From IMG/VR virus record IMGVR_UViG_3300033562_000715: 64,000 nt of DNA. One strand, given 5' to 3'. Below, piece after piece: positions 1-64,000 of this stretch. The stretch's first letter is position 1. The number at the start of each line of letters is the position of its first letter. A program made the translations under genes and the position numbers. The stretch comes from an uncultured virus (IMG/VR IMGVR_UViG_3300033562_000715) (lineage: Duplodnaviria; Heunggongvirae; Uroviricota; Caudoviricetes). The notes below the pieces were generated by a model. That model was not told where the DNA came from and ran no database searches. It worked only from the letters and a program-made list of their open reading frames with translations.

Positions 1-540
1 AGTAAGAATGTATTAAACGGGTGTTCATGGGAGTTTTCAAGACCTAGTAACGAGTTAAGAACAAATATTGAAGCTTTTCAGAAGAGTCAGGTTTGTAGTA
101 TTCAACCAGTTACTTATAACCATGAAAAAGGTATTTATGGTTACTTAGTGTACATGAAAATGGACCATTTATGCAAACTTTTAAGTCCAGCTAATATGGG
201 ACCAGTATCAGATGAGGATTTATCTATTGCAAGTCGTCATCGTCAGGAAGCTCAGGCTACCTTAGTTAAGAAGCTGAGAACAGGGTATAAAGGTTTAATT
301 GGTATCTTCTGCACCAACGATAGCCAGACAGTCACTGTAGATGGTCAGACTTACCCAGCATATGCTATTACTCTTAAAGAGTTATGTGTAATTTGTAAAG
401 AGTGTGGCTATGGTATTATGATTAAGGGTATTAATCGTAACCCAGATGATGTATTAGCTAGAGAAGATGCCATCATTAAAGCAGCAACAGTTGCTCCAAG
501 TAGCAATGCATTATTTATTTCAATTGCACCTTTGAGATAG
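1..540 (+). CDS. hypothetical protein, 5'-truncated by window edge
   Basis: Frame is open from base 1 to TAG at 538-540; ORF track shows only the part from 148. Confidence 0.75.
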   Translation, partial: SKNVLNGCSWEFSRPSNELRTNIEAFQKSQVCSIQPVTYNHEKGIYGYLVYMKMDHLCKLLSPANMGPVSDEDLSIASRHRQEAQATLVKKLRTGYKGLIGIFCTNDSQTVTVDGQTYPAYAITLKELCVICKECGYGIMIKGINRNPDDVLAREDAIIKAATVAPSSNALFISIAPLR

Positions 541-550
541 GTAAAGAATA

Positions 551-582
551 TAAAGGTTTGTGAAAGCAAGCCTTTATTTTTT
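551..582 (+). terminator. intrinsic terminator
   Basis: TAAAGGTTTG-tgaaag-CAAGCCTTTA hairpin followed by a T-run right after the stop codon. Confidence 0.7.
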
Positions 583-655
583 AGAAAATAACATCTTATT
601 GTATTAAAGCTAGAGTTTGTATTTAATACAGGCTCTTTTCTTTTATTAAGAACAC

Positions 656-684
656 TTGTAACTAGTTGTAAGATATGCTAAACT
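656..684 (+). promoter_or_regulatory. sigma-A-like promoter with extended -10
   Basis: TTGTAA-17 bp-TAAACT with TATGC preceding the -10; upstream of RBS and ATG 706. Confidence 0.6.
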
Positions 685-705
685 ATGGTATAGGGGGTAG
701 ATAAA

Positions 706-1332
706 ATGAATACTTTTAGATTATTTGTAAGAAAAATAGGAAGTTCAAAAAGAGAAATTTTAGTAGAGGGTAGCAATAAAGATTGTGTTGTAAAGTTAGC
801 CAGTATATTACAACAGGGTAGAGAAGATGGTTTTTATACTTATGAATTAATGGACATAATAAGAGAGGATTCAATATTATTTCAAAGATATGTATTGGAT
901 AAAGAACATGAAGGTAAAGGTTTCTCAGTCTTAAAATTCTTAGGTTGCTTGTCAACACAGTCTGACTTTGGTCGGAGTGGCATGTATAAGATGAATAAGA
1001 TACTAAGAGAAAATAGTAGTTCTTTTACATTAGTGTGTACAGACCATAATGGAGAAAGGGTAACCACTGGTTCAGGTATTTTTGATTGGGTATCAAAGAC
1101 AATCGTTAAGGCTGAAAATACCCCATTTGAGACTCTTGATGCTATGATTGACAACACCTTATTAGCTTTACCAGCTAATATGTGTAGTGAGGTACACAGC
1201 ATAAATATTAAACTGAATGACGATGGTGTATTCAGTGACAGACCTATATACTTTTGGTTTAAAGAACATGGAAATTCTGAGTATGATTTTATTATAGCTA
1301 ACTTTTTAGAAGGGGTTTCGTATGAATTATAA
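706..1332 (+). CDS. hypothetical protein
   Basis: 208-aa ORF with GGGGG RBS; overlaps start of next gene. Confidence 0.75.
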   Translation: MNTFRLFVRKIGSSKREILVEGSNKDCVVKLASILQQGREDGFYTYELMDIIREDSILFQRYVLDKEHEGKGFSVLKFLGCLSTQSDFGRSGMYKMNKILRENSSSFTLVCTDHNGERVTTGSGIFDWVSKTIVKAENTPFETLDAMIDNTLLALPANMCSEVHSINIKLNDDGVFSDRPIYFWFKEHGNSEYDFIIANFLEGVSYEL

Positions 1333-1840
1333 AAAGTACTTTCCAGTAAGGGAGTATTATAAGAAATATATAATACCCCTAGACTCAAGTAAGTTCAAAG
1401 AAACAAAAGACAAAATGGTCTGCCCATTACATAATGACCATGACCCATCATTGGGTACGGTAAATTCTAAAACAGAGGGTGAAATATGCCACTGCTTTGG
1501 TTGTAACTTTTGGGGTAATATTATAGAATTGCACCAAAGAATAAACCGTAAGTACTATAAGAAGTATCTATCAGATGATGAAGCTAAAAAAGATTTATGT
1601 AGACTATTTAACGTGGATTATGACAAACTACCTATTGAAGATACTTCAAAGGTATTAGATAGGGAAATTCGTCAGGACATGGAACTAAATAAAGCTTTAG
1701 AACGCTTTGATATTGGTGACTTTAATCAATTGATAGTAGAGGGTAAACGTCAGAGAAAGGGTATTGCTTACTTTAATACCTTGATGATGACTATGCTAAG
1801 TGAAGTTAAGGCAACTGAACAAGAAGATAAAGAGGCTTAA
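1322..1840 (+). CDS. stand-alone CHC2 zinc-binding domain protein (DnaG primase N-terminal domain)
   Basis: CPLHNDHDPSL...CHCFGC zinc-finger motif; no TOPRIM domain in this ORF. Confidence 0.85.
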   Translation: MNYKKYFPVREYYKKYIIPLDSSKFKETKDKMVCPLHNDHDPSLGTVNSKTEGEICHCFGCNFWGNIIELHQRINRKYYKKYLSDDEAKKDLCRLFNVDYDKLPIEDTSKVLDREIRQDMELNKALERFDIGDFNQLIVEGKRQRKGIAYFNTLMMTMLSEVKATEQEDKEA

Positions 1841-2068
1841 ATGGCTAGAACAGTAAAAACAATTAATTTAAATAACGGATGGGGTATTTCTTGTATAACT
1901 TCTGAGATACCTTGGAATGGTGCAAAGACTTATTCTATTGAGGTTTACATGGAAACTGTTCCATGGAATGAAATTGTAGAATCTAGAAAGAACTTGTTAA
2001 CAAAAGAGGAAGCAAATGAAGCTTATTTAAGTTTAAAGAATAAATATTTAGGCTTGCCAGTGTATTAA
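1841..2068 (+). CDS. hypothetical protein
   Basis: 75-aa ORF abutting previous stop, GAGG RBS. Confidence 0.7.
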   Translation: MARTVKTINLNNGWGISCITSEIPWNGAKTYSIEVYMETVPWNEIVESRKNLLTKEEANEAYLSLKNKYLGLPVY

Positions 2069-2099
2069 GTCTAAACTATAGAAAGGTGGAATTAGGAAA

Positions 2100-3065
2100 A
2101 TGTTTATGAGCACGGATATAGGTTTTTTGGAGGAATTGGAAGTGTCTTTGGGTAGTCCTGAATTTAGCGTCAGTTCTTTTAATGTTCCATCAGAATCTTC
2201 CTTAATTCCGAAGGTTGGATGTTTCCTTGGCTTAGATATTTCTGACCTAAGTTCTGGAATCACTATTTATAGAAATGGTAAGAAAGAGGGTGCAAACATA
2301 GCCCTTGAAGAGATAAGTATGGAAGATTGTCATCGTGAGGTAAAACTTAGGAGAGCCTTAAAAGAAGATATGCGTAAGCTATTTTTAGGAGAGACCTTAG
2401 ACTTAGTTTTAATAGAAGATGCTTATCAGGGTATAAACCCAAATACAACTAGGCTATTGTATGCTTTAAATACTGCAATAGATGAAATGATTTTGGATGA
2501 AGAAGTTTATGTAAAGAAGTTTAAAAGGGTAGGTAACAAAGAATGGAAGGGTTGGCTCTATAGCATAGATAAAGAGAACCTATTTAAGGGTATGAAAGAT
2601 AAACCTAGAATTGAAGCTTGTTTGAATATGTTAGGTATTCATGAAGAGGGTGAGGGTTTTCAAGATAGGCTTGATTCTTGTGGAATGATATGTGGCTATT
2701 TCTTAAGTGAAGCTAAGATACTCATAAAGGAGTCAGAGAAGAAACAGAAGAATATCCCATTTTCAGACATGGATTTTGATTATCAAGAGGATGCAGACCT
2801 TGCAATATTATCAGCAGGTTATGGTCAAAGAGATATAGACCGTATGTATGTTTCAATACATGGTAATTGGAGTAAAAGTAAGATGTTAACTTTATTAAAA
2901 GAAAACCCGAACAAAGTTATAATATCAGAAAAGGCTATAAAACTTGGTAACTTAGGTGTTGAATTAGGCTTACCTTTTATAAAAGAAGGAGGGTATCTTG
3001 CTTTTTGGATTAAACCTAATAGGCTGAAGAAATATGTAAGTGAAGAAGACTTAGGAGGGTTATAA
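2100..3065 (+). CDS. RuvC-like Holliday junction resolvase with C-terminal extension
   Basis: FLGLDIS, LVLIED and DRLDS acidic motifs in RuvC order. Confidence 0.7.
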   Translation: MFMSTDIGFLEELEVSLGSPEFSVSSFNVPSESSLIPKVGCFLGLDISDLSSGITIYRNGKKEGANIALEEISMEDCHREVKLRRALKEDMRKLFLGETLDLVLIEDAYQGINPNTTRLLYALNTAIDEMILDEEVYVKKFKRVGNKEWKGWLYSIDKENLFKGMKDKPRIEACLNMLGIHEEGEGFQDRLDSCGMICGYFLSEAKILIKESEKKQKNIPFSDMDFDYQEDADLAILSAGYGQRDIDRMYVSIHGNWSKSKMLTLLKENPNKVIISEKAIKLGNLGVELGLPFIKEGGYLAFWIKPNRLKKYVSEEDLGGL

Positions 3066-3066
3066 C

Positions 3067-3346
3067 ATGTTATCATTGGATTATTCATTTGGTATTTGGT
3101 CTGTATCAGAGGAAACTCAAATAGTACAAGTCTGATAAAGACTTAACAAACTTGTTAACTTGGGTTAAAGAACAGGATTATAAAGCTGAGGAAGTGATAA
3201 TAAATACTTATTTACACGATGCACACACCCATGAAAATCTTTCAGAAACTATAGATTCTGCTATGGAAATTTTATGGAAAAACTGTTATGAAGGAAATTC
3301 AGTAAAAGTTGAATTAGTTTTGAAGTATTGTCCAGAGGTTAGTTAG
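3067..3346 (+). pseudogene. frameshifted paralog of 3387..3674
   Basis: ATG 3067 (GGAGG RBS) gives MLSLDYSFGIW, matching MLELSYSYDLW of the neighbour; similarity continues in the +1 frame from about 3125 (YKSDKDLTNLLTWVK vs FQSEKLDEVIHWVK). Confidence 0.7.
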
Positions 3347-3386
3347 TAGTGGAAATTAGAGAATAGAGAATAGAGGAGGTTGTATT

Positions 3387-3674
3387 ATGTTAGAATTAAG
3401 TTATTCTTATGATTTATGGAAAGTGTTGAAAGACGAGGTTTTAATGTTTCAGTCAGAGAAATTAGACGAGGTTATACACTGGGTAAAGAATTCTACTCTT
3501 AAAGTAACAGAGGCAAAAATTAGCACATATTTATATGATGAACAAACCTTTAAAAATCTTATAGACTCTATAAGCCTTGCATCAGAGACTGTAGGGGTTA
3601 ATTTACTTAATGATGATTCTCTCAAAATAGATATTAGCATTAAGTGTCTTGAAGGAAAGGATCTTTGGGTGTGA
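3387..3674 (+). CDS. hypothetical protein (paralog of 3067..3346)
   Basis: GGAGGT RBS; shared WVK...I.TYL.D..T..NL..I motif. Confidence 0.75.
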   Translation: MLELSYSYDLWKVLKDEVLMFQSEKLDEVIHWVKNSTLKVTEAKISTYLYDEQTFKNLIDSISLASETVGVNLLNDDSLKIDISIKCLEGKDLWV

Positions 3675-4267
3675 ATAAAAATATTATTATTTTAATTGCA
3701 CCCAGTGCAGCAGGAAAGGACTTTATATTGTTTAAGCTTAAATCTTCTTATGATTTAAAACCCTTTATTCTGTGTACAACACGACCTATGAGACCAGGTG
3801 AAGTTAACGGTAAAGACTATTATTTTTTATCAGAGGATGAGTTTAGAACAAAGATAGAGGGTAATGACTTTTTAGAATACAGGTCTTATGAAACTTTATT
3901 AAATAATCTGCCTAAAACATGGTATTATGGTACGTTAAAACAAGAGTTAGACGATACTGAGACCTATGTAGTACCCTTAGATGTTAATGGTGCAAAATCT
4001 TTTTTAAGCTATTATACTACAGATAAGTGTTTAGTTGTTTATATAGACTGTGACCAACAAACAAGAACTGCTCGAGCTAAGCTTAGAAGCGGTTTTGACC
4101 AATACGAATGGGATAGACGCTTAGAGGACGACATGTATAAATTTGATGATAATAAAGTAAAACCTATAACAGATGTATGGGTAAACAACAATGGTGACTG
4201 TTCAGCAGACGAGTTATGTAGCTATATACTTAATGCTCTTAGTAATTCTAATTTTGGGAGAGGTTAA
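3665..4267 (+). CDS. gmk: guanylate kinase
   Basis: P-loop APSAAGKD and signature CTTRPMRPGEVNGKDYYF. Confidence 0.9.
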   Translation: MGVNKNIIILIAPSAAGKDFILFKLKSSYDLKPFILCTTRPMRPGEVNGKDYYFLSEDEFRTKIEGNDFLEYRSYETLLNNLPKTWYYGTLKQELDDTETYVVPLDVNGAKSFLSYYTTDKCLVVYIDCDQQTRTARAKLRSGFDQYEWDRRLEDDMYKFDDNKVKPITDVWVNNNGDCSADELCSYILNALSNSNFGRG

Positions 4268-4368
4268 GTAGTTATTAATACTATATTACAAATACCTTGC
4301 AACTATATTAAGAACTATGTATACTATAAGTATAGGTAGTTCTTTTTTATTAGAAGGAGGGTTTTTAT

Positions 4369-4878
4369 ATGAAGGAATTTAATTGGAATGGTTTTAAGAA
4401 ACCTACAGTAGTATCGGTAGCAACTGAAGAAGAAGCTTTAGACTTTGCCCAGAAAGTAGGATTGAATACAGACACAGTATTAAAGCAGTTTTATAGTGCA
4501 GACTTCCAAAAAACAGATACTTTAGTACCAGCTTTTTCAGAAAAGGGTATGGGATCTAAACAGTGGTATAAAGATCGTGGTTTTGATGTAGTGCCATGGT
4601 CAGACTACATGCCATTATGTATTAATTTATCCCAAACTAAAGATTTCATAGGTAGAATGCTTTCTTTTGGTTATGGGTATGATGAGGCTTTACAGTTTGG
4701 TGTTCTTGCTCATGATATGTATCAGAAAAGAGGTCAGGAAATTGACATACCTCAAGAATACATAGATTTTATTATTACAGAAGAAGCAACCTCTTATATA
4801 AGAAAGTTCTTTGACGCTTGTGAGAAAGATGAAGATGACCAATCTGTATTTTACTATTTTGTAAAGACTTTCTTTTAA
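4369..4878 (+). CDS. hypothetical protein; N-terminal domain shared with 51822..52094
   Basis: GGAGG RBS; TEEEALDF...WSDYM motif. Confidence 0.75.
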   Translation: MKEFNWNGFKKPTVVSVATEEEALDFAQKVGLNTDTVLKQFYSADFQKTDTLVPAFSEKGMGSKQWYKDRGFDVVPWSDYMPLCINLSQTKDFIGRMLSFGYGYDEALQFGVLAHDMYQKRGQEIDIPQEYIDFIITEEATSYIRKFFDACEKDEDDQSVFYYFVKTFF

Positions 4879-5021
4879 GCAACATTATGTTTAAGGCATA
4901 TACATTCATATTAAGCATTGTTTAAGTAGTAACTCTGTAAATAGTCTGTTTAACTTAGGTTATTCGGACTATTTTTCTTTCATTATTGTATATTTATAAA
5001 TGAAAGGTGGTGTAAACTTAT

Positions 5022-5321
5022 ATGTTTAATGCGTATGACAATGGTAACCAGTGTAATGCTAGTTATAGACAAAACAATAGAATGCCTACAAAGGCAGAAC
5101 AATTACAGTTTTTAGCTAGTTCCTTTAATGCATCAGTTGTAGAGAGGGTTACTGAGTTTGATTCAAACTCTACTAAGCATGCTTGCATTAAAGAAAGGAC
5201 TATCTTTAACTTGGGTATTATAATAAAACCTATACCAACACCAAAAGGTACAATAAATGCTGAATGCATGTTCTGTAGTTATTGTAGAAAGCTGATAGTT
5301 AACTCATCTTCTTTAGCTTAA
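5022..5321 (+). CDS. small protein with C-terminal CxxC motifs
   Basis: 99-aa ORF containing CMFCSYC. Confidence 0.65.
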   Translation: MFNAYDNGNQCNASYRQNNRMPTKAEQLQFLASSFNASVVERVTEFDSNSTKHACIKERTIFNLGIIIKPIPTPKGTINAECMFCSYCRKLIVNSSSLA

Positions 5322-5467
5322 TAAAGAAAGGCATTTTAGGCAACTAAGATTGTCTTTCTTTTTTGATTGCTAGGAACAAAATAGAATAAATCCTTTATAT
5401 AGTAAGTAGTGTAAGTTTTAAATAAAGCTAAATTTTATGCTTATTATATTAAGGAGGTACGAGTAAG

Positions 5468-6820
5468 ATGGTAGATGAGATGAAGGCTAATCCAAGGTTA
5501 CTAAATGAGTATGAAACAACTTTTGACTCAGAGGAAAAAGTAACCAACGCTTTAAAGATAACAAAGAACAACTTTACAATAACAACAGGTGTAGTAGAAT
5601 TTGATTCATTGTTAATTCCTGACCCTATGAAGAAGGGTAGAAAAGAAACATTTTTAGGTTTATCCACGAGCATCGCTGAGTTAGGTATCTTAAGTCCTAT
5701 TCATGTCATGATAACAGACTCATATACAGAATGGGTAAAAACTCATGAAAGTACAGATGTTTTTGATGGCTTTAAGTACATCTTATTAGATGGCTTTAGA
5801 CGTGTATGGGGTGGATGTAAGAATGGTTTAGAACGAAGCAACGCAATTATATGGGATTTCAAAGATAAAGATAAGGGTACTGAGTTGTCTACATTTTTAT
5901 CATTGGTATTGAATAAGGTTCAGAAACGTTCTTGGGGTGAAATTTGGTACTTATATCAGATATTAGAAGTGCAATCGGCTCTTACACCAGGAACCCTTGA
6001 ATACTTATTACAGTTAGACCCAGGAGATGCTATGAAGCTTAAAGATATTATGTCATGTGATTATGCAGATGTAAAGGAAGAGCTTTTGTCTAATAAAAAG
6101 ACAATTGCACAAGCTTATAGTTTACTTCAGAAGTATAGAAAAGAAGAAGACCAGTTATTGAAGGAAGATAACAAGGGAATTGCTGATTTAGACCAAGCTG
6201 ATGGGGTTATAGAAAAGGGTAAGAACTCTGTATTAAGTAATGATGAGGTAAAAGAGATTCTTGAGATGGAGGATAATTTTGATACAGAATTATCTGATAG
6301 TAACTTTGATGGTGACCTATCTATGGATGATATAAGTGATCGTCAGAAAGTTGGAGAGAGACATCCTTTAGACCCAGCTTTAAGAGCAGAAACTATGATA
6401 AGAGATAATTACACTTGTCAGTGTTGTGGTGCAGGTGCTGAAATGTCTATGATGTCTAAATTATCTATTTTACAAAGTCATCATAAAATCAGTGTAAGTA
6501 ACTCAGGACCTGATACAAAGGAGAATATAACAACCCTGTGCATGGTATGTCATACACTTATACACGTACTTGGAAGACACTCATTACGGTTTGGAATATC
6601 TAAGGAAGAATTTGATGGTATGTCTGAGCCAAGTAAAGAGCAGCACAAGAAAATTATGGCACTTGCAAGAGTTGATTGGGAAGCAGGTACACGTTTAGGA
6701 AAGAATAAAGAAGAAATAAAGAAAGATAACTCGGATTATTATAAGTTTAAGATGCCAGGCACTGATTTAGCTCAAAACTCAAAGGCAATACAGGAGTATA
6801 AGAAGGAACAAAATAAATAA
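5468..6820 (+). CDS. ParB-like N-terminal domain fused to a C-terminal HNH endonuclease
   Basis: SIAELGILSPIHV and LLDGFRR (ParB boxes); RDNYTCQCCG...SHHK...ENITTLCMVCHTLIH (HNH). Confidence 0.85.
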   Translation: MVDEMKANPRLLNEYETTFDSEEKVTNALKITKNNFTITTGVVEFDSLLIPDPMKKGRKETFLGLSTSIAELGILSPIHVMITDSYTEWVKTHESTDVFDGFKYILLDGFRRVWGGCKNGLERSNAIIWDFKDKDKGTELSTFLSLVLNKVQKRSWGEIWYLYQILEVQSALTPGTLEYLLQLDPGDAMKLKDIMSCDYADVKEELLSNKKTIAQAYSLLQKYRKEEDQLLKEDNKGIADLDQADGVIEKGKNSVLSNDEVKEILEMEDNFDTELSDSNFDGDLSMDDISDRQKVGERHPLDPALRAETMIRDNYTCQCCGAGAEMSMMSKLSILQSHHKISVSNSGPDTKENITTLCMVCHTLIHVLGRHSLRFGISKEEFDGMSEPSKEQHKKIMALARVDWEAGTRLGKNKEEIKKDNSDYYKFKMPGTDLAQNSKAIQEYKKEQNK

Positions 6821-6841
6821 ATAAATTAAAAGGAGTACAAG

Positions 6842-7504
6842 ATGGAAAATTTAGGGTTTAACATAGAAAGTAGTCTGTCTAAATACTTTAGTATTATGAA
6901 AGACAGACCAGAAGAGTTTCTAAACTCTGGATTAATCGATATAGTAAAGGATTTGCAAACTCTTGTAGATTTTCATAGGAGTACTAATATTCCTATAGGT
7001 GTTATATATGAGAGTCCATATAACATATTAGTTGTTGATGTAATCAAAAGTTCAGATGGTACTCTTTACACTTATGAGAGGGTAATTAAGTCTGATATAG
7101 GTACTCCAGTAGTAGCTATTACAACAAGAGATGGTAAGTTTCTTTTATTAAATCAGTTTAGGCACGCTATGAGATGTAATCAGTTATCCTTTGTAAGAGG
7201 TCATGGTATGGGTGTTTTATCAGAGGATGGTACAATATCCGTAGAGATAGTAGAGGAATTAGGTGTTCAACCTAAAACTATTACTAAGTTGGGTGAGGTT
7301 GTTGCTGATAGTGGTTTATCAGGAACTTTAGTATCTGTTTTTTCTTGTGAAGTAAGTACTCCTATAATTAAAGAAGAGTATGAGGGTATTAAAGGGTACA
7401 TAGAATTAACTCAAGAGGAATTAGAACAGTATATTAACGAAGGAAAAATAACAGATTGCTTTACTTTGTCAGCTTTCCTTTTATACAAGTTAAGGAGGAG
7501 TTAA
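6842..7504 (+). CDS. Nudix hydrolase (ADP-ribose pyrophosphatase-like), degenerate Nudix box
   Basis: LLLNQFRHA, RG...EIVEELG, ADSG and GKITDCFT motifs typical of NudF-like proteins. Confidence 0.8.
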   Translation: MENLGFNIESSLSKYFSIMKDRPEEFLNSGLIDIVKDLQTLVDFHRSTNIPIGVIYESPYNILVVDVIKSSDGTLYTYERVIKSDIGTPVVAITTRDGKFLLLNQFRHAMRCNQLSFVRGHGMGVLSEDGTISVEIVEELGVQPKTITKLGEVVADSGLSGTLVSVFSCEVSTPIIKEEYEGIKGYIELTQEELEQYINEGKITDCFTLSAFLLYKLRRS

Positions 7505-7506
7505 AC

Positions 7507-8259
7507 ATGGAAACAAAAATATTAAAAGTAGTAAACTTAGATAGGTACACCTCTTACAGAGAGTTGATTGTACCTTTAATGAAAGCTCACAAAGACTATT
7601 GTGACAGGATTGAAAAGGTTTTAGATTGTAAAGACCCTATTGTTGTTTATAACACAAGTATTTTACCAACGACTGATGTACCTAATCAGGCTCATTTAGA
7701 CTTCTCTAGAGTATCTTATTTGCAGAGGTCTTTTGAAAACTATAATATTGGTGCAGTGTACCTAGATTCACTATTTGCATTAGGTGAAAGAGACTTATGC
7801 AGAGCCTTTAAAGTACAAGTAATTATATACGAGGGTTCATTCAACTATGTTAAGGTATTTTTAAATTATTCAGATTTATCATTATGTAGTCCTAAAAGGT
7901 ATATAAGGTCAGATAATGGTATGGTAGCAAGAGCAAACATACCAGAAGGAAGCAATTTAGAGAAGTTTTTAGTAGTTTGCAGGTCTATGTCTAAGGGTAG
8001 AAATATACTATTTGAACAGGATGAAATTGGCAAATGGATATTACGAGACTTAAAGAAAAACATCTCATATAGTGAGGGTATTATGACTTCAGCTTTTATA
8101 GGTGCAGCAAATGCACTTATAAAATCTTATAAAAACCCTATTGGTCATATTTATTGTATCTTTGATTACTCTGTACAGGGTAAGTTCAATAGAGAGATTT
8201 CTGTAACTGAAGTTAATGGTGAACTAGAAATTGTATTTTACTATGGCACAAGTCTTTAG
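7507..8259 (+). CDS. hypothetical protein
   Basis: ATG 7507 after AGGAGG. Confidence 0.7.
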   Translation: METKILKVVNLDRYTSYRELIVPLMKAHKDYCDRIEKVLDCKDPIVVYNTSILPTTDVPNQAHLDFSRVSYLQRSFENYNIGAVYLDSLFALGERDLCRAFKVQVIIYEGSFNYVKVFLNYSDLSLCSPKRYIRSDNGMVARANIPEGSNLEKFLVVCRSMSKGRNILFEQDEIGKWILRDLKKNISYSEGIMTSAFIGAANALIKSYKNPIGHIYCIFDYSVQGKFNREISVTEVNGELEIVFYYGTSL

Positions 8260-8351
8260 ATTAGTTTAAGAGATAGGTTAATAAGTCTTTTCAGATTAAA
8301 TAGAAGAACTATAGTTATAGTGTAGTATTTTTAGTGAAAGAGGGTAGCTTT

Positions 8352-8804
8352 ATGGTTGAATTAACTGCAGGTCTTATAGGGGATAAAAGGATTGCTCACT
8401 CTAAAGGTGTTGCAGACTTCATGTACAATAACGCTAGAGAATACACAGAAGTATTTAAAGAAGACCTATATCTTTTAGGTTTAGTTCATGACATTGGGTA
8501 CATCTTTGGAGAGTCTGTTGGTCACGGTGCTAGAGGTGGTCTTATGTTAAAGAGTTTAGGTTTTAAGTATTGGAGAGAGGTTTATTGGCATGGTAAAATA
8601 GTTATAAATGGTTTTAAGTCTCCTTTTTTAGACTTACTAAATTGGGCAGATTTAAACATTAGTAGTTCGGGAGAAGTAGTTGGATATAGGGTAAGGATTG
8701 ATAGTATTCTTAAAAACTATGGTGTTAACTCAGACAACTATAAGAATGCAGTTACTTTAAGTAACCTATTAGCACTAAAAGGGTATAAAACAGCAGTAGA
8801 ATAA
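8352..8804 (+). CDS. HD-domain phosphohydrolase
   Basis: RIAHSKGVA, GLVHDIG, H...G, WHG, WAD motifs. Confidence 0.85.
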   Translation: MVELTAGLIGDKRIAHSKGVADFMYNNAREYTEVFKEDLYLLGLVHDIGYIFGESVGHGARGGLMLKSLGFKYWREVYWHGKIVINGFKSPFLDLLNWADLNISSSGEVVGYRVRIDSILKNYGVNSDNYKNAVTLSNLLALKGYKTAVE

Positions 8805-8852
8805 GTACTTTTAAGATTGGTTAGTAAAAATAAAATAATAAAGGAGTATCAA

Positions 8853-9113
8853 ATGGCTAAAGAAAGTCTTACAGTAGAACAAGCATATGAGATTATACAT
8901 CCATATTATAAGGTTGATGAGTACCATTATTCCTTTAGCAAAGAAGAGTATGAAAGTGGTAAAATATCACTAGCAGCAATGAAACTATTAGAAACAGAAA
9001 ACTATGCTTTGGTTTGCATAAATGATGAAGAACCACCAAGTATACCTATTTATGAATACCAGTTAATACCAGCATGGGACAGATCTTCAAAACGTAGTGT
9101 ATTACTAGGGTAG
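8853..9113 (+). CDS. hypothetical protein, tandem paralog family member 1
   Basis: ISLAAMKLLETENYALVC motif shared with next two ORFs; AAGGAG RBS. Confidence 0.7.
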   Translation: MAKESLTVEQAYEIIHPYYKVDEYHYSFSKEEYESGKISLAAMKLLETENYALVCINDEEPPSIPIYEYQLIPAWDRSSKRSVLLG

Positions 9114-9125
9114 ACGGAGGTATTT

Positions 9126-9593
9126 ATGAAAAGTAAAAGACCAACAAAAGAAGAGGCTTTAGAGGAATTAAAATACTGTTATAACACTTTTAATTACTGT
9201 TATGATATTTCTTTTAAAAAGGCTAGATTTGCTAGAGTTACCTTAGCAATGCTAGAGATATTAGCAACAGAGGATTATGCTTTAGTTTGTGCTTATAATG
9301 AATCTACTTCTGAAATAGGGTATAGATTAGTACCAGTTCTTGGTTATATGATGAGAAGTTTAGATTATTGTACAGACTTTGTTAAAAGCTTTTATGTAAA
9401 GAATAGGAAATTTGCAACTTCCTTTAGTGTAAAGAGTTATTTTTCAAGTGAATCTTTACAGGGGCTTGTAGACAGTGTATTAATAAATGGTTTAAAGACA
9501 TCTAATTGGGTAGATGGTAGGCAACCAGCCTTATTTATTGATAGAAATAACAGGTCTGTATTTCGTTGGTGTGAGCTCAAGGACGTGATTTAA
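9126..9593 (+). CDS. hypothetical protein, tandem paralog family member 2
   Basis: VTLAMLEILATEDYALVC; GGAGGT RBS. Confidence 0.75.
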   Translation: MKSKRPTKEEALEELKYCYNTFNYCYDISFKKARFARVTLAMLEILATEDYALVCAYNESTSEIGYRLVPVLGYMMRSLDYCTDFVKSFYVKNRKFATSFSVKSYFSSESLQGLVDSVLINGLKTSNWVDGRQPALFIDRNNRSVFRWCELKDVI

Positions 9594-9623
9594 AATTTAG
9601 AGAAAAGAAAGGAAAGGCAAGAA

Positions 9624-10100
9624 ATGAGAAAAGAAAAGATTAATTCCGAGATTGCTAAAAAGATATTGGGTGAGGGGTTTTATGATAAGTTCACTGGAAA
9701 GTTTGTAGTATCTTTTGAGGAAGCACAGCTAGCTAAGATTTCTGTATCTATAATTACTCTTTTGTCTACTTGTGATTATGTATTAATTTGTGTAGACCAT
9801 GAAGATGGACTTTATTATCATGTAGCACCAATAAAACCTTACATCTTAGAGAAATTAAACTACTGTGAGGGCTTTGTAAAGTCACATTATGAGGAGAAGA
9901 ACTATGGTGAGAAATTTAAAGAATCATTTCCAGTAAAGGATTACTTTGCTGACAGTACTTTGCGAGATATTATAGATAATGTCTTAGTACAGGGTATTTA
10001 CATTAACAATCAGGTAGACCACAGAGAGCCAGTATTGGGTATAGATAGGGAAGACCCAAGTAAGTTTTGTTGGTTTGAAATTAAGGACTTTTACAAGTAG
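9624..10100 (+). CDS. hypothetical protein, tandem paralog family member 3
   Basis: ISVSIITLLSTCDYVLIC; C-terminal half aligns with member 2. Confidence 0.75.
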   Translation: MRKEKINSEIAKKILGEGFYDKFTGKFVVSFEEAQLAKISVSIITLLSTCDYVLICVDHEDGLYYHVAPIKPYILEKLNYCEGFVKSHYEEKNYGEKFKESFPVKDYFADSTLRDIIDNVLVQGIYINNQVDHREPVLGIDREDPSKFCWFEIKDFYK

Positions 10101-10106
10101 AGTACC

Positions 10107-10135
10107 TTGTTTTATATGTTAAGGTATGCTAAACT
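10107..10135 (+). promoter_or_regulatory. sigma-A-like promoter with extended -10
   Basis: TTGTTT-17 bp-TAAACT; TATGCTAAACT identical to the motif at 674. Confidence 0.6.
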
Positions 10136-10158
10136 ATTCATATAGGAGGTATAAACAT

Positions 10159-10551
10159 ATGAGAGATTCTAATGAATTAAGGGAACTGTGTATACAAAAC
10201 AATTGGTTTACAAGTGGTTCTTCAAACCAATATGCAAAATTATTTGATTCGTATTATAATGATTCAAGTATTGAGGATGTTTCTTTAATTATTTGGTTAT
10301 GTACTCCAAATACAACTCAAGAACTCATTATAAAAGAACTTGTAAGTAATAATATTTCTTTTTGCTCTAAGCAAGATGATAGTGATGAACTTAATACTTG
10401 TAAACCTTATGTTTTATCTGCATTATCTAGTATGCAATCTGTAAGGTTGGATGTTCTTGAGGAAGATGGTTCTATAGAGGATCTTTTAGATGACCTTAAA
10501 AATAGCATCATAAGCAATATGAAGTGCTTTTTGAAGTTATTGGGTAAATAA
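10159..10551 (+). CDS. hypothetical phage protein
   Basis: GGAGGT RBS; LRELCIQNNWFTSGSSNQYAKLF N-terminus. Confidence 0.7.
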   Translation: MRDSNELRELCIQNNWFTSGSSNQYAKLFDSYYNDSSIEDVSLIIWLCTPNTTQELIIKELVSNNISFCSKQDDSDELNTCKPYVLSALSSMQSVRLDVLEEDGSIEDLLDDLKNSIISNMKCFLKLLGK

Positions 10552-10664
10552 TTTTATAGTTAATATTTGATAGCAGTGTTTTATAAGCACTGCTATTTAA
10601 GCTTTATAGTTTTAGGATAACAAAGTTGTTTTTAAATGCAAAGATTTGTATGGAGGTTGTACAA

Positions 10665-11210
10665 GTGAAAAAGAGAGCATGTTTACTTTTTATGTTTCGT
10701 TGTTTAATGTGTATAGTACTTATTGCAGGTGTAGTATATATGCTTATACTTTGTTATAAAAAGGAAAATTCAATAATATATGATAGGAATAGTAATCTTG
10801 TTTTTGTATCACCTAAAAGTATAATGGATGAGACAGTCATTAGCAAATTATTTGATGGAAGCTCACTCTATATTGTTTATTCTCCAGAAGGCTCTTTACC
10901 TGATAGTCCTACTTATGATGAGTCACTTAAAACTCCTGAATATTTAGTAGGAATAAATCGTTTTAAGAGTGAAAAGGGTAAACCATTAATAACTCTTGTA
11001 AAATGTGTTAATGGTGTGTACAATAGTTATATGTATATGAACTATAGTGTAAAAACTTCTACTCACGATGTATGTATAGAACCAATAAACTTAGGGTACA
11101 CCTTAGAAACAAAAGAGGAAGACATAGTATCTAAAGGGTTTAAAGATTTAAAACCAATACTAAACTCTATATTATATTCATATGAAGGTGGTATTTCAAA
11201 AGAGAGGTAG
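10665..11210 (+). CDS. membrane-anchored hypothetical protein
   Basis: GTG after GGAGGT; N-terminal hydrophobic helix. Confidence 0.65.
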   Translation: MKKRACLLFMFRCLMCIVLIAGVVYMLILCYKKENSIIYDRNSNLVFVSPKSIMDETVISKLFDGSSLYIVYSPEGSLPDSPTYDESLKTPEYLVGINRFKSEKGKPLITLVKCVNGVYNSYMYMNYSVKTSTHDVCIEPINLGYTLETKEEDIVSKGFKDLKPILNSILYSYEGGISKER

Positions 11211-11221
11211 GTAAATTTAAA

Positions 11222-11914
11222 ATGAGTGTATGTGATGTTGTAAAACAAGAATTATTGTTGGGTGGTAAAAAGGTGGGTAGTAGGTATACATTTAGTAGCA
11301 GACTAACTAAAGATACCTTAGAGATAGTTGATTTTGCACCTGAGTTAGAGGACCTGATGCATTCATTCTTATCAGAATCCCCATCTACAAAGTACTTTAA
11401 GGGTATCCCAATAGAAGGTAGTGTAAATAAAAGGGGTTATTATTCTACAGATGCAGTAGATTGTATTGATGAAGTAACATGTATTGAAGATATACAAAGG
11501 CATTTAAACACTATATTATTTGAAGGAAGAAAATGGAGATACTATGTAGAGCTTACAGGTGGTGGTGTTGGTGAAGAAGATGGTTTATACACTGAAAAGT
11601 CTTTTGTAACTGATGATCAAATGCAAGCAATTGTAAAATGGTTACACTATCAAGCAACAAATCCTGCAATGGGTAGTATATCCAGTTATAGTAAAAATAA
11701 CTGCATGGATTTATACAAGTGTTTTATAAAGGAATATGAAACTATTTGTAAAATAGCTAATGTTATTGAGATGGAATCAGGCAAGAAATTTCCCCTGAAA
11801 TTAGAAAGGGTATTAAAGGTTTGTAAGGAGAAGATTTCTCCAGACTGTAAGCACTTTGGTTTTATAGAACATGCTGAACATTATGATATGATTTATCCAT
11901 TTGACATAGGATAA
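11222..11914 (+). CDS. hypothetical protein
   Basis: 230-aa ORF in operon. Confidence 0.7.
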   Translation: MSVCDVVKQELLLGGKKVGSRYTFSSRLTKDTLEIVDFAPELEDLMHSFLSESPSTKYFKGIPIEGSVNKRGYYSTDAVDCIDEVTCIEDIQRHLNTILFEGRKWRYYVELTGGGVGEEDGLYTEKSFVTDDQMQAIVKWLHYQATNPAMGSISSYSKNNCMDLYKCFIKEYETICKIANVIEMESGKKFPLKLERVLKVCKEKISPDCKHFGFIEHAEHYDMIYPFDIG

Positions 11915-11930
11915 GTATAGGAGGTTAAGA

Positions 11931-12848
11931 ATGGCACTATTATATATTTCTGATTTAAAGGAAAATTATTCATTGTATAAGTTACCAAGGAGATTTGCTG
12001 AATGTTTGCCTGAGACTTGTAGTACATGTGGTGCAGTAATGGCTATGAGTTCTTCTTTAACTGGTTTACATTGTACAAACCCAAGATGTCAAGATAAGCT
12101 TATAATGCGTATAAGAGCTATATGTACAGATTTGGGAATACTGGATTTTGGTGAAAGTACAATTCAAAAGTTTTTAAACTATTGGAATGTGACCAATCCA
12201 TTAGGTGTCTTTGGGTTAAAGACTGGTATGATAATCTCTACAGAGGTATCTCAGGATGTATCTGCAAAGATTGTTGCTCAAATAGAAGAAAAGAATCACT
12301 TTCTCCTATGGGAATATGTAAGAGTTGCAAATCTACCTCATATTCAGACTTCTGCAAGAGAGATCTTTAAGGGGTATACATCTTTAGAAGAAGCCTATAA
12401 TGACATTGAATCAGGTGGTGTTGACTTTATTCAAAAGAAGTTGGGTATAATATCCGAAGGTGAAATCTCTATAAGAGCCATGAAGATTTATACCACGCTT
12501 AAAGAGTTCAAGAGTGACTTGTTTGAGTTCTTAGAAGATATTAACTTTGTTGATATGTCAGATAAGAAAGAATTAAACGTTGTTTGTTCAGATGAAGTAG
12601 GCTTTGGCTTTAAAAAGAAAGCTGAGTTCTATGCTTTCATAAACTCTAAGTTTGCTGACAAAGTACATGTAAACTTCTTGCCATCTGTAACTAAAAATAT
12701 AGACTATCTAGTATGGGCAGGAGCTGATGGTAGTCCAGCAAGATACACGGGTAAGGTAAAGACTGTAGAAGGGTACAATTTAAAGGGTAGTAGCATACCT
12801 ATAGTAACAGCTGAACAGTTTATTGAAGAAATGAGAAAATTAAAATAA
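11931..12848 (+). CDS. NAD-dependent DNA ligase C-terminal half (C4 zinc finger, HhH, BRCT-like)
   Basis: PETCSTCG...LHCTNPRC, LGILDFGESTI (HhH), SVTKNIDYLVW...GKVK...IPIVTAEQF (BRCT). Confidence 0.85.
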   Translation: MALLYISDLKENYSLYKLPRRFAECLPETCSTCGAVMAMSSSLTGLHCTNPRCQDKLIMRIRAICTDLGILDFGESTIQKFLNYWNVTNPLGVFGLKTGMIISTEVSQDVSAKIVAQIEEKNHFLLWEYVRVANLPHIQTSAREIFKGYTSLEEAYNDIESGGVDFIQKKLGIISEGEISIRAMKIYTTLKEFKSDLFEFLEDINFVDMSDKKELNVVCSDEVGFGFKKKAEFYAFINSKFADKVHVNFLPSVTKNIDYLVWAGADGSPARYTGKVKTVEGYNLKGSSIPIVTAEQFIEEMRKLK

Positions 12849-12867
12849 CAGGGGGAGCCTACACTAA

Positions 12868-13029
12868 ATGAAACAGAGTAAAAAGGTTACAAGAAATCAA
12901 AGAGACTTTTTAATCAAACATAAAGTTCTTGATTGTGAACTAGATCTATATAGGTTTATACGAGAAGATAAAAATGTAATTATCTTCTTAAGAGGTTCAG
13001 AAGAAGTAAGTTTTATAAAGACTATATAA
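12868..13029 (+). CDS. small basic hypothetical protein (53 aa)
   Basis: MKQSKKVTRNQRDFL... after GGGGAG RBS; below ORF-track cutoff. Confidence 0.55.
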   Translation: MKQSKKVTRNQRDFLIKHKVLDCELDLYRFIREDKNVIIFLRGSEEVSFIKTI

Positions 13030-13353
13030 AGTACTTTAATCCCTTATATTTTATCTTTTATAAAATATACCCTAAGTGTAAATATCTTTTGTAAATCTTT
13101 ATTGTGTTATCTTTAACAAGTTTTCCCTTTAAATATACAGAAGCTTTTTTAATTAAGAGGTTGAAGTACTTTAGAAGATATGTTCATCTATGGACTTGTT
13201 ATTTGGGAGAGTTGTTTTAAAAAGGTTAAGAACAAGTTGAGTTTTCTTTTAATATTTGGTATACTTTAAGTAGGTTCTTATGAATTCTACTTATGGTATA
13301 CCTTTTATTATTGGATAGTATAAGTAAATATAGAAACGAAGGAGGGTAAAGGC

Positions 13354-14754
13354 ATGGGAGATTTTGAATTAAGACTTGCTAACGTACTAGAGTTTATAGA
13401 CACAAGTGGTTCATATGGTTTTGATGACTCTAGAATTGAGGAATTGGAATCTATTATTGAAGAGTGTAACATGAAACATGGTAAAGAATCCAAAAATGAA
13501 GTAGCCGATAGTATTTATGATACTCTATACTCTATGTTAAAAGAAGTAAAACCTGAATCAGGTTTGCTTTCAGAACTATGGGAAGAGGAGGGAGAAATAT
13601 CTGAGTATACTGACCTATTAGTATCTAATCCTATGATGAGTATAGAGACAGCTAAATCTTATACTTGCAAAGAATTATCTGATTGGGTGAAAATATTGCC
13701 TGAAGAAGCAGGGTATTTTGCAAGTTTTAAGATTAACGGTCACGGTATTAGGGTTGTTTATGATAACGGTGAGTTAGTTTCTGCAACGAGTAGAGCTAGG
13801 CATTCCGCAGGTAGAGACCTCACTAGGCAAGCAAAGATTCTATTGGGTGACTATAATGATTCTTTAGCAGACTTTGGTATAGTAGAATTACGAGGTGAAC
13901 TTTGCTTGAGTATTACAAAATTAGGAGAAGCAAGGGTATTCAACCCAGCTATTAAATCTGCTTTCTCAGCAGTTTCAAGTCTTGCTAAGCCATCTGCTAG
14001 TGATGGAGAAATTAAGCTTTTAGACTTCTTATGTTATGGTTTCATAACCGAAGGTTTCTCATTCCAAGATAGGGAAGAAGAGTTTCAACAAATAGAAAGT
14101 TGTGGTTTCTTAACACCTCAGCACTTGGTAATAGAGTCTTTGGAGAAAGAAAACTTGATTGGAACAATACAAGCTATAATTGCAACCTTTGAAGAAGCAT
14201 ATGAAGAGTTTGGTTACTTCTGTGACGGTGTTGTAATAGAATTAAATGACAGAGCTTTGTTTATTTCCATGGGTTCATCAGACTCTCATAATAATGGTAA
14301 CCTTGCTTTAAAAGTTGGTGTATGGAAACAAGACCAGTATACAGGGTATGTTCAAAAGATATTATGGACAAAGGGTAAAAGTAAACGTTCCCCAGTAGCA
14401 ATAGTTGCTGATGAGCCTTACATGCTTATGCAAGACATTAATGGTAAGTTCTTAAATTATGACGAATTAGGTGTTTTGACTGCTCAGGGTAATAAAGTTA
14501 GACGAGTTCCTTTATATGAACCTAAGAACATATTAATATTAGATGCATATGAGGGTGAACCACTTAGCTTTAGATACGGTGGTGAGGCAGGTGTAGTTCC
14601 TTGTTTTCCAGATGGTAGATTACTCACTGAAGATGCAGTTGTAGACTTATTAACAGAATATAACTCAACTACTCTTGACCCTTTATGGGCAGGATTTGAG
14701 ATTGAGGAGTGTTCTCATGAATATGTAGACGATGAGGTAAATGAAGATGAATGA
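13354..14754 (+). CDS. ligA: NAD-dependent DNA ligase N-terminal half (domain Ia, adenylation and OB domains), divergent
   Basis: DSIYDTL, PMMSI, FKING (motif I), ELRGE, CDGVVI, LALK, SPVA, GVVP; ends before the zinc finger. Confidence 0.85.
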   Translation: MGDFELRLANVLEFIDTSGSYGFDDSRIEELESIIEECNMKHGKESKNEVADSIYDTLYSMLKEVKPESGLLSELWEEEGEISEYTDLLVSNPMMSIETAKSYTCKELSDWVKILPEEAGYFASFKINGHGIRVVYDNGELVSATSRARHSAGRDLTRQAKILLGDYNDSLADFGIVELRGELCLSITKLGEARVFNPAIKSAFSAVSSLAKPSASDGEIKLLDFLCYGFITEGFSFQDREEEFQQIESCGFLTPQHLVIESLEKENLIGTIQAIIATFEEAYEEFGYFCDGVVIELNDRALFISMGSSDSHNNGNLALKVGVWKQDQYTGYVQKILWTKGKSKRSPVAIVADEPYMLMQDINGKFLNYDELGVLTAQGNKVRRVPLYEPKNILILDAYEGEPLSFRYGGEAGVVPCFPDGRLLTEDAVVDLLTEYNSTTLDPLWAGFEIEECSHEYVDDEVNEDE

Positions 14755-15433
14755 AAATGAAGAATTACTTGCAATAAATGAGGAACAGTTAGAGTGTTTT
14801 GATTCTTTTATTACATCTTTGCTATGTACTAAGTGTAGTATAGATATGGATGAAAAAGACTGTTCAAGTTGTGAATCTTTTTCTAAAATACGAGATAATA
14901 TGTTAAAGGGTATCTTTGTTAGTTTTCCAATAACTGGGAATAAAAATGTATCAAAGTGTCCGAAAAGTACACTAAGTAAAGAAGAATCTTTACTTTTTAC
15001 TCCAGTAGAACCTAAAAAGGCATTAAATTTAAGAGATGCAGCATTCAAGTGTCAATCAAAGAAACTAAAACCCACTAGTTATGAGAGAGGGTATGAATAC
15101 CCTCGGCTACTATACAGTGAAAGGTTTCAGGAAATGTGCAAAATTTTAGTCATAGATGGTGAGATATTGAGGGATGGTAATGGTGTATTAAAGAAAGAGG
15201 AATATGACAGAGAGGGTAAAGTAGAATCAGAATTGCTTCATGCTTGCTTAAATTGTGATAATGTAGTAGTACAAAAGGGTGAACACCTTTATGTATTTTA
15301 TCATGGACTAATACACCAAGATTTGATTAGAGCTATACAACAAGAAATATTACGAAGTTATGGTGGAATAGCTAAGGCTATACTCGAAAACATACATTGT
15401 TTTAGAAGAAAGAACGATAGTGATCTATATTAA
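14741..15433 (+). CDS. Cys-rich hypothetical protein
   Basis: CTKC, CSSC, CLNC motifs; overlaps ligase stop. Confidence 0.7.
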   Translation: MKMNENEELLAINEEQLECFDSFITSLLCTKCSIDMDEKDCSSCESFSKIRDNMLKGIFVSFPITGNKNVSKCPKSTLSKEESLLFTPVEPKKALNLRDAAFKCQSKKLKPTSYERGYEYPRLLYSERFQEMCKILVIDGEILRDGNGVLKKEEYDREGKVESELLHACLNCDNVVVQKGEHLYVFYHGLIHQDLIRAIQQEILRSYGGIAKAILENIHCFRRKNDSDLY

Positions 15434-15455
15434 AGAAATGAGGAGGTCTTAATTA

Positions 15456-15890
15456 ATGAGTAACTATAGAGTAAGCGTGTCCTACAACAGGGTAAAAAGT
15501 TCTTGTGCCTATGTTGTGGAAACAGAGGGTGTAACAAAGGTAGTTCAAATCTCTCCTAAAATAAACCCAAGTGTAAAGAAGGGTATTTTAGAAATACTTA
15601 CAGTAGCCTTGAGAGAAACCAAACCTTTAGTGTCTCATGAAGACATAGTTTTTATTGAGATACCAAACAAGCACTTATGTGAATGGTTGTCAGGTTTAGT
15701 TGAATACAAGGATTACTCAACAGAAATGGATGAGGTTTTTGACGTTCTAGAGACAATGGATTGTAAATATCGGTTCTTATTTGTTAAGGAACCATATGCA
15801 AAAAAAGTAATGCAAAAGGGTGGTCTAGACTGTGGAATACGAAACACTTGTAGTTCCTTAGCAGACGTATTAAAAGAATTTGAAGAATAG
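15456..15890 (+). CDS. RNase H-fold-like protein, catalytic acids not evident
   Basis: Beta-strand N-terminus, LEILTVALR helix and VFIEIPNKHLCEWL pattern resemble RNase HI topology. Confidence 0.4.
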   Translation: MSNYRVSVSYNRVKSSCAYVVETEGVTKVVQISPKINPSVKKGILEILTVALRETKPLVSHEDIVFIEIPNKHLCEWLSGLVEYKDYSTEMDEVFDVLETMDCKYRFLFVKEPYAKKVMQKGGLDCGIRNTCSSLADVLKEFEE

Positions 15891-15906
15891 GAGTAGGTTG
15901 TAGAAA

Positions 15907-17451
15907 ATGAAGAATACCAAGGATGCAGTAAAATATGCTATAGAGACTTTAAATTTAACTCCTGAAGAGTTTTTCTCTTTGGTAGAGTCATCCAGAGATT
16001 ACACTGGTGATGACTATTCAAGATGGTTGGCTAATGAGGTTGTAAAAATAGCAGAGAAAGATGGTGTAGGGTTCTCACAGCTATTAGTAAAGAAGTTTTC
16101 AATTATTCAGAGTTTATCAGAGGGTACTACATTATCAATAAGACCTTGTTGGGTAGAAGAAATAAAATCTATGATTGAGGCAGAAGAAGATAACATTTTT
16201 TCAATAGATTTTGAACACTTAGGAAACCCTATAGAGGGTATTGACTGGTACAGTGGTGTAGATTATAGCAATGCAATTAGTGACTTTACAATGTCTGTAT
16301 TGCCAACAGAGATATCCGATAAGATTTCAAATAATGAAGAGGTTTGTTTCATTACAACCTTGTCTAAAGACGCATCAAATAAAGGTTCAGATTTATATCA
16401 GGCTTGTAAGAGTGCAGGTATAACTTGTAAAACAGAAGGTAGTTTAATGTTATATAGAATGATTTCAATGGCTGAAGCTTTCTACAGTGAAGAAGAATTT
16501 ACTTTTGCTTTCTTTACAGATGTAGATTTTCTGTATAATTCAGATAACAAAAACATTTTAAGACTCTTCTTGAAGCATTTCACATGTCAAGGTATTGCTA
16601 TTAAGTCCACTGATTTATATGACGGTACTTTTGTAAGTGGTAAGTATGCATTTGTTAAATGTAGTCCAAGACCATCTAAAAGAAAGGCTCAGGATTATAT
16701 CTCACTTTTTGAGTATGTAATGGAAGACGGAGAGCCAATCAATAAAGGCTCTAAAAGATACACTTCTTCTAGTGAGGATATGTTAAACTCCTTGAGGGTA
16801 TCTGCTCAAGAATGTAAAGTAATGGTTTATTCGGAAACATTGGGTAAACTACATACTGAGAATAAGCTAAAAGGTTGTGAAGATGCTTACGGTTATCTTA
16901 ATATTAATCTTGGTAATGTATGGTTAACTTGTTTTCCAGATACAAATGCCACAGAGTATATACCAATAACTAAGAAAAACTTGGAAGATGTAATCATATA
17001 TTATGGTTTATCAAGTTCTTTAAAGAACTTCGGTTTACCTTGTGAGTTTCCAATGTTAGTCAATGGTAGTACAGATTATGACTTATTACTTGCAAATTGC
17101 TTTCCAATTTTCTTACTTAGTAACGGCAGTAAGTTTAAAGACTTTGGTTCTATAACAACTATGGGTAAAGTTGAGAGATTAGAATCTTCTTTTGACATTG
17201 AATACTCTGATTTAGTTGCAGAGCTCTTTGCTTTGTTTGAAGTAAACTTCTCATTTGAATCTAAGAACCTAGTAGATGTTTGTAAAGGTTTCCTAGATTA
17301 TTTAAGAAAAGAAGTGGGTATTTCAGTATCAGGCTTATCTTTTGATGAAATTAGAAAAGAGTCTAGTAACGAAGACCTGAATAAGTATTATTTATCTGCT
17401 TTAACAGATGCAATGGACTATGTAAAAACCTTATATAGAAAGATGGAATAG
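15907..17451 (+). CDS. hypothetical protein resembling a degenerate adenine methyltransferase / type IIG-like RM protein
   Basis: LMLYRM, FAFFT..FL, RLFLKHF..G, FSFESKNLVD patterns; no NPPY/DPPY motif. Confidence 0.4.
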   Translation: MKNTKDAVKYAIETLNLTPEEFFSLVESSRDYTGDDYSRWLANEVVKIAEKDGVGFSQLLVKKFSIIQSLSEGTTLSIRPCWVEEIKSMIEAEEDNIFSIDFEHLGNPIEGIDWYSGVDYSNAISDFTMSVLPTEISDKISNNEEVCFITTLSKDASNKGSDLYQACKSAGITCKTEGSLMLYRMISMAEAFYSEEEFTFAFFTDVDFLYNSDNKNILRLFLKHFTCQGIAIKSTDLYDGTFVSGKYAFVKCSPRPSKRKAQDYISLFEYVMEDGEPINKGSKRYTSSSEDMLNSLRVSAQECKVMVYSETLGKLHTENKLKGCEDAYGYLNINLGNVWLTCFPDTNATEYIPITKKNLEDVIIYYGLSSSLKNFGLPCEFPMLVNGSTDYDLLLANCFPIFLLSNGSKFKDFGSITTMGKVERLESSFDIEYSDLVAELFALFEVNFSFESKNLVDVCKGFLDYLRKEVGISVSGLSFDEIRKESSNEDLNKYYLSALTDAMDYVKTLYRKME

Positions 17452-17454
17452 TAA

Positions 17455-18405
17455 ATGGGTACTTTAAGAGAATTAGGTTCATCTGACTGCAATGTTCACT
17501 TGATATTTTCTCCAGCGAGTATTGCAGAGATGTTTGTATATGATACATTGAAAGAAACATGTAAGGCATCCCTTGATAGTGTTATAACGGTAAGTTCAAA
17601 ATCAGAATTCAAAAGCATGTTAGAGCTAGTAAACATGGATTCAATGTTAGCAGACCGTTGGTTGGTTGTTTTAGATTACTCAAAATTAAAATCACAGTGT
17701 AACACTTTAAAGGGTTTATTTGACTTAGATACTACAATTTTTATGGTAAAAGTAGCAAATTACAAAGACTACAAAGAGTTTAAAGAACTTATTAAGACTT
17801 GTAATGATTTATACTTATCAATATTAAGATATGCTGATATTTCTTTTCTTTTAGGTGAGTATATTAGTAACGGTAAGGTGCTAGACTTCGTAGCAAAGTC
17901 TTATGCTAGAGACCCTGAGAAGATATTTGAATTGAGACAGAAGTTGAAAGAGGGTACTAAGGTAGAAAACCCTAAAGATGTAACCAAACTTATTGGAGAG
18001 AGTGCAAGTTCTTTAGCACAGTTTGCTTTCTTATTACTAGCAGACCCACCTACAACAGCTAGAGGTTATTCTATGGTATATAGAAAGCGTATTCAAATGG
18101 CTGACTCTTTAATAGAAACCTTTGGTGTAGGTAAGTTTAAGAACTTCCTAACAGCTACTGTAAAAGATATTTTGGATATAAAAGTATTGTACTTACAGGG
18201 TAAGTTATACAGGTCAATACGTGATTTACCTGAAGGATTTGATGAAAAAAGGTTATCTAGGTATAACTGGTCTTTAACTAGAATAACAGACGAAATACCG
18301 TATAATAGATTAGTAAAATTATATTGGTTATTAAAAGACAGTGGGTATTGGAGAAGCAAGAAAGATTTATTAGACTTTATATATAAATACTATGGAGGGT
18401 TGTAA
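17455..18405 (+). CDS. DNA polymerase III delta (HolA)-like clamp-loader subunit
   Basis: 316 aa; ELVNMDSMLADRWLVVLD resembles the HolA S(L/M)F..(R/K)(L/V)V motif; degenerate AAA+ with helical C-terminus. Confidence 0.55.
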   Translation: MGTLRELGSSDCNVHLIFSPASIAEMFVYDTLKETCKASLDSVITVSSKSEFKSMLELVNMDSMLADRWLVVLDYSKLKSQCNTLKGLFDLDTTIFMVKVANYKDYKEFKELIKTCNDLYLSILRYADISFLLGEYISNGKVLDFVAKSYARDPEKIFELRQKLKEGTKVENPKDVTKLIGESASSLAQFAFLLLADPPTTARGYSMVYRKRIQMADSLIETFGVGKFKNFLTATVKDILDIKVLYLQGKLYRSIRDLPEGFDEKRLSRYNWSLTRITDEIPYNRLVKLYWLLKDSGYWRSKKDLLDFIYKYYGGL

Positions 18406-18407
18406 GA

Positions 18408-19076
18408 ATGCATTTATTAGCAAGTTGTAGTTTAGAGAAGAGTCAGTCTTTTAATGGTACTTTAGTATTACCAAATGAAGATAAAAAGACTCCAGATAAG
18501 GTTTCCTTGAATATAGTAGTAGAAGATGGAAACACAGAAGTATTTAAAGTTTTAGATAAGGGTAATGAATTTGTAACCTTTGTAGAGACCCCTACCCCAT
18601 TTTGCCCAACATCCTTTAAGGGTAGGGTATTCAATGAGTACTCTTTAGACCAATTAAGGTCGGGTTTTATTAAGCCAGTAACAGATGTAATAAATTTAGT
18701 AAGACTACCTAATGGGTATTGTGATATGCTAGAACTAGTGAATCAAACTGTACTTAATCCTGATGTAAGATTTATTGGTGGCAATTTATTAGGTGTTGAG
18801 GGGGTGAACATTGGTAGAACTGACAATGGTAAAGAAAAGCTATCTCCAGTTTTCCTTGATGTATATGACACCTTTCTAGAAGTAGACCTAAATGACTTAC
18901 AGGGTATTCAAGAAAAAGTAAAGAAGAATCGTACTAAGGTAGAGGGTGCAGCAAAAGTAAAGGTTTCAAAGAAGGGTAAAAGTACATCAGGCTCAGGAGA
19001 AAAGGCTGAACGAAAAGTTTCCAAGCGTGTAGCAGCTTTCAATAACTTATTTTCGAGTACTGAAGAAGAATTTTAG
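18408..19076 (+). CDS. hypothetical protein with basic C-terminal tail
   Basis: GGAGG RBS; Lys-rich tail ending in acidic EEEF. Confidence 0.75.
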   Translation: MHLLASCSLEKSQSFNGTLVLPNEDKKTPDKVSLNIVVEDGNTEVFKVLDKGNEFVTFVETPTPFCPTSFKGRVFNEYSLDQLRSGFIKPVTDVINLVRLPNGYCDMLELVNQTVLNPDVRFIGGNLLGVEGVNIGRTDNGKEKLSPVFLDVYDTFLEVDLNDLQGIQEKVKKNRTKVEGAAKVKVSKKGKSTSGSGEKAERKVSKRVAAFNNLFSSTEEEF

Positions 19077-19229
19077 AAGTACAAAATATGTTTATATAAC
19101 CTTAATATCTTACTTGCATTAGAATTAAACTAAACTTTTTATTTTTTATAGAGTTTACCTTTTAACTTTTCTATAAATAGGTTAAACTATAAGTAGTGAA
19201 AGTTTAGCTTATGCGAAGGAGGTTTTAGA

Positions 19230-19844
19230 ATGAACTATTTTGATTATCAGCCTAAAGTACCGATGGGGAGAGTATGGAGCTTATTTAGTCAATTAGCAGA
19301 CATGTCAGAAAGTGAGAAATTGGGTAAATATTCTTACAGTCCTGAATATTCTCATACATTAGAGATAGTAAAGGCAGCAACAACAGGTTCTTTATCTCGT
19401 AAGGAAGATGTTTATGAAGATTTTAACTTAAGGGCTTATGAAGCTAGTTGTAAACGCAATGAAACTATAAACTTTAAAAAGTCATTAGAAAAATGTTTGT
19501 TCATAGTAGACAATGTTTCTTCTGATGGGGAAACAAAAACAGGTTATGGTGACATTTCAGAAAATAAGATAAGGTCTATAGAAGATGCTTTTGTTTCTGT
19601 AGAATCCTTAAGTTCGTTTGAATCAAATATTGATATGCTTTTGAATATCCGTGTAAAATATATTGAATCTCAGGGTATTGATTTAGTAAGTATATTAGTA
19701 AATTCATTAAAAGGTATACCAGATGCAATAGAAGGTATGGCTGAGTTTGTTAAAACAAATTTACAATTAAAGGAACTAATTGTAGACTTGTGTCAGGATG
19801 GTAAAGATGGTAAATTATTAGCAAGATTAGCAACAGTTGTATGA
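19230..19844 (+). CDS. hypothetical protein
   Basis: GGAGGT RBS, 204 aa. Confidence 0.75.
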   Translation: MNYFDYQPKVPMGRVWSLFSQLADMSESEKLGKYSYSPEYSHTLEIVKAATTGSLSRKEDVYEDFNLRAYEASCKRNETINFKKSLEKCLFIVDNVSSDGETKTGYGDISENKIRSIEDAFVSVESLSSFESNIDMLLNIRVKYIESQGIDLVSILVNSLKGIPDAIEGMAEFVKTNLQLKELIVDLCQDGKDGKLLARLATVV

Positions 19845-19890
19845 TGGGCAGTGAAATAGTCTGCCTTGATAGAAGGGTAGGTTATTTCAA

Positions 19891-20904
19891 ATGGATTATT
19901 TTAGACATTCAGGTTTGGGTTTTCATGCGTATAAGTCCTTATTAATACACCAAGCATTAGCTGACTTAAAAGGGTATGCAATCTCTTGTCATAAAGGTTT
20001 ATGGGAAGAGGCACTTAATCTGAGTTACTTCCATATTATGGAGCATTTTGACTGGGATAGAGAAGTAGACTTATCTCATTATGCTACTAAAATTGTAAGA
20101 ACTATTATTATTGGTAAGGACTCTAAAGAGACTGGTGAAGAAGTTACCCTTTTAACAGCTATGGACAAGAAATCTTTTCAAGACAATTCTTATAACCCAT
20201 CAGAAATTTTAATTCCAAGTGGCTTAGACAGTGTTTCACTGGACTTAGAAGAGTGTATGGATTACTTAGTTCCTATGTTTGTACAAGATTACAAATTCTT
20301 TAAATCTAAAAAGGCAGAAGATAGAACTTTATCTTATACAGGTCTTTTTCAAAAGTTTTCAGACTATACAGTATTGGCATCAATGCAAGAGTTAGTTGCT
20401 CAGCATGGTGATGCAATGGAATATTTAACAGACTTAAAAAATAAATGTCATTTTAGAAACTTCCCTAAAGATAGGTACAAGAATGACTTAGATGAAACAA
20501 TCGAATATAGATGTATGTTTAAGGACGTACTAATTTATAAACGAATCTCAGGTAGAGCATCTAGGAAATTCTATCATATTGATTTAGAGGAGGTTTTATT
20601 ATGTCTTGTAGAGAGATTCTACTTAAGCAAGTTAACAAGGACTATACGAGGTGTACATGTTTATTGCTCTTTAAGTGGAAATCTTATATTAAATGAACAA
20701 GAATTAGTAGAATCCTTAGAGCGAGAAATGGTGGGTGCAATACTTGCTAGAACTCAGGGTACTAAGGTAATTTGTTATGAAGAAGGAAAAAATTTAGTAA
20801 TATCCTCTAGCAAAGACTTGTTGGAAGGTATAACCTTTAGTATAATTGGCGAAAATTTTGCCATAGAGGTAGAACAGTTAGTTTCTAGATGTGTAAACAA
20901 GTAG
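19891..20904 (+). CDS. protein with sigma-70 region 2-like N-terminus (putative sigma-like factor)
   Basis: EEALNLSYFHIMEHFDWDREVDLSHYATKIVR resembles region 2.2-2.3 (..FDPERGxKFSTYATxWIR). Confidence 0.45.
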   Translation: MDYFRHSGLGFHAYKSLLIHQALADLKGYAISCHKGLWEEALNLSYFHIMEHFDWDREVDLSHYATKIVRTIIIGKDSKETGEEVTLLTAMDKKSFQDNSYNPSEILIPSGLDSVSLDLEECMDYLVPMFVQDYKFFKSKKAEDRTLSYTGLFQKFSDYTVLASMQELVAQHGDAMEYLTDLKNKCHFRNFPKDRYKNDLDETIEYRCMFKDVLIYKRISGRASRKFYHIDLEEVLLCLVERFYLSKLTRTIRGVHVYCSLSGNLILNEQELVESLEREMVGAILARTQGTKVICYEEGKNLVISSSKDLLEGITFSIIGENFAIEVEQLVSRCVNK

Positions 20905-20917
20905 GAGGTATATTTAA

Positions 20918-23900
20918 TTGTTAAAGGGTATCTTTAAGTATGGTGGTTTCATATATGACTTGAGAGCTTATGATTTAGGTGATGCCATTACATTGTACTT
21001 ATCTTCACCAATGGTAAAGGGTAGAGTATTCTTAGATGGTGGTTTACCTGATGAAGAGGGCGAAATAGAACCAGCTACATGGTCTGACTTATATATTAGT
21101 ATAGGTGCAGGTAGTATGAAAGTTTCGAGTAGGCAACAAAAGATAGGTAAGACTATTTACAAGTCATTATTAAATACAGAAGCTTTAAGTAAATTAGGTC
21201 AAATTATTAGGGGTATGAAAGTTGGATGTTCTTCTAGTAACATGGAATTGGGTGGAGAGTTGTTTAATTCAGGTTTTACTCCAATGAAAACTATTCGTTA
21301 CACCTATCCAAATAATAGCTATATAGAAACAGAGGTAGGTGTTTTACAGGAACTTGAATATTATGGACCTAATGATGTATCTTTAAGGTTAACAGAAGAT
21401 TATACTTATTCAGAGAAAATATTTCAGGAAGATAAAACTCATCAAAAGCTAAAACTTGATTTATCTGAATTTGTAAAATATTCAGGTGTAGATGTGTCAT
21501 GGGACATGAGTGGAGATAGACTGTACACTTTGCAAGAGATTATAGAACGTAATCCAGATAAAGATTATGCATGGTTACAAGATAGAAAGTATCACGTAGT
21601 TACTGAAATAGAAGACGTTGAACGTGTTTGTAAACTTATATGGAATCACAAGGGATTAGTTGCTTTTGATACTGAGACAACAGGTCTTACAGTAAACCTT
21701 ACAAGTAGAAGAGGTGAGGGAGATAGGCTTGTTGGTATGGTTTTTGCTATTGAAGCAGGTGAAGCTTATTACTTTCCAGTTGCTCATAAGAAAATCAAGA
21801 ATATTTGCAATGAGGGTAATGAACAATTCATTATAGAGAAATACTTCAAACCTATATTAGAAAAGAAAGACTTACTCTGTCAGAATGGTTCTTATGACTG
21901 GAAAGTAATGCACAACTATGGTATCTGTATCAATATTGTACATGATTTATTAATTCTTATGAAAGTAACAATGTGGAATGACCACAGAAATATGTCTTTA
22001 GGTTTAAAACCAATGGAAAAGTTTGCATTGAATAAAGACAGTTTATCTCTTTCAGATTTCACTCAGGGTAAGTTTGGTGATGAGTTTAAGTTTTGGGACT
22101 TAGATGAAGAATCAACTAAATTTTATGCTTGTCCAGATACTGATTTACTATTAGAAGTATTCCAATGGGCAGTAGATTTAGACCTTTTAGGTCAGTATGA
22201 TGCACATAAAATTTATGAAATAGAAGTTTTATTTAGTATTGTAATAGCTTATCAAGAATACTATGGTCATTATGTAGATATGTCTAAGATTGATGAATTA
22301 GTAGAAGCAATTAAACAAGATAAAGAGGTATCTTATAAGAAGATGGTGGACTTCGTAGGTGTAGATTTTAACCCAAAATCTACTAAAGACTTACCAAACA
22401 TTTGTTTTAATATCTTAGATTTACCAGTAGTAGAGGTAACAGGTGCAGGAAACAATAGTACAGGTAAAGACACAAGAAAGTCTTGGTTACGCTCATCTGC
22501 TGTATCTGAAGAAAAGAAAGACTTTATTAAGAACTTAAATCGGTACTTAGATGCCAGAACACTTGAAAGTAACTTTACAAAGAACCTCAGTAAGTTTGCT
22601 ACAAATGACGGTTTAATGTTCTCTGAGGTGCATCAGTTTTTAGAGACAGGTCGTGTATCAACTAGTAACCCAAACTACCAAGGGTATAGTGATGTAGTTA
22701 AGAAATATGTTGGACCTAGACCAGGATTCTATGCAGGAGATGCAGATTATTCTTCAGTAGAGGCTCGTATCATGGTAAGTATGGCAGGTTGTAAGCCAAT
22801 GATAGAAAAGATGAGAGACCCTGATGCAGATTTTCATCGTCTAAAAGCATCTGACATGTTTGGAGTTCCTTATGAGTTAGTTACAGACCCACTACGTAAG
22901 ATGGCTAAAGGTGTTAACTTTGGTATCTTGTATGGTTTAGGAGACCCTAACTTGGGATTAGAATTATTTGGTAAAAAAACACCAGACAACACAAGAAAAG
23001 CTAAGAAGCAAAAGGCTCTTTACTTTGTGGGTATGGAAGAACTTAGAGGGTTTATTGAGACGGCTAAAGAACAGGGTATATCAAAACACTTCTCAACTAC
23101 TTACTTTAAGAGACGTAGGTATTATGACTTCAGGACTGTACGAAAAGATACCATTGAGCGTCAATCTTGTAATGCTAAGATACAGGGTACTGCAGCTGAT
23201 ATTTATAAACAAGCTATGGTAAGGTTATTTATAGATATAAAGAATCGTGGAATGATTGGTAAGTTTCTTATTTCAGCTTTTGTACATGATGAGGGTTTCT
23301 TTGAGATACATAAAAGCATTGACCCTATGTTAGCTTTAAGTATGACTAGTAAAGCTATGATGTTAGAAATTGATGATTGGTGTCCTTTGTACATTGGTGC
23401 AGGGTTTGGTAGAACATGGTATGAAGCTAAACATACTGAGATACCTATTCAAGTACAGCAAGAGTTCTTAAAACAGTATGGTGAGACTGGTTTAGATTGG
23501 TGGGATGGTGACACTGAGAAACTTAGTAACTGGATTGTGGGTAACATTCATAATTATAAAAGAGATAGGGTATTAAATTATCTTAGAGATAAGGGTAACT
23601 GGGGTAAAGTATTAAATCCAGTAGAAAATGAATTGGCTCACAGTCTTATGAGAGAAATTAAAGATGGTGAGATTATTGAGGGTTGTGTTGATACTAATGT
23701 AGACATTAAAGACGATATGTTAGAGAATTTACAAGAGTTTTGTAGGCTATTTAATTGTGTAGACTTGTTTGAGAATGCTGATGTAAGAAAGCCAGTATTA
23801 GAAGAAGAATCCTCTAATTTAGATAATGTTTCTTCTGAAGAACTGATGCAAGAGGATGATATTGACCCTAAACAGTTATTATTAGCTAGAATAAATATGT

Positions 23901-24136
23901 TAGGTGTATTTACAACACGTACTTCAAGAGGTTCAACTCTTTATATAAAGTATGATGATAATGACAAAACTTTAATGACTTTAGTAAACAATACTCTTAT
24001 TAAAGAACCAGGGGATGTGGAAGTAATTGCTATCAAGGATGATGGTAAGGAATATAGTACGGGTATTAAAACAAGTATGAAGGCTTATCCAAAATTACTT
24101 ACAATTTATGTTAGTAGACGTAATTTAGTTTATTAA
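20918..24136 (+). CDS. polA: family A DNA polymerase with 3'-5' exonuclease and long N- and C-terminal extensions
   Basis: Exo I FDTETTG, Exo II NGSYD, Exo III YACPD; motif A DYSSVEAR, motif B RKMAKGVNFGILYG, motif C VHDE. Confidence 0.95.
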   Translation: MLKGIFKYGGFIYDLRAYDLGDAITLYLSSPMVKGRVFLDGGLPDEEGEIEPATWSDLYISIGAGSMKVSSRQQKIGKTIYKSLLNTEALSKLGQIIRGMKVGCSSSNMELGGELFNSGFTPMKTIRYTYPNNSYIETEVGVLQELEYYGPNDVSLRLTEDYTYSEKIFQEDKTHQKLKLDLSEFVKYSGVDVSWDMSGDRLYTLQEIIERNPDKDYAWLQDRKYHVVTEIEDVERVCKLIWNHKGLVAFDTETTGLTVNLTSRRGEGDRLVGMVFAIEAGEAYYFPVAHKKIKNICNEGNEQFIIEKYFKPILEKKDLLCQNGSYDWKVMHNYGICINIVHDLLILMKVTMWNDHRNMSLGLKPMEKFALNKDSLSLSDFTQGKFGDEFKFWDLDEESTKFYACPDTDLLLEVFQWAVDLDLLGQYDAHKIYEIEVLFSIVIAYQEYYGHYVDMSKIDELVEAIKQDKEVSYKKMVDFVGVDFNPKSTKDLPNICFNILDLPVVEVTGAGNNSTGKDTRKSWLRSSAVSEEKKDFIKNLNRYLDARTLESNFTKNLSKFATNDGLMFSEVHQFLETGRVSTSNPNYQGYSDVVKKYVGPRPGFYAGDADYSSVEARIMVSMAGCKPMIEKMRDPDADFHRLKASDMFGVPYELVTDPLRKMAKGVNFGILYGLGDPNLGLELFGKKTPDNTRKAKKQKALYFVGMEELRGFIETAKEQGISKHFSTTYFKRRRYYDFRTVRKDTIERQSCNAKIQGTAADIYKQAMVRLFIDIKNRGMIGKFLISAFVHDEGFFEIHKSIDPMLALSMTSKAMMLEIDDWCPLYIGAGFGRTWYEAKHTEIPIQVQQEFLKQYGETGLDWWDGDTEKLSNWIVGNIHNYKRDRVLNYLRDKGNWGKVLNPVENELAHSLMREIKDGEIIEGCVDTNVDIKDDMLENLQEFCRLFNCVDLFENADVRKPVLEEESSNLDNVSSEELMQEDDIDPKQLLLARINMLGVFTTRTSRGSTLYIKYDDNDKTLMTLVNNTLIKEPGDVEVIAIKDDGKEYSTGIKTSMKAYPKLLTIYVSRRNLVY

Positions 24137-24146
24137 TTGAGGAAAG

Positions 24147-24533
24147 GTGGGACTTAATTTGGCTAGTGATTTTGAGTTTTATGGTGAGGAAGCGGACCAA
24201 GATACGGAACAAGTAGTAAGGGGTATTACAGATAAAGTTTCAGACTACACTTTCACAGATATGGGTTATCCTTGTATAATCTTTAAGGACGGTTTTACTT
24301 GTCCTAAACACCAATTAAAGGTTGTGTCAAACATGGTAAAATCTAATAGTGCTGACAAAGATGTAAATCTTTACTTTATTACTAAGGGTGAACTGTTTAA
24401 GATGGGGATGCTGAGTGGTATTCAAATAAGTGCTTTTCTTGAAGTTATTGGTTGTGATAAATTAACTGGGTTTTTAGACAAGAAAATTCGTCTTGAGAAC
24501 GACCGTCTATACACGCTCTGCACTGCTTATTAG
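24147..24533 (+). CDS. hypothetical protein, possibly resembling the DnaE C-terminal domain
   Basis: Directly follows polA; LKVVSNMVKS...DVNLYF...FLEVIGCDKL pattern. Confidence 0.6.
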   Translation: MGLNLASDFEFYGEEADQDTEQVVRGITDKVSDYTFTDMGYPCIIFKDGFTCPKHQLKVVSNMVKSNSADKDVNLYFITKGELFKMGMLSGIQISAFLEVIGCDKLTGFLDKKIRLENDRLYTLCTAY

Positions 24534-24552
24534 GATTTTTGTTCAGATTTGA

Positions 24553-24585
24553 GAAGTGTTGAATTTGCTGAGTTTGGCACTTCTT
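24553..24585 (+). terminator. hairpin, probable terminator after the polymerase operon
   Basis: AGAAGTGTTGAATTT-gct-GAGTTTGGCACTTCT inverted repeat with G-U pairs. Confidence 0.55.
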
Positions 24586-24802
24586 GTATGTTATGTAAAT
24601 AGCTTAGGATGTGCATTGATTTTTGTTCATTTTTAGTTCTTTTTGTCAGTGCGAGTGTGGTGTGGTATCAGTTTTATAGTTTCCCTATTTAAACTCATAC
24701 TTTAATTGATTTAGATCTAACTCTTTAGATTGCGTTGTATTATCAGTACAGATATTATATAATATATTTATAGGTAACTACATTATAGAAGGAGGTTTAC
24801 AT

Positions 24803-24904
24803 ATGATTAATATTATACTATGGGGTATAGGAATATTGGTTTCAGTATCTTTACTAATGATATTAGGTTTAACTGTTTCAGAACGTAGACAACTTATTAA
24901 ATAG
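24803..24904 (+). CDS. small membrane peptide (33 aa)
   Basis: GGAGGT RBS; MINIILWGIGILVSVSLLMILGLTVSERRQLIK. Confidence 0.6.
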   Translation: MINIILWGIGILVSVSLLMILGLTVSERRQLIK

Positions 24905-24915
24905 ATAACTATTAT

Positions 24916-25209
24916 TTGTGTTTTTTGAAAGGACGGGTAAAAGTGCCAGTACGTAAATTAAGAAGTGTAAATACAAATAAGGAATACAAAGAATTGAAAC
25001 GTAAATACAGATTATTAGAGCAACAAAATATAGACCAAAATATTACAATTATGCTACAAAAAGAACTAATGGATGTCATGGGTTATTGCATAGATGAAGC
25101 TGAATTAAAAGAACAGGAGAGGTCTTTTAACCTTTTTGTAAAAGTAGCAATTGTTTCTTTTATCTTAGCATGTACTATAGTTTTTATATTCAGAGACTTA
25201 TTATTTTAG
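24916..25209 (+). CDS. coiled-coil protein with C-terminal transmembrane helix
   Basis: VAIVSFILACTIVFIF hydrophobic tail. Confidence 0.6.
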   Translation: MCFLKGRVKVPVRKLRSVNTNKEYKELKRKYRLLEQQNIDQNITIMLQKELMDVMGYCIDEAELKEQERSFNLFVKVAIVSFILACTIVFIFRDLLF

Positions 25210-25421
25210 AGACCTTTAGGGTAAATAAGAATAAACTGTTAACCTATAAATATTTTTAAGATATAAGAAACTACTCGTTTTTGCTCTAGAATTACTGATT
25301 TCAAATAACTTAATATTGTTTTTAGTGTTCTTTAAAGAAAGGCTTATCATATAAATTATGGTAAGCCTTTCTTAATTTTATATAGAATACATATATCAAA
25401 ATAAATATTGGAGGAATTGAA

Positions 25422-26333
25422 ATGAGCGTAGATTATTTAGAGCAACTAAAAACGGATGGTGTGCACAAAGGCTATTATAACGTGGCTGAAGCAGTATTTA
25501 ACATGGGTAAATGTAAAACCCAAACTGAATTAATGGACTCTTTATTGGAAAAGAGTACTAAATTCAAATTTGATGAGTGCTTAACTTGTGAGCAATTAAT
25601 TACTCAAATACAGACTGTTATGAGTAACTTACTTTGGTTTGCGTATGCAGATTATCAAAATGGAGCTTTTGTTAGTAAATGCAATGACTTAGTATTTAAT
25701 CTAGAAAAAATGTGTAGTAATTTTGATTCTGTAGATGAATCAACCCAATTAATACTTCTTGAGAATGTTAAATTAATTAAAGCAGTATTAGTATATCAGG
25801 GTGCTAAAGGTTTGGATTTAAGTGGTTCATGCAGTCTTAAAGATATTAAGGAGGAATTAATAATTAATCCAGTATCCCAGATTGTATACAATAACTACTT
25901 AGGTTTAACTTTGAGAAAAGAAGCATCTGTTGTTCTTAGAAATGCTTGTAGCATAGAAGATGAAAGAGACCTCTCCTATGAATCTATGAGTAAAATGCTT
26001 GCATTTGAACAGTACACTAAGGAAGATATTGAAACAGTGGATATGTTAATACAAAAAGCCAGAGAGCACTTTGATATGGCTGCATTTTTAGCTGAACAAC
26101 TATCTGTTTGGGAAGGGTATCTTGAGTACAACTTGATCAGATTACGTGTAATGAGCTATCTAATTACACCTATCCACAAAGAAGACATCATAATCGGTAT
26201 AAGAGAAGTAGTAAACATCAGGAAAGTTCTCAGCTTGGTATTTAAAAAAGATGAATCCTATTTGGGTAAAATGTTTTTAGAGGAATATGAAGCAGCATTA
26301 AGTCTATATGCAAACTTTCAGAGTTTAGTTTAA
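25422..26333 (+). CDS. helical (TPR-like) hypothetical protein, stand-alone unit
   Basis: GGAGG RBS; flanked by hairpins near 25340-25372 and 26352-26384. Confidence 0.7.
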   Translation: MSVDYLEQLKTDGVHKGYYNVAEAVFNMGKCKTQTELMDSLLEKSTKFKFDECLTCEQLITQIQTVMSNLLWFAYADYQNGAFVSKCNDLVFNLEKMCSNFDSVDESTQLILLENVKLIKAVLVYQGAKGLDLSGSCSLKDIKEELIINPVSQIVYNNYLGLTLRKEASVVLRNACSIEDERDLSYESMSKMLAFEQYTKEDIETVDMLIQKAREHFDMAAFLAEQLSVWEGYLEYNLIRLRVMSYLITPIHKEDIIIGIREVVNIRKVLSLVFKKDESYLGKMFLEEYEAALSLYANFQSLV

Positions 26334-26351
26334 TATGCAAACAAAATTATT

Positions 26352-26384
26352 AAAGGTAACCCTTAACTATGGGTTACCTTTTTT
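26352..26384 (+). terminator. intrinsic terminator
   Basis: AAAGGTAACCC-loop-GGGTTACCTTT plus T-run. Confidence 0.75.
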
Positions 26385-26577
26385 AATATGGATGTTAATA
26401 CATTACAGAATATGTTAAAATAGCTGTATCATGTAAGGTCTTATTTAATTATCTATTTTATTTATTTTTTGTTGAGAGGCTCATTATGTAAGTTATAGTG
26501 ATTATTCTCCTAAATAGTATAGTATAATAGAAGTTAAATAATTTATGCACTGTTAGGTAGTGCAGAAGGAGATACTA

Positions 26578-28023
26578 ATGAACAAAATACAGAATTTGAA
26601 AGATGCTTACTTAGATGCACTTATAGATAATGTTGCACCAGATGGTTTTGAACTAGTTGACTTTGAACAACATAGAGAAGGTCTATGGGGTAAGCCAGAT
26701 ATATGTTTCTTTAGGGTATTTTCCCCAATAGGCGAGACATTAGAGATCCTTGGTAAAGATCTTATTATACCTTTACTAAGTGACATTTGTGCATTGGATG
26801 ATTCTCCTAACGGGTGCAAAGATGACATAATAGATAGTTTAAGAACTCAATCAGACCCTTTAAGAACTAGAAAGGGTACTATTACAAAAATCAATGCTCA
26901 AAACCCTTTTATTTGTGATTACAATTCTTTAATACTAAACACAGTTATGCCTGTTTTTACTTGTAAACGAATATTAGTTGATTCAAATGAAACTAAGTCA
27001 GTAGAAGAACAGTGGAAGTTTATACATAGGTATCCTACTGCATCTTCCTCACGTATTAGTGATGATGACTTTTCATTCTCTAGTAAAGATTTAAAGGGTG
27101 ACTGTTTAAAACTTGTAGACTTCTATGGTAAAGATAAAGCTTATTTATATAGAGAAGTAATTTCTTTAATGATTAAAGCAATTAAAGCTTTAAATAAGAC
27201 TCCTAATATGCCTGAAGTTATGGAGTTAACTTTTGTTTGTGGAGGACAAGAAGAGACTCTTAAATCAACAGTAGGTTTTATGTCGCTACCAGAATATACA
27301 TGTAAAGCTAAAAACTTTTGGGGAGGCTTTAACAGGTATTATACTCTTGGTTTAAGAGATATTTACCCAACGGGTATAACTTATTCTGAAGAGTACTCAA
27401 GGGTAGTATTTGCATGTGACCCATGGGTAGAAATGGATTCTTTTAGGTCAAATAAAATATTTACACTGGGAAGGGTTGACACTGATAGTTCTATTAATTT
27501 ATGTAGTAAAATAAAGCCAGTTCGCTCAGCAGGAAAAGCTATATCTACTATATTAGATTTATTAAGCACTGGTACAGACTTCTTTTTAAGCATAGACGGA
27601 AATACTGCTTGTGTGCTTAAAATTCCTGAGACTGCTTTAACAAGGTATACTAAACCTATTGGACCTTATGAAAGTTGGCTTGACATATTATCCATTGAGA
27701 AAGCTTACAGAGGTTATGCAAGTAAGTATTTGAGCTATGATTCCTTTATGAAGGTATTATCAGAAGGGGTATCTTCTTTTGATGATTATTATATGGAAAT
27801 TAAAGAGAATTTATCCAACGACTTAAGTGCACATAATACTAGAAGGCTCTTTGGTAAAGAATTAAGTGAATCTGATGCTCAATTAATATTTCTTGAGTGT
27901 TTTGATACTATTGAGTTTCAGGGTAATGATAAACTCATATTTGATGGAATAATTGAATATACTTATTATGGACTATGGAAGTATAACAATGAGGATAAGA
28001 AGTTTTATGTTTATTTAACCTAG
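26578..28023 (+). CDS. hypothetical protein
   Basis: ATG 26578 after AAGGAG; about 480 aa, no motif recognised. Confidence 0.75.
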   Translation: MNKIQNLKDAYLDALIDNVAPDGFELVDFEQHREGLWGKPDICFFRVFSPIGETLEILGKDLIIPLLSDICALDDSPNGCKDDIIDSLRTQSDPLRTRKGTITKINAQNPFICDYNSLILNTVMPVFTCKRILVDSNETKSVEEQWKFIHRYPTASSSRISDDDFSFSSKDLKGDCLKLVDFYGKDKAYLYREVISLMIKAIKALNKTPNMPEVMELTFVCGGQEETLKSTVGFMSLPEYTCKAKNFWGGFNRYYTLGLRDIYPTGITYSEEYSRVVFACDPWVEMDSFRSNKIFTLGRVDTDSSINLCSKIKPVRSAGKAISTILDLLSTGTDFFLSIDGNTACVLKIPETALTRYTKPIGPYESWLDILSIEKAYRGYASKYLSYDSFMKVLSEGVSSFDDYYMEIKENLSNDLSAHNTRRLFGKELSESDAQLIFLECFDTIEFQGNDKLIFDGIIEYTYYGLWKYNNEDKKFYVYLT

Positions 28024-28221
28024 TTTAGTAATCATTAATATAGGGTTTTCTTAGGTTTAGAAACCATTAAAATATTAAAATAGTATACGTGCAACAAGCA
28101 CAGAAGGAAACTAACTATGTGTAATGTTTACATTCTTTATTTAACATAAGTTGTCAGGTTGTTTAAGTGATGTTACAATAGTAGCATCACTTAATCTTTT
28201 TAGAACGTAGGGGGTAATATC

Positions 28222-28470
28222 ATGGAAGACAAACACAATTTATTATCAGGTTCTTTAGTTTTTAGGTATCAGATGTTAGGTAGATTAAAGTCAGATTGTG
28301 ACTACTACTTAGGTTTTGGTGGACGTTCTCCTAGAGTTCTTTGGGCACATGATGAGAAAGAACAAATACAATTAATGAGAATGTTGCATAAATCTTTTTC
28401 AAAAGAAGAAAAGCCTCAGTTTTTATCATTATCTCAAATCAATGCTTATGAGAAGGAAATGTGTAAATAG
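28222..28470 (+). CDS. LPD11 (large polyvalent protein-associated domain 11)-like protein
   Basis: FRYQMLGRLKSDCDYYLG...LWA...EEKPQFLS...I.AYEKEM matches the LPD11 pattern as recalled. Confidence 0.75.
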   Translation: MEDKHNLLSGSLVFRYQMLGRLKSDCDYYLGFGGRSPRVLWAHDEKEQIQLMRMLHKSFSKEEKPQFLSLSQINAYEKEMCK

Positions 28471-28562
28471 TTTAATTATTTTTGCAATTCACTTTCACTC
28501 TCTGTAAGACTATGTTATACTTATCTTAGTAGAAAATTTTGTATATTAAAGGAGGATTACTT

Positions 28563-28883
28563 ATGGCTCAGCAGGTTACATTTATAAATATTGAAAGTGA
28601 TTATGAAAATGTTATCACTGTAACGACAGGTGCAGTAACAGAAGAGGATGTTAGAGAAGAGGCTAACTCTTATGACTTTGATGGTAATATTAAAAGTTCG
28701 TATTACTGTTATAACATTGGCGAAGGTGAATCAGGTGCTGATGAATTCTTTACAGAAGATGAATTAAGAGACGCATTTGAAGCAGACCTATTACACAATG
28801 AAGATTTCTCAGTATTTTGTAACTCAAGAGGGTATGTAGCTGATGTATATGAACAGGGTATGTTCAATTTTTACATAGATTGA
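28563..28883 (+). CDS. acidic hypothetical protein
   Basis: GGAGG RBS; very D/E-rich; own promoter TATGTTATACT at 28511. Confidence 0.7.
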   Translation: MAQQVTFINIESDYENVITVTTGAVTEEDVREEANSYDFDGNIKSSYYCYNIGEGESGADEFFTEDELRDAFEADLLHNEDFSVFCNSRGYVADVYEQGMFNFYID

Positions 28884-28947
28884 TTATTTCGAAAGCAAGA
28901 TAGTCCATGCCAAGATTATCTTTGCTAATACATATATTTCACCCCCT

Positions 28948-28979
28948 AAAGCCCACTCTAAATAAAAGGAGTGGGTTTT
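28948..28979 (+). terminator. intrinsic terminator
   Basis: AAAGCCCACTC-loop-GAGTGGGTTTT. Confidence 0.65.
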
Positions 28980-29028
28980 AAATTATTTTCAGATATGTTA
29001 TAATATAATAGAATAGGAGGTCACTATT

Positions 29029-29340
29029 ATGTATAAACAGGATTATGTTATAATAAATTTAATAAGTAGAGAGAAAGAAGAAAAAACTTTGTTGAGATTC
29101 ATCAGTACAAAAATGCCTAATCAAAATGATTTGGTAAAAATATTAAAAGATAATAAGATGTATGGAACTAACTTTGTAACTTTTGAATGTTGTCAGATTA
29201 ATCATCCTTGTATAAAAGTTACTACAATACCTGAAGCCATTTTAGTTAACCTTATTTCAACAGGAGAAGACCCTATGGGAGGGTTAGGTATTAAATTTAC
29301 AAGTCCAGCAGTTGTTAAAACTCTTAAAATAGGAGTATAA
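29029..29340 (+). CDS. hypothetical protein
   Basis: GGAGGT RBS; promoter TATGTTATAAT at 28994. Confidence 0.7.
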   Translation: MYKQDYVIINLISREKEEKTLLRFISTKMPNQNDLVKILKDNKMYGTNFVTFECCQINHPCIKVTTIPEAILVNLISTGEDPMGGLGIKFTSPAVVKTLKIGV

Positions 29341-29361
29341 AAATAAAAGGAGGACATAATA

Positions 29362-30297
29362 ATGTCAAATATTTTATGTAAAGAAGAACTTTTAGCTAAG
29401 AAGGATAAGACTAGGGTATCAGGCTATGCTCTAATTCGTTCTTATAGCGAACAGCCTACTAAGAATGGTTCAACTTACTTATTGGGTAGCCTTGATGCAG
29501 TAGGGGAAGTACAATTCAAGATTTGGAAAGGTGCTTGTTTTGACAAAGTACTATTACAAGATTTACAGGGTAAAATATGTTTAATTGAAGCTGAAGTAAA
29601 TGAATTCAGTGGTACAAAGTCCTTGATAATTTCAGAAGCCAGCGAAGTTCCAGCTCAAATGCTTGAATCTTTAGACTTAAAAGAAAAAGACTTTGTTGTT
29701 AGTAAGTATGATGTAGATGCTTATTGGGTATCATTTTTTAATCTTGTTAGAAAGCACACTTCTGAAGAAGCTTTTAAGGTATTCTCATTATTAATGAATG
29801 AAGTAGAAGATTCTTTCAAAGAAGAATTTGCAGCAGTGTATCACCATGATAACTGTAGAGGTGGTTTACTCGCTCACTCTACAAAGGTTGTTAAACTATC
29901 TGCAATCATAACTATTTATCCTGAGATCTTAAAACGTGTTTCAAGTGATTTGCTATATGTGGGATCTGCTATCCACGATTTAGGGAAAGTTGTAGAATAC
30001 AGTAAGGGTTCTATTTCTAGCAAAGGTAAGATAGTATCTCACTTAGTCTTTGGATGTCTTATGATAGAGAAACACAGGGATGAAATAATTGAATTAAAGG
30101 GTGAAGATTTTTATTATTCATTACTTTCGATTATATCTCAACACCATGGAGAATATGGAGAAAGACCTAGAACTGTAGCAGCTTTGATTGTGCATCAGTT
30201 AGATTTAATTGAATCAAGTTTAACTTCTATTGAGACAGCATTAGAGTCTACACAAGAAGATGGACAGATTATGTATGATGGTTATAAATTAGTATAA
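29362..30297 (+). CDS. yhaM: YhaM/CBF1-like OB-fold plus HD-domain 3'-5' exonuclease
   Basis: N-terminal OB fold (TKNGSTYL, KIW); HHDNCRGGLLAHS, IHDLGK, SQHHG motifs. Confidence 0.85.
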   Translation: MSNILCKEELLAKKDKTRVSGYALIRSYSEQPTKNGSTYLLGSLDAVGEVQFKIWKGACFDKVLLQDLQGKICLIEAEVNEFSGTKSLIISEASEVPAQMLESLDLKEKDFVVSKYDVDAYWVSFFNLVRKHTSEEAFKVFSLLMNEVEDSFKEEFAAVYHHDNCRGGLLAHSTKVVKLSAIITIYPEILKRVSSDLLYVGSAIHDLGKVVEYSKGSISSKGKIVSHLVFGCLMIEKHRDEIIELKGEDFYYSLLSIISQHHGEYGERPRTVAALIVHQLDLIESSLTSIETALESTQEDGQIMYDGYKLV

Positions 30298-30332
30298 ATA
30301 AAGTATTCAGTACTTGAGAGGATGGAATTAAA

Positions 30333-33300
30333 ATGGCAGACGCAAACTTATTAGAAGCATTAAAGAAACAAGGACCAAAAGGATGTTTGGAACAACTTAT
30401 AATATTTGGTAGGGTAAGATGTGCTATAGAGAGACCTAGCATCTTGGGTAAAACTCTAAAGACATCTGAAACAGGTATTTTTGCAATTCTAGACGTATAT
30501 GCAGTGAAATGCAATGGAACAGACTACTTCAAAGAAAAGGGTACAGGTAATCCTTTATCCATATACTTCTCTAAGGGTAGTATGATTATTTACATTGGCA
30601 GTTCAAATTATGTTGGAAAGCATGTAAAAGTCTCAGGTTCTTCAGCTAGATATGGAGCAAAGGTAAAACAGCAGTTAGGTCATAAGTCTGCCTATGACGG
30701 TATTTCTGCTCTTGCATTTGCTAGACAGGGTGATGATTTTGTTATAGTTCCTAATGTAGTAACAGAGTTAGGTGTACATGACCCTGATATTAGGGTAGCA
30801 CCTTTTGAGGACTTTGTTTTAAAGGCTCTACAAGAAGATTCAGAGTTTATTGAGTACCCTATCTCATTAGAGAGTATTATTCCATATGAAGCTTTATCAA
30901 GTTATTCAGAATTATCTGAAATGCCTGATACGCTAACTAAGTTTGTAGCTAGTGATGAAAAAGTAGATATTTCAGAAATAAAGATGACTCTTGTTCATCA
31001 TTTAAAGTCTGCAGACCTTAGCTTAGACTATGATGCATTCAAGGGTGAGATTGAAGAAATGTCCAGAAAACGTAAAGATTATAGAGACTTTTTAGCAAAT
31101 ACTTTACTCTTAATGTATGCAAAATCTCAGGCAATAATTGAAGAAGTAGAAGAGGAACAGGGTATAGAAATCAAATCTACTGCAAGACAAATACGTAGTA
31201 GCTTTATTGAAAATGTGGTAAAGCATAGTAATGAATTAGTAGGTGACTCAAGTATAAAGGGTAAAGTCTATGTAGACCAATTCTTAGAAATACTCTTAAC
31301 GCAAGCAATTGGGTTTGATAAAGATAATACAGACCAAGAAGAAGTTGCTAAAAAGTCAGTAAAGGAAATAGTAGCTACTCTATCAAAGGCTATTTTAGTA
31401 GACCCAGATTGCTTATACCAGAGTTCTATAGAAGATTGTGATTTCGTATTTTTAGAGAGTGACATAAACTTTGCTCTTGCAGTAATTTCTATCTCATTAG
31501 GAATACCTTTTGATGACCTTAGAAACAACTATAGGTTTTGTAATCGTCAAACAACAATGAACTTAGATATATGGTTCTTTGCTTTATTAAACCTACCATA
31601 TTCATTAGGTTTATTGGGTACATCATTAGATATAGTAGACCTAGATAGGGTATATTTCAGTTATTCGAGGGTATACACTGAAGGCTTTGATTCTATTGAA
31701 AGTTTTGAATTAAGAGCTGACCTAGTACTCTTATTAACCTTAGAATCAGCATCTGATAAGGATACTTTAATAGCTAAGAAGTACTTTGCAAATGCTAAAT
31801 TTAAATACCCAGCAAAAGGTTCAAGAGTATTAAGACTAAACTACTTTCCGTTAAAGAAAGACTTGATATGTTTAACCTCTGAAATATGTGAATGTGAAAT
31901 ATTATTATCTCCTGAACATATAGATTATGTTGAAAATATGCCTTGGCATTCAGAAGAACGTATTAATAGGTTGATGGAAGAGGGTATTGTCAACATTATT
32001 GATAATTCAGTTGTTTTAGAGAGAGACTTAGAAAAAGACTTTTTAACATATGACATACTTATTCATAAAGGTATGCAACGCTCGGGAATAATGGAAGGTC
32101 AGGTTCAAAATGCAATAAATGCTTTTGAGGCATCTTGTGGATTTCCTTTAGAAGAACTACAGAAGGAAGGAATTAAGCTTAGCATGTTTAGGGCAGGTGT
32201 TTTGAGTGGTTGTGCAGGTAGTGGTAAAACAACTACAAGTGATTGCATTTCTGACTGTATTAAAGCAAGTCTTAAAAAGTATAAGCTAATATATAGTACT
32301 CCAACGGGTAAAGCTTGTAGACGACTTGCTGAAGTAGTCCACGGTGTTGTTAAGACTATACATTCGCAGTTTGGTGTAGGTCTTTCAGGTGATAGTTATT
32401 TAACTGATGTAAAGTCTAAATTTCAACCTCAAGGTAAACAACCTGTAGTTTATTTATTAGATGAAATGGCTATGGCTAATTCTTCATTAGTATATGAAGT
32501 AGTAAGAAGTTTAGGTAAAGAAGATATTATCTATTTTTTAGGTGATATTAAACAGTTACCATCTATAGGAAAGGGTAACCCATTTTACTTAATGATGAAG
32601 TTTTTACCATGTGTAGAATTGGGGGTAAGCAAAAGAGCAGCTGAGGGTAGTCTTGTAAATTACAATACTCTATTAATAAACTTTATGAGTGACTTAACAG
32701 TACGGGAACTTGCCTTTAATGAAACCGACTTCTTCTGTAGAGAATGTATAGATATTGAGATTCCTAATATGGTACAAAGGGTATGGAGATCTTTTATGGA
32801 TGGTACAATGAATGGTATTAAATATGAAGAAGAAGATATTCAAGTAATAACAGGGTATGCAAAAGAGGACTATATTTTCTCTGCTCCATCCTTGAATAAA
32901 CCTTTACAGAAGCTATTAAGAAGTAAAGATAAATTACTATTTAGGCATACAGATAGAGACTTTTATAGAAATGAAAGAATTATTCATATTAAGACAAACT
33001 CTTATGGTATGCAAAGGTATATTGAGTTGCCTGATGGTACTCTAAAGGGTGTTGTAACATTTGGAATGATTAATGGAGAATCTGGTACATTGGTTGGTAT
33101 AGTTAGCAGTAAAGCTGTAGATGTAGTACCTTTTAGAGACTCAGATATAGAAAACATGGACCTTTATAAAAGGGATTGCGTAGATGCACAAGGTATCACA
33201 GACTTACTTGAAGTACGTCAATCAAGAGACGATATGCGAGATGACTCTTTAATTAAAGACCCTGACACCTATTTCGTTAAAGTAAAAGTTTATGATTCAG

Positions 33301-33641
33301 ATTTAGGCATTGATGTATATGCTCTGTATGTTGCAAGAGCTCATAGACAAGATGATATCTTAGTTTTAACAGGTTCAGATGTAGGTAATCTTGATTATGC
33401 ATATGCTTTAACAACTCATAAGATGCAAGGCAGCCAATCTAAAGTAGTAATACTTCCTTTTGGAAGTGCTTGTAATCCTAACTTCATAAATAGAAACATG
33501 ATGAATACAATGGTCACTAGAAGTCAAGGTATTGTATGTTTAGTTGGTACGATAAAGGGTGAAGACTCCCCAGTAACTAGGGGTAGACAAATTCCAAGTC
33601 CAATAAAAGTTAATGATGTACTTAGCATTTTAAGTAAATAA
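30333..33641 (+). CDS. RecD2/TraA-like SF1B helicase with long N-terminal region
   Basis: GCAGSGKTT, TPTGKACRRL, LLDEMAM, GDIKQLPSIG, AYALTTHKMQGSQ, VTRS. Confidence 0.9.
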   Translation: MADANLLEALKKQGPKGCLEQLIIFGRVRCAIERPSILGKTLKTSETGIFAILDVYAVKCNGTDYFKEKGTGNPLSIYFSKGSMIIYIGSSNYVGKHVKVSGSSARYGAKVKQQLGHKSAYDGISALAFARQGDDFVIVPNVVTELGVHDPDIRVAPFEDFVLKALQEDSEFIEYPISLESIIPYEALSSYSELSEMPDTLTKFVASDEKVDISEIKMTLVHHLKSADLSLDYDAFKGEIEEMSRKRKDYRDFLANTLLLMYAKSQAIIEEVEEEQGIEIKSTARQIRSSFIENVVKHSNELVGDSSIKGKVYVDQFLEILLTQAIGFDKDNTDQEEVAKKSVKEIVATLSKAILVDPDCLYQSSIEDCDFVFLESDINFALAVISISLGIPFDDLRNNYRFCNRQTTMNLDIWFFALLNLPYSLGLLGTSLDIVDLDRVYFSYSRVYTEGFDSIESFELRADLVLLLTLESASDKDTLIAKKYFANAKFKYPAKGSRVLRLNYFPLKKDLICLTSEICECEILLSPEHIDYVENMPWHSEERINRLMEEGIVNIIDNSVVLERDLEKDFLTYDILIHKGMQRSGIMEGQVQNAINAFEASCGFPLEELQKEGIKLSMFRAGVLSGCAGSGKTTTSDCISDCIKASLKKYKLIYSTPTGKACRRLAEVVHGVVKTIHSQFGVGLSGDSYLTDVKSKFQPQGKQPVVYLLDEMAMANSSLVYEVVRSLGKEDIIYFLGDIKQLPSIGKGNPFYLMMKFLPCVELGVSKRAAEGSLVNYNTLLINFMSDLTVRELAFNETDFFCRECIDIEIPNMVQRVWRSFMDGTMNGIKYEEEDIQVITGYAKEDYIFSAPSLNKPLQKLLRSKDKLLFRHTDRDFYRNERIIHIKTNSYGMQRYIELPDGTLKGVVTFGMINGESGTLVGIVSSKAVDVVPFRDSDIENMDLYKRDCVDAQGITDLLEVRQSRDDMRDDSLIKDPDTYFVKVKVYDSDLGIDVYALYVARAHRQDDILVLTGSDVGNLDYAYALTTHKMQGSQSKVVILPFGSACNPNFINRNMMNTMVTRSQGIVCLVGTIKGEDSPVTRGRQIPSPIKVNDVLSILSK

Positions 33642-33654
33642 AGGGGGTTATACC

Positions 33655-33837
33655 TTGTCTAAAACAAAGAAGGATAAAAGATGGAAGTGTTTGAAGAGAT
33701 TGGATTCCATGTCCGATGCAGATGTGCTAAACTTACATAGAAAGTTATATTTGAAGTCGGGTATTATGTCATTCGGAGGCTTTCTAATTTTTATAATATG
33801 TATCGTTGTAGTTATAATGATTATACCAACATTATAA
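33655..33837 (+). CDS. small membrane protein
   Basis: C-terminal hydrophobic helix; GGGGG RBS. Confidence 0.55.
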   Translation: MSKTKKDKRWKCLKRLDSMSDADVLNLHRKLYLKSGIMSFGGFLIFIICIVVVIMIIPTL

Positions 33838-33850
33838 TAGTATTGGAGGG

Positions 33851-34621
33851 TTGTATCAAATGTTAACTAGGGAAGAGTACATTGATTATTGTACGAGGTT
33901 TAAAAAGGTAGTTAGCTTTTTAAAGGTAAATAGTAAACCAGCAGATGTAGTTGCTAGAGAAATCTGTAATAAACGTAAGTATATGCCAGAGAGAATGACT
34001 AGTATATTAGTTGAAGCTGGTTTTATGTTTATAGAAGATAGTAGTTGTTATGAAAAACTACGTTCTGCAGGAGATGATTTAGCATTATTCTCATCTAATG
34101 GTACTTTCTTACTTGAGGGTAGGTACATCTTTCCAGTGTATGACATGTTGGGTAATCCAGTAGCATTAATTGGTTGGTTTCCAGATGAAAAGAAATATAT
34201 AACAACTCCGAGTAAGTTATTTAGTAAGAGTTGTTTATTTTATGGAATGGAACAACTTAGTAGGACGGGTATAGGAAAGGATTATGTTTTAGTAGAAGGT
34301 ATATTTGATTGCTTGTCAGTAAGGTCTATTGGATTGCCTTGTGTGGCTCAGATGGGTATAGATAGTTCTAGATACAAAAGGAGTATGTATTCATTATTCA
34401 AATCTTTTGTAGCAATACCTGATAAAGACTCTGAGGGTAGAAAGGTTATAAATAGTGATAAGTGGAAACTTCCTAGTAGTAGTAAATACTTTAAGTGGTC
34501 AGGAGACAAGAGCAAAGATATTGATATTTTGTGTAACTCTTATGAGGAAGAAGACATAAGGGACTTGCTCTTAGAGGTTTTTAGTGACTCGGATAGGGTA
34601 GTGAATAAGCAGATAGGTTAA
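33851..34621 (+). CDS. DnaG-type primase catalytic core (TOPRIM) lacking the zinc-binding domain
   Basis: GRYIFPV, KYITTP, FSKSCLFYG, VLVEGIFDCL, PDKDSEG motifs. Confidence 0.88.
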   Translation: MYQMLTREEYIDYCTRFKKVVSFLKVNSKPADVVAREICNKRKYMPERMTSILVEAGFMFIEDSSCYEKLRSAGDDLALFSSNGTFLLEGRYIFPVYDMLGNPVALIGWFPDEKKYITTPSKLFSKSCLFYGMEQLSRTGIGKDYVLVEGIFDCLSVRSIGLPCVAQMGIDSSRYKRSMYSLFKSFVAIPDKDSEGRKVINSDKWKLPSSSKYFKWSGDKSKDIDILCNSYEEEDIRDLLLEVFSDSDRVVNKQIG

Positions 34622-34629
34622 GGTGAAAG

Positions 34630-34911
34630 ATGAACTTTAAAGATAAAGTAAATAAAGATATGGGTTTACCTACTGAGTGTTACGAAGAACAAAGTAAACA
34701 ATGTATGGGTACAGTTAAAGAATCAAAATCAATAGTAGCATACTTAAGGTCAATAGTATCATATGTAATGGCTTTATTGCCTATCTATTTAGTTTTATTC
34801 TTTGTATTTAGTGGAGATATGTTTAGAATGATTAAAGTTATGGCACATAGCTTAACCTTATTTACTGTAGAACTTGTACATGACTTTATATCTTTTGTGT
34901 TTCTTACATAA
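34630..34911 (+). CDS. small membrane protein
   Basis: Hydrophobic central and C-terminal segments. Confidence 0.6.
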   Translation: MNFKDKVNKDMGLPTECYEEQSKQCMGTVKESKSIVAYLRSIVSYVMALLPIYLVLFFVFSGDMFRMIKVMAHSLTLFTVELVHDFISFVFLT

Positions 34912-34944
34912 TGTAATACTTATTGGTTTAGAAAGGTTGTAAAT

Positions 34945-35112
34945 ATGAATAAAGAAGATTTCAATAAGAAAAAAGAAGACATAGACAAGAAGAAAGAAAA
35001 TTATTCTATTTTTATTGCAGCTATAATAGGCTTTATAATAGTATGTTTTTGTTATTTGAATTCTTTATGGGGTATTTGGGATTACTTTATAGGTTACATA
35101 AGTGTCTTTTAA
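34945..35112 (+). CDS. small membrane protein (55 aa)
   Basis: MNKEDFNKKKEDIDKKKENYSIFIAAIIGFIIVCFC... after GAAAGG; below ORF-track cutoff. Confidence 0.55.
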   Translation: MNKEDFNKKKEDIDKKKENYSIFIAAIIGFIIVCFCYLNSLWGIWDYFIGYISVF

Positions 35113-35144
35113 TAGGGTAAATTTATCAGTGTTTGGAGGTGTAA

Positions 35145-35354
35145 ATGTGTATGAAGAGAATAGATAAGGCTTTTAAGCTATTAAGGGGAAAAGGTAGAGA
35201 TGAAATAATTACTAACTATTGCCCTTGCATCTTAATTAAATCTCTTCCAGACTTTGATATAGATAGTTATAAGTTTGAAGACTCTTGTATTGAGAGAGGT
35301 TGTAGAGGTCTCACTTGTGATGCATGTTGGGACAAAGAAATAGAAGAAAAATAA
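35145..35354 (+). CDS. Cys-rich small protein, paralog of next gene
   Basis: CP...GCRGLTCDACWDKEI. Confidence 0.7.
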   Translation: MCMKRIDKAFKLLRGKGRDEIITNYCPCILIKSLPDFDIDSYKFEDSCIERGCRGLTCDACWDKEIEEK

Positions 35355-35374
35355 GAGAAAAAAGAGGAACTAAA

Positions 35375-35749
35375 ATGACAAGAATAGAAAAAGCAATTGA
35401 AATTGAATCAAAAAATATAAAAGATAGTATAATTGCAGGAAGATGCCCATATAATATTGATAACAAATTACCTGATTTGGAGGATGAAACAAAAACATTT
35501 GATTCATATGGACATACAATTGGTTGTAGAGGTCTCAAATGTGAGGAATGTTGGAATCAGGAAATAGTAGAAGTAAAAGAATTAAATTGTTATGACTGCG
35601 AAAAAAGTGATTTCTTCTATAACGATGCTAGAAGTTGTGATGGACCTTATTCACTATGTGAATGTAAAATTAATGGGATGGATGTTCTTTTTAATTACCG
35701 ATGTAAAACAAGACATTCAAAATGTCCTTTAAGGCAGGAAGATAAATAA
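35375..35749 (+). CDS. Cys-rich protein with extra C-terminal Cys module
   Basis: CP...GCRGLKCEECWNQEI followed by CYDC...CPL. Confidence 0.7.
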   Translation: MTRIEKAIEIESKNIKDSIIAGRCPYNIDNKLPDLEDETKTFDSYGHTIGCRGLKCEECWNQEIVEVKELNCYDCEKSDFFYNDARSCDGPYSLCECKINGMDVLFNYRCKTRHSKCPLRQEDK

Positions 35750-35859
35750 AAGAAACACTTCAAGAAGACTGTTGGAACAAAGAACTACGTTAGTAGCTAT
35801 TCAGTTGGTTATCTTTGGTAAACAACTTAGCAATAAATTAATAAAGAAAGGAGTTAATT

Positions 35860-36384
35860 ATGAAGACGTTAAAACCAGAACTACTACCAAGGGTATCAAA
35901 ATGGTTAAATGATTTTAGTTTTGTATTGCAAGACAATACGAATATTTACACATTGTTTAGAGCTAGAGTTCGTTGTAATGAAAGTGGCAACATCTGTGTT
36001 GATTTTTTAGCAGGTGATATTAATGGTAACTTCAAGAATCCTAGTTTTGAGTATAGTCAGGAAACTGAAGAGTTTTACTATGGCAGTGACTCTAAGTTTA
36101 GATTTAAAGACTTAAGTGAAGTAGCAGTAGCCTTAAAAACGTTAGTTGGTAACTTCGAAGCTTTTGAACAACCTATTGACAGAGTACTTTTTGATATGCA
36201 CGATAAAAAGAACTTGTCAGCAGGGTATGTTAAACCAGCTTTAAATACTAAAAGTGATGTTGCTCTTTATTTGTCAGCAGTAAAAGATTTTGTTAATGAT
36301 GCAAACTTCGGTTTGTCAGATGCAGTAACCACCTTAAACGGTGAGGGTATTGAAGAACTTTGTGGCGATTGGTCAGCAGAATAG
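35860..36384 (+). CDS. hypothetical protein
   Basis: AAGGAG RBS, 174 aa. Confidence 0.75.
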   Translation: MKTLKPELLPRVSKWLNDFSFVLQDNTNIYTLFRARVRCNESGNICVDFLAGDINGNFKNPSFEYSQETEEFYYGSDSKFRFKDLSEVAVALKTLVGNFEAFEQPIDRVLFDMHDKKNLSAGYVKPALNTKSDVALYLSAVKDFVNDANFGLSDAVTTLNGEGIEELCGDWSAE

Positions 36385-36395
36385 GGAGGTCTTGA

Positions 36396-36770
36396 ATGAA
36401 CAAAATATTGGATTTATTCTCAAAGGAGGCTACGATTGGTACAGTGTTAGTATTATTAGCTATCATCGGTTTTTATCTCTTAGTAAGTTATAGAACTTTT
36501 CATTTGGCAAGAAGAAAAGGCTACAGGGTAAAACCCCTTGCTTTTGTACCAGTTGTAAACCTTATAGTTTTTGTAATTTTGGTAGGCAAAAAGACAAGAG
36601 ATGATTATTGGGAAGATATAGACTCTTGGGATGAAGATTGGGATGATGATGAGTCTTGGGACGATTCTTTAGAAGATGAACCTGAGAGTACTTCAACTGA
36701 TGACTTTTTGGAAGAAGTACTTAAAGATGAATCAACATCTGCTGAAGTTGTAGAAGAAGTAAAGAAGTAG
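36396..36770 (+). CDS. two-TM membrane protein with acidic Trp/Asp-rich tail
   Basis: Two hydrophobic helices around ARRKGY; DSWDEDWDDDESWDD tail. Confidence 0.75.
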   Translation: MNKILDLFSKEATIGTVLVLLAIIGFYLLVSYRTFHLARRKGYRVKPLAFVPVVNLIVFVILVGKKTRDDYWEDIDSWDEDWDDDESWDDSLEDEPESTSTDDFLEEVLKDESTSAEVVEEVKK

Positions 36771-36798
36771 TTTTAGTATTTAATTTCAATATTTAGTT

Positions 36799-36853
36799 AA
36801 AAGGGTATATATTCTTGCAAGTACTCGTAAGCCTTTAGAATGTATACCTTTTT
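36799..36853 (+). terminator. hairpin, probable terminator
   Basis: AAAAGGGTATATATTCT...AGAATGTATACCTTTTT inverted repeat. Confidence 0.55.
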
Positions 36854-37034
36854 ATGAAGTATTATTAAGAAATACGTTTTTAGTGTATATTTGTGGGGAT
36901 ACTATTTCCCTTTGAATATAAGATAGCCTTAAATATAGCTATCGTTACCTAACTCTTTAATTTACCTAAGCACAAAAGTGAATATGTAGATTACCGAGAA
37001 CACCTAAACACCTAATTTTAAGGAGGATTTTGTC

Positions 37035-38075
37035 ATGAGAAAAATGACCCCAGTGGTACTTAACACGGAAGCAGAGCAGGAAGTTTCAAAACAACTTGGA
37101 ACACAAGAACTAGCAAAAGCAGCACCTAAATCGAGGGATCCAATCAATTTCCCAGTATTTGAAGTGCCAGTAAACAGTAAAGTATTATGTTATGTACCAA
37201 AACACATTGTTCAAGGAGCTGATGGTAAAGATGTTTTACGCATGGATAAACCATTAATTCATTCTTTGCAGGTAGGAAAATCATACATGAGCGTAAGATG
37301 TATTCAAGGTCTTGTTGTTGAATCCGCAGGTTACACAGGTGATTGTCCATTATGTGATGGTTGTTCAGAACCTTGGGATCTAGCTAATGCGATTATTCAG
37401 CAAAAATGTTCACAGGCTAATCTTGACGCAGATGACAAAGAAGCTGAAAATGTAAAAGCAATTAGAAGTGCAGCATATTCTGACAGAGATCTTAAAGATA
37501 GTAACCGATACTTCACATTTCCTATCGTTGTTTTTGAGACTGAAGGAGATGAGGGTAAAGTTCCTCTTAAAGATGAGAATGGCGAACTAAAATTCAAAAC
37601 ATATTGGTATTCTGTATCAGAAACCAAATGGGAAGAAACTTGGGCAAAGACTTTAGAAGGAATGGAAGATGAACCTAATCATCCAGGTGGTCACTTCTTT
37701 ATCCTGAATTACTGTTACAAACCTAAACGTGGAGAACCTAACAAAAGAGATTCAGCACGTGCACTTGCAGTAATCGCTAAGAAGATTGGTAAATCGGAAA
37801 AACTTAGAGAAGCTTTAGATAAAAGAACAGAAGACTGGACAGTTGAAAAAGCAAGAGAAACTATTATCAGCCACGCTCTTTTCAGTCCTGCAGATTTAGC
37901 TATTTTAGCAGATGATGCTCTAGAAAGCACACGTAATCTGTTAGCATTGTATGAAGCAGCTAAAGCAGGTGTAACAACAAAGGCAACGGACGAAGCACCT
38001 ATGAAACTTACAGAAAAGGTAGAAGAAACTCCTGAAGAGGTAGACATGGGCGAAACTGACCTAGATTTGGAATAA
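37035..38075 (+). CDS. gp32-like single-stranded DNA-binding protein
   Basis: H...C...DCPLC zinc motif, acidic C-terminal tail, strong RBS, position in the replication cluster. Confidence 0.65.
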   Translation: MRKMTPVVLNTEAEQEVSKQLGTQELAKAAPKSRDPINFPVFEVPVNSKVLCYVPKHIVQGADGKDVLRMDKPLIHSLQVGKSYMSVRCIQGLVVESAGYTGDCPLCDGCSEPWDLANAIIQQKCSQANLDADDKEAENVKAIRSAAYSDRDLKDSNRYFTFPIVVFETEGDEGKVPLKDENGELKFKTYWYSVSETKWEETWAKTLEGMEDEPNHPGGHFFILNYCYKPKRGEPNKRDSARALAVIAKKIGKSEKLREALDKRTEDWTVEKARETIISHALFSPADLAILADDALESTRNLLALYEAAKAGVTTKATDEAPMKLTEKVEETPEEVDMGETDLDLE

Positions 38076-38094
38076 GACTTACAGGTCTTATCAG

Positions 38095-38130
38095 AAAGGG
38101 GTATGAATTCATCTTCATATCCCTTTTTAT
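38095..38130 (+). terminator. intrinsic terminator
   Basis: AAAGGGGTATGAA-loop-TTCATATCCCTTT plus T-run. Confidence 0.7.
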
Positions 38131-38184
38131 TTTTGAATAAATATGGTAAAATGTATTATATAGATATTATATGGAAAGGAGAAT

Positions 38185-39348
38185 ATGATAGTGGAATATA
38201 GTAAAATTAAGTCAGTAGAAGTTTTCAACTTTATGGGTTATAAACATGCTATAATGAATTTTGATGATAAACAAATCATTAATCTTAAGGGCTTTAATAG
38301 TGGTGGTAAATCATCTTTATTAAAAGCTTGTGCAGTATGTTTAATAAACCTTTATGCGAGAGAACAAGCTAAATTAATTAAACATGGAGAAGATTACTTC
38401 AGGGTAATTGTTAGGTTTGATGATGGTGTTTTAATCGTAAGAGATAAATATCTTAATGGTCAATCTCTCTATGAAATGTACAGTGGTAAGAAGTGCCTTT
38501 ATTCATCGAAGCAGGGTAGTAAACTTGCAAAGATTGATGGTGTACCTACTATAATTCAAGATTATCTTGGATTATTAACAACTGAGACTGGTTGCTTAAA
38601 CTATCAGACACGAGATGACCTAATGTACTTAGCAGAAACTAAGGGTAGCGAGAATTACTTCTCTTTAAATGAAGTATTAAAGACAGTAGAACTTGCTAGA
38701 GCCAATGCTATAGTTAACTCAGATAAAAATAAGTTAAACTCTGATATAGCAGGTATTGAGGGTGATATTCAACAAAGCACATTATTATTACAGTCTTTAT
38801 CAGATATTAATGAAGAACTAATTGTTGCTTTGTCAGAGCGTGAGATGTATGCTCAAGGGTTAATACAAAAAGTTAACTATATCGAAAGGGTACAGTCTAC
38901 TTTAAGTGAATTAGATTCATTGGTATTTTATCCATTAGTAGAGAATATTGATATTAGAAAAATGAATTCTTGTTTAGAAATTCAAAATTCATTATTAGAA
39001 ATTGGAAAGCTTGTTAAGTATCCAGAATTATCTAGTATTGGTGTAACAAAGTTAAGTGCAATCGAAAATCTGTACAATACATTGGGTACTTTATCCAAAT
39101 TAGATTCTAGTTTGGTCAATGTTACATTAGAAGTTCTTAACATTGATAAGTATCAACCTTTGAATAGATTGCATACTGAGTTAAAAGACTTGGGTGAATT
39201 ATTAGTAACCACAGGGGATTTAAAGAAAGAAGAAGAACTGTTAATTCAAGAACGAGAGAAACTTGTTAATGAAGCAAAAGAAAAGGGTATTAAGTTTGTA
39301 GTATGTGATAATTGTGGTACAATGATGGAGGTAGAGACCAATGGCTAG
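38185..39348 (+). CDS. SbcC/Rad50-like ATPase, N-terminal half (Walker A, coiled coil, terminal CxxC hook)
   Basis: IKSVEVFNFMGY, GFNSGGKSS, Q-loop LNYQ, ends CDNCG. Confidence 0.85.
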   Translation: MIVEYSKIKSVEVFNFMGYKHAIMNFDDKQIINLKGFNSGGKSSLLKACAVCLINLYAREQAKLIKHGEDYFRVIVRFDDGVLIVRDKYLNGQSLYEMYSGKKCLYSSKQGSKLAKIDGVPTIIQDYLGLLTTETGCLNYQTRDDLMYLAETKGSENYFSLNEVLKTVELARANAIVNSDKNKLNSDIAGIEGDIQQSTLLLQSLSDINEELIVALSEREMYAQGLIQKVNYIERVQSTLSELDSLVFYPLVENIDIRKMNSCLEIQNSLLEIGKLVKYPELSSIGVTKLSAIENLYNTLGTLSKLDSSLVNVTLEVLNIDKYQPLNRLHTELKDLGELLVTTGDLKKEEELLIQEREKLVNEAKEKGIKFVVCDNCGTMMEVETNG

Positions 39349-40366
39349 TAAAAAAGAAAGCTTTGAATTCTCTAGAAAGTCCTTTGAGGTAAAAGATGGT
39401 AAAATACTGATTTTTGGAGATATGCACTTTAGTTCTTCTTATGAAGGTCAGCACATCAATTATACTCTAGACTGTTACAGGAATATGGAAAGAATATTAG
39501 AATTGGTAACTAAAGAGAAACCTAAAGCTGTATTTTTCTTAGGGGACTTAGTGGGGGTAAACGAAAGAAACCTTAAAGACCACCAGTTCTTAATGCGAGT
39601 AATGATGTTCTTTGCAAAACTCAATTCTGCTTGTAAAGGTAATGTATACAGTGTAAAAGGTAACCATGAAATGGGTGACTTTTCAACCTTTGATTTGTTA
39701 ACAGGTCTTAATTATGTTAAGAACCCAACATTCGTGGATTACTATGGTAAGGACTCTAAAGAGGTAAGGTTCCATTTTGTTAACTATGGTGATGAACGTT
39801 TAGCTTTAGAGATTGAAGAGTCTGAAGATTACTCTAACATTGTATTAGGTCACGCTGAGTACTTTATTGACGGGGTAACTAATTGGTATTCTGCTAAACA
39901 GGGTATTGAAGTAAAAACCTTAAAGAACTTTCAAGGTGTTGAACTAATCTTCTCAGGTCATATACACACACCCTCGGATGAAGTTCTTTATTCAAATTTA
40001 CCTAATGGTGACCCAATAGGGTTGTTTTACCCAGGTTCTCCAAGTAGAACTTCAGAACGTTTCAATGATTGTTGGTATGTAGCTTTTGATTATTCAAAAG
40101 ACAATATGTCAACAATATACAATGCTGAGCTATTTGGTTTACCAAGTGCAGAAGATATTTTTTACCCAAAGGAAAACTTTGAGATAGATGAAAATGAGTT
40201 AACTATTGAAGAACGTCAAAACAGAGCGTTAGATGATATTGTTGATGAAGTGTTAAATTGTCGTATAGACACTGGAGACTTATTTGCTCAGATTGATTTA
40301 TTACCATCTAGTTTAGACGTAAAAGACATGGCAAAGAAGTATTTAAGACAAGCAATGGAAATTTAG
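39341..40366 (+). CDS. sbcD: SbcD/Mre11-like metallophosphoesterase nuclease
   Basis: GDMH, LGDL, KGNHE, LGH, SGHIH, YPGSP motifs. Confidence 0.9.
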   Translation: MASKKESFEFSRKSFEVKDGKILIFGDMHFSSSYEGQHINYTLDCYRNMERILELVTKEKPKAVFFLGDLVGVNERNLKDHQFLMRVMMFFAKLNSACKGNVYSVKGNHEMGDFSTFDLLTGLNYVKNPTFVDYYGKDSKEVRFHFVNYGDERLALEIEESEDYSNIVLGHAEYFIDGVTNWYSAKQGIEVKTLKNFQGVELIFSGHIHTPSDEVLYSNLPNGDPIGLFYPGSPSRTSERFNDCWYVAFDYSKDNMSTIYNAELFGLPSAEDIFYPKENFEIDENELTIEERQNRALDDIVDEVLNCRIDTGDLFAQIDLLPSSLDVKDMAKKYLRQAMEI

Positions 40367-40380
40367 TAAAAATATGAAAG

Positions 40381-41097
40381 GTGGTAAACACATTGGTTAG
40401 TTCAAAAGATGTACAAATTCTCAATAAAAAGATTGAGATTATTATGCAACAGAAAGTAAAAGCTGAAACTCAGCAAGAGATGCTCAAAAAGAGATTATCT
40501 CAGGAATTAACGGAATACTCAAATCAGTTTGGTGTTTCCTTACAGGGTAAAACGTTTACTTCAACAAGAAAGCTTATTATTGAAGAAACAAAGAAGGTAA
40601 CTTCTGAAGTAGAAGCTGAATTTGCTTTAAAAGAAAAAGTTGTATCTGCCATTGAAAGTGGTGACATTAATACAGCATATGCTCTTTTGGGTATTGAAGT
40701 AAAGAAAGAGGTTGAACCTGAACCAGAAGTAGAACCAGAAGCTATTAAACTAGTTGAAGAGGCTCCAGTAGAACTAGATATCACATCTGAGGATTTTTCT
40801 TTTTGCGATTTAGAAGATGAGGACTTGGAAGAAGCTGACTTGGGAGACTTAGAAGAAGAAGTAAAGGTACCAGTTAAAGATGCTAAAGCAATTTTTGATT
40901 CTTTTGGTTTTGATGAAGACATTATTGAAGAGGAAGAAGCAGAAACTCCTAAATCTTCTGTAAAACCTGTAATGACCTCTGCAAAAGAAGCTTTTGCTGA
41001 CTTAGTAGTTGAAGATGAAAAAGAGGATGATTTAGGTTTAGGTGATTTAGACTTAGGTTTTGGTGATATGTTAAAGGGTACAAAATTTGAAGGTTAA
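40381..41097 (+). CDS. coiled-coil protein with long acidic tail
   Basis: N-terminal heptad pattern; D/E-rich C-terminal half. Confidence 0.75.
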   Translation: MVNTLVSSKDVQILNKKIEIIMQQKVKAETQQEMLKKRLSQELTEYSNQFGVSLQGKTFTSTRKLIIEETKKVTSEVEAEFALKEKVVSAIESGDINTAYALLGIEVKKEVEPEPEVEPEAIKLVEEAPVELDITSEDFSFCDLEDEDLEEADLGDLEEEVKVPVKDAKAIFDSFGFDEDIIEEEEAETPKSSVKPVMTSAKEAFADLVVEDEKEDDLGLGDLDLGFGDMLKGTKFEG

Positions 41098-41103
41098 GGA
41101 AGG

Positions 41104-42267
41104 TTGCAATATAGTATGAAAATTAGTGTTAATTTTGAAGAGTTACAAAAAACTCTTGTGTTATCAAATACGGTATTATCCGATAAGTCAGTAGATGAAA
41201 AGTTAAAGAACGTAATCTTTTTAGTAGATAAGGAATCGGTAAAATTGGTGGGATATAGTTCTTTTACCTTTGCAAGAACCGAATTAGAACAGGTTGAAGT
41301 AGACTGTTCTACTGAATCAGGTACTTGGCAGTTTCAAGTAAAAGCATCTGACCTAAATAAGATTGTAGGTAGTTTTTCTACTCTAAGTAGAACTAAAGTT
41401 GTAGGAATTGACTTTGAAGAAGATGGAACACGCATCAAGGTTTCTGTACATGAAGAACCTTTAGAAGAGGGTAACAGTCGTCTTGCTCAGGTAAGTGAAT
41501 TCAAACTTGAAAGTCCACAGATTCTAAAGAACATAGATACAAATATTCATATGCCTTTTCCAGAGAAAATAGATTTGCTTACAAGTGGAGACGTGTTTTT
41601 GTATCTAGATAGCTTGTTCCCTATCATGTCTAATGAATCTTCTAGTAATGTTGGTAACAAGATTAACTTTGCAGATGATTATGTCTTTGTAATAACACCT
41701 ACAATGTCAGCTTTCATGTTAAACAAATTACCTGAGGCATTCAAAAATCTTACGTTAACGTATTCATCAGCAAACTTCTTGAAAAGATTGTGTGACTCTT
41801 CAGATTCTGTAAGCGTTGCTAAGATTGATAAATACTTATGTATGCAATCGGGTAACACCGAAGCTTTCATGCAATACCAGCCAGTTAGGGTAAAATACAG
41901 CTTGTACCTTGATAAGAAGTCAAAAGATGTTGGAGTTGTAGTAGATAGGTTGTACCTACGTGACGTATTAAAAAGAATGGGTAATGTATTACCTGACGGA
42001 AAAGCTCATGTACTTGAAGATTCTACTATGCAGGTTGTTAATCAAAACTTCCAACAAATCATACCTTTGGAAAACACAAAAGGTGATGTTGAAAAGATCG
42101 GTTTTAACTTCTCAATACCAGTATTAGAAAAGTCTATCATTGGTAAGGATGATGCATTTTCTCAAGATTTATTCATTCATTTTGTACCAACAGCACGTGG
42201 TTATTTGATTTATATGTCTGATAAGACTGGAGCATGGTTCTCAACTACGCAAGTAACATCTGCGTAG
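41104..42267 (+). CDS. DNA polymerase III beta sliding clamp-like protein
   Basis: About 380 aa; MKISVNFEELQKTL...LKNVIF N-terminus, VDRLYLRDVLKRM and IGFNFS in third domain match the DnaN pattern. Confidence 0.7.
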   Translation: MQYSMKISVNFEELQKTLVLSNTVLSDKSVDEKLKNVIFLVDKESVKLVGYSSFTFARTELEQVEVDCSTESGTWQFQVKASDLNKIVGSFSTLSRTKVVGIDFEEDGTRIKVSVHEEPLEEGNSRLAQVSEFKLESPQILKNIDTNIHMPFPEKIDLLTSGDVFLYLDSLFPIMSNESSSNVGNKINFADDYVFVITPTMSAFMLNKLPEAFKNLTLTYSSANFLKRLCDSSDSVSVAKIDKYLCMQSGNTEAFMQYQPVRVKYSLYLDKKSKDVGVVVDRLYLRDVLKRMGNVLPDGKAHVLEDSTMQVVNQNFQQIIPLENTKGDVEKIGFNFSIPVLEKSIIGKDDAFSQDLFIHFVPTARGYLIYMSDKTGAWFSTTQVTSA

Positions 42268-42288
42268 TTAGAATAGGAAAGGGGTATT

Positions 42289-43017
42289 ATGCAAAGTAAT
42301 GTAGCTTTTTATGCACCAACAATCGGTGTATTACAAAACAATTTAAAGAGAAAAAGAGTTCTTCAAAGCAAAGTAGTCAGCCTTAATGAGTCCTTATCTG
42401 AGTCTCAGACATTGTATGTTAGAATGTTGAATGCTCAAAAGTTATTGGCTACAGTATCGGATAACAATACTGCAAAGACCTTGGACTTTATTACAGGTAT
42501 GGTGAATAAGGTTCTATCCGAAATCTTTCCTGAAGATGTTTATCAAATAAAGTTAAAGAAGAAACTCTTTGCAGGTAACAAACCTCATATCATTTTGGAG
42601 TTACAAGATGGTAGTGAAAACACCCTAGATTTAAAGATTCAAAGTGGTGCAGGTTTACGTCAGATAGTGAGCTTTATGTATGTTATTTGTTTGATAGAGA
42701 TTAGAAAGGGTAGAAAATTACTTATCCTAGATGAGCGTTTAAATGGTTTGCATAAGTCTGCAAAAACAGCTATTAGTCAAATCATTAAAATCTTTGTAAA
42801 GGGTGGTTACCAGTTCATCTTTGTTGAATACTCTTTGAACGATATAGGTAAGATTTACAACGTTGAAAAGCGTGGCAAGGAATCAACCCTAATCTCTATG
42901 GAGGGGGTAGACTATACTGATGATTTAGTACATGTGTCAGATGTAGATTTATCTGTTTTAGACAAGAACTTTGTTGAGGAAGAGAATTTAGAAGAGCCAG
43001 AAGAAAATAAGTTTTAA
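42289..43017 (+). CDS. SbcC/Rad50-like ATPase, C-terminal half (coiled coil, ABC signature, Walker B)
   Basis: QSGAGLRQIVSF signature-like, LLILDERLNGLH Walker B/D-loop; no Walker A. Confidence 0.85.
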   Translation: MQSNVAFYAPTIGVLQNNLKRKRVLQSKVVSLNESLSESQTLYVRMLNAQKLLATVSDNNTAKTLDFITGMVNKVLSEIFPEDVYQIKLKKKLFAGNKPHIILELQDGSENTLDLKIQSGAGLRQIVSFMYVICLIEIRKGRKLLILDERLNGLHKSAKTAISQIIKIFVKGGYQFIFVEYSLNDIGKIYNVEKRGKESTLISMEGVDYTDDLVHVSDVDLSVLDKNFVEEENLEEPEENKF

Positions 43018-43110
43018 GACAGGAAGAGCCTATTCTTTATTAAGAATGGCTTTTCTTTTTGTTCAGATTATGTTAAAATATTTATATTATACGAAAGGTA
43101 AGGTGTTTAT

Positions 43111-43572
43111 ATGTTTTATGCAAAAAATAACGGGGTTTATAATAATGTGGAGGACTATATAGCATATCTAAAAGGAAGCTTTTTAATGAACTTTAAGTTA
43201 ACGAAGGAAAACTTATCTTGTAGTGAGCATGAACTGTTCTTAATACAATCTGTAGGCTTAGCCTTGTTACATTTATGTTTAGAGGAACTTTCAAAGGTAG
43301 AATCAAATAAGTTACCAAATACAGGAGAGATTAAAGATTTATTTATTGTTAGTGATACACCTTTACTAGATAGTGTATTGGATTTAGCAGGGTATTGGTC
43401 TAATGACCTTGAGCAGGCTTTCTCAGAGAAATTAGAACTATTAGAAAGCAAAGAGGGTTCACCTTTCATCTCTGAGAGAAGAAAAGAGAACGTGAATGGC
43501 TCTCAAGTATCTTGTTTTGATATCATTTATAAATGGTTATTGGTGGAACACAAGTTATGTTTTAACTTCTAA
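43111..43572 (+). CDS. hypothetical protein
   Basis: Follows terminator (about 43023-43060) and promoter TATGTTAAAAT (43069). Confidence 0.7.
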   Translation: MFYAKNNGVYNNVEDYIAYLKGSFLMNFKLTKENLSCSEHELFLIQSVGLALLHLCLEELSKVESNKLPNTGEIKDLFIVSDTPLLDSVLDLAGYWSNDLEQAFSEKLELLESKEGSPFISERRKENVNGSQVSCFDIIYKWLLVEHKLCFNF

Positions 43573-43703
43573 ATAATTATTCATATTAAAACTCTATTAA
43601 AAGATGATTGGTTTCTAACCAGTCATCTTTTTTGTTTAATTGTTTAGAAATTCGTATATTACTTATAAGGAAAGTATTTTATAGATTAGGAGGAATAAGT
43701 ATT

Positions 43704-44912
43704 ATGTATATGTATAATCATCTTAAAGCAGGGTTGAACGTTTCTAAGATGGAGATAGGAAAAGCATCTCCAAATAGCTTAAAGGCATTAGTAATAACTA
43801 GAAGTTATATTTTGCTTGTGTACCACACTATTCAACCCACGTTAATAAATTTAAATATTCAGGAAAGCTTAGAAGATTTTGAAAAGAATGGTAGAGGTGG
43901 TGCTTTACATAACCTTTTAAACACTCGTCAACTATCTTGTTTGGAAGAGATTTATGTAGACTCAGCTTTGTCTAACTATCTTGGTTTAATGGACTTAGAA
44001 CAGTATGTAAGCAAATCTACTAACTCTGCATCAAGGCTTAGGTATTATGGGTATATCAACCACGATAGTATGGAAGATGTTTATAACTGTTACAAAACAG
44101 CACTTTCAAATGCTAAGATAGACTATACACTAGCAGAAGATGAGAGGACTTTTATCTTGAGTTCAACTTCAACTAGTAATGCTAACTGGTATGCTAAGCA
44201 TAACTTAAGACCAGAAATATATGCACTTGATTCAGAAAAAGGAACCTTGAGTATATGGTTAAGAAAGGTAGAAGTAGAAGTAAAGAAACAACAAGATTTA
44301 GCCATTGAACAGCTAAACAAACAGGGTATTGAATCAGCAGTGAACTGTCTTTTCCAACAGGATTGTGCAAATACAGAAGGTTTAAGTCTGTTTTTAATGC
44401 TTAGAAAGGCTCTTACATCTAGGGCATCAAAAGATGTAATTTGCAGTACAGTAGTATCTACTATTGATGCTGAAAAGAACAAGCTTGAACGTGTAAAGAT
44501 ATCTATAGAGAGTTTAAGGGAGTTTATAAGCAAGGATTTATCAAGCTTAGGAAATAAAGGTAAATTCCTTTTGAGTTATTACAAATCTACTGACATCTTT
44601 GCAAAGGGTACTCAACTAAACCTAGAAAAATTAGTTTCTTATGCAAAGAGGTATGAAGGTTTCTTGTGTTTACCAACTCTTTTAGAACGCATCTGTTCAT
44701 CTTTAGCAGAGGTAGCTATGAGAGGTTCAAACACTGACTTGCGTATTATAATGTATTTAGTATTAGATGATTTTTCTTTATTAGATATAGATAGGGATTT
44801 ACTTGTAATAACAAAAGGTATTCGTGAAAGTAATAACTGTGTAAACTTGTATATGAGCCTACTATTGGGTATATGTGGATATACAGAAGAATCAATAAAA
44901 TTAGTAAAATAG
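43704..44912 (+). CDS. hypothetical protein coupled to the large ATPase gene
   Basis: ATG 43704 after AGGAGG; stop 3 bp before next start. Confidence 0.75.
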   Translation: MYMYNHLKAGLNVSKMEIGKASPNSLKALVITRSYILLVYHTIQPTLINLNIQESLEDFEKNGRGGALHNLLNTRQLSCLEEIYVDSALSNYLGLMDLEQYVSKSTNSASRLRYYGYINHDSMEDVYNCYKTALSNAKIDYTLAEDERTFILSSTSTSNANWYAKHNLRPEIYALDSEKGTLSIWLRKVEVEVKKQQDLAIEQLNKQGIESAVNCLFQQDCANTEGLSLFLMLRKALTSRASKDVICSTVVSTIDAEKNKLERVKISIESLREFISKDLSSLGNKGKFLLSYYKSTDIFAKGTQLNLEKLVSYAKRYEGFLCLPTLLERICSSLAEVAMRGSNTDLRIIMYLVLDDFSLLDIDRDLLVITKGIRESNNCVNLYMSLLLGICGYTEESIKLVK

Positions 44913-44915
44913 GAG

Positions 44916-47900
44916 GTGAGCGTAGTGCTAGAAAATGTAGATTTGTTAGAGAGTTTAGATAATGGGTTAGCTGAGAAGGGTATATCCCCTGAAAAGTTTG
45001 CTAAACTGTTTAGATTGGTTGTTGGTCAGAACTTAGCTGACTGTAGAAGAGTAGACCTAGAGTTATTAGATGACTTGAGTTATACTATGCAAGGTTCGGA
45101 TCTTTTATTAACTGAAAGTGCAATACTTGACACAACTCTTTTATTGTTAGCTAACCAGGGTAGCAACGTTCCAGTAAGTTTGGAAAACTCAATGAAGATT
45201 GCTAAGATGAGAGGTTTAATACCAACAAGGGTAACTGAGAGCCCTAAATTATTAGAAGAAATAAATAAGTATTTAGGCTCAGATATGGATATGGGTGACG
45301 TAATAGACACCGAGGAACCTTTTGATTTAAGTGATATGGAAGATGAGGATAGCGAAGAACCTGTGGTTTTTACCCCTGAGGATCCTGAAGAGGGTATGGA
45401 AGAACCTGAAGAGGTTTTTGAAGAAGAAGAGATAGAAGAACCTAAAGAGGAAGAGGTTTCCGAAGAGCCTGAAGAGGAAGATGTATCTGCCATTGAGTCA
45501 TATTATGCACAGTACTATAATGGTATAGTACAAGAATTGTTAAAAAGGTACTCAGACTTGTATGCAAGTGGGTATGAAGTTTCTAAACCAGCTGGAGTTC
45601 TTACGGAGTTGGGTATAGTTAGGGTATCAGGTTCAACTAAGGTTATTTTTGAGGACTCAGTTTCCACAACTGCTACCTATTCTATCTTAAAGAGTAAGCT
45701 AGACTTTAAAGAGAGTGCATCAAGGTCTGTAGCAAGAATTGCTAGCGACATCTATTCAGGGTATATTTCAGATGGTTTAGTTACTTATTTCCCTAATAAG
45801 CATTTAGAATTTGCTTATGGATTATGTGCACCAGAGGGAGAAAACCAAGATTCAACAAATACTTATAAACGTCATGCAGATGCAGCTCACTGGGCTAAGT
45901 ATCTTAGTGGAGACCTTACTAAAGCTGTAAAACTATTAGTTAAGAAGTCAACAGTTTTATTTGTAAGAAACTATTCTGAGAAGCATGAAGTTAGTTACAA
46001 GTCTAAAGAAGTAATGTTAGAAATAGGTAACTATTTAAAATACCTACAGAGCTGTTTAAGTTTAAGTTTACTCTTTAGTGAATACAAGGTAGGAGACGTT
46101 GATGGAGACAGAGAAGTTGCAGCTTTTAAACTTAGGATTTGTGACCCAGAAGAGAAAATTCTTAACTTAGATTTAACCCATGCAATTCTCCAACATGCTT
46201 TCATGGGTGGTGTAGGTAAGGTACCTTTTTCATACAATCCAAGGGTAAACATGTCTACATGCATAATAGAATATGCCCATGAGTTTAACCATGATATGGC
46301 TCAAGCAACTCCTTTATTTGCTTATAAAGCCTTAGAATCTTTGAAGGCACAGGGTATGTCACTATCCTTTGAAAACCTTATATTGGGTATGGCTGAAGAT
46401 GGTTCAATACTTAGAGCAGGTTCGGAGATAGTTCTATCTAAGCATTTAACTCATTTTGATATAGCAGGTTCTCAGGCAGGTAAAGGTGTAATGACTTTAA
46501 ACATTCTCGCTAGTGGTATAGCAAGTAATAAGAACATCATATATCTTGATAAAAAACCAGATATGTCATCTTTATTAAAATACTTAGCACCAAATATGCC
46601 AGTAATCAATGGTGGTGACTTACAACCAGGGTATGATGCATTTAAACAGTGGTCTAACATGACTTTAAACAATGTACCTGATGAAGTAATCGATGCCTTT
46701 GGTTTAACCCCAAGTTGGAATGACTTAGGTGACCTTGTATATATGAGGTTGTTAAAGCTTTCAATAGGTTTATTAATGGTAAGAGGTTCAAGTCATACAG
46801 AGAGTTGTTTCGGTGGAGAAGACGGTATACTTTTAATAGTTGATGAGTTTTCTAACTTTCAGAAAAGCTTTATGTCAATGGTAACTCATTTAACATCTAG
46901 TTTACCGCCTATAACGCTAGAGAAAGCAAAGAAGGCAGTAGAAGAAAATAAGATGACTGAAGTTGAATTTAAGAGGGTTTACTCTAATAAAGGATACTAT
47001 GCTTTATCATATCTAAATTCTCTTATGTCAGACATGGAGTACTTAGCAGCTAAAAAAGATGCAGGTTATGACCCAATGGAGACTGCAAGGTCAGATATCT
47101 TTGTTATTGGTCAATCGTTAGAAAAGGGTATGTTTAATCATGGTGATTTTAAGGATACATTTGGTAACTCATCTTCATCAGGTAGATACAAATCTATTGA
47201 TGCTAATGGTTTAACAAAGGGAAGTTTTGCTTTAGGTGACCAAAGTATCCCATCAAACTATGTAAACTTTAAAACAGCAGATGCTTTCTTTGGTAGAAAC
47301 ATGGATGATGGTAGGGATAAGTATCTTGCTCAAACTTCTAACAATAGTAAGGCTAAGGGTAGATTAGATGATAAGGCTAGTAATTTTGCTTACCTTAGCA
47401 ACTTTTCAGAAACTGTAAGAAAGAAGATTGTAAGTGGTACGGAGTCAGACAATATTGCACTAGCAAATAAATCTATATACTTCAAACCATTCTTGATATT
47501 AAATTCTTCTAATGCTAATGACGATTGTGTTCTTAAGATGTTTGAAAGGGTAAGAACTAATGCAGGAATCTCTAACGAAGAACTTATAAGAGAGAATCCT
47601 AGTTATGAAAATCCTGAAAAGATTAACGAGGCAATAGGTTTTATTGACTCTATAAAGGCTTCGGGTATTAAAGATGTAAGTGGTATTTTATCTAAATCGG
47701 CTGAGCCTTTGAATTACATTGTACAAGAAATTCTTAGATACCCAGGAGATTGGTTTCAGTTTGTAACAGACTTTTCAACTGAATGGTTATTTACGGTAAA
47801 AGATATTGTAGATGCAGTAGAAACAGGTACTTGTGGCTTATATAATCCTATAACAAACCCTATACTAAGGGAGTATGTAGAGTTCAATCCAGCAAGGTTC

Positions 47901-49046
47901 AGTGGTTCATATGAAGATAGTACTACTGAAAGTCAAAGGGTAATGAAAGACTTCTTTTACACAGAATCTAGTAAAGAGGATTTTTCAAATTCTGCTAAAG
48001 TCTTTGAAGATGCTAATGAACGTATGGCTGACGTTATGGGGGATAACAAATCTCTTAATCCAGATGAAGAAATCTCTTTTGGAGATGAATCAGATAGCTT
48101 TTATCAACCATTAAAAGAAACAGAAGTTAATGAATCAGGGATTAGAAACTCAGAAGTATTCAAAAGTAGTAGTCCTGAATCTGTATTAGAGGTAGAACAA
48201 AGGGTAAGAGACCTATTAGCAAAGCTAGAACAATTGGGATATGCAGGGGCAGAGAAAGTTGTACCAATAATGCCTTTAACAGAAACTACAGAGTTTACTC
48301 AAGAGGCTTTCAAGGATTTATCTTTTAATGAAGAAGCTGAAATAAATTCTTTAGCAGCCCTAATGAACCTTATTACAACTGATGTAATTACTAAGTTTGG
48401 TGGACCAAGTAGAGTTACAAGCTTTAAGGTAGTTGGTGGTAGTATTGCAATTAATGGTTATTTTTACTCTTGTAAGGTAAAAGGAGAAAACGTTCAAAAT
48501 ATACCATATGACATAAGAAAGGATTTAAATGCAGGAAATATTTCAAAACTGTTTAGTTATGTTACATTAAAGAGTATGTTAAACCTAAGAGATTTAGAAT
48601 TTGATTCACTTGGTTTAGCTTATGATTATGTTAGTAGCCAGCTTGGATTTGGTAATTCTATTAGTGTAGATAGATTCTTCTCAACTTTCAGGTCTTTACA
48701 GGTTTTAACCATTGGTAAGAGAAAGTTTGAAAGAGCTACTTATGTTGAACAATCAAAGGGTGAAGACATCTTCTACAAACCAAGAAAATCAGCAGAGTTA
48801 GCGGATGCAGGTGAAAAACTATTAAGTAAGTTTTCGAGTAACTCTTGGAAATTTACTAAAGACTTAGCAACAAAGAAGAATTGTAACTTAGCATTTAAGA
48901 TTATAGGTGTACCTGTTTTAGCAACGGTTGCAGCAACTACAGGTTTGGCACAGGTTGGCTCAAAAAGTATTAGATATGTTGCTAAGTCAGTATCAGAGGG
49001 TATAAAGGACTTTTCAGCTGGTGTAAAGGGGTTATTCAACTCATAG
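44916..49046 (+). CDS. large FtsK/HerA-superfamily P-loop ATPase
   Basis: LILGMAEDG, HFDIAGSQAGKG (Walker A), IIYLDKK, LLIVDEF (Walker B), FVIGQ; acidic linker; C-terminal hydrophobic segment. Confidence 0.7.
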   Translation: MSVVLENVDLLESLDNGLAEKGISPEKFAKLFRLVVGQNLADCRRVDLELLDDLSYTMQGSDLLLTESAILDTTLLLLANQGSNVPVSLENSMKIAKMRGLIPTRVTESPKLLEEINKYLGSDMDMGDVIDTEEPFDLSDMEDEDSEEPVVFTPEDPEEGMEEPEEVFEEEEIEEPKEEEVSEEPEEEDVSAIESYYAQYYNGIVQELLKRYSDLYASGYEVSKPAGVLTELGIVRVSGSTKVIFEDSVSTTATYSILKSKLDFKESASRSVARIASDIYSGYISDGLVTYFPNKHLEFAYGLCAPEGENQDSTNTYKRHADAAHWAKYLSGDLTKAVKLLVKKSTVLFVRNYSEKHEVSYKSKEVMLEIGNYLKYLQSCLSLSLLFSEYKVGDVDGDREVAAFKLRICDPEEKILNLDLTHAILQHAFMGGVGKVPFSYNPRVNMSTCIIEYAHEFNHDMAQATPLFAYKALESLKAQGMSLSFENLILGMAEDGSILRAGSEIVLSKHLTHFDIAGSQAGKGVMTLNILASGIASNKNIIYLDKKPDMSSLLKYLAPNMPVINGGDLQPGYDAFKQWSNMTLNNVPDEVIDAFGLTPSWNDLGDLVYMRLLKLSIGLLMVRGSSHTESCFGGEDGILLIVDEFSNFQKSFMSMVTHLTSSLPPITLEKAKKAVEENKMTEVEFKRVYSNKGYYALSYLNSLMSDMEYLAAKKDAGYDPMETARSDIFVIGQSLEKGMFNHGDFKDTFGNSSSSGRYKSIDANGLTKGSFALGDQSIPSNYVNFKTADAFFGRNMDDGRDKYLAQTSNNSKAKGRLDDKASNFAYLSNFSETVRKKIVSGTESDNIALANKSIYFKPFLILNSSNANDDCVLKMFERVRTNAGISNEELIRENPSYENPEKINEAIGFIDSIKASGIKDVSGILSKSAEPLNYIVQEILRYPGDWFQFVTDFSTEWLFTVKDIVDAVETGTCGLYNPITNPILREYVEFNPARFSGSYEDSTTESQRVMKDFFYTESSKEDFSNSAKVFEDANERMADVMGDNKSLNPDEEISFGDESDSFYQPLKETEVNESGIRNSEVFKSSSPESVLEVEQRVRDLLAKLEQLGYAGAEKVVPIMPLTETTEFTQEAFKDLSFNEEAEINSLAALMNLITTDVITKFGGPSRVTSFKVVGGSIAINGYFYSCKVKGENVQNIPYDIRKDLNAGNISKLFSYVTLKSMLNLRDLEFDSLGLAYDYVSSQLGFGNSISVDRFFSTFRSLQVLTIGKRKFERATYVEQSKGEDIFYKPRKSAELADAGEKLLSKFSSNSWKFTKDLATKKNCNLAFKIIGVPVLATVAATTGLAQVGSKSIRYVAKSVSEGIKDFSAGVKGLFNS

Positions 49047-49149
49047 TAAAGGTCTGTAAACATAATGGAAAGGTTTATTCTTATCTTAGGATAGGCTTTT
49101 CTTTTTATTTTAAGTATGGTAAACTAGTATTTATGTAGGAGGTTGGTTT

Positions 49150-50268
49150 ATGGCTAATAAGGCTTTGAGAACAGTTAGTAGAACTCAGTTTAGTATAGAT
49201 TTCAAGCAGGAAATATGGGAGAAGTCAGACGGGAGATGCTGTAAATGTGGTTGTAGTTTCAATGAAAAGGGTAAAATGTTTACAATAGAACATGTTATTC
49301 CTTTATCAAAGGGTGGAACCAATGATAAAGACAACGTTATTGGTCTTTGCAAGCAATGTAATTTAGAAAAAGGTGAAATGGTAGTTACTAAGAGCTTGGG
49401 TAAATATTATAAGTATCTAAATACTGAACAACTTGCTTTACTTGAGACTTATGTTGAAAACTATGTAAACAATAGTAGTTTGTTAAATTTTAATACTTGG
49501 TTATCTAGTGATATAGAAGAAATAACATTAGGTAAAATACGAAAGGGTTCTAAGAAGCATTTAGATAGAGACTCTGTAATACTTTTAAACGTGGTAAGAC
49601 TCTTAAAGAAAGCAGTATATACTGATTTGCAGGATATTGTAGACTTTGCAGTAGGTTCTGAGTGTTTTATAGATACAACAAAAGATGAAATGGTAAACTC
49701 ATTTAAAAATGCTTTTATAAAAGGAAGCATATATGTATTAAGGAGTTGTTCAGGTTCTATATTAGGTTGTTTCTGTGTATCTTTGGAGTTAGAGTATTCT
49801 AGTTTACAAGATAAATATGTAATCTTACCTAAGATATATAATGTAGCCTTAAGGGTAGGCTCAGAATTACATTTAGCTATGGGTATTTGCAGATTGTTTG
49901 ATGATTTTTTAGTAACAAGCAATTTAGAGTGTTGTTCCTTTGTCGTAGATATTGATTTAACTAGGAATACATTTGCCTTAGCTGACTTGTTTAGTAGTAT
50001 ATTTATAAGAAAACCTAGTAAGCCTTTATCAAACCCTAATTACTTAAGCTTTTATACTATAGCAGTAATAGACGGGGATATGAATAGCATAGTAAATAAA
50101 TCTAGTATTGAAACAGAAGATAAGAAAGAGTTCTTAATAACCTTAGAGAATGAAGAAGACGCTTTTTTTAGAAGGATTTGGAACTTTAGGTCATTTTGTT
50201 TAGTGAGAGATTTAACTATTGATGTACTAAATACTTTAGGTAACAATATCGTATATGGGGTACAATAA
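49150..50268 (+). CDS. HNH endonuclease with C-terminal GNAT-like region
   Basis: GRCCKCG...TIEHVIPLSKGGTND..N....CKQCN.EKG; LKKAVYTDLQDI...YVLRSCSGSILG resembles a GNAT N-terminus. Confidence 0.8.
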   Translation: MANKALRTVSRTQFSIDFKQEIWEKSDGRCCKCGCSFNEKGKMFTIEHVIPLSKGGTNDKDNVIGLCKQCNLEKGEMVVTKSLGKYYKYLNTEQLALLETYVENYVNNSSLLNFNTWLSSDIEEITLGKIRKGSKKHLDRDSVILLNVVRLLKKAVYTDLQDIVDFAVGSECFIDTTKDEMVNSFKNAFIKGSIYVLRSCSGSILGCFCVSLELEYSSLQDKYVILPKIYNVALRVGSELHLAMGICRLFDDFLVTSNLECCSFVVDIDLTRNTFALADLFSSIFIRKPSKPLSNPNYLSFYTIAVIDGDMNSIVNKSSIETEDKKEFLITLENEEDAFFRRIWNFRSFCLVRDLTIDVLNTLGNNIVYGVQ

Positions 50269-50376
50269 CTTTAAAGTTTAGTTTATTTATGTTATTTTGT
50301 TATTTTTAGTAGATTTATATTGTAGTTTTTATATAAATACGTTATAATTATATGTAAGGAAGGAAGGTGCTTTTAA

Positions 50377-50622
50377 ATGTATAACCCTTATGCAGTTTTA
50401 GGTGTTAGAGCCAATAGTTCTAAAGACTCTATAAAAGCAGTTTATCGAGAGTTATGTAAAACTGTACACCCAGACATTCCAAAGACAGGTAATGCACAAA
50501 AATTTATTGAAATTACTAAAGCTTGGAAAGTCATAGAAGAAAATCATATAGACGGGGGTTTTGCAGGGTATATGTGGAGGCACACTAATCTCTTTAACAT
50601 CCACAAGGAGGAAAGTAAATAA
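50377..50622 (+). CDS. stand-alone J-domain (DnaJ-like) protein
   Basis: NPYAVLGV...IKAVYRELCKTVHPD...FIEITKAW. Confidence 0.9.
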   Translation: MYNPYAVLGVRANSSKDSIKAVYRELCKTVHPDIPKTGNAQKFIEITKAWKVIEENHIDGGFAGYMWRHTNLFNIHKEESK

Positions 50623-51035
50623 TGATACTCATTGAAAATGCTATTGTATCTATGGAATGGGACAAAGAAGGGTTTTATGAAACAAAGAAGGCAGGGTTTG
50701 TGGCAGCAGTCCACATTTACAACACAGAAAAGGGTGTTTGCCCAATAATCTTTAAAGACAATATTGCTTTTATGCTTTATGATGAAGAGACAGAGGCTCC
50801 AGCGAGCAGAGAAATGGTTCAAAAAGAAATGATGGCTTTGATCAAAAGTGGGGATATTAATTATTCAATGGAAGAGAACTTTGCGGATGATTATATTGAA
50901 GTATCATCGGGTATCGAAGTAGATCCAGACGTTGCTGAGATTTATCAATTATCAGAAGAAGATTGCAAGGATATTTTAAATCGTATCAAAGATTTATCAG
51001 GCTATTATGTAACCACATATGAAGATATGTGCTAA
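50622..51035 (+). CDS. acidic hypothetical protein
   Basis: GGAGG RBS; TAATG overlap with previous gene. Confidence 0.7.
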   Translation: MILIENAIVSMEWDKEGFYETKKAGFVAAVHIYNTEKGVCPIIFKDNIAFMLYDEETEAPASREMVQKEMMALIKSGDINYSMEENFADDYIEVSSGIEVDPDVAEIYQLSEEDCKDILNRIKDLSGYYVTTYEDMC

Positions 51036-51062
51036 TTCCTCAATCAGATAAGGTAGTGCAGC

Positions 51063-51108
51063 AAACTCCCCTAAGCATAAGTTAAAGCTTGCTAAGGGGA
51101 GTTTTATT
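51063..51108 (+). terminator. intrinsic terminator
   Basis: AAACTCCCC...GGGGAGTTT hairpin plus T-run. Confidence 0.7.
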
Positions 51109-51153
51109 TTAACCTAAAAAATAACCAGTACTCGAAGAAAGGAGCGTGTTAGT

Positions 51154-51711
51154 ATGTTAGTATTAACATTTCAGAAAAAAGACATCTATGACAAAATACT
51201 AGACGGTAAATATTCCGTAGATTTTTGGAAATCACCTTATGCATTCTTAAACACACGATTTACAGAGGGGTACAGGAAAATCAATAAATTAGTTTCCAAT
51301 AAACTAGGCTTGGCTGAATCTGTAAAAGATGCTTGCTTTTGGGGATGGGTGCAGAACCCATTTTTGGAGTTTATCAAAAACCCTGAGGATTATGTAGCTA
51401 TTTTTGTAGAATTACCGTCAAAAAGTATGGTCTTTTCACTATATGACTGTTTCACCGACTACTGTTTGGAGAACAGCGAAAATTCAGACTACATTATTTC
51501 GAAAGGTAATATTAAGTCTAATGATTGTGTACAGTGTTCATTCAAAGACTTACCACGAGACTCTATAAGATTAGCAGTAGATTTAAACCTACTTGAGGGT
51601 TTAAATGGTTCTATTGAGAGCATGTACATTAGTACAATGTTGAGGGTACAGTGGCTATGTGCTTATCGAGGCAGAAAGGGTATATTCTTTGAGAACTCTG
51701 TTCAGGCTTGA
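51154..51711 (+). CDS. hypothetical protein (possibly DUF3841-like)
   Basis: LTFQ..., FWGW, VELP...FS.YD pattern; AGGAG RBS. Confidence 0.6.
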   Translation: MLVLTFQKKDIYDKILDGKYSVDFWKSPYAFLNTRFTEGYRKINKLVSNKLGLAESVKDACFWGWVQNPFLEFIKNPEDYVAIFVELPSKSMVFSLYDCFTDYCLENSENSDYIISKGNIKSNDCVQCSFKDLPRDSIRLAVDLNLLEGLNGSIESMYISTMLRVQWLCAYRGRKGIFFENSVQA

Positions 51712-51821
51712 ATAGAAGAAGAACTATCATTCTAGCGTATAAGTGGTACAAACCACTTGTATGCTTTTTAAAATATGTTAAGCTTATATTAAATAGATAT
51801 TAGTTTCTAAAAGAAGGGGGT

Positions 51822-52094
51822 ATGAATGTGCAGGAGTTTGATTTAGACATATTTAAAGGTAATCATTTCGTAGTACACTGTAAAACAGAAGAAGAAGCAA
51901 TTGATTTTTGTAGAGAGATGAACAAACACGGCTTAAAATGGGCAAGTGGGCATGAGTTTATAGACTACACAAATTGGGTACAGGAGAAAGAATTAACTTG
52001 TTATTGGTCAAGGGGTGAATTTGGTAGCATAAATTATGCAGTTGAGCATGGTTGTAAAATAATAGAATGGTCAGACTATATGAAGGAGGAGTAA
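51822..52094 (+). CDS. hypothetical phage protein, paralog of the N-terminus of 4369..4878
   Basis: VVHCKTEEEAIDF...IIEWSDYM. Confidence 0.75.
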   Translation: MNVQEFDLDIFKGNHFVVHCKTEEEAIDFCREMNKHGLKWASGHEFIDYTNWVQEKELTCYWSRGEFGSINYAVEHGCKIIEWSDYMKEE

Positions 52095-52098
52095 TAAG

Positions 52099-52238
52099 AT
52101 GGGACAATTTAATTGGGTTGAGTGATAGTGTAACCTATGTTAGAAGACAATGGTAAAAATAATGTAAGTAAGTACAAATACACATTAAATTATAACCCAA
52201 AAATTTGGATACCAACTGACTTAGAAAATATTGATTAG
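52099..52238 (+). pseudogene. gene remnant (deletion and frameshift)
   Basis: GGAGGAG RBS and ATG give only MGQFNWVE*; other frames read IGLSDSVTYV and EDNGKNNVSKYKYTLNYNPKIWIP, resembling the C-terminus of a common phage lipoprotein family. Confidence 0.5.
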
Positions 52239-52332
52239 TTTGTAAATTTTAGACTATAAGAGAGGAATCTCTTGTAGTCTTTTTACATATATGGTAAAAT
52301 TAAGTAAATAGAAAAAATAGGAGGTACACTTT

Positions 52333-52959
52333 ATGTTAATGGTAGAAGTATATAAAGTTTCAGACAAATTTTTATCAATTGAAACTGCAGAAGAAGCTAA
52401 GGACTATATTAAAGATGGTGGTAAAGTAAAAGATGTAAGACTTATTAATCTAGAAAATAGTGTAATTATTTCAGAAGAAGGGTATGTAGATTCTAACGGA
52501 TGTTTTCATACTCCTAAATTTGGAGTCAACATTGAGGGTGCTTTTTATGACATAGGTAAAGGGTTTTTAGCAAGCATTCAATTAGTAGAGAAATTTAGAG
52601 ATAATTCTTCAATTAGTATTAATTCTATTAATAAAGAGTCTTTTAGGTTATATCAGGATATGGTACTCTATATTTTAATGAATAGAGATAAGCTAAAGAG
52701 TATATCTTATATAAATAGTTCAGAAGACATCTTTAACTCTATACTAGAAGGAGGTAATTACTTAAGTTCTTTTACAGACTCGTTTCAAGAATACCTTAAA
52801 TACACTGAAGAAATAAGAGAAATTATTGGTCAAAGAGGATACTTATTTGTACCATATGAACTAAAAGCAAAAAGGAAAAAATTCAAAGTATCACTTATGA
52901 CTTCCTTGGTTTATGCAAACAATGAGTGCATAACAACGGAGGTACAAGATTGTGAGTAA
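52333..52959 (+). CDS. hypothetical protein
   Basis: GGAGGT RBS; promoter TATGGTAAAAT at 52290. Confidence 0.75.
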   Translation: MLMVEVYKVSDKFLSIETAEEAKDYIKDGGKVKDVRLINLENSVIISEEGYVDSNGCFHTPKFGVNIEGAFYDIGKGFLASIQLVEKFRDNSSISINSINKESFRLYQDMVLYILMNRDKLKSISYINSSEDIFNSILEGGNYLSSFTDSFQEYLKYTEEIREIIGQRGYLFVPYELKAKRKKFKVSLMTSLVYANNECITTEVQDCE

Positions 52960-53236
52960 AGAAGATCTTTATGGACTAGAACTAGAGTACTTTAATAGCA
53001 TTAGTAAAGGAAAAGAACTTACTTCTAACTTAGGTGAGTTGCATGGTGCATTAAAGATAAAAGAATTAAATAAAGGTGCTAACTGTAAAAATGCAGACTG
53101 TAAAAACTGTATGTTTTACTATAGTAAAGATGACTGGGAGTGTGGTAAACCTATCTGCATTTCTGCATCTGATAGGGTATTGGTAGAATCTTTATTAATA
53201 GAATGGAAAAATAGTACTCTAGAAAGGGTATCATAA
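52952..53236 (+). CDS. small Cys-rich protein
   Basis: NCKNADCKNCMF...C....C. Confidence 0.65.
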   Translation: MSKEDLYGLELEYFNSISKGKELTSNLGELHGALKIKELNKGANCKNADCKNCMFYYSKDDWECGKPICISASDRVLVESLLIEWKNSTLERVS

Positions 53237-53394
53237 CTTATTACAGTGTAAAAGGCTTTAAGTGAACTAAAAACAGAAAATAGACTAGTATTTTTAGAAG
53301 TGAGATTCCTTTTTAAAGTGTCAAACACTTTTAAGTAGTTATAGTTGAATATTTCTAATATTTTTATGAAAAGTAGTGAGAGGTGATGATATAA

Positions 53395-53712
53395 ATGTTT
53401 AAGTATTTTAATAATTTAAGTGTAAAAGACGTATTATGCTTTTGCATAAAGGTTTTAATTGGTGTTTCATTACTTGTGATAATCTTCATTGTTTATAAGT
53501 GTTGTAGTACTCCCTATGTTAAACCTATTTCAACAGGTTATGTTGTATCTTCAAAAGAATCTAGCGTAAATAATATAAATGATATATCTGTAGGAACTTT
53601 TAATGTAAATATAAAAGTACCAGAGAATACAATAGTGACTTTAAAGGTATTAAAACCTATAACCTTTTCACCAATGCATATTGAAAATGGTGAATCCTAC
53701 TCAACAAAATAA
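53395..53712 (+). CDS. membrane-anchored hypothetical protein
   Basis: N-terminal TM helix; GAGGTG RBS. Confidence 0.65.
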   Translation: MFKYFNNLSVKDVLCFCIKVLIGVSLLVIIFIVYKCCSTPYVKPISTGYVVSSKESSVNNINDISVGTFNVNIKVPENTIVTLKVLKPITFSPMHIENGESYSTK

Positions 53713-53773
53713 GAAAGGTGGAATAAATTAGTAGTAAACTTTAGGGTACTGCTACTAATTAAAAGGTGTAAAC

Positions 53774-54094
53774 TTGGAAAAATATATTAATGAACTACAG
53801 AAGAAGAGAGATTGCTGTAAAATATGTCATGAAAAGGAGCTAATAGGTTGTGATACTTGTGTAAACCACGTATCAACGGATGACCTTGTTATCTTATGTG
53901 AACATAATACATCAGAAGTACAGGGTAAGTTGATTGAGATAGAATCATTTTTACAAGAGCAACTTAAGGATATGGAGAGTATACCTAGATTTGAGACTAG
54001 CCCTAAGAACTTATTTAAGAGTTTACTTTTGGTGTTTGGAATGTTATTCTTTGCAGTATTAGTAATAACCTTTGTGTACTACTTTTCAGCGTAA
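53774..54094 (+). CDS. Cys-rich protein with C-terminal TM helix
   Basis: CCKIC...CDTC; LLLVFGMLFFAVLVITFVYYF. Confidence 0.65.
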   Translation: MEKYINELQKKRDCCKICHEKELIGCDTCVNHVSTDDLVILCEHNTSEVQGKLIEIESFLQEQLKDMESIPRFETSPKNLFKSLLLVFGMLFFAVLVITFVYYFSA

Positions 54095-54130
54095 GATATA
54101 TAGAATAGCTTATATTTTTTTAAGATTCAC

Positions 54131-54159
54131 TTGTTATATACTTAAGACTTTGGTAAACT
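54131..54159 (+). promoter_or_regulatory. promoter of the non-coding RNA unit
   Basis: TTGTTA-17 bp-TAAACT with TG extension; no RBS or ORF follows. Confidence 0.65.
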
Positions 54160-54181
54160 ATAAGTATCTTAAGTTATATCT

Positions 54182-54278
54182 GCCTCGAATAGTCGATGGA
54201 GAGACATAGTGAGAACACTAGTAGGTGAATAATAACGTTATGAATAACCTAATGTGGGTTCGATTCCCAATCGAGGCA
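54182..54278 (+). ncRNA. tRNA-like RNA with non-canonical 4-nt anticodon loop and long variable arm (pseudo-tRNA / tRNA mimic)
   Basis: Acceptor GCCTCGA/TCGAGGC plus discriminator A; D arm GTC-GATGGAGA-GAC; TAGTG-AGAA-CACTA; variable stem TAGGT/ACCTA; T arm TGGG-TTCGATT-CCCA; no CCA. Confidence 0.8.
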
Positions 54279-54507
54279 CTGGTGTAGTAGCACATTCTGA
54301 TAGTGGTAAGGAGTGTATGCACCTAAAGGACCACTAAACCTATAAGGATCTTAAGCATTTCGCTCACTTTGGCTTAGGCATCTCTGTTAAGAGATGAAGA
54401 GAAGTAGTCTTTCTAGCAACAAGCCTTGTTCCTTGCCCGAGGAAGCTAGATTGAAATTGAGATGGCGAGGATTTTAGTAGGGGTGAAGAACACCTTTACA
54501 CACCAGT
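54278..54507 (+). ncRNA. ~230-nt highly structured RNA, raiA-motif-like
   Basis: Closing helix ACTGGTGT/ACACCAGT; internal helices ACATTCT/GGAGTGT, CTTAAGC/GCTTAGG, CATCTCT/AGAGATG, TCTAGC/GCTAGA, AGGGGTG/CACCTTT; pseudoknot TAGTGGT/ACCACTA; GC richer than flanks; no ORF. Confidence 0.7.
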
Positions 54508-54509
54508 AA

Positions 54510-54572
54510 GTTGGGGTTCCAAAGAGATGGGAACTTGTAGTAAATAAACACTATGAGTTCAATATCCCAACG
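54510..54572 (+). ncRNA. degenerate tRNA-like element
   Basis: 7-bp acceptor-like GTTGGGG/TCCCAAC, TTCC/GGAA arm, GTAGT/ACTAT arm, T-loop-like GTTCAAT but no full T stem. Confidence 0.45.
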
Positions 54573-54576
54573 ATGT

Positions 54577-54619
54577 TTGAGCCATCTAGTAGTAATATTA
54601 GATGGCTCAATTTATACTT
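54577..54619 (+). terminator. terminator closing the ncRNA unit
   Basis: TTGAGCCATCTAGTA-GTAA-TATTAGATGGCTCAA 15-bp hairpin followed by TTTATACTT. Confidence 0.7.
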
Positions 54620-54632
54620 AGGAGGTAAGAAA

Positions 54633-54851
54633 ATGAGTAAGGTTTATATTAAGGCAGTTGAAAATATTACATTAGAAGGTGAAAAGGGTTATGTAAAGTC
54701 TGTAAGAAATACTGAGGGAGGGTATATGTACTCTTTAACAGATGATAAAGTGCTTGCAATAGACTATATTTCAGCAGACCAAGCTATGTGTTACATTGAC
54801 TTAATAGCTGAAAATGGATTAAAAAATAATATTGTATTTATTATAGAATAG
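54633..54851 (+). CDS. hypothetical protein
   Basis: ATG 54633 after GGAGGT. Confidence 0.7.
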   Translation: MSKVYIKAVENITLEGEKGYVKSVRNTEGGYMYSLTDDKVLAIDYISADQAMCYIDLIAENGLKNNIVFIIE

Positions 54852-54863
54852 GAGGGTATCCGT

Positions 54864-55199
54864 ATGAAAGGTACTAATGAAAAACCAGAAGAAAAGGGTG
54901 TAACTTTAAGAGAGCTTTTATTATCTCTTATAGATGATGAAGAGCGAGGTTACAATTTCTTAAGAGCTCTATCTAAAGAAGATAAAGCAACTATAGTAGA
55001 AAAGATTGTAACTATTCGCAATAACAACTTACCAATAAGAGAGTTTATGAGAATTCAAGGTCATTCTCTCTCAATGTTGGAGAGCATGTATGTTAAGGAA
55101 GAAACTACAGGGGATTTGTGTAAAGATATAGCAAGAGCTATAGATTATGCTTGTATTTTTGTTGGTTGTTGTTCAGAAGAACAAGAGGAGATGCTATAA
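54864..55199 (+). CDS. hypothetical protein
   Basis: GGAGG RBS, 111 aa. Confidence 0.7.
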   Translation: MKGTNEKPEEKGVTLRELLLSLIDDEERGYNFLRALSKEDKATIVEKIVTIRNNNLPIREFMRIQGHSLSMLESMYVKEETTGDLCKDIARAIDYACIFVGCCSEEQEEML

Positions 55200-55200
55200 T

Positions 55201-56064
55201 ATGATAGATATAATAGTTAAGCCTATTGAAGATGCTGTAGAATGTGTTTCTAAGCAAGAAGACTATATTCCTTTATCTCCTGAGGAAAGAAGAACTTTAG
55301 AACTCCGAATCAAAGATTTAGATAATGAAATTAGAAAATTGGAAGCAGATATTAAGGGTAATCCTGATAAAGAGGTAAAGACTGTAGAGTGTGAGTATAG
55401 GCAAGAAGACCCTACTTCTTTATCAGAAGATGAAATATTTGATAAAGAATCACAAATTGAAGATTTAGACCATAAGATTAGAGGACTAAAGGAAAATTAT
55501 AAGGATGATATTGGTAAAATTATAGCGAAGGAAAAACCTTTTTCAGAAGAAGACATAAAAGCAACTAATAAATATTTTAATGTTTTAACTATGAAATTGA
55601 AACAGTCTACTGACTTTTTATTGAAGTATGGAATAAGGGTAAACACTTATACCTTAGTAGACTCGCCCAAACCTAGTATACTATCTAAAGAGAGCCTATT
55701 AGACGTTATAAGTAATGTACGTTCAGACAATTGGAAGGACTCTTGTTGTGGTACTAACTATCTTGTAGAAGATCTTTGTAATGAAACAGCAGTTGGTATT
55801 TTAAACCTATTAAATGGTTATATTCTACCTATGTATAGAATAGGTGATGTTGTTTGGTTTATAAATGAGCATCTCTCTCCAATTTCATTTAGTATTAACT
55901 CTATAACTATAAGATTGAATGAAGTTTCTTACACAGGCTCTTATAACAAGAAGGAAGAATGGCGATCGAATGAATTTTTTTACACAGGCTCTTATATTGA
56001 GAAGAGAGAATGGCAATTGTTTGAATCTAAAGAGAGTGCTTTAAATAGCATAAGAGGGGATTAA
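55201..56064 (+). CDS. coiled-coil hypothetical protein with internal repeats
   Basis: ATG 55201 after GAGGAG; duplicated coil segments and duplicated YTGSY...EW. Confidence 0.7.
   Translation: MIDIIVKPIEDAVECVSKQEDYIPLSPEERRTLELRIKDLDNEIRKLEADIKGNPDKEVKTVECEYRQEDPTSLSEDEIFDKESQIEDLDHKIRGLKENYKDDIGKIIAKEKPFSEEDIKATNKYFNVLTMKLKQSTDFLLKYGIRVNTYTLVDSPKPSILSKESLLDVISNVRSDNWKDSCCGTNYLVEDLCNETAVGILNLLNGYILPMYRIGDVVWFINEHLSPISFSINSITIRLNEVSYTGSYNKKEEWRSNEFFYTGSYIEKREWQLFESKESALNSIRGD
55918..56019 (+). repeat. imperfect in-frame 51-bp tandem duplication
   Basis: TTACACAGGCTCTTATA at 55929 and 55980. Confidence 0.75.
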
Positions 56065-56066
56065 AA

Positions 56067-56903
56067 ATGAAAGAACACTCAAGTCCTTGTAACATTTGTT
56101 TAGAAACTACTTGTACTAAAGAGGGTTCTTGCAACTGTAAGAAATGCAATCATATTTCAGAATGCAATAGGTTTTTACACGCTAGTATAAGAATAACCAA
56201 TAAGTGTACTCAAAGTTGTAGGCATTGTTGCTTTTGCAGTTCTCCTAAGAGTGAAATAATGATGTCAGTTGCTCAGGCTAAAGATACTAGCATCTTTTTA
56301 GAAAACAACAACGTAAAAAGTATTCAAGTTTTAGGAGGTGAATTCTTTTGCAATCCAGATTGGTCAGAAATTTTGGAGATGTTCTTGAAAGTCGTAGCAT
56401 CCATCCGTCTTGTTACTAATGGTGACTGGGCAGTCGTTTCAAATGTTAAAACTTCCCTTATAAGGTTAAATAAAGAATATCCAGGGGTTCTAAAAGTGTC
56501 TGTTTCTAAAGATAAATGGCATACAAATAGTAATGTAGATTTGGCTGAAGAATTCTTAAGTGCAAATGGTTTTGAGTATAATATTGGTGAGTGTGAAAAC
56601 AATGACGAAGACTCTATTGTACCAGTGGGTAATGCATCCTTTGGAACTTCTTATTATGCTTGTTTCTCTTGCTACTGTAAGAATCCTAAGTATCATTATG
56701 CTTTCTTAATAGATGAAGAAGGGAAGATTTATAAATGTTCTTTTGGTGTTTGCAACTATGCTAGCATTAAAGACTATTTAGACGGTGGGTTTAGTAAAAG
56801 ATTCAGAACTTTTAATTTAGCTTTCAATAGCCAGTTCATATCTTCTTGTTCTGCTTGCTATAGGGTATTCAAAAGAGATAATGCAGTAGTAAGAACGGAC
56901 TAA
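56067..56903 (+). CDS. radical SAM enzyme with Cys-rich N-terminus and SPASM/twitch-like C-terminus
   Basis: TNKCTQSCRHCC (CxxxCxxC), LGGEF, VTNG, IDEEGKIYKC, CSAC. Confidence 0.9.
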   Translation: MKEHSSPCNICLETTCTKEGSCNCKKCNHISECNRFLHASIRITNKCTQSCRHCCFCSSPKSEIMMSVAQAKDTSIFLENNNVKSIQVLGGEFFCNPDWSEILEMFLKVVASIRLVTNGDWAVVSNVKTSLIRLNKEYPGVLKVSVSKDKWHTNSNVDLAEEFLSANGFEYNIGECENNDEDSIVPVGNASFGTSYYACFSCYCKNPKYHYAFLIDEEGKIYKCSFGVCNYASIKDYLDGGFSKRFRTFNLAFNSQFISSCSACYRVFKRDNAVVRTD

Positions 56904-56932
56904 TTTTCCTATTGTAATATATGTTTAATTAG

Positions 56933-56980
56933 AAAAAGGAATCATATTATTTAGAAAATCAAATAATATGATTCCTTTTT
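56933..56980. terminator. perfect 20-bp inverted repeat, probable bidirectional terminator
   Basis: AAAAAGGAATCATATTATTT-8 nt-AAATAATATGATTCCTTTTT. Confidence 0.75.
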
Positions 56981-57830
56981 TAATTATGCTTAATCTCAAA
57001 TACTTAGAATATGCCTAATTATCTTGAGTTTATATATGTACATACTTATTGACTTGTACTGAGGTTACAGTAGTACATTTACTTTAGACTTATTTTAGAA
57101 AGTGTATGGTATATTTTAGTTTTTGGAACGTAATATATAGACTTAGGATAGTACAGATTAGTCCTAGTATGGTATTAGTTAGAATAGTCATGACTATACT
57201 TAGACTTGGGATAAGCTACTTTAGACTTTGCATCGTTAATTATACTTAGGTAAATATACTTTATCTGCCTAATAGTGGAATCTGTTTATCTTATAAAGTA
57301 TAAGCATTTCTTTTGGACTAAAGCTAGAATAATCTAGTAATTCTACTATTGCAGTTGGTTAGTGGGTAAACTGTTTCTCTTTATTTTACATATTAATCCT
57401 TTGCAACCAAATCTTTTAACTATAATTGGTTTTCCTTTGGGTATAGATTTAATAAAAAATGTGTAAACTGTTAAATATTAAATATTGTTTATGTTTCATA
57501 TTATGTGTAGAGTTTGTGTTAAGTTCATTACAAGTTATGAACAGAGGTTAGTTCAGGAGCCTTTGTTCATTTTTGTTTAATTTTTTGTTTATTTTTTGTG
57601 TTTAACTTTTGTGTTAGAATATCGTGTGTTGTAAGTTTTCACGTGAAAATCTGCTGAGTCAGTGGGTTTCCGCAAAAATTATTCTGTGGATTGTACTTTG
57701 TTTAGTAAATTTGTTTAGTTGTTTTGTTTAAAAACTTTATTATATATGAAACATAGTAAGAACTTTAACAGTTGAAACATCTCAAATATTTTGGTTACTC
57801 TCTTTTAATAAAAGTAGAGAAGGTCTTAAA
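56981..57830. other. long non-coding region, candidate replication origin / partition site
   Basis: Longest intergenic gap; TAGACTT x4, phased TTTGT(T/G) repeats, TTTGTTTA x3 at 13-bp period, palindrome TTTTCACGTGAAAA. Confidence 0.45.
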
Positions 57831-57843
57831 ACAATGTTAGAAG

Positions 57844-57854
57844 TATGTTATAAT
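57844..57854 (+). promoter_or_regulatory. extended -10 promoter
   Basis: TATGTTATAAT, consensus extended -10, upstream of 57951. Confidence 0.6.
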
Positions 57855-57950
57855 ATACTTAGTGGATATCTGACAATTGTTTATTTTACCTACTTTTAGA
57901 ACGAAGATAAACAAAAACAGAAATCTAAACAGTGACGGAGGCAACTAGAC

Positions 57951-58598
57951 ATGAACAACATTGGGTTTTTTAGAGCTATGCTCTTAGCTAAAGAGGACAT
58001 AGCCAGACGTAAAGATAAGCCAGCAGGTGAGACTTATCTAAAAGTGCGTAAATTTATAGAGGGAGGCTCTTATTCTACTTATAAGAAAGCCGATATACTT
58101 GCAACAAGTGTACTAGGAGGGTACTCAGATAGCTATACAGCAAGAACTCTAGACGTTAGTGAAACAACATTACGGGTGCACAAAAGTAATCTATCAAAGG
58201 AACTATATATTCTGTTTGGTGATGACTTCTTTGACCTACTTAGAAATTATGCAGAAAATAAGAAAGAGTTATTAAGCAGATTAAACATTACTTCTACTTT
58301 CAATCTTTCTTCAAGGGACATTCTTCCCGAAGAACTCTTAGTTGTAGTATCAAATTTAAAGGTTGGTGAACAGAAGCTTACTGAAAAGGACATCCCAATT
58401 TCTTCTTGTGAGAAGGAAATCTCTTTTTTAGTAAGGCATAGCTTAACTTTGGCTAAAAAGGAAATTTATTCTTTAGATACAAGGAAATTGCTTTATTTAA
58501 TTGACATAATAGACAAAAACACTGAGACTACAGGTCGTGGGGAGTTACTGTCTAAATTGTATGAAGAAGGAGGACTAGAGGATGTTAGACAGGATTAA
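57951..58598 (+). CDS. helix-turn-helix DNA-binding protein
   Basis: GYSDSYTARTLDVSETTLRVHKSNL, LuxR/sigma4-type HTH. Confidence 0.65.
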   Translation: MNNIGFFRAMLLAKEDIARRKDKPAGETYLKVRKFIEGGSYSTYKKADILATSVLGGYSDSYTARTLDVSETTLRVHKSNLSKELYILFGDDFFDLLRNYAENKKELLSRLNITSTFNLSSRDILPEELLVVVSNLKVGEQKLTEKDIPISSCEKEISFLVRHSLTLAKKEIYSLDTRKLLYLIDIIDKNTETTGRGELLSKLYEEGGLEDVRQD

Positions 58599-59784
58599 CT
58601 GCCAAGGTATTTTTAAACGTAATGACTTCAAATCTTATTCTGAGTTTTATCTTGCACTTTGTATTAGTTCTGTATGTAAAGCTAGGGGTTTTCAACTAGA
58701 TATGTCCTTAATGAATATTGAATCAAATGTTATACCAAGTGAACATATTACTTACTTTAAGTACTTATTGGGTAATGGTTCGATATACATCGAAGGTGTA
58801 CAAGCTGAAGAAGAATTAGTAGAGCCAAGTTTATTCTTTGATACAACTCTGCTAGAATTGTGCAAAGACAAACTTTATGTAGAATGCAAAGATGCTTATG
58901 AATGGGTATACAAAGACTTCACAGATAGATGTACTGAAGAATTAGGTTATATTGGAGTGGGTAAGTTGCCTATAGCACTTATACACATAGTTGCTAGTTT
59001 TATGTTAGATGTGATTACAGGTGTTAAAGGTAAAACTAAACCTTTAAAGATAATAATAACTGACATGGTTGTAAAGAATACTCCAGTATATGTAAACTTA
59101 GTTTCTTGTGATAAAACCTTTGATTTATTCAATGAACTTATATCATTAGATGTAGACTTTTCAGACTTCAAAGTAGACTTAGACTATTCAATTCTATGCA
59201 ATAATGGTAAGGCAGCTAAAAGAAACCGTCTTTGGACGATTGAAGATAAGCGTAAATTCTTTGAAAAAGAAGGGTTTAAAGAGGGTATGATTGCTATTCT
59301 TTGGACTAGAAAGGGTATGTGCACTAGTAATCCAGCAGGTAGAATTATTGACGCATCAGTTGTTCGTTTGGATAAACTTTTAACTGACAGGTTAGATGTA
59401 ACCAAAATAGCAATTAACAAAACAAAGGAGGAACTCCTTGACGACTACAGAGATATACCAGATGAAAAGCAATATCTCTTTGCAGACATTCTAAACGGTG
59501 GACCTAACTTAACTAAAACCTCTTTAAGTCTTTATGACTTGGGTATAAACAACTATTTTGAAATGGAAGACTCTTTTATAACTCTTATTGATGCTCGTTG
59601 TAAGGTTACAAAGAAGATAACAATTGATAGAGAGGCTATTTATCTTGAACTAACTAACATTGATGCCATCTATTGGTTACTTTGCCAATATAGTGTAGAC
59701 TTTGACCGAGCTCTTTACAGACAGGTATACAATAAAGGCGAAATGCTTTTATGGGATGAATTTGGAGAGGATGAAGTAGACTAA
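58582..59784 (+). CDS. hypothetical protein
   Basis: 400 aa; overlaps the HTH gene; GGAGG RBS. Confidence 0.75.
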   Translation: MLDRINCQGIFKRNDFKSYSEFYLALCISSVCKARGFQLDMSLMNIESNVIPSEHITYFKYLLGNGSIYIEGVQAEEELVEPSLFFDTTLLELCKDKLYVECKDAYEWVYKDFTDRCTEELGYIGVGKLPIALIHIVASFMLDVITGVKGKTKPLKIIITDMVVKNTPVYVNLVSCDKTFDLFNELISLDVDFSDFKVDLDYSILCNNGKAAKRNRLWTIEDKRKFFEKEGFKEGMIAILWTRKGMCTSNPAGRIIDASVVRLDKLLTDRLDVTKIAINKTKEELLDDYRDIPDEKQYLFADILNGGPNLTKTSLSLYDLGINNYFEMEDSFITLIDARCKVTKKITIDREAIYLELTNIDAIYWLLCQYSVDFDRALYRQVYNKGEMLLWDEFGEDEVD

Positions 59785-59887
59785 TTTAGATATTTGATAG
59801 GTAAAAACAGAACTAGCAAATACTGTATATTAGATATGAATGTTGGATTATTTGTTTATTGCTATAGACTGATGGGAGGATTTATTA

Positions 59888-62137
59888 ATGGAAGAAAGCA
59901 ATATATTTGATGACTTAATGGACTTTAGGGGTAGCGTAGACTTCTCCAAAGCCTTAAAGGATAAAAAGGAAGAAACTGAAAAAGACTTAGCTGAGGAGAA
60001 ATTAAAGCCATCTCAAAAGCTTTTAAATGCTATCATAGCTGAAGGATTTGACCTATCTCAGATGGAGCCAATACTTAGAACAAAGGGTAATCAATTAGTA
60101 ATCTCTTGTGCAGGAAGTGGTAAAACTACTTCTTTGATATTTAAGGTAATTTTTGATTTAAAGACTGGTTATGCCACTAGAGTGATGGATATGAATGGTA
60201 ACCAAGTTAGAATTCCAGACAAGATTTGGGTTTCAACATTCTTAAAATCAGGTGCTGAGGAATTAAACTCTTCCTTAAAGAAATGGCAACGTAGGTTACA
60301 TTGTGTAGATACATCTAAGGCAATAACATTTAGTACGTTACATGCTGAATTTAAAAGAGCTTTAACAGCTATGGGTGTAGCTACTCCAATAGTATCGGGT
60401 AAAGATAACTCAAATTACTTGAAAGATGTTGTAAAACCTTATCAGCTTTTAAATGAAAAGGGTAGACCACTAACTTCTGAGGATTACAAAGACCTTGAAA
60501 GTGCTTTGTCATATACCAGGGGTAGATTAGATGAATCTAGGTACAACTCAAAGATATATTATGATTTAAATATTGGTGCACCTATTATAGACCTTATATT
60601 AAGGGATTGGAAAGCTAAAAGAATCACTCAAGGTGTATACGACTTTGAAGATATGCAAGAGAAGTTATACTCTGAGTGTGTTGTAAAAAATAATCAAGAA
60701 GTTATTGATTTCCTTTCTAAAAGGTACAACTTTATTTACTTGGATGAGTTTCAGGACACATCCCAAATACAATACATGTTATTACAAATTTATGCTTTAG
60801 GTAGTAAACAGGTTGTTGTTTATGGCGATGATGACCAGACTATTTATTCATGGAGGGGTAGTGACCATAGAATTATTACAGAGAAGTTTGCAGAGGATTT
60901 TTCTCCAACGGTTAATATTTTATCTCAGAACTTTAGATGCCCACAGAACATCTTAAATGCCATCAAACCTTGTATAGAACAAAATACAGAAAGGTTTGAA
61001 AAAGACTTATATTCGTCTAAAGACGGTGGTATAGTTAGGGTTGCACCTTGTGGTAGTTATGCAAAGATGGTTTCTACTTTGAGTGACTTAGTATATGAAG
61101 ACATAAAGCAAGATAGAGACGTAGCAATCCTTTGTAGGGTAAACTCAGATGGTTTACTTCCAGCTTTAATCTTAGATAAGTTAGATAAGTTCTCATTTAG
61201 TATAAGTGGAGAGGGTATGTCTTTGGACTCATTTATTGGTAGACTGGTTTTATCAATCGTAAAATTATTTACAGAGAAAACAACTCCATCGGTTAAATCT
61301 GCTTTAAAACAGCTTTCATGGGATAGTTATGGTATTGATAATCTTATGAAAATACTTAAGAATAACAAACTTAGTATATGGTCTATAGATGAAAAAGATT
61401 TAGCATATTCTTGCCCATCAATTGCAGAGAAGATTTTAACTTGGAGGGGTTGGAGAAAGTCTATGGGTGAAATACAAACCTTGCGTTTAGTACTTCAAGA
61501 TTATAGATTAAATGTATTTAACAACGGTACTCCATTTAGTGAGAAAGTAAGGTCAGTGCTATCATCTGTAGAAGCCTTGATAGATTACTTCAACTATGAA
61601 TATGTAGAAGATTTTGAGATGGAATTAGATGATATTAATGAAAGGTTAAAAGGCAGAAAGGGTAAAGAATCTGCCAGGGTAAGAATTGCGACAGTTCATG
61701 AAATGAAGGGTAAAGAGGCTTCATCAGTATATGTTTGGAATGCAACGGAAGATGTTTATCCTATCAGAGATTCAGCAGAAACTTTAACATTGTTAGAAGA
61801 AGAAAGAAGAATCTTTTACATAGCTTGTACAAGAGCTAAAGATATTAGCACCTTAGTTTATTCAAAGAATAGCCCATCAATGTTTCTTAGTGAGATGGAC
61901 TTATCTATGGCTGAGATTGTTAATTCAACAGGTGAGGTACAGGGTATATTAAACAAGAATGCCGAACAGAATAAGAACTTGCAGCTTTTTGAAAAGTCAG
62001 CGTCAGAAACAGAAGAACTAATTGTAGACTTGCCTTATAATCAGGATGATGCCTTTAAAGATACATTTAGTCCAACAAGTCAGTATGATGGGTTTTTAGA
62101 TGTAAATGAATTTTGGACTCCTGATGATTTAGGGTAA
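59888..62137 (+). CDS. UvrD/PcrA/Rep-family SF1A helicase
   Basis: CAGSGKTT, YLDEFQD, GDDDQTIYSWRG, QNFRC, TVHEMKGKE, EERRIFYIACTRAK. Confidence 0.92.
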   Translation: MEESNIFDDLMDFRGSVDFSKALKDKKEETEKDLAEEKLKPSQKLLNAIIAEGFDLSQMEPILRTKGNQLVISCAGSGKTTSLIFKVIFDLKTGYATRVMDMNGNQVRIPDKIWVSTFLKSGAEELNSSLKKWQRRLHCVDTSKAITFSTLHAEFKRALTAMGVATPIVSGKDNSNYLKDVVKPYQLLNEKGRPLTSEDYKDLESALSYTRGRLDESRYNSKIYYDLNIGAPIIDLILRDWKAKRITQGVYDFEDMQEKLYSECVVKNNQEVIDFLSKRYNFIYLDEFQDTSQIQYMLLQIYALGSKQVVVYGDDDQTIYSWRGSDHRIITEKFAEDFSPTVNILSQNFRCPQNILNAIKPCIEQNTERFEKDLYSSKDGGIVRVAPCGSYAKMVSTLSDLVYEDIKQDRDVAILCRVNSDGLLPALILDKLDKFSFSISGEGMSLDSFIGRLVLSIVKLFTEKTTPSVKSALKQLSWDSYGIDNLMKILKNNKLSIWSIDEKDLAYSCPSIAEKILTWRGWRKSMGEIQTLRLVLQDYRLNVFNNGTPFSEKVRSVLSSVEALIDYFNYEYVEDFEMELDDINERLKGRKGKESARVRIATVHEMKGKEASSVYVWNATEDVYPIRDSAETLTLLEEERRIFYIACTRAKDISTLVYSKNSPSMFLSEMDLSMAEIVNSTGEVQGILNKNAEQNKNLQLFEKSASETEELIVDLPYNQDDAFKDTFSPTSQYDGFLDVNEFWTPDDLG

Positions 62138-62173
62138 AATAAAAGAATAAAAGGATGAAAGGGGAAGGGATAT

Positions 62174-63055
62174 ATGAAGTTTAATGGCACAGAGCTTATA
62201 TTAGACAACTTTAGAGACTTATTGTTTTCTTATTCCATTGATATACAGGATGTTGTTAGAAGTAGCATCCTAGATAACGTTGATATCTGTCCATATATAC
62301 AGGATTGTGTTAACTCACCATTCAAGTTAGACCAAATAAGGCTAGCATTGAAAGAGGGTATGATGAAAGATGAGTATTTATTCTTAACAGGAGAAATGCT
62401 TTTCCAGATTAGAAAGATGTCTAAAAGAGGGGTAAGTCTTACTCAGGTACAGAAACAGTTACAAAATGGTTTAAGTGAGGAGTATATCATATACTTATTA
62501 CAATGGGTAGATGATGGAATAAACCTTAGTAAACTCAATATAGGTATCATACCAAAGAGTCTTTTGGATACATTTGACTACGGTCTTAGGGGTGGCTTTG
62601 ATATGAGTCTATTCAATAATGGTGTTACTTTCCCTATAAAATATGTAATGAATTGTTTACAGATTTTAAATAATGGAAAGTCTATAACTTTCTTATTAAG
62701 TGGAGATTGGGATTTACCATGTGTTGAATATCTAAATAAGTTTTCTAAAGTATCAAACAAGGTATGGTCTGCTTTAGTAAATAACATAGCACCGAACACT
62801 TCTTTAGAACGATTAAAGCTATTAGCGTTATTAGTGAAAGCTAATGTTTCTATAGTGAAGTTACAGGAGAAAGTAGACTCTAAGCAGTTGTATAACAATA
62901 AATGCTTATCTATATTACATTCAGGTTTACTCTTAGACCTTGATATTGATGAACTTATGACGGAAACAAACCCTGAAAAGATGGAACAACTTAAAAGCAA
63001 ACTAGAGCTTGCTAAGAAGAAAACGATAAGTGGTCGATTAGTAAGAAACAATTGA
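62174..63055 (+). CDS. hypothetical helical-repeat protein
   Basis: Recurring LDQIRLALKEG / FDYGLRGG / LHSGLLLD units. Confidence 0.7.
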   Translation: MKFNGTELILDNFRDLLFSYSIDIQDVVRSSILDNVDICPYIQDCVNSPFKLDQIRLALKEGMMKDEYLFLTGEMLFQIRKMSKRGVSLTQVQKQLQNGLSEEYIIYLLQWVDDGINLSKLNIGIIPKSLLDTFDYGLRGGFDMSLFNNGVTFPIKYVMNCLQILNNGKSITFLLSGDWDLPCVEYLNKFSKVSNKVWSALVNNIAPNTSLERLKLLALLVKANVSIVKLQEKVDSKQLYNNKCLSILHSGLLLDLDIDELMTETNPEKMEQLKSKLELAKKKTISGRLVRNN

Positions 63056-63197
63056 AGTTAGTAAGAACCCACCTAAGTTGATACGATTGGTATAAGGTTT
63101 ATAAAGAATTATGTTTTTATAAGGAATATCTTTTATTTAGAATTAGAATTTGCTATAATTAGTATATAGAAAAATTATAGCAATGGAGGTAGAGAGT

Positions 63198-64000
63198 ATG
63201 TATTTTGCAAATTTATTAGGTGAAGATGGTGTAAGGTCTTTTGATAGAGGTTCTTCTAAGTGTATTCCTTTTGTAAATGAACACGAGAATACAACAGCAG
63301 GTTTTGTGGCATTGAAAGATGGTAAGTTAGTGGTTTCAACAGATGGTGAAAACCTTTTCCTAAAGGGCATTAAAAATGAGAAAGATGATGCAGTCCTTAA
63401 TTTTACTTCTCACAAAGCTCATAAGGGTAAAACAAAGCATCTTACCTTTAAAGAAATTAAAGACACTGATGAAAACCCCTTGATTATTGTTTTATGTAAA
63501 GAAATTTCTTTATATGATAGCATTCCTACAGGGCTGAAGTACATCTATATTGGGGAAGATTATATGTTAGCTTGCCTAATCTATGGTGCTTGTGATTTTG
63601 ATGGCATAACAATGCAAAGATGTAATGTGACAGACACCAATGGAAAACAGAAAGCAACTTTCACTGGTAAACATCTTAGTTTATTCTCAAGATGTATCGA
63701 CCCAGAAACAGAATATTGTTACATGAAAGATGTTGTAAACCATGTTGAGTTATCTTACAAAGGAGAAGAAGGTTGTAGTCGTTATTCAACTGTAACATCT
63801 ATGGTAAACAAGTTTGATGAAAGAGGTCTTAAAGAGGCTCAGGAACAAAGAGCACGTGACCTTATTCGTAAACAACAAGTTCAAGATTTAAAAGATTCTG
63901 CAGAACAAGAAAGAGTAAGTATCATAGATAAGAAAAGACAGGATATTGAACAAGAAGAAGCATCTAAAGGTGCAGCAATGTTCCTTAAAGCAGTACAGGA
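63198..64000 (+). CDS. hypothetical protein, 3'-truncated by window edge
   Basis: ATG 63198 after GGAGGT, promoter TTTGCTATAAT at 63149; MYFANLLGEDG... frame appears open to the end. Confidence 0.75.
   Translation, partial: MYFANLLGEDGVRSFDRGSSKCIPFVNEHENTTAGFVALKDGKLVVSTDGENLFLKGIKNEKDDAVLNFTSHKAHKGKTKHLTFKEIKDTDENPLIIVLCKEISLYDSIPTGLKYIYIGEDYMLACLIYGACDFDGITMQRCNVTDTNGKQKATFTGKHLSLFSRCIDPETEYCYMKDVVNHVELSYKGEEGCSRYSTVTSMVNKFDERGLKEAQEQRARDLIRKQQVQDLKDSAEQERVSIIDKKRQDIEQEEASKGAAMFLKAVQ

Follow-up and report, generated by a model that had tools for sequence, protein, structure and literature searches.

Does the 538-nt ORF-free gap at 54095-54632, which houses the candidate RNA studied here, carry an RNA gene, and if so, is that RNA a raiA RNA? 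A preliminary description had placed here a doubly pseudoknotted RNA of about 230 nt, either a divergent raiA RNA or a new class. Overall, our computational analysis of the window (the whole 64,000-nt stretch of DNA) indicates that the stretch is probably a phage gene for a non-coding RNA outside the catalogued families. The host sequence was rightly described as a phage-like genome, as it encodes DNA polymerase A, helicases, a ligase and HNH endonucleases, with every gene on the + strand. Within the gap and at its downstream border, five features were assigned besides the 230-nt domain itself (Table 1).

Table 1 Predicted features at the candidate RNA locus, with positions in the window
Feature	Position	Strand	Basis
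Putative sigma-70-type promoter	54131-54159	+	Read directly from sequence
Leu-type (class II) tRNA mimic without anticodon loop	54182-54278	+	Cloverleaf fold
GC-rich multi-branched 230-nt domain	54278-54507	+	Predicted fold
Y-shaped domain, third folded module (67 nt)	54510-54576	+	Separate domain in the 54165-54620 fold
Intrinsic terminator (stem-loop 54577-54610)	54577-54619	+	Terminator scan
AGGAGG ribosome-binding site (54620-54625) and 72-aa ORF (ATG 54633)	54620-54851	+	Sequence, ORF list

Composition and folding were compared with the rest of the phage and with shuffled sequences. The tRNA mimic and the 230-nt domain together form the most GC-rich 326-nt stretch in the window (42.9% GC at 54182-54507 versus 32.6 ± 2.9%; none of 2,547 windows equals or exceeds it), and the domain contains many stop codons in each of the three + strand frames. 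On the + strand its minimum free energy (MFE) is -72.1 kcal/mol, compared to -58.5 ± 4.6 kcal/mol for shuffles (z = -2.99; 0/200 shuffles as low), whereas the - strand reaches -56.2 kcal/mol (z = -1.27; 19/200 shuffles as low), an asymmetry that speaks for an RNA rather than for a DNA palindrome. By itself the z-score is only suggestive, because 5 of the 132 230-nt windows sampled from the same phage reach z ≤ -2.99. The lowest MFE among these windows belongs to the one overlapping the domain (-67.9 kcal/mol; next lowest -60.2 kcal/mol). When the 456-nt transcript 54165-54620 was folded whole, the 230-nt domain persisted and the modules stayed separate. The domain is closed by helix P1 (54278-54285 with 54500-54507; pair probabilities 0.72-1.0), and the predicted interior consists of a helix between 54301-54307 and 54330-54336, a long imperfect stem (54339-54375 with 54443-54481), a multi-hairpin junction (54379-54442) and a hairpin at 54482-54494.

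The double pseudoknot of the preliminary description was only partly recovered. Its complementary segments exist: TAGTGGT (54301-54307) and ACCACTA (54330-54336) are perfect complements (duplex -8.1 kcal/mol), and TTTCGCT (54358-54364) can form six pairs with GGCGAGG (54464-54470; -6.8 kcal/mol). Individually, however, such segments occur at chance level: of 1000 dinucleotide shuffles of this domain, 766 contain a perfect 7-nt complementarity, and 173 contain four or more, four being the number in the real sequence. The TAGTGGT/ACCACTA pairing also does not require a pseudoknot; the ensemble gives a nested helix, with probabilities of 0.85-0.97. Folded alone, the proposed hairpins all form (54292-54316, -4.6 kcal/mol; 54350-54378, -4.9 kcal/mol; 54379-54396, -8.1 kcal/mol; 54412-54450, -10.0 kcal/mol; 54479-54497, -5.8 kcal/mol), but the second has an ensemble pair probability of 0.00 and its bases are occupied by long-range helices. 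The whole region looks like an RNA gene, though single complementarities do not exceed chance.

Adjoining the 230-nt domain is a tRNA mimic that the preliminary description does not contain. Similar to a tRNA, it has a 7-bp acceptor stem (54182-54188 with 54271-54277; 7/7 pairs), a D arm with GG in its loop and a T arm (54254-54270; four pairs and one G.A mismatch) with a consensus T loop, and it has a long extra arm (54222-54251); two of its arms have 5/5 pairs each. In a tRNA, the 5-bp anticodon stem would carry a loop of seven nucleotides, but the anticodon-arm position (54207-54220) holds a 5-bp stem (54207-54211 with 54216-54220) under the tetraloop AGAA. Judged from its sequence, the mimic is unable to decode, with a tetraloop in place of the anticodon loop. 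The cloverleaf folds at -28.9 kcal/mol (z = -3.65; 1/200 shuffles as good). Its discriminator is A54278, which is at the same time the first base of P1, and CCA is not encoded. Gene finders did not call it: the Rfam tRNA model (RF00005) gave 17.7 bits (E = 1.2), below its 29-bit cut-off, ARAGORN with default settings found 0 tRNA genes in the window, and ARAGORN -i produced on the mimic no more than a forced model, which required a 17-nt “intron” to be placed non-canonically. An intron-containing tRNA was rejected, as the intron would fall at positions 30-31; the tRNA introns known in bacteria are long group I introns.

No homologue of the RNA came from the following searches. Scans of IMG/VR with protein and alignment queries and with DNA patterns returned a single distant relative, L034, on a 140-kb record that IMG/VR classes as a provirus (G123). 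L034 has an RNA cluster of tRNA-Leu(TAA), tRNA-Gly(CCC) and tRNA-Leu(AAG), together with a further cloverleaf that has a 5-nt “anticodon” loop and is not called by ARAGORN. The CCA of its tRNA-Gly is followed immediately by the hairpin CUGGUG-AAU-CACCAG, the letters of P1 here. In a BLAST search against the whole L034 record, 54165-54620 matched at four places over 17-20 nt each (E 0.1-0.7), and one of these places was a tRNA T arm. A genome-collection scan with the T arm and acceptor yielded two loci, neither with the 230-nt RNA: an isolated 3′ fragment of a tRNA-Leu that shares 23 identical letters with the mimic (L002), and a tRNA-Leu(CAA) whose acceptor and T arm are identical to those of the mimic (L003). 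Within the window, GGTTCGATTCC of the mimic occurs once. A single JGI metagenome locus (L001) proved unrelated on alignment and was dismissed as a chance match. With blastn, 54095-54640 had no match among 50,697 phage records; the same search at E ≤ 10 gave 13 short matches, 12 under annotated ORFs and one in an unannotated stretch. For the 72-aa protein downstream, a collection of 5.8 billion proteins contained no relative but itself, and for a neighbouring 400-aa protein there are 82 relatives (33-68% identity), encoded on Logan/ENA contigs of up to 257 kb.

Near-identical pieces of the locus were found in four sequencing runs from four studies; uncovered parts and the small-share runs X10-X20 were left aside for every claim, including any on habitat. 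Two natural variants bear on the fold, and T54296C is a further variant. A54270C turns the mismatch G54254.A54270 into a G-C pair and lowers the mimic from -28.9 to -31.0 kcal/mol. T54349A, present in 2/4 runs, breaks a mid-helix pair in a predicted long-range helix of the 230-nt domain and raises its MFE from -72.1 to -67.4 kcal/mol. An RNA-library contig (X6; 54310-54565) was rejected as evidence of transcription, being of depth 2.1, found with the same query and possibly DNA. Contigs X6 and X7 both end at 54565/54566, while the DNA contig X3 continues to 54645; nothing was drawn from the common end because X7 is not on record as RNA.

These data allow two explanations in which the locus is not a working RNA gene. 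In the first, the mimic and a cloverleaf-like junction at 54368-54451 would be remnants of a decayed tRNA cluster, with functionless spacer making up the rest. The L034 cluster of tRNAs with its uncalled cloverleaf is a fitting model, ARAGORN at a lowered threshold does draw a cloverleaf on 54368-54451, and the anticodon loop of the mimic is 3 nt short, as after a deletion. However, that threshold also gives spurious tRNAs on the opposite strand, the Rfam tRNA model is silent on 54279-54515 at E ≤ 10, and the GC spike covers the whole 326 nt. Intact stems, with the lone mismatch mended in a natural variant, would also be unexpected under free decay, and we regard this explanation as improbable. 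In the second, the stretch would be a GC-rich DNA element, such as a tRNA-Leu-derived attachment site or a protein-binding region, or simply a chance fold. This would agree with the chance-level complementarities, with the other phage windows of equal z-score, with the provirus status of G123 and with the lone tRNA-Leu fragment in L002, which is like an integration scar. It is at odds with the strong strand asymmetry of the fold, the terminator directly downstream, the lack of an integrase among the 69 ORFs scanned and the retention of a D arm and of both strands of the acceptor stem, features not required of an attachment site, and seems to us equally improbable.

The flanking signals are consistent with a separate transcription unit and also with a third explanation. 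The putative promoter consists of a -35 element TTGTTA (54131-54136), a 17-nt spacer and a TG-extended -10 element TAAACT (54154-54159); it was not listed by the consensus scan because it is weak (8/12 consensus positions). Its spacer includes the 12-mer TACTTAAGACTT, of which the window contains only three identical copies, each within non-coding DNA. The terminator, a 15-bp stem with a 4-nt loop followed by TTTATACTTA, is the only terminator-like site in 53600-55000 (shuffles 0.5 ± 0.7). Upstream of it, the Y-shaped domain contains an 11-bp hairpin (54531-54560), and its sole match is rliA at a sub-threshold 23.8 bits (cut-off 50 bits), a match that rests on hairpins. The 72-aa ORF is the first gene of a downstream block that continues with ORFs of 111 and 305 aa and a radical SAM protein (56067-56903).

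An alternative explanation is that the RNA is a cis-acting leader or attenuator of this block that controls read-through of the terminator, with the mimic serving only to separate it from mRNA upstream. As only 22 nt lie between the terminator stem and the start codon, the 72-aa gene needs terminator read-through, and with AGGAGG directly after the terminator there is no room for a separate promoter. The common + strand orientation of all genes fits as well. The motif AGATGGC occurs twice, at 54460-54466 in the RNA and at 54600-54606 in the 3′ half of the terminator, so that the 5′ half of the terminator, GCCATCT (54581-54587), could pair with either. However, chance alone would give about six repeated 7-mers in 450 nt, and it is unusual for a putative antiterminator strand to be set apart from its terminator by 115 nt and an entire folded module. 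In addition, riboswitch, T-box and leader families of Rfam gave no match, and known leaders have no tRNA mimic. We consider a leader rather unlikely.

The raiA label did not hold. The Rfam model RF03072 (209 positions; gathering score 101.3 bits) had no match at the gathering score in the window, nor at E ≤ 10 in scans of 1001 nt and 246 nt, while as a positive control it scored 111.8-172.5 bits in 44 of 121 Actinomycetota genomes. We also built a model (R1) from 9 raiA RNAs, with an automatic consensus structure that differs from Rfam's; with its filters switched off, it returned only trivial hairpins from the candidate (best 5.4 bits, the terminator hairpin) and no full-length alignment, and an nhmmer raiA search found nothing at the site at E ≤ 100. 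The sequence blocks listed in the preliminary description are nevertheless genuine raiA consensus, and look-alikes occur here in the same order, although the likeness is faint: AAAGGACCACUAA in the candidate versus AAAcGAuCCAcgUAA in raiA, GCAU..GGCUUAGG versus AUGgcgCggcuUAG, GGCGAG, and GGGGUGAAGAAC versus GGGGuCAAAaaCC. In a lenient raiA profile alignment the candidate scored -97, compared to -128.9 ± 13.3 for shuffles and +246 for a true member; 3/500 shuffles and 0/1,102 other phage windows reached -97. In a lenient alignment, 65 of the 92 invariant raiA columns were matched (54.7 ± 3.6 in shuffles), a value that one of 60 shuffles also reached.

Could the candidate then be a divergent member that keeps the raiA core (P1, P3, P4, PK1, PK2) and has drifted beyond the covariance model? 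The order of the blocks and the rarity of the profile score among shuffles would suit such a view, and the two RNAs are alike in length (about 200-230 nt) and in a terminal helix closing 5′ and 3′ ends. Two loop-to-distal complementarities are also possible in the candidate. However, the model searches were silent, the profile score is negative where a member scores far above zero, and the near-invariant P1b and P1c blocks, GUCUGUGG and CCAGGUCAG, are absent from 54278-54507; both are invariant in 23 aligned raiA RNAs. True raiA RNAs from two phyla, according to excerpts of PMC10861870, share about 51 positions that are conserved at 97% identity. The same excerpts describe raiA as a chromosomal gene of Bacillota and Actinomycetota, whereas the candidate is borne by a phage-like genome and fused to a tRNA mimic, and the one relative obtained, L034, is an IMG/VR viral record. 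In raiA PK1, as outlined in part of PMC12968392, the P3b loop is joined to the P5-P6 linker; the candidate's two loop-to-distal complementarities, themselves at chance level, place their segments differently, and its proposed pseudoknots appear to lie off the raiA positions. Divergent membership of the raiA family (RF03072; ModT of Clostridioides difficile) seems very improbable. On sequence grounds the candidate is not a raiA RNA, and a faint likeness in ordered motifs remains.

Other known RNAs did not account for the locus either. A survey of Rfam, including raiA, SRP, RNase P, tmRNA, 6S, ROOL and GOLLD, found no family at its gathering score in the whole window, and the same was true of OLE, HEARO, T-box, Y RNA-like, skipping-rope and other Rfam families. 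Below threshold, matches near the site were confined to rliA, mir-3473, Plastid-ycf2, tRNA, Bp1_162, STnc550, mir-203 and sR43. ARAGORN found no tmRNA in the window, lowered thresholds included. A tmRNA, in which the two ends of the molecule build the tRNA-like domain, was rejected since both acceptor strands lie within 97 nt and no short frame ends in Ala-Ala-stop, the usual end of tmRNA tag frames. Likewise rejected were an attachment site, a retron RNA and an IscB/TnpB guide RNA, for which the partner gene or the defining features were missing from the 69 scanned ORFs. A new RNA class, the other option of the preliminary description, would fit the evidence, and is at present unproven.

Our preferred reading, to which we give about an even chance, is a + strand non-coding RNA unit composed of promoter, tRNA-Leu-like mimic, 230-nt domain, Y-shaped domain and terminator, in which the mimic would be cut by tRNA enzymes and the RNA would act in trans. 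Host tRNA-processing enzymes would recognise the mimic, RNase P cutting its 5′ end before G54182 and an RNase Z-type tRNA 3′-end nuclease cutting after the discriminator A54278. Because this discriminator is the first base of P1, tRNA-end enzymes should excise the RNA, and the cut at A54278 would free a large RNA that starts with the first P1 pair. Being stable and folded, the freed product would then work in trans, perhaps as a decoy or scaffold. The ORF-free gap, the GC maximum, the lowest MFE, the strand asymmetry, the separate modules and the terminator argue for such a unit, as do the intact arms of the mimic, the identity of its acceptor and T arm to those of a real tRNA-Leu, the repair by A54270C, the sharing of A54278 with P1, the hairpin in L034 and the reported nearness of ROOL and GOLLD to tRNAs. 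Counting against it are the z-score, which is not exceptional for this phage, the weak promoter, the variant T54349A, the short distance from terminator to start codon, equally in keeping with a leader acting in cis, and core positions 8 and 14 of the mimic, which are A and G compared to U and A in a real tRNA-Leu.

A more far-reaching version would make the locus the first example seen of an uncatalogued class of pseudoknotted phage RNAs, with a very remote or convergent raiA core, fused to an anticodon-less tRNA-Leu mimic. As bacterial LeuRS, according to excerpts of PMC9976931, needs A73 and the D/T-loop elbow and not the anticodon, the mimic may be leucylated. In this version, which we hold to be unlikely, the mimic would gain CCA and perhaps leucine, and mimic and large RNA together would disturb either a tRNA-dependent process of the host or a tRNA-targeting defence.

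Several known systems resemble the proposed unit. Small stable RNAs of the phage T4 tRNA cluster also join a non-decoding tRNA look-alike to a larger non-coding RNA, and the large ornate RNAs ROOL (about 580 nt) and GOLLD (more than 800 nt) of phages and prophages are further points of comparison. The latter two are, according to the excerpts of PMC12286853, often located near tRNA islands, with GOLLD sometimes covalently linked to a tRNA, and they are like the candidate in being phage-encoded structured RNAs near or linked to tRNAs. Unlike the candidate they are much larger, and neither Rfam model matches it. In vertebrates, MALAT1 and MEN-beta, with mascRNA and menRNA, likewise fuse a non-decoding tRNA look-alike to a larger non-coding RNA; abstracts describe mascRNA as a small RNA resembling a tRNA, with RNase P taking part in its processing from MALAT1. 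There tRNA-processing enzymes set the ends of both products, as they would for the candidate, but the mimic here is upstream, so that the 3′ cut and not the 5′ cut would define the large RNA, and the setting is bacterial and viral. The candidate is known from a single lineage, and its value would be that of a lead. If real, it would be a compact example (about 330-430 nt) of the link between ornate phage RNAs and tRNAs, and it indicates that raiA-like blocks can occur in RNAs rejected by the raiA model, which matters for the search for distant raiA RNAs.

The 230-nt domain (54278-54507, + strand) folds with an MFE of -72.1 kcal/mol, compared to -58.5 ± 4.6 kcal/mol for its shuffles (z = -2.99; 0/200 as low), whereas its reverse complement reaches -56.2 kcal/mol (z = -1.27; 19/200 shuffles), a strand asymmetry that G.U pairing in an RNA would be expected to produce. 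An alternative explanation is a DNA-level element or a chance fold: among 132 windows of 230 nt sampled on the + strand (mean z -0.45, sd 1.27), five had z ≤ -2.99, so that by z-score the domain ranks no higher than roughly the top 4%. By energy, the lowest of these windows was one overlapping the domain (-67.9 kcal/mol; next -60.2 kcal/mol). The strongest single signal comes from base composition: the GC content of 54182-54507 is 42.9% vs 32.6 ± 2.9%, which ranks first among 2,547 overlapping 326-nt windows; raised GC is a known pattern of structured-RNA genes in AT-rich genomes. Two windows of the 132-window scan, 25301-25530 (z = -5.2 vs shuffles) and 26221-26450 (z = -4.2), were more extreme than the flagged RNA and overlap the start and the end, respectively, of the ORF 25422-26333.

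The candidate RNA is housed in an ORF-free gap at 54095-54632 (ORF cut-off 70 aa; seven such gaps exceed 250 nt), where all three + strand frames are riddled with stop codons. When 54165-54620 was folded as one molecule, its four modules stayed separate; no terminator-like site other than the 15-bp hairpin with its T-rich tail turned up in 53600-55000, and A54278 is both the final base of the upstream cloverleaf and the first of P1, the helix closing the domain. The terminator stem ends 22 nt ahead of the next start codon, which makes expression of the genes behind it dependent on read-through; this position also fits a rival explanation, a cis-acting leader. Besides three ORFs that belong to no known family (72, 111 and 305 aa), the block downstream of the RNA (54633-56903) codes for a radical SAM protein of 278 aa whose N-terminus is rich in cysteines; it may represent an accessory operon for peptide modification. 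The radical SAM gene is followed by a 1,047-nt AT-rich stretch without ORF (56904-57950), which opens with a long terminator-like hairpin (~56935-56990) and contains two exact copies (57080 and 57217) plus looser copies of TACTTTAGACTT. For TACTTWAGACTT, the only other exact match in the window is at 54139, in the spacer of the putative promoter of the RNA; the repeat might serve as a binding site for a regulator or as a promoter element specific to the phage.

Features of the candidate RNA locus (window coordinates, + strand) and of the RNA cluster in the distant relative L034 (own coordinates)
Feature	Position	Description
Putative promoter	54131-54159	TTGTTA, 17-nt spacer, TGgTAAACT; weak, unlisted by consensus scan
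Module 1	54182-54278	cloverleaf (tRNA mimic)
Mimic, acceptor stem		7 bp
Mimic, D arm		3-bp stem, GG in loop
Mimic, anticodon-arm position		5-bp stem, four-base loop AGAA
Mimic, extra arm		long
Mimic, T arm		consensus tRNA T loop; GGTTCGATTCC unique to this site in the window
Mimic, discriminator	A54278	CCA not encoded
Module 2	54278-54507	P1-closed domain
P1	54278-54285 with 54500-54507	ACUGGUGU with ACACCAGU; pair probabilities 0.72-1.0
Nested helix	inside the 230-nt domain	UAGUGGU/ACCACUA; pair probabilities 0.85-0.97
Long imperfect stem	54339-54375 with 54443-54481	ViennaRNA
Junction	inside the 230-nt domain	carries four small hairpins; ViennaRNA
Hairpin	54482-54494	ViennaRNA
Module 3	54510-54576	Y-shaped domain
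Module 4		15-bp hairpin with T-rich tail
L034, tRNA-Leu(TAA)		
L034, tRNA-Gly(CCC)		
L034, cloverleaf	~18966-19036	5-nt "anticodon" loop; missed by ARAGORN
L034, tRNA-Leu(AAG)		

The preliminary description had delimited the RNA to the 230 nt and missed the cloverleaf adjoining it upstream, which folds at -28.9 kcal/mol (z = -3.65). The AGAA tetraloop in the anticodon-arm place makes this a mimic without anticodon. It scored 17.7 bits with the Rfam tRNA model (cut-off 29 bits) and received no tRNA call from ARAGORN at default settings; an intron-bearing tRNA was rejected because the ARAGORN call needs an implausible 17-nt intron. A decayed tRNA cluster is a rival explanation. As regards possible charging of the mimic, bacterial LeuRS requires A73 and the D/T-loop elbow and can do without the anticodon (PMC9976931); the mimic has A73, C2-G71, G18G19 and its T loop, but carries A at position 8 and G at position 14 in place of U and A. 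In a scan of 185,579 species (one genome each), the 23-nt string of T arm plus acceptor turned up twice, once in a genuine tRNA-Leu(CAA) from a Microgenomates genome, where the 5' acceptor strand GCCTCGA is identical too, and once as an isolated fragment in Occultella aeris. The identity of T arm and acceptor with tRNA-Leu(CAA) marks the element as a Leu-type, class II tRNA mimic. The Occultella aeris fragment (locus L002, ~601-623), a 23-nt tRNA-Leu 3' end (T arm plus acceptor) with the rest of the tRNA missing, resembles the scar left when an element integrates into a tRNA-Leu gene.

ViennaRNA folds 54278-54507 as a single domain. We found all the complementarities and hairpins named in the preliminary description in place; however, the complementarities are individually without weight, being at chance level in shuffles (a perfect 7-nt complement in 766/1000 dinucleotide shuffles of the 230 nt; four in the real sequence and at least four in 173/1000 shuffles). 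The sequence of the proposed hairpin 54350-54378 is there, but its pair probability in the nested ensemble is 0.00 and forcing it carries a penalty of 6.6 kcal/mol before any pseudoknot bonus. Because nested-only folding cannot score pseudoknots, this value does not exclude the two that had been proposed, the first of which would be a sterically ordinary H-type knot. Near-identical copies from other samples carry four differences, which do not choose between the models: T54296C would break a U-A pair in the first hairpin of the pseudoknotted model and is unpaired in the MFE fold, while T54349A removes a U-A pair from an MFE helix (-72.1 to -67.4 kcal/mol) and is unpaired in the pseudoknotted model. 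Within the mimic, A54270C turns the sole T-stem mismatch into G-C (-28.9 to -31.0 kcal/mol), and T54239C lies in the extra-arm loop. The centre of the domain (54368-54451) is a cloverleaf-like junction with an 8-bp closing stem, a 7-bp hairpin and a 5-bp stem with a 7-nt loop; ARAGORN draws it as a tRNA only if the threshold is lowered, a setting that also yields spurious calls.

The likeness to raiA RNA that had been proposed was not borne out as family membership: the Rfam model RF03072 gave no match at gathering in the window, nor when stretches of 1001 and 246 nt were scanned at E ≤ 10, while as a positive control it found raiA in 44/121 sampled Actinomycetota genomes at 111.8-172.5 bits (the control stands at 43/120 minus the unpublished genome G090). 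We aligned 23 of 30 fetched raiA loci, dropping L013 (motif match spanning only 116 nt), L033 (309 nt long) and five with no motif-screen match (L014, L016, L022, L026, L028). Our own covariance-type model from nine of the aligned loci, run with all filters off, gave hairpin-sized matches only (≤5.4 bits, the best on the terminator), and nhmmer with the 23-sequence profile gave no match at the domain at E ≤ 100. A very divergent raiA is a rival held to be very unlikely. The sequence blocks named in the preliminary description are genuine raiA blocks of the Rfam consensus, and similar blocks occur in the domain in the same order. In a lenient, self-made position-specific alignment, the candidate scored -97, compared to -128.9 ± 13.3 for 500 shuffles (3/500 reach it), -177.8 ± 21.3 for 1,102 other phage windows (0/1,102) and +246 for a true raiA member; the same alignment matched 65/92 invariant raiA columns (60 shuffles: 54.7 ± 3.6, maximum 65). 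This likeness, noticed post hoc, is real but faint. Known raiA RNAs have ~51 positions at 97% identity (PMC10861870) and a conserved P1b/P1c (PMC12968392), whose letters the domain lacks. We do not assign the RNA to raiA.

The window (GC 32-33%) covers the replication region of a large phage-like genome, encoding a family A DNA polymerase, two UvrD-like helicases, an NAD-dependent ligase, primase parts, HNH endonucleases and many proteins without known family; all ORFs of at least 150 aa that are likely real lie on the + strand. An 82-aa ORF (28222-28470) is a stand-alone LPD11 (large polyvalent protein-associated domain 11; E = 6.9e-29). Blastn against phage records gave no match, hence no close relative of the phage there, and nothing in these records exceeds 30% identity to its helicase. 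The 400-aa product of a neighbouring gene, recorded on a 140,355-nt contig, has 82 relatives (33-68% identity, contigs up to 257 kb). In the distant relative L034 (140,467-nt IMG/VR record; 400-aa protein 32% identical), the gene order around this protein is kept, but the "137-aa" and "215-aa" genes lie ~1.1 kb apart there vs 6.9 kb in the window. The RNA, with the small ORFs and the radical SAM gene of the block 54633-56903, therefore sits in an accessory insert that L034 lacks; BLAST of the L034 record found no counterpart of the 230-nt RNA. L034 has its own 1.3-kb RNA cluster (18334-19600), with long perfect hairpins between tRNAs. Directly after the CCA of its tRNA-Gly stands the hairpin CUGGUG-AAU-CACCAG, with the same letters as P1. 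This one relative suggests that the lineage shares a design in which a helix begins at the 3' end of a tRNA, and that the 230-nt domain occupies the place of the 3-nt loop.

The acceptor/T-arm helix and elbow are what RNase P and tRNA 3'-end nucleases recognise, and a precursor without CCA is an RNase Z type substrate. The corresponding helix and elbow of the mimic may be recognised by these enzymes, and a cut after A54278 would yield a large RNA beginning at the first pair of P1. The ROOL and GOLLD phage RNAs are described as "often near tRNA islands" and sometimes covalently tRNA-linked (PMC12286853). In its predicted fold the 230-nt RNA resembles a stable, structured RNA, and we give a real tRNA-mimic-linked phage RNA an even chance. 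Rather than an established new class, the locus is a good lead.
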